Part shown: positions 1-12,029 of the stretch, piece by piece
How positions within the stretch are numbered: the stretch's first letter is position 1
Layout of the letters: the number at the start of each line of letters is the position of its first letter
Assembly: GCA_038231275.1 (NCBI GenBank)
Contig: JBBRLQ010000066.1
Coordinates: forward strand, 1-12,029
Source of the DNA: Polyangiales bacterium
GTDB lineage: Bacteria; Myxococcota_A; Polyangia; Polyangiales; Polyangiaceae
Length of the DNA: 12,029 nt
Direction: 5' to 3'
Translations under genes and position numbers: made by a program
Notes under the pieces: generated by a model
Database searches by the model: none
Told to the model about the DNA's origin: nothing
Seen by the model: the letters and a program-made list of their open reading frames with translations, nothing else

Positions 1-1
1 G

Positions 2-292
2 CTCGCGGCCGACGACGCGACGCTTGCGGCGACGGTCGCCGCCCTCGGCTCGCGCCTCCAGAACAGCCGCGGCGGGGCGTACACCGTCGCGCCGGGCGCG
101 TCGGACTACGGCGTGTGGTGGATCCGGACGTCGCTCGGCACCCCGATTTTCCAGCTCGCCGGCAACCTTCCCGGCGGCGTGACCCTCTTCAAGGCGGCGC
201 TCGTCGTGACGAACGCGTTCGGCGTGGCCCAGGCCGGGAACCTCTTCCGCGTCGACAATCCCGGGCTGGGCGGCGTCTGGACCCTCACGTGA
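2..292 (+). CDS. Partial (5'-truncated) phage virion structural/appendage protein
   Basis: Frame 2 is open from the window edge to TGA at 290-292 (not in ORF track): LAADDATLAATVAALGSRLQNSRGGAYTVAPGASDYGVWWIRTSLGTPIFQLAGNLPGGVTLFKAALVVTNAFGVAQAGNLFRVDNPGLGGVWTLT. GC3-biased codons. The Y-x-x-W...G-T-P-x-F...GG...VTN-x-x-G...R-x-DN-x-x-LG pattern resembles a beta-rich domain I recall in phage tail-associated proteins. Confidence 0.7.
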   Translation, partial: LAADDATLAATVAALGSRLQNSRGGAYTVAPGASDYGVWWIRTSLGTPIFQLAGNLPGGVTLFKAALVVTNAFGVAQAGNLFRVDNPGLGGVWTLT

Positions 293-294
293 GC

Positions 295-303
295 GAAGGA
301 GGG
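295..303 (+). promoter_or_regulatory. Shine-Dalgarno site for the 311 gene
   Basis: GAAGGAGGG ends 7 nt upstream of ATG 311. Confidence 0.8.
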
Positions 304-310
304 ATCCACC

Positions 311-1750
311 ATGCCTAGCGCCGTCGCCGGAAGTACCTACGTACCGGGCACCATCAAACCGAACGCCGGGCAAGAGTCCGTCCCGACGCACGCCGCGCAG
401 ACGGGCAAGGGGGGGCACCGCTCGAATTTCTCGGCGGCGGAATGGCTCGCGCGTGCGACGACAATCCCGGTCGGCTTGCGCGAGCTCGGCATGACGGTCG
501 CCGTAGAGAACGGCGACGGCACGCGAACGAAGTACGAACTGGACGCGATGCCCGACGCGTGGATCGTCGCGACCTCCGGATCGGGCGGCGGCTCGGCGGC
601 CGTCACGTCGACGACGGCGAGCTTCGTTCAGCCGAACAGCGGCAACCTCGTCACGATCCCCGTGCTGAGCTCCGCGGCGGCCGGCGTCGGGCAATGGCTC
701 CATGTGGAGGGGGGCGGCGAGTATCTCGTCGCCGCGATCGTCGACTGGACGCACGTCCAGATCCAGAACAGCGCGCTCCTCGGCAACGCCGTCTTTGGGA
801 CGACGATCCCGACCGGGCGCCGCGTGACGACAAGCGGATCGCCCGGCGTCGCCGGAGATCCGGGCGCCACGGGTCCGGCCGGCGCCACGGGTCCGGCCGG
901 CGTCGCCGGGGGCGCCGGGCCGACCGGCGCCGCAGGGCCGACTGGCGCCACGGGTCCGGCCGGGCCGACCGGAAACACCGGAGCGGCGGGAGCGGCCGGC
1001 GTCGCCGGAGCGGCCGGCGCAACGGGCCCGGTCGGCGCCGTCGGCGCGACGGGTCCCGCCGGAGCGGCGGGAGCGGCCGGCGTCGCTGGAGCGGCGGGCG
1101 CGGTCGGCGCCACGGGCCCGGCCGGGCAGGCGGCCTATACGACGCTCGGCGCCGCGTTCACACAGCCGGCGCCGGGCGCGACGGTCAACGCCACGGTCGG
1201 ATCGTCGGCATGGCTCGCCGTCGGCTCGCCGGTCTTCGTCGCCGGCGGCGGGCTCTATACCGTGACGGCGCTCCCGGACGCTACGCACGCGACGATCCGA
1301 AACGAAGGGGCGGCGCTGAACGCGGCGACGGGGGCGACCGTCGCAAGCGGCGCGAAGATGATCGTCAGCGGCTCGCCGAGCGGCACGATCACGCTCGCGC
1401 AGTCTTTCACGATCCTGGGCACGACGACGGCGCCACAGACGCTCGCGACCTCCGTAGCGCTCCCGACGCCGGGCATGGCCGACGTGCTCGCCACGGTTCG
1501 GATCCGGGACACGAATGACGCGACCGGCGGACCGTCCGTCTACCGGATCGATCTCGTAGGCACGTACCGGCGCAGCACTCCCGACGGCGTCGTCAGCGTG
1601 ATCGGGCCGACGCCGAACGGCCAAGGGGGGCCGCTCCTTAACGTGACCGCGCAGCTCTCGCCGGTCGCCGGCGCCGTCGCCGTCATCGTCACCAACTCCA
1701 CCGGCGTCGACCTGGTCGTACACGTGACGCTGGAAGCTGTGGTGATCTGA
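311..1750 (+). CDS. Collagen-like fibre/spike protein (479 aa)
   Basis: Strong RBS. N-terminal PTH...GKGGHR...IP..LR..GM.V.V motif typical of phage fibre-associated proteins. 33 uninterrupted Gly-X-Y triplets flanked by two copies of a ~78-aa domain. Beta-rich C-terminal domain. Confidence 0.85.
836..1132 (+). repeat. Collagen Gly-X-Y repeat region (33 triplets)
   Basis: [15 protein letters not shown] ... GPA GQA. Exact DNA repeats GGCGCCACGGGTCCGGCC at 863-880, 881-898 and 944-961, and a 26-bp repeat at 980-1005 and 1061-1086. Confidence 0.95.
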
Positions 1751-3600
1751 TGGCCACGGCGGCCAGCGAGCGCCGGCGGCTCTTCACGGTGCCGGATCCG
1801 TCGACGGCGCCCGACCTCCTCGGCTGGTGGCAAGTCGAGCGCGGCACGATCACGGCGTCGGGCGCCGTGACTGGGCTCACGGATCTGAAAGGGAACGCCG
1901 CCCACAACGCTCAACTTATCAGCGGCGTCGACGCGCCGGCGCGCGTGGCGAGCGCCGCGCTCGGCGGGAAAGCGGCGCTCCGGTACTCGCGATCGACCGC
2001 GGGCTGTGGTCTCTACTTTCCGCTGCCGTGGACGCTGCCGTTCACGTGCTACATCGCGATGGCCTTCGCGGCGAACGTCGGGATCTACCAGATATTTTTC
2101 GACACGCCGACGCAGCGCCCACGGCTCTACACCTATCCCGGCGGGCCGCCCGATGGCCTGGTGATCAATGGCGGAAATCAGGTAGTTCCCGGCGTGAACA
2201 TGGGGACGAGCGGGCTCGCGCTCGCGCAAGTCTGGCGCGCGACCGGCCAGCTCACGAACGTTGCCAAGTCGAGCGAGACGCCAGACTACGAAGGCGACCT
2301 CGGAGCGACGACGACGAGCGGCGTCGGCTTCAACTTCGGGATCAACGGCGGCAACACGCCTGTGTACGCGTTCGCGGGAGACATGGCCGAGATCCTGTGG
2401 TTCGGCGTGGCGCACGCGAAGGAAGAGCGGCGGCGCTGGCTGAACTACCTAAACTCGCGCTACTTCATGCCGATCGACAGCGATCCGCCGGGCTCGATCT
2501 ATCGCGTGAAGATGAATCGCAGCGTATACGCGGACAACGTCGCGGCGACCGTCCCGGTAAGCGCATGCCTCACGGCAACGGGCGCGCTTCGATTGCAGAT
2601 GCGCGGAACGGTCGCGGGCGCGTCGTACAATACCCGCCTCGAGTCGCTGATCGGCCAGTGGAACGCCGGCGCCGGGCCGGCGGCGTACCGTCGCGGCTCG
2701 CCGGCCGGCGTCGCCGCCGTCGTCGGCTCGGTCGAGAACCTCGCCGCCGCGAACATGGCTAGCGTGTCGGGCGAAGAGGCTGAGCTCTTCGTGGCGCTCG
2801 GCGGCGGCATGGCGCCGGAGGTGGCGCACCGCGACGGGTCCGGGCTCGGCTGGCTACGGGCCGCCATGACAAGCGCGGCGACGTCTCCCGCCATCGTGGG
2901 CGCGACCGGAAATCTCCTCGTAGGTGCCGACGGCGTGCACAACTCGCTTAACCGAATCCTGCGCGAAGTCGTGGCGTACCGCGACGCCGCGTATCCCCCC
3001 GGGCTCCCGGACTACGCGGCGCCGCAAAATACCATCGTATCCGGGACGCTCGCTCTTTTTGGCAACACCTACTTCGGCAACGAGCTCGACGGCGGTCTCG
3101 CGCTCTACACGTCAGGGCGCATCGCGAAGGATCACGCACTGCCGCGCACGTACGCCGTCGTCGCGGCTCTGATCTCCGCGATTGACGCGACGGCGCTCGA
3201 CGCCACGCCCGTATCGGGCGGCGTCAATACCCTGTGCGTCTACCTCGGCCAACATGACATCGTCGTCGGCTCGACTCCGGCGACGGCGTATGCCGCGCTC
3301 AAAACGTTTCTCACGGCGAGACGCGCGAACGGATGGGGCAAAATCATCGTGGGCACCTTGATCTCGGACGCCGTGTTAACGCGCGCGAACGCGGACGCGT
3401 TCAACGCACTCTTGCGTCAGTCTGAGTTCGTACCGGCGTACGCCGACGCGCTCGCAGACTTCGCGGCCGACGCGACGATCGGCGCCGTCAACTACTCGAG
3501 CACCGCGGCTAATTTCCCGACGACGACGTCGCTCTCCGGGCTCGGCGCGCGCCTCTTTTCTGCGGTGCTTGCGCCGGTCGTTAGCGGGTTGCTCGCATGA
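1750..3600 (+). CDS. Putative receptor-binding/spike protein: N-terminal LamG/concanavalin-A-like domain and C-terminal degenerate SGNH/GDSL-hydrolase-like domain (616 aa)
   Basis: TGATG coupling to the upstream gene. N-terminal W...V..LTDLKGN..H...GGK.AL...GDMAEILWF...ER....YL..RY matches the LamG-like pattern. C-terminal LFGNT...YLGQHD...RRANGW.KIIVGT...FNALLR...ADALADFAAD..IG follows SGNH block order. Confidence 0.75.
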   Translation: MATAASERRRLFTVPDPSTAPDLLGWWQVERGTITASGAVTGLTDLKGNAAHNAQLISGVDAPARVASAALGGKAALRYSRSTAGCGLYFPLPWTLPFTCYIAMAFAANVGIYQIFFDTPTQRPRLYTYPGGPPDGLVINGGNQVVPGVNMGTSGLALAQVWRATGQLTNVAKSSETPDYEGDLGATTTSGVGFNFGINGGNTPVYAFAGDMAEILWFGVAHAKEERRRWLNYLNSRYFMPIDSDPPGSIYRVKMNRSVYADNVAATVPVSACLTATGALRLQMRGTVAGASYNTRLESLIGQWNAGAGPAAYRRGSPAGVAAVVGSVENLAAANMASVSGEEAELFVALGGGMAPEVAHRDGSGLGWLRAAMTSAATSPAIVGATGNLLVGADGVHNSLNRILREVVAYRDAAYPPGLPDYAAPQNTIVSGTLALFGNTYFGNELDGGLALYTSGRIAKDHALPRTYAVVAALISAIDATALDATPVSGGVNTLCVYLGQHDIVVGSTPATAYAALKTFLTARRANGWGKIIVGTLISDAVLTRANADAFNALLRQSEFVPAYADALADFAADATIGAVNYSSTAANFPTTTSLSGLGARLFSAVLAPVVSGLLA

Positions 3601-3791
3601 CGGCGGCGGCGCTTTGCTTCTGGCCGCCGCCGGCCGGCGCCGGGTGTACGCGGCCCGCGGTGCGCTTGCGCGCCGACCGCGCCGGGCGCGCGTGGCTCCC
3701 GGCGTGCGCCGAGCATTGCGCCGACGCCGCACCATCGGATCTGATGCCAGAAGGCGCTTGGCTACTGCCGCCGGAGGACCCCGCACCATGA
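3597..3791 (+). CDS. Small Cys/His-containing hypothetical protein (64 aa)
   Basis: ATGA overlaps at both ends (3597-3600 and 3788-3791). C-x9-C ... C-x2-H-C could bind metal. Confidence 0.55.
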   Translation: MTAAALCFWPPPAGAGCTRPAVRLRADRAGRAWLPACAEHCADAAPSDLMPEGAWLLPPEDPAP

Positions 3792-4543
3792 CAAACCGCC
3801 GCGAAGTGAAGATCGGATTTTCGGAGGTCCCGGCCGGGCGCGGTCAGCTCGGCGTCGCGACGTTCGACGTCGGCGGCGATGCCGCGAAGGCGCTCACCGT
3901 GGGGATCTCCGGGCGCGTGCGGCCCTGGTCGACCGACGGCGGCGGGCACTTCGAGACGAGCTCGACGCCGAACCGGCGGATCCGGGCGTGGCTCGAGTAT
4001 GGCGGCGGCGCGTCGACCAACCGGCGCGAAGTTCCGGTCGGGAAGCGTTTCGGCGTCGTCGCTTCAGGCGTGCGCGTCTTCGTCGAGGTCTGGACGAACG
4101 AGCGCGGCGCGTCGACGCCGGCCGCCGCCGGCGACTCGCTCGGCGAAGTTGAGGTCTACATCGGCGAGGGGGTCGCCAACGCCGCCTACCCGTCGCTGTG
4201 GTTCGACGCCGAGACGAACACGAGCGGCGACGCGCGCGACGGGAAGACGCTGAACGACGGCGGGCTCTGGTCGGTCGATCCGCTCGTGCTCCTCAGTGTC
4301 GTCGGGGTGAACGGCGGAACGGACAAACGCTATCTCCAAGTCTTCGACAGCTCGACGGTCGGAAACAATCTCGTCTTCTCTGTCCCCGTCGCCGCGGGTG
4401 ATCCCTTCGCGATCGATCTCTCCAACTCCGGCGGCCGGGCGTTCGCGCACGGCATCTCGTGGGCCGTATCGTCGACGCCTGGGAGCTACACCGCGGACTA
4501 CTCCGCGGCGTTCCAGGTCGCCGCAGAGGTCCTGTTCCTATGA
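3788..4543 (+). CDS. Two-domain beta-strand-rich virion protein (251 aa, starts MTNRREVKIG)
   Basis: Start reassigned from 3569 to ATG 3788, which has GGAGGA upstream and an ATGA overlap. Alternating hydrophobic beta pattern. C-terminal N-G-G-x3-RYLQVFD...VFSVPVAAG...F-x-x-GISWAVSST resembles small phage beta-sandwich proteins. Confidence 0.7.
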   Translation: MTNRREVKIGFSEVPAGRGQLGVATFDVGGDAAKALTVGISGRVRPWSTDGGGHFETSSTPNRRIRAWLEYGGGASTNRREVPVGKRFGVVASGVRVFVEVWTNERGASTPAAAGDSLGEVEVYIGEGVANAAYPSLWFDAETNTSGDARDGKTLNDGGLWSVDPLVLLSVVGVNGGTDKRYLQVFDSSTVGNNLVFSVPVAAGDPFAIDLSNSGGRAFAHGISWAVSSTPGSYTADYSAAFQVAAEVLFL

Positions 4544-5022
4544 TCGCGCCGCCGCCGCGCCCGCCGCCGCGTCCCGCGCCGTACCTCGAGCCCGACGCGA
4601 CGGCCCTCGTCGAAGTGCCGCCCGTGATCGCGAGCGTCCCGCCGCCGCCGGGCGTTCCGACGATGAGCGTCCGCGTCCCGTCGCTCACGCCGGGCGGCGC
4701 GCCGGGTCTGCTCACCGGACCGCCCGGAACACAGCTCACGATCCCGGGCCTGCCGCCGTCGCTCGCGCGATGGGGACGCGCGCACGCGTTCCCCCTTCTG
4801 GTGCTCGCCGTCGTGGCGGGCCTGACGTGGTTCGACCGCCTGCCCGCGGGCGTGCTCACGGCGCTCTTCTCGCTCCTCGTCGGCGTGCAGATCGAGCGGC
4901 CGCGCGTCGCGGGCGAGGGGCCGATCGTCCTCGCGACGGTGCCGCCGATCTCCTCGAGCTCCTCGAGCTCCTCGAGCTCGCCGCCCGGCGCGGGACCGCC
5001 GGCACCGGGGGTCCTCGCATGA
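4540..5022 (+). CDS. Proline-rich protein with two predicted TM helices; holin-like or virion membrane protein (160 aa)
   Basis: Start reassigned to ATG 4540 (ATGA overlap). Hydrophobic segments AFPLLVLAVVAGLTWF and LPAGVLTALFSLLVGVQI. Lies directly upstream of, and is coupled to, the transglycosylase gene. Confidence 0.65.
   Translation: MIAPPPRPPPRPAPYLEPDATALVEVPPVIASVPPPPGVPTMSVRVPSLTPGGAPGLLTGPPGTQLTIPGLPPSLARWGRAHAFPLLVLAVVAGLTWFDRLPAGVLTALFSLLVGVQIERPRVAGEGPIVLATVPPISSSSSSSSSSPPGAGPPAPGVLA
4951..4980 (+). repeat. 9-bp tandem repeat (TCCTCGAGC x3 + TCG) encoding poly-Ser
   Basis: Read directly from the sequence; in-frame unit length. Confidence 0.9.
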
Positions 5023-5798
5023 ATCCGATCACGCCGCGCGCGTTCCAGATCCTCACAAACGACGCCGTTGCCCTCGGCGTGAACCCGCACGACTGGGCGC
5101 TGCTCATCTACAGCGAGAGCACGTGGAACCCGCGCGCGAAGAACGCCGCCGGCTACTACGGGCTCAATCAGATCGGCCCCAACGAGCTCCGCGCCGTCGG
5201 GTGGACGGGCGGCGTCGACGCGTGGCTCGCAACGTCAATCGAGGGGCAGCTTCCCTACGTGACGAGGTTCTTCCGCTCGAAAATAACCGGCATCCCTGGC
5301 GCCATCGCGGGCGCGAGCGCCGGGCACATGTACGCGGCGAATTTCCTCCCGGCGCGCGTGCGTCCCCTGCCCGGATCCTCGATCGCGTCGGGGCGCACGA
5401 CGGCGACGGCCGACGACATCGATTACCCGCTCACCGTCCGTGGGGAGGGGCACAACTTCTACGAGCAAAACGCCGTCTTCGACGCGGACGGCAAGGGCAC
5501 GATCACGATCCGGGACATGGGCAACACGCTCCGCCGTCGCATGGCCCAAAATCCGAACGACACGCGCACCTTGATCGCCGGCGTCAACGCGGCGCTGGCG
5601 ACGCTCCGGATCAACTCACCGGAGCGCCGCGGGCCGACGCTCCCCGACGAGCGCGCGCACACGGTCACGATCGGAGAGGTGACGATCCGCGCCGGCGAGG
5701 GCGATCCGACCGCGGGCGGCAACGCGGGCAAGATCGTCGTCGGCGTGGTGCTTGCGGTCGCCGGGGGGATCGCCGCGAAGATGCTGTGGAAGGGGTGA
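5019..5798 (+). CDS. Lytic transglycosylase (SLT/lysozyme-like fold) with EF-hand-like loop and C-terminal TM anchor (259 aa)
   Basis: Start reassigned to ATG 5019 (ATGA overlap). Catalytic motif LIYSESTWNPRAKN, GLNQ motif, QLPYV, YAANFLPA, YEQNAVFDADGKGTITIRD. Terminal hydrophobic helix IVVGVVLAVAGGIAAKMLW. Confidence 0.85.
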   Translation: MNPITPRAFQILTNDAVALGVNPHDWALLIYSESTWNPRAKNAAGYYGLNQIGPNELRAVGWTGGVDAWLATSIEGQLPYVTRFFRSKITGIPGAIAGASAGHMYAANFLPARVRPLPGSSIASGRTTATADDIDYPLTVRGEGHNFYEQNAVFDADGKGTITIRDMGNTLRRRMAQNPNDTRTLIAGVNAALATLRINSPERRGPTLPDERAHTVTIGEVTIRAGEGDPTAGGNAGKIVVGVVLAVAGGIAAKMLWKG

Positions 5799-5802
5799 CG
5801 CG

Positions 5803-6069
5803 ATGCCGATGCGCCGGAAGGAGGAAACACAGGCGCTCAACCGGATGCGCGCAAAGCTCATGGCGCCCGACGATCCAGACGCCGGCGACCTCTTGAACGA
5901 GATCAACAACCTCGCGCAGCGGATCGCGCTGCAACCCGCCGACGAGCTCGAGTCCGATCCGGACGTCGCGCGCCGGCTCACGCTCCTTACGGTCCGCTTT
6001 GAACACTGGCGCCGCACGCAGCAGATGCGCGTGACGCCGCTCCCCCGACGAAAGGACGCCGCGAAATGA
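5803..6069 (+). CDS. Hypothetical helical protein (88 aa, starts MPMRRKEETQ)
   Basis: ATG 5803 is preceded by GGAAGGGG and lies 4 nt after the upstream stop. ATGA overlap with the next gene. Natural-looking charged helical sequence. Confidence 0.7.
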   Translation: MPMRRKEETQALNRMRAKLMAPDDPDAGDLLNEINNLAQRIALQPADELESDPDVARRLTLLTVRFEHWRRTQQMRVTPLPRRKDAAK

Positions 6070-6260
6070 AGCTGTGGATCGCTGTGATGGTGCTCGCCGC
6101 GCTCCCCGCGTGCGCGAGCGCGCCGACGCCAGCGCAGGAGTCGGCGGTGCGCGACGAGGGCAAGGAGCAAGCGGCGTGCGTCGCGAAGTACGAGACGAAG
6201 GAAGCGATCGACGCGTGCCGAAACCGCGTGCGCGCCTCGTTTGGAAGGATGCCGCGATGA
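6066..6260 (+). CDS. Small lipoprotein (64 aa), possibly spanin-like or an entry/exclusion protein
   Basis: MK, hydrophobic LWIAVMVLAA, lipobox-like LPA-C. Two further Cys residues could form a disulfide. Upstream AAAGGA. ATGA overlaps at both ends. Confidence 0.75.
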   Translation: MKLWIAVMVLAALPACASAPTPAQESAVRDEGKEQAACVAKYETKEAIDACRNRVRASFGRMPR

Positions 6261-6484
6261 GCGTCTCAGAAGACCTCCAGAAGATGGCGGCGGCGATCGC
6301 GCCGACCGTCGCGCCGATCATTCGCACCGTCGCCCTCGAGCTCCTCGGCATCGTGGCGAAGCTCATCACGAGCCGCGACACCGCGCGCGCGCTCCTCGAT
6401 GCGCAGTACGTCGCGATGGAGGCGGCGGTAGACGAACTCGAGGCGGCGAAGCTCGCCGCGCGCGCCGCCCTCAAGGCGCCGTGA
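6257..6484 (+). CDS. Small amphipathic/coiled-coil protein (75 aa, starts MSVSEDLQK)
   Basis: Start reassigned to ATG 6257 (ATGA overlap; GGAAGGA upstream). Moderately hydrophobic N-half and heptad-like C-half. Confidence 0.7.
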   Translation: MSVSEDLQKMAAAIAPTVAPIIRTVALELLGIVAKLITSRDTARALLDAQYVAMEAAVDELEAAKLAARAALKAP

Positions 6485-6660
6485 ACCGCGGCGCGCTCGG
6501 CTCGTCGGCGCTCGGCTCCGCGGTCGCCGCGGCCGTGACGCCCGACCCGTTTGGGCAAGGCATCCTCGCGGCGCTGGCGCTCGTCGGCGCGTTCCTGTTC
6601 CTCCGCGCCGCATGGCGCACGGCTCGCGCCCCCACCGAAGGAGATCAAAACCATGGCTAA
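6481..6660 (+). CDS. Small single-TM membrane protein (59 aa, starts MNRGALGSS)
   Basis: GTGA overlap. TM segment GILAALALVGAFLFL followed by basic RAAWRTAR. Confidence 0.6.
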   Translation: MNRGALGSSALGSAVAAAVTPDPFGQGILAALALVGAFLFLRAAWRTARAPTEGDQNHG

Positions 6661-6799
6661 GAAGAAGAACGCCGCGATCGAGATGCTCACCAACCCCTTG
6701 ACGCTGTTCATGGGGGCGCTCGTCGGCGGCGGCGTGCTCCTCGCCAAAGCGAACGCGAAGAAGGCGCCGCCGGCGCCGCCGGCGCCGCCGGGACGGTGA
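6653..6799 (+). CDS. Small single-TM membrane protein (48 aa, starts MAKKKNAAIEM)
   Basis: AAGGAG at 6638-6643 precedes ATG 6653. Basic N-terminus, TM segment LTLFMGALVGGGVLLA, APP x3 tail encoded by GCGCCGCCG x3 (6764-6790). Confidence 0.7.
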   Translation: MAKKKNAAIEMLTNPLTLFMGALVGGGVLLAKANAKKAPPAPPAPPGR

Positions 6800-6802
6800 C
6801 CT

Positions 6803-7525
6803 GTGCTCTCCGTCTCCGAGGGGAAGAAGCAGCGCCGCGCACTTCTGCGGGACGCTGACCGAGCACAGCGCGCCGACCTCAAGAGAAAGCACGACGCGAT
6901 CCGATCCGAAATCCGGCGCGTGAAGGGCCAGCACAAAGAGACCCTTCGGGCCGTCGCCGGCGCATGCCGCGCCGCGCGCCTCGAGCTCGTCGCGAAGGCG
7001 AAGGAGCTCCGCGCGCGTGCGCTCGCGGAGCTTCGCGAGGCAACGAAGGCGAAGAAGCTCGAGGCGCGGCACCACTGCCGGGCGCGCAAGGCGGACCATC
7101 GAACGAGGACGACAAGCGAGGTGGATCGCCAGCGGGCGCAGATCCGCGCGGATCGGGAGTTCCGCGCCGAGCTTCAGCGGATCGAAGCGTGGAACAGGAA
7201 GAAGGCGCCGAAAGTCGCGAGCGCCGCGGTCCGGCGTCTCGAGTCCGACGACGCGGTGCGCTCGAACATCCCGCCGGAGCTCGTGCCGCTCTTTGAACGC
7301 GTGCGCACGCGGATCAAGGGCACGCCGCGCAAGACGCGCACCGAAGCATTCCTAGAGTACGCGCAAGAGAACGAGCGCGAGGTGCTCGAGGTGCTCGAGG
7401 AAGGCGGGGAACGTCTCGTGCGCGAGCTCGAGGCGCGCGAGCGCAAGGTTGCCAGGGCGCGCGCCTCGACGCCGCCGCCGCGGCGCCGCTTCACCGCCGC
7501 CGAGCTCGCGGCGACGCCGTTCTAA
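6803..7525 (+). CDS. Highly basic helical protein with ESDD..RSNIPPEL.PLFE...RTEAFL.YA motif (240 aa), possibly DNA-binding
   Basis: Arg/Lys-rich coiled-coil N-terminal part, globular-looking C-terminal motif, ends ...LAATPF. GC3-biased codons. GTG start is uncertain. Confidence 0.75.
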   Translation: MLSVSEGKKQRRALLRDADRAQRADLKRKHDAIRSEIRRVKGQHKETLRAVAGACRAARLELVAKAKELRARALAELREATKAKKLEARHHCRARKADHRTRTTSEVDRQRAQIRADREFRAELQRIEAWNRKKAPKVASAAVRRLESDDAVRSNIPPELVPLFERVRTRIKGTPRKTRTEAFLEYAQENEREVLEVLEEGGERLVRELEARERKVARARASTPPPRRRFTAAELAATPF

Positions 7526-7530
7526 CCGCC

Positions 7531-7731
7531 ATGACGCCCGACGATCTCCGAGACGTGCTCGTCTATCAGTGCGTGAACGACCGGCCGACGATCACCGCCA
7601 GCGGGATCGCGCGCGTGCTCCCCGGCTTCACGGTCGCGCAGGTGGAAGCGTCGATCGCGCGCCTCCAGGTCGACGAGCTCGTCGCGGAAGACGGCGGCGC
7701 CGGGCGATGGGCGATCACGCCGCCGAAGTGA
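7531..7731 (+). CDS. Small winged-helix DNA-binding protein (66 aa)
   Basis: Helix-TITASGIARVL-TVAQVEASIARL...LV...GRWAIT fits the wHTH pattern with a wing hairpin. Confidence 0.65.
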   Translation: MTPDDLRDVLVYQCVNDRPTITASGIARVLPGFTVAQVEASIARLQVDELVAEDGGAGRWAITPPK

Positions 7732-7751
7732 ACCGCGCGAGACGCGATGGA

Positions 7752-7790
7752 GATCCGCGGCACGCGTGAAAGCGCGTGCGCCGCGGGATC
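7752..7790 (+). other. Intergenic stem-loop with GAAA tetraloop
   Basis: GATCCGCGG-CACGCGT-GAAA-GCGCGTG-CG-CCGCGGGATC: long imperfect stem capped by a GNRA loop, in one of the few intergenic gaps. Confidence 0.5.
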
Positions 7791-7811
7791 GCGGCGACTA
7801 CGACGCGCGGC

Positions 7812-7967
7812 ATGCCGTCGTTTTCCCAAGGAGTGGGCGCGCGCGTGCGCGCCCTGATCGCGCGGCTCATCGCCGCCGACATCGCACGCCTTGAACGCCC
7901 CGCGCTCGAGGCGAAGCGCGCGCGCGCCGCGGCGCGGGCGGAGCGTGACGCCGGGCGGCGTCCGTGA
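7812..7967 (+). CDS. Small hypothetical protein (start uncertain: ATG 7812 or GTG 7845)
   Basis: AAGGAG at 7828-7833 precedes GTG 7845. The stop overlaps the next start (GTGA). Amphipathic RALIARLIAADIARLE. Confidence 0.4.
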   Translation: MPSFSQGVGARVRALIARLIAADIARLERPALEAKRARAAARAERDAGRRP

Positions 7968-8203
7968 ACGCGCCGCCGTTCCGGTACTCGAAGGCGCTCG
8001 AGCGTCACGCGATTTGCTCGGCGTGCTGGCGTGCGCGCGCGGCGCGCCAGCGGCAACCGCTCCGCGAGCCTGTGCGCGTGAACGGCGCCGGGATCGATGC
8101 GTGTTGCTTCTGCGGCGTGTTCTCCACGTCGGGGATCTACGTGCGCGAGTGCAGCGACCCGACGAAGCTCGACGCGGCGACGATGTGCCGGGGACACGCG
8201 TGA
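7964..8203 (+). CDS. Small zinc-finger-like phage protein (79 aa)
   Basis: HAICSACW...EPVR...CCFCG...SGIYVR (CxxC and CCxC pairs). GTGA overlaps at both ends. Confidence 0.7.
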   Translation: MNAPPFRYSKALERHAICSACWRARAARQRQPLREPVRVNGAGIDACCFCGVFSTSGIYVRECSDPTKLDAATMCRGHA

Positions 8204-8499
8204 AGACGGAGTCTGTGCGTCGGCTCCTCGAGCGGCTCGGGTATCTCGGCGGACTGTTTCGCTCCGAGACGTCGCTCGGCGAGAGGGCCGCGCTCACGCG
8301 CGCGAGCGCGCACGGGCTTGTCCTAACCGAGCCGTGCCCCGTCCACGGGTGGGTAGCGACGCTCACGGGCGCGGGGCCGCGCCAGGCTCGCCTGGCGCCT
8401 GGGCAAGCTCCCCGCCTTCCGTGCGTTGCTGCGTGGAATGAGGCCGCGGCCGAAACCGAGCGGTCGCGGCCACGCGGATCGGCGATCACGCGACCCTGA
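8200..8499 (+). CDS. Hypothetical protein, possibly winged-helix (99 aa, starts MKTESVRRLLERL)
   Basis: Start reassigned to GTG 8200 (GTGA overlap). AALTRA...GLV...ATLTGAG resembles the MarR/wHTH wing motif GLV...LT..G. Confidence 0.5.
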   Translation: MKTESVRRLLERLGYLGGLFRSETSLGERAALTRASAHGLVLTEPCPVHGWVATLTGAGPRQARLAPGQAPRLPCVAAWNEAAAETERSRPRGSAITRP

Positions 8500-8545
8500 A
8501 AAAACGCGTGCGGCGCGATCGCCGTTTGAGTAGGGCTTCCGGCCA

Positions 8546-8683
8546 ATGGGGAAGTACCACGGGCGCGACGTCGTGATTGAACAGTGCGGCGACATGATTT
8601 CGCCGGAAGCTCGCGAGCGACTCGAGCGTCTCGAGACGCGCGATCGCGCGGGCGAGCTCCTTCGCGCTCGCTTCCGCAGGTGA
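8546..8683 (+). CDS. Small hypothetical protein (45 aa)
   Basis: Not in ORF track: MGKYHGRDVVIEQCGDMISPEARERLERLETRDRAGELLRARFRR. Its TGA overlaps the GTG of the recombinase. Confidence 0.5.
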   Translation: MGKYHGRDVVIEQCGDMISPEARERLERLETRDRAGELLRARFRR

Positions 8684-9378
8684 GTCCCCGCCGAGCTCCT
8701 CGAGCGGCGATCTATGTCCGCTATTCCACGCGCGACCAGAATCCGCGCGCGCAGCTCCGCGCCGTGCGCGAGCTCGTCGCCCGCCGCGGATGGGAGCTCG
8801 TCGAGACGTACCAGGAGGCGAAGCACTACAGCGGGCGCGACGATCGCCGGCCCGAGCTTCTTCGCATGCTCGCCGACGCGAAGCGCCGCCGCTTCGACGT
8901 GCTCGCCTTCTACTCGCTCTCGCGCCTCGCCCGATCGCTGAAGCTGAGTCTCTTCGTGTTCGAGGATCTCGCGACGTTCGGCGTCGACGTCGTGAGCGTC
9001 ACGGAGGCGATCGACCTCACGACGGCGAGCGGCCGGATGATGCGCGACATGCTCGCGGTGCTCGCGTCGTTCGAGCGCGAGCTCATCGTCGAAAGGACGC
9101 TGAACGGAATGCAAGAGGCTCGAGCGCGCGGCGTAAAATTCGGGCGTCCGCGAACAAAGTTCGACCTCGCGCGCGCCCTCGAGCTTCGCGCGGAGGGCGT
9201 TTCTGCCGTGGAAATCGCAAGTCAACTGAAAGTCGCGCGAACGACGCTGCGACGAGCTCTTGACGAGGGCGATGCAGCGGCGGGAGGCTCCCCGGTTGCG
9301 TCGCCCACAAAAAAGAGGCGGCGTCCCCCCGTGAAGAAGAACGCCGCCAACCGAGCGAAAGGCCACCGACTAAAGTGA
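8680..9378 (+). CDS. Small serine recombinase, resolvase/invertase family (232 aa)
   Basis: AAIYVRYST (catalytic Ser), Q...Q, SG...RPEL..ML, SRLARSL, TTASGRMM..MLAVLASFERELIVERT..G...ARARG...GRP, and a C-terminal HTH (GVSAVEIASQLKVARTTLRRAL). Start reassigned to GTG 8680. Confidence 0.93.
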   Translation: MSPRRAPRAAIYVRYSTRDQNPRAQLRAVRELVARRGWELVETYQEAKHYSGRDDRRPELLRMLADAKRRRFDVLAFYSLSRLARSLKLSLFVFEDLATFGVDVVSVTEAIDLTTASGRMMRDMLAVLASFERELIVERTLNGMQEARARGVKFGRPRTKFDLARALELRAEGVSAVEIASQLKVARTTLRRALDEGDAAAGGSPVASPTKKRRRPPVKKNAANRAKGHRLK

Positions 9379-9560
9379 ATTTCGCCGCGGCAAAGCCGAA
9401 CGTAGACGCGACGCCATGCGCGCACAATCGGTTCCGCGCGACGAGTCGCGCCGGCGTCGTCGCGCGGTGGACGTGCGAATGCGGCGCGGTGACGTTCACC
9501 GGGGAGCACGCGCCGGATCCTGCGGACCTCCGCCCGCGCCGGCGCAAGGTCGCCGCATGA
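9375..9560 (+). CDS. Small zinc-ribbon-like protein (61 aa)
   Basis: C-x-H ... W-x-C-x-C-G pattern. Overlaps at both ends. Confidence 0.6.
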   Translation: MNFAAAKPNVDATPCAHNRFRATSRAGVVARWTCECGAVTFTGEHAPDPADLRPRRRKVAA

Positions 9561-9742
9561 CGCGCGATGATGAGGGGGTCTTTGCGCCGTCGCCGCCGGG
9601 GCCGCGCGACGAGGCGCTCGCCGCGGGCGAGTCACTCGGGCGCCTGATCGAAATCCTCGAGCCCATCGCGCCGCGCTACCGCCGCCGCGTGCTCGCCGCC
9701 GCGGCGGCATGGTTCGGCGACGGGGCCGGGGGGACGACATGA
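9557..9742 (+). CDS. Small hypothetical protein (61 aa, starts MTRDDEGVF)
   Basis: Start reassigned to ATG 9557 (ATGA overlap). Helical LIEILEPI....RRRVLAAA. Confidence 0.6.
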   Translation: MTRDDEGVFAPSPPGPRDEALAAGESLGRLIEILEPIAPRYRRRVLAAAAAWFGDGAGGTT

Positions 9743-10137
9743 CATCGCCGCTCGATGCGCTCGCGAGCTCGCCCGCGCCCCCGACGCGCCGCCATTGCGT
9801 GCTCACGCTCGCGTGCGTGACCGGCGCCCGCTGCGCGTGCGCGTGCGACGCGTGCGCGGCCGTTCGCGCGGAGCTCCTCAGTGTTCCGCCGCCGTCGGCG
9901 CGCGACCCGTGGGTCACGAGCGCGCCGGAGAACGACGTTCCCGCGCAGGTCGCCAGCATCGCGCACCGCCTCGAGGCGCTCGAGCGCGCGGTCGCTCTGG
10001 CGCGTGGTCAGGTGTTGGGCGCGCTTGGCGCCGAACTCGCCGACGTCGCCGAGCTCGCCGCCGCGATCCGGGTCGACCTGGCGGAGCTCGCGCGCCTCGC
10101 GACGCTCGGTCACCAGCTCGAGGCGATGCGACCGTGA
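9739..10137 (+). CDS. Cys-cluster plus coiled-coil protein (132 aa, starts MTSPLDALA)
   Basis: ATG 9739 (ATGA overlap). HC...C...CACACDAC motif followed by heptad-like helices. Confidence 0.65.
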   Translation: MTSPLDALASSPAPPTRRHCVLTLACVTGARCACACDACAAVRAELLSVPPPSARDPWVTSAPENDVPAQVASIAHRLEALERAVALARGQVLGALGAELADVAELAAAIRVDLAELARLATLGHQLEAMRP

Positions 10138-10253
10138 CGGCGCGAACGTCCTCCCCGCAGCGGTCGGAGCACGCAATCTGTGAGTGCGCGCACGCGTTCG
10201 GAAACCATCGGGCGCGTGAGCCGCACGCGTGCATGTCGACGAAGTGCGGGTGA
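10134..10253 (+). CDS. Tiny Zn-finger protein (39 aa, MTARTSSPQRSEHAICECAHAFGNHRAREPHACMSTKCG)
   Basis: GTGA overlaps at both ends. C-x-C-x-H-x4-H ... C-x4-C motif seen in small viral proteins. Confidence 0.55.
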   Translation: MTARTSSPQRSEHAICECAHAFGNHRAREPHACMSTKCG

Positions 10254-10431
10254 ACGTGCCGCTCAAGCCGATGGCTGCGCCTCCTGCGTCCGGCACGTGC
10301 GACGTGTGCGGGAAGGAGTCGCGCTCGTGGTGCCAGGCGTGCCGCGCATTCGTCTGCTGGACGCACCCAATGCTGCTCGACCGGCGCCACGTTCGCGGGG
10401 AGCACGCGAAGCGATGACGGCGCGAACGTCC
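10135..10431 (+). repeat. 17-bp direct repeat TGACGGCGCGAACGTCC at two gene junctions (10135-10151 and 10415-10431)
   Basis: Exact match read from the sequence. Each copy contains the upstream TGA and encodes the start of MTARTS. Confidence 0.85.
10250..10417 (+). CDS. Small B-box/AN1-like zinc-finger protein (55 aa)
   Basis: Start reassigned to GTG 10250. C-x2-C-x7-C-x2-C-x4-C-x2-H-x7-H. Confidence 0.65.
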   Translation: MNVPLKPMAAPPASGTCDVCGKESRSWCQACRAFVCWTHPMLLDRRHVRGEHAKR

Positions 10432-10680
10432 CCGCCGCTCCGCCGCTGCGCGAAGTGCCACGCGTGGCGCGCGCCCGACGAGCTCGTCGACGTGCCGGTC
10501 GGCCCGGGGCCGGACCCCGCGGCGCGCGAACGGTGCCGCCGCGGCGAAGCGTACCTGTCGACGTCGGTCGCCATCTGCCGCGCGTGCGCCTTCGGCGACG
10601 AGCTCGAGGAAGAGTCACGGACCACGCAACCCGCCGGAGGGGATCCCCCCGGCGCCACATCAAGAGAGCCGATGAAATGA
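10414..10680 (+). CDS. Zinc-finger protein (88 aa, starts MTARTSPPLRRCAKC)
   Basis: Start reassigned to ATG 10414 (ATGA overlap). CAKC ... CRAC pairs. Confidence 0.65.
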   Translation: MTARTSPPLRRCAKCHAWRAPDELVDVPVGPGPDPAARERCRRGEAYLSTSVAICRACAFGDELEEESRTTQPAGGDPPGATSREPMK

Positions 10681-10838
10681 CATCGCAAAAGAACGGTGCG
10701 CCGACCCTGCCAGGGGCCGACGACACCAACGGCCGAAGCCGCACCACGACAGGTACGCAAGGCGTAGGACGCGGATCGCGGGCGCGCAAGGACTCAAACG
10801 ACACGCGCTCACCTGCACGTGCATGGGGGCAAAGTTGA
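10677..10838 (+). CDS. Small low-complexity hypothetical protein (53 aa, starts MTSQKNGAP)
   Basis: ATGA overlap upstream and TTGA overlap downstream. No recognisable domain. Confidence 0.4.
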   Translation: MTSQKNGAPTLPGADDTNGRSRTTTGTQGVGRGSRARKDSNDTRSPARAWGQS

Positions 10839-12028
10839 ACGCCGGCGCCCCGCTGGTGGACGCCTACCGGGACCGCTTCGACGGCGTTCCCCTGCCCGAC
10901 GGCGTCGAGCTCGACGAGCTCCTCGCGCTCGCGCGCGCGGAACGCCGGCGCACCGTCGCTGCCGCGCGGCTCGAGGCGCTCGGCGGCGAGCCGCGCCGCC
11001 AGCGGGCGCCGCGTCGACCGGTCGATCTGAAGCTCTGGAAGCTCACGCGCGTGAAGATCGCGCCCGTCGTCGAGCGCTACGCGCGGAAGGGCAACGGCAA
11101 GGGCGGCCGCGGCCTCCCCGCGATCCTCTCACCGCGCTGCGCGCACCTGTTCCAGTACGTCATCGCGAACGTCGACCTCCTGACAGGCGAGTACCACTCG
11201 ACGCGGGAGAAGACGGCGGAGGGCATGAACGTCGCGGAGCGGACTGCGCAGCGGGCGGCGGCCGACGTCGTCGTCCAGGCGGGGGGCCTCCTCGAGCGCA
11301 TCGACTGCCCGGCGTCGACGTTCTCGTTCCGGGTGCCGGACCACCTACGGTCGCTCGACGCGATCGGCGAGCACCTCTACCAGGCCGCGCGCGAGGCGGC
11401 GCTGCCCGGCAGGGGGGGAGACATCCAAGCTCGGAACGGGGCGGCGACGGCACCGTCGGAAGTGATGGTTTCGGTCTGGGATGTCTCCCCTACTCCTCTT
11501 GATCCGATCCCTGAGTCCCCGGCGTCTGCGCCGCCGGGGACTCTCTCGCCACCTGCCACGCCGTCCGAGCCTGGGAAGCGCGTTCCGCGGCGGGAGGAAA
11601 AGTGTCTGGACGTCGCAAGCTCCGTCGGCGCTGCGACGTCGCCCGACCTGAACCGCCGCCCCGTCGTGGATCGCGGTGCGACCGCGCCAGTGGAAAACCC
11701 GACGGATTCAATTCCCGTTGGGGTCGCCAGCAGCAGCCGCGCAGCGGCGCGGGACGAGCGGGAGTCGGCGGTGCCGGCTCCGCCGGCGAGACTCCCGACG
11801 GCTCCGCCGGGAATCGGACGGGAGTCACGAGGGGGCGAGAGCACGCGGGATGGCGCGCCTCAGCGCCCCGTGGCGGGCTCGGCGCGCAAGGAACGGACCG
11901 GAGGGACCCCCCAGACCGCCGGACGCGTCCAGGCGCCGCCTAGCGCCGCCCAGGGCGGGCCGCGCCCGGTCTTCGCGCGCGCCGCCGGCTTCGACCGGGA
12001 CACGTTCGCCATCGCCTGGGCGTTCAGC
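10835..12028 (+). CDS. Partial (3'-truncated) winged-helix replication-initiator-like protein (HTH_36 / lambda O-like architecture)
   Basis: Not in ORF track because there is no stop in the window. Frame is open from TTG 10835 (TTGA overlap) to the end: MNAGAPLVDAYRDRFDG...LSPRCAHLFQYVIANVDLLTGEYHSTREKTAEGMNVAERTAQRAAADVVVQAGGLLERID...FRVP, then a long Pro/Ser/Ala-rich linker, then ...FDRDTFAIAWAFS. Confidence 0.7.
   Translation, partial: MNAGAPLVDAYRDRFDGVPLPDGVELDELLALARAERRRTVAAARLEALGGEPRRQRAPRRPVDLKLWKLTRVKIAPVVERYARKGNGKGGRGLPAILSPRCAHLFQYVIANVDLLTGEYHSTREKTAEGMNVAERTAQRAAADVVVQAGGLLERIDCPASTFSFRVPDHLRSLDAIGEHLYQAAREAALPGRGGDIQARNGAATAPSEVMVSVWDVSPTPLDPIPESPASAPPGTLSPPATPSEPGKRVPRREEKCLDVASSVGAATSPDLNRRPVVDRGATAPVENPTDSIPVGVASSSRAAARDERESAVPAPPARLPTAPPGIGRESRGGESTRDGAPQRPVAGSARKERTGGTPQTAGRVQAPPSAAQGGPRPVFARAAGFDRDTFAIAWAFS
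11415..11543. repeat. Inverted-repeat cluster inside the initiator gene; candidate replication origin
   Basis: GGGGAGACATCC (11415-11426) / GGATGTCTCCCC (11479-11490) is a perfect 12-bp IR around a central CGACGG-CA-CCGTCG (11445-11458). GAGTCCCCGGCG (11513-11524) / CGCCGGGGACTC (11532-11543) is a perfect 12-bp hairpin with a 7-nt loop. Confidence 0.7.
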
Positions 12029-12029
12029 C

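Follow-up and report, generated by a model that had tools for sequence, protein, structure and literature searches.

A probable tailless provirus of myxobacteria with a predicted single jelly-roll protein

The window, i.e., the whole stretch of DNA analysed here, is the complete contig JBBRLQ010000066.1 (12,029 nt) of assembly GCA_038231275.1 from a Polyangiales bacterium (Polyangiaceae), and its features are listed in Table 1. An exact end overlap of 118 bp joins it to contig C78; the junction is spanned by one Logan contig, and a second, divergent contig is found immediately upstream. The 5.2 kb upstream of the window contain genes A, B, M-like and T and no tail genes, with B located on C78, 3.6 kb from the window. 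Beyond the assembled element, at least 439 bp more are found on the left and 2651 bp on the right, the latter in a Logan contig running past the window end. The window is the surface-and-entry (distal) half of a ~20-kb mobile element, whose family is common to many myxobacterial genomes.

Table 1. Features of the window in order of position
Position	Strand	Feature	Remarks
2..292	+	3' end of ~266-aa beta-rich gene	starts on C78 (4736)
311..1750	+	collagen-stalk fibre, accessory	33 G-X-Y triplets between two related domains
1750..3600	+	616-aa protein, accessory	
3597..3791	+	64-aa ORF	overlaps the neighbouring genes at its start and stop
3788..4543	+	core gene F	two tandem beta-sandwich (jelly-roll-like) domains, predicted
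4540..5022	+	Pro-rich protein	hydrophobic stretch in centre, KD 1.66
5019..5798	+	SLT lytic transglycosylase, predicted	C-terminal membrane anchor, predicted
5803..6069	+	small soluble protein	KD19 max -0.07
6066..6260	+	small predicted lipoprotein	signal peptide ending in Cys16
6257..6484	+	small hydrophobic ORF	KD 1.71
6481..6660	+	small hydrophobic ORF	KD 1.99
6653..6799	+	small hydrophobic ORF	KD 1.56, borderline
6803..7525	+	core gene K	Arg/Lys-rich; last gene of module
8680..9378	+	serine recombinase (resolvase/invertase type)	with HTH
10823..12029	+	open-ended ORF	

The ~266-aa beta-rich protein, which has no family match, is likely a variable surface protein. The collagen fibre named by the first-pass annotation was confirmed: its consecutive triplets occupy residues 176-274 (Pfam Collagen, E 5e-13), the two ~75-aa domains that flank them are 42% identical to each other, and the protein is likely a trimeric spike. 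The "lectin-like spike" proposed for the 616-aa protein was not borne out, as no Pfam, PHROG or PDB match was found with the whole protein or with its three parts; its LamG-like and SGNH-like look is our assumption from motifs, and it is a putative receptor-binding head. Its only relative is P0154 (36% identity); for both P0154 and P0155, a relative of F, the longest contig is 44,101 bp. Neither the collagen gene nor the 616-aa gene has a cluster partner among the proteins of 57 other sequences compared, and both genes, on which the first-pass reading leaned, are accessory. The 64-aa ORF that follows matches PHROG 2526 weakly (E 0.0035).

The beta-rich protein noted earlier is the all-beta product of F (family HMM iE 2.6e-18), for which F or F2 is found in 35 of 49 loci. 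AF2 predicts its two domains with a pLDDT of 76.7 in a model that is weak overall (pTM 0.59). The best VIA rows of F have Z of 7.0-7.4 and none reaches 8; its C-terminal domain aligns with chain Z of SPV1 (6oj0) at Z 7.2, while PNGase F (Z 7.0, 201 aligned) and PHM, both cellular double jelly-roll (DJR) folds according to the available text of PMC8812541, align across both domains. The STIV coat protein is at Foldseek rank 43, and the DJR major capsid proteins (MCPs) of PRD1, PM2 and FLiP are absent from the best 50 VIA rows, which does not speak against them. In one ESM Atlas cluster of F, XepA is found on 11% of members. F is likely a vertex or turret protein. Protein A is composed of a charged helix and three Gly-rich hydrophobic helices, without a meaningful PDB match. 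Among the few members with a phylum label, the ESM Atlas clusters of A and F are mostly "Uroviricota".

The SLT enzyme with a C-terminal anchor also held up: its Pfam SLT E of 1.6e-4 is slightly beyond the cut-off, Glu33 lies in an ES motif, and residues ~239-257 form a hydrophobic segment (KD19 2.14). Across the family, the muralytic slot after F is interchangeable among SLT, Mur, Mur2 (glucosaminidase-like) and M23, the last found in locus L086; a C-terminal hydrophobic segment is present in 4/5 SLT-family, 12/13 Mur-family and 0/11 Mur2-family members. The reported run of tiny membrane proteins stands for several small hydrophobic ORFs (4540-5022, 6066-6799) but not for the soluble protein between them. 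The Pro-rich protein, which is outside the core families, is a putative holin-like or virion membrane protein, and the small lipoprotein, with a weak Rz-like PHROG match (E 0.042 only), is a putative spanin-like or virion membrane protein. It is conceivable, if somewhat improbable, that 4540-6799 has a second role as the lysis block of the tailless element.

Five of 61 relatives and 25 of 49 loci carry gene K (family HMM iE 5.5e-51), which has nothing above the Pfam cut-off and is a candidate for a genome-condensing protein. The serine recombinase matches PF00239 (E 7e-38) and PHROG 125 (E 2.5e-48). Across the family, a recombinase adjoins a tRNA gene in 3 of the 28 regions scanned. No convincing att site or terminal repeat was found for the element, nor convincing flanking direct repeats in 35 regions, where tRNA copies were of at most 10 bp; terminal repeats were found in 0/10 loci tested. 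Neither particles nor a circular form nor expression of the element was seen, with no RNA dataset listed as carrying it, and no sigma-70-like promoter was found in the window. The open-ended ORF, with no match in Pfam or PHROG, may be replication-initiator-like, judged by its position and look.

A jelly-roll protein, sought as a mark of a membrane-containing virus, is predicted on the overlapping contig C78. The C-terminal domain of B is predicted to be an eight-stranded single jelly roll (SJR; pLDDT 92.5). Its top VIA row is HHIV-2 6h82_b (Z 8.3, rmsd 3.1, 109 aligned), which, judged by residue range, is the VP9 penton in the available text of PMC6414509; this best structural match is a penton rather than an MCP. 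The second viral row is SPV1 6oj0_A (Z 8.1, rmsd 3.7, 116 aligned, 7% identity), followed by the STIV turret (Z 7.7), HCIV-1 6h9c_Z (229-aa chain, 7.5) and, lower, a 172-aa HCIV-1 chain (Z 6.4) and P23-77 VP17 (Z 6.0). The fold is no proof of a capsid role, because VIA Z values around 8 are within background, the sequence identity to the rows is 3-8%, and the viral rows tie with two cellular folds, GOLD (Z 8.2) and PHM (8.0), as well as with a baseplate protein of a tailed phage (7.9). No sequence match of B was found in Pfam, PHROGs, PDB sequences, INPHARED or PLSDB, Foldseek against PDB gave nothing at E <= 0.001, and the best BFVD rows are uncharacterised proteins from uncultured viruses. 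A TM segment is absent from B in 49 of 51 members, while B-like domains of some proteins are in tandem or behind TM segments. Profile comparison detected no similarity between B and F, nor, with four-sequence profiles, between B and the beta proteins of a second element type (C67, L031, L036, L037), the larger of which has no PDB match.

The N-terminal extension of B is variable and, in the family, enriched in the motif [IV]xG[ADGE] (92 vs 13.2 +/- 3.6 in shuffles), a pattern picked post hoc. In 18 further B proteins, 13 motifs were found vs 1.8 +/- 1.3, carried by 9/18; enrichment was also seen in the ParB control (10 vs 2.4) but not in E. In E, the helix that follows the conserved Gly shows only modest amphipathicity (median 68th percentile, 25/40 matched). 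The element of the window itself has no TG and no such motif in its B N-terminus. TG as a maturation protease acting on the B N-termini would be a weak lead from sequence.

B has 442 relatives at 50% clustering; within the order, 22 of 401 genomes carry it, and across the phylum 4 of 401 do, all four from the same order. It matched 340/348 metagenome pattern hits, and myxobacteria account for 29 of the 32 named host records. In IMG/VR, alignment with B gave one record only, and none was obtained with K, P0154 or the B domain as query. In 49 B loci, mostly myxobacterial, which were chosen via B and are mutual kin rather than independent, A is found in 48, TG in 47, M in 43, E in 38, T in 36, F and I in 35 each, a muralytic enzyme in 33 and K in 25. 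Their order is fixed: a divergent HTH gene, A, B, usually TG, M, E, F, the muralytic enzyme, small TM proteins, I and K. The core genes are under purifying selection: in nine pairs, every core gene has a dN/dS below 0.5, and that of B is 0.01-0.25, lowest or tied in five. In seven of the nine pairs, B ranks first or second in constraint among the core genes; A is nearly as constrained, and F is more variable. The flanks of the loci differ, with integrases and ParA/ParB among them, and genomes may carry several copies (G410 has 4 B loci, and G000 has at least 3 related elements). A, B and TG are also present in a virus record of 194 kb, which has no terminase, sheath or Gp23 match, although the Gp23 control itself was not detected. 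No description of the B family was found in the open-access literature searched. A CRISPR-based survey from 2026 puts forward six new groups of myxobacterial viruses, every one in Caudoviricetes, and its available text mentions neither "jelly" nor "tailless" (10.64898/2026.09.14.751636).

As first annotated, the window has no tape-measure, baseplate or tail-tube gene, and 0/24 of its proteins match these or portal, terminase or major-head families; each of its "tail" matches traces to the SLT domain or to the collagen repeat. An HK97 capsid, portal, terminase or tape measure, any of which would speak against a tailless virus, was found neither in the element nor in its relatives. PHROGs for terminase, portal and major head matched 0/105 element or flank proteins and detected 4/4 tailed-phage controls from contig C65, where Pfam missed a known terminase, so the Pfam terminase models are insensitive. 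On B-bearing contigs, no terminase was found in 21 genomes or in 5 records with phrog_2. This head-tail search covers the assembled sequence, with ~3.1 kb of known extension outside it. A packaging ATPase (A32/P9-like or FtsK-HerA), which the first reading led us to expect, was not found in the assembled sequence: 32 Walker-A pattern matches in 1114 called proteins marked no core ATPase family, and Pox_A32 was found in 0/5, its control being detected in 1/14. No polymerase match, including protein-primed, was found among the scanned proteins of the assembled sequence. The product of gene I could be an unrecognised motor or scaffold.

The predicted jelly-roll protein, together with the undetected head, tail and motor genes, points to a likely undescribed tailless, membrane-containing particle. 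The core of the initial proposal, an undescribed membrane-virus lineage of myxobacteria, is thus supported by B and by the lack of detected head-tail hallmarks, and its link to PRD1 in part. The best explanation, which we hold with fair confidence, is that the element is an integrating provirus of a tailless icosahedral particle with one SJR capsid protein, an internal membrane and no packaging ATPase. In the proposed mechanism, the HTH regulator would control the operon and the recombinase would excise the element; A and the small TM proteins would shape a host-derived membrane vesicle, which B would tile as the MCP with F at the vertices. The genome would be condensed and enclosed during assembly, possibly via the basic K, rather than pumped in. 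Host binding would be the task of variable spikes (in this element, the collagen, 616-aa and 266-aa proteins), and the peptidoglycan-binding M and the membrane-anchored SLT would breach the cell wall from the side of the virion, in the manner of P7 of PRD1.

The particle may instead be membrane-bounded without an icosahedral shell (an enveloped vesicle or pleomorphic), with A as the major structural protein and B and F as surface knobs, as suggested by the position of A before B in 48/49 loci, its constraint, the penton match of B, the tandem or TM-linked B-like domains and the undetected ATPase. We consider this unlikely, because B mostly lacks a TM segment, is so highly constrained, and has a structural list topped by soluble SJR proteins of internal-membrane icosahedral viruses. 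Rather less probable is that the element reuses jelly-roll and muralytic parts without packaging its genome itself, either as a satellite that depends on a helper or as a secretion or predation device domesticated by the host: patchy spread, variable flanks with integrases and ParA/ParB, and the 194-kb virus record argue against it, although the core lacks a detected motor or polymerase, genomes carry several copies, and tailed prophages co-occur on contigs other than the B-bearing ones.

One such prophage (C65/C70) is found in the same genome, the collagen gene matches tail-fibre PHROGs (E down to 3e-23), and the order of a 2-TM-like protein, SLT and lipoprotein resembles holin, endolysin and spanin; all would fit a tailed phage whose tail fibres are trailed by a lysis cassette. 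This alternative reading, which we regard as highly improbable, is largely refuted by the upstream A, B, M-like and T genes and by the lack of head-tail hallmarks in relatives bounded by host genes; C65/C70 also has no end overlap with C78 or the window (C66). Least credible is that F serves as the MCP of a DJR virus, whether a PRD1-like tectivirus or another kind, for F is more variable than B, lies mid-operon beside spikes and has a weak model, and neither an A32/P9 ATPase nor a protein-primed polymerase was found, despite its two beta-sandwich domains, the PNGase F and PHM alignments and the STIV coat protein match.

That the provirus belongs to a lineage of bacterial dsDNA viruses that is widespread but unrecognised, with one vertical SJR capsid protein, an internal membrane and no motor, is a tentative proposal, to which we give slightly less than an even chance. 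If true, the lineage would span 10-20-kb myxobacterial proviruses to the 194-kb virus record. Since B is unmatched in standard libraries, a blind spot would also be exposed, and the B profile is a ready marker for further members.

Compared with known viruses, the element shares with Tectiviridae a collagen-stalk gene and a membrane-anchored transglycosylase, found in PRD1/PR772 as spike P5 and P7/P14 in the available text of PMC6750898. It differs in its stalk of 33 triplets (P5, residues 124-140) and its accessory collagen gene; B is single-domain, and no DJR MCP, P9 ATPase or protein-primed polymerase was found. FLiP and the Odin group, tailless viruses without a packaging ATPase in the available text of PMC5894146, differ by DJR MCPs and small genomes, with no link to B found. 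Singelaviria/Helvetiavirae (HHIV-2, HCIV-1, SH1, P23-77) resemble it in the predicted vertical-SJR-type fold and many membrane proteins; their MCPs are two SJR proteins, and their packaging relies on an FtsK-HerA ATPase (PMC8812541, text available), whereas one B per module and no such ATPase were found here.

Portogloboviridae have an internal lipid membrane and a coiled nucleoprotein core. SPV1 has a single SJR MCP, an internal membrane and a genome of ~20 kb (PMC8459092), and no packaging ATPase in the available text of PMC8812541; the element, known from genes alone, likewise has one predicted SJR protein, ~20 kb and no ATPase found. B aligns with the 178-aa multi-chain protein of 6oj0, and the second domain of F with chain Z, which, from chain lengths, are probably SPV1 VP4 and VP10. 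The differences are an archaeal (Sulfolobales) rather than a myxobacterial host, no detectable sequence similarity between B and SPV1, the muralytic, peptidoglycan-binding and recombinase genes of the element, and the variable N-terminal extension of B. The element likely works more like archaeal portogloboviruses than PRD1. If the proposed lineage is real, it would be the bacterial equivalent of an ancestor resembling portogloboviruses that has been proposed for Singelaviria, and, with hundreds of divergent members, it would allow that scenario to be tested via structure and phylogeny.

Gene B, which encodes a predicted single jelly-roll (SJR) protein, anchors a family of elements with a shared gene order. 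In 49 B-carrying sequences the recurrent order is an HTH gene on the opposite strand, A, B, TG, M, E, F, a muralytic enzyme, small TM proteins, I and K, and six-frame counts among 49 B loci are 48 for A, 47 for TG, 43 for M, 38 for E, 36 for T, 35 each for F and I, 33 for the muralytic enzyme and 25 for K, with many of the absences falling at cut loci. The muralytic slot is occupied by an SLT enzyme, a lysozyme-like enzyme of another kind, one resembling glucosaminidases or an M23 peptidase, and the enzymes are C-terminally anchored in two of three HMM families. In nine pairs of related loci (local alignments) dN/dS is below 0.5 for each core gene and 0.01-0.25 for B, and a recombinase adjoins a tRNA gene in three regions. 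B is present in 22 of the 401 genomes of the order, a tally that takes in the window's own genome and one unpublished genome (G331), which is used for no further statement. Across the phylum, where eight candidates were scored per genome, it is found in 4/401, all four from the same order, and 29 of the 32 named genome records are myxobacterial, from which the host is taken to be a myxobacterium.

The window makes up the whole of contig C66 in a 9.3-Mb genome, and its first 118 bp are the end of contig C78; the join is spanned by a Logan contig of sequencing run X1, possibly the source sample. Along C78 lie, in this order, an HTH fragment in divergent orientation, the genes for A, of 142 aa, and B, of 276 aa, one for a peptidoglycan-binding protein (PG_binding_1, with a hydrophobic segment at its N-terminus), one for a hydrophobic protein of 380 aa, two for TM proteins, one for a protein with a Cys motif, and the beginning of the first gene of the window. 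A, B and T24 of C78 belong to recurrent families, as do F, SLT and K of the window (families of B-carrying loci). With the 439 bp on the left and 2651 bp on the right that Logan contigs add, the element spans 20.3 kb or more and is not closed. Contig C93, on which an HTH is joined to the C-terminal portion of core gene I, is 95.8% identical to the left end of C78 over 190 bp and may be a continuation of the element or a sister copy. Two divergent X1 contigs merge at the C78/C66 join, where depth is approximately double, which suggests that the gene for the 266-aa surface protein varies between alleles.

Positions of features in the window and in related loci
Feature	Sequence	Position	Observation
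266-aa surface gene, end	window	2-292	starts on C78
Collagen fibre gene	window	311-1750	33 G-X-Y triplets; Pfam Collagen match
616-aa gene	window	1750-3600	no library match
Beta-rich protein gene	window	3788-4543	all-beta
Small ORFs	window	4540-6799	five hydrophobic, one of them borderline
SLT enzyme gene	window	5019-5798	SLT; hydrophobic C-terminal segment
Small ORF	window	5803-6069	not hydrophobic
Small protein	window	7531-7731	42% homolog on C138
Small protein	L030	993-1199	paired with window 7531-7731
Divergent X1 contigs	L001	5141-5251	just upstream of window position 1
Sister element L025	G000:C59	2367-15407	complete-looking
A, B, TG	L088 (G413)	9282-14723
389-aa gene, reverse strand	L176	2986-4155	Walker-A-like motif

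The ORFs of the first-pass annotation, which had proposed a PRD1-like module, lie at the positions it gave, and its collagen fibre, beta-rich protein and anchored SLT enzyme were borne out. Its run of small membrane proteins stood except for one ORF. The 616-aa spike matches nothing in the libraries searched, so its "lectin-like" character is a putative resemblance. The collagen and 616-aa genes have no cluster partner among 1114 called proteins from 58 sequences, the longer ones of approximately 200 loci, not dereplicated.

The element is probably an SJR virus that lacks a tail and has an internal membrane, and its packaging would be coupled to assembly. The AlphaFold2 model of B is an eight-stranded sandwich (pLDDT 92.5), and its best match in a wide structural search is HHIV-2 (6h82_b; Z 8.3, rmsd 3.1, 109 aligned), followed by a GOLD domain (8.2), PHM (8.0), the STIV turret (7.7), HCIV-1 (6h9c_Z; 7.5) and SPV1 (7.5, or 8.1 for chain A in a separate comparison); these top matches are tied and near background, and internal-membrane SJR viruses crowd them. 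Against this reading stand the middling Z-scores, a penton as the best structural match, the "Uroviricota" labels on Atlas clusters, the absence of convincing att sites and of a particle, and ends of the element that are unseen. The modelled SJR fold alone would not mark B as a capsid protein. The last ~120 residues of B retrieve 442 relatives at E <= 0.001 (50%-identity representatives), Pfam and PHROGs assign none of the 105 aligned members to a capsid family, and no PDB sequence matches the B profile. A membrane particle without a shell is an unlikely reading, and a DJR virus is scarcely credible. A satellite or domesticated device is decidedly unlikely.

That the window holds the fibre and lysis block of a tailed phage is very improbable. 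The collagen repeat or the SLT domain accounts for the PHROG "tail" matches of its proteins, and among element and flank proteins the matches to tape-measure and minor-head profiles were confined to one M23 domain. PHROGs recognised 4/4 tailed-phage controls and gave no terminase, portal or major-head match for 105 element and flank proteins. Terminase matches in 21 B-bearing genomes never lay on B's contig with Pfam models, which missed the terminase of contig C65; phrog_2, which caught it, gave none on B's contig in five records. The window's genome has a contractile-tailed prophage on C65/C70 with terminase, portal, major head, sheath and IS605-type transposase genes; these contigs share no end overlap with C66/C78, and the prophage is unlinked to the window. 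A Walker-A scan gave 32 matches, none marking a core ATPase family, and Pox_A32 matched 0/5.

Several related loci were also observed. In L025, from the window's genome, the canonical gene order is complete, with TG, a LysM protein and DUF3560 among its members. A second element type (L026 with L002 on C67 and C71, L027, L028, L031, L036, L037, and C73) has K, TG, E or F in common with the first, together with muralytic genes whose products carry a TM anchor. No B is recognisable in it; in its place are one beta protein of 274-330 aa and one of 158-214 aa, and this type may represent a version with two capsid proteins. L036 and L037 also encode an ATPase on the other strand, which Pfam classes as AAA-type in L036. 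The 194-kb IMG/VR record G413, with further B-like domains elsewhere and no terminase, sheath or A32 match, may represent a giant version of the lineage, and L103 has similar genes. In P0003, P0004, P0005, P0039 and others, between two and four B-like domains follow one another in tandem, and some of these proteins have a TM segment at the N-terminus ahead of them. The L176 gene lies upstream of one B locus and is not a core family, and the remaining genes of C138 look tailed-phage-like. Acidic I/V-x-G motifs are repeated at the N-termini of B relatives, and the E family has a conserved Gly followed by a moderately amphipathic helix, which we take to be reminiscent of processing sites of the adenovirus type; in the window's own element TG is missing and B is without the motif.

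The family is undescribed in the literature searched, including the accessible parts of a 2026 myxobacterial virus survey and of PMC5894146. By packaging ATPase, judged on its assembled sequence, the element falls outside Tectiviridae and Helvetiavirae, and by host outside Portogloboviridae, and thus it is placed in none of the three. Judged from its genes, it would work like SPV1 (PMC8459092; PMC8812541, in the part available), with entry parts that resemble those of PRD1 as covered in the available part of PMC6750898.
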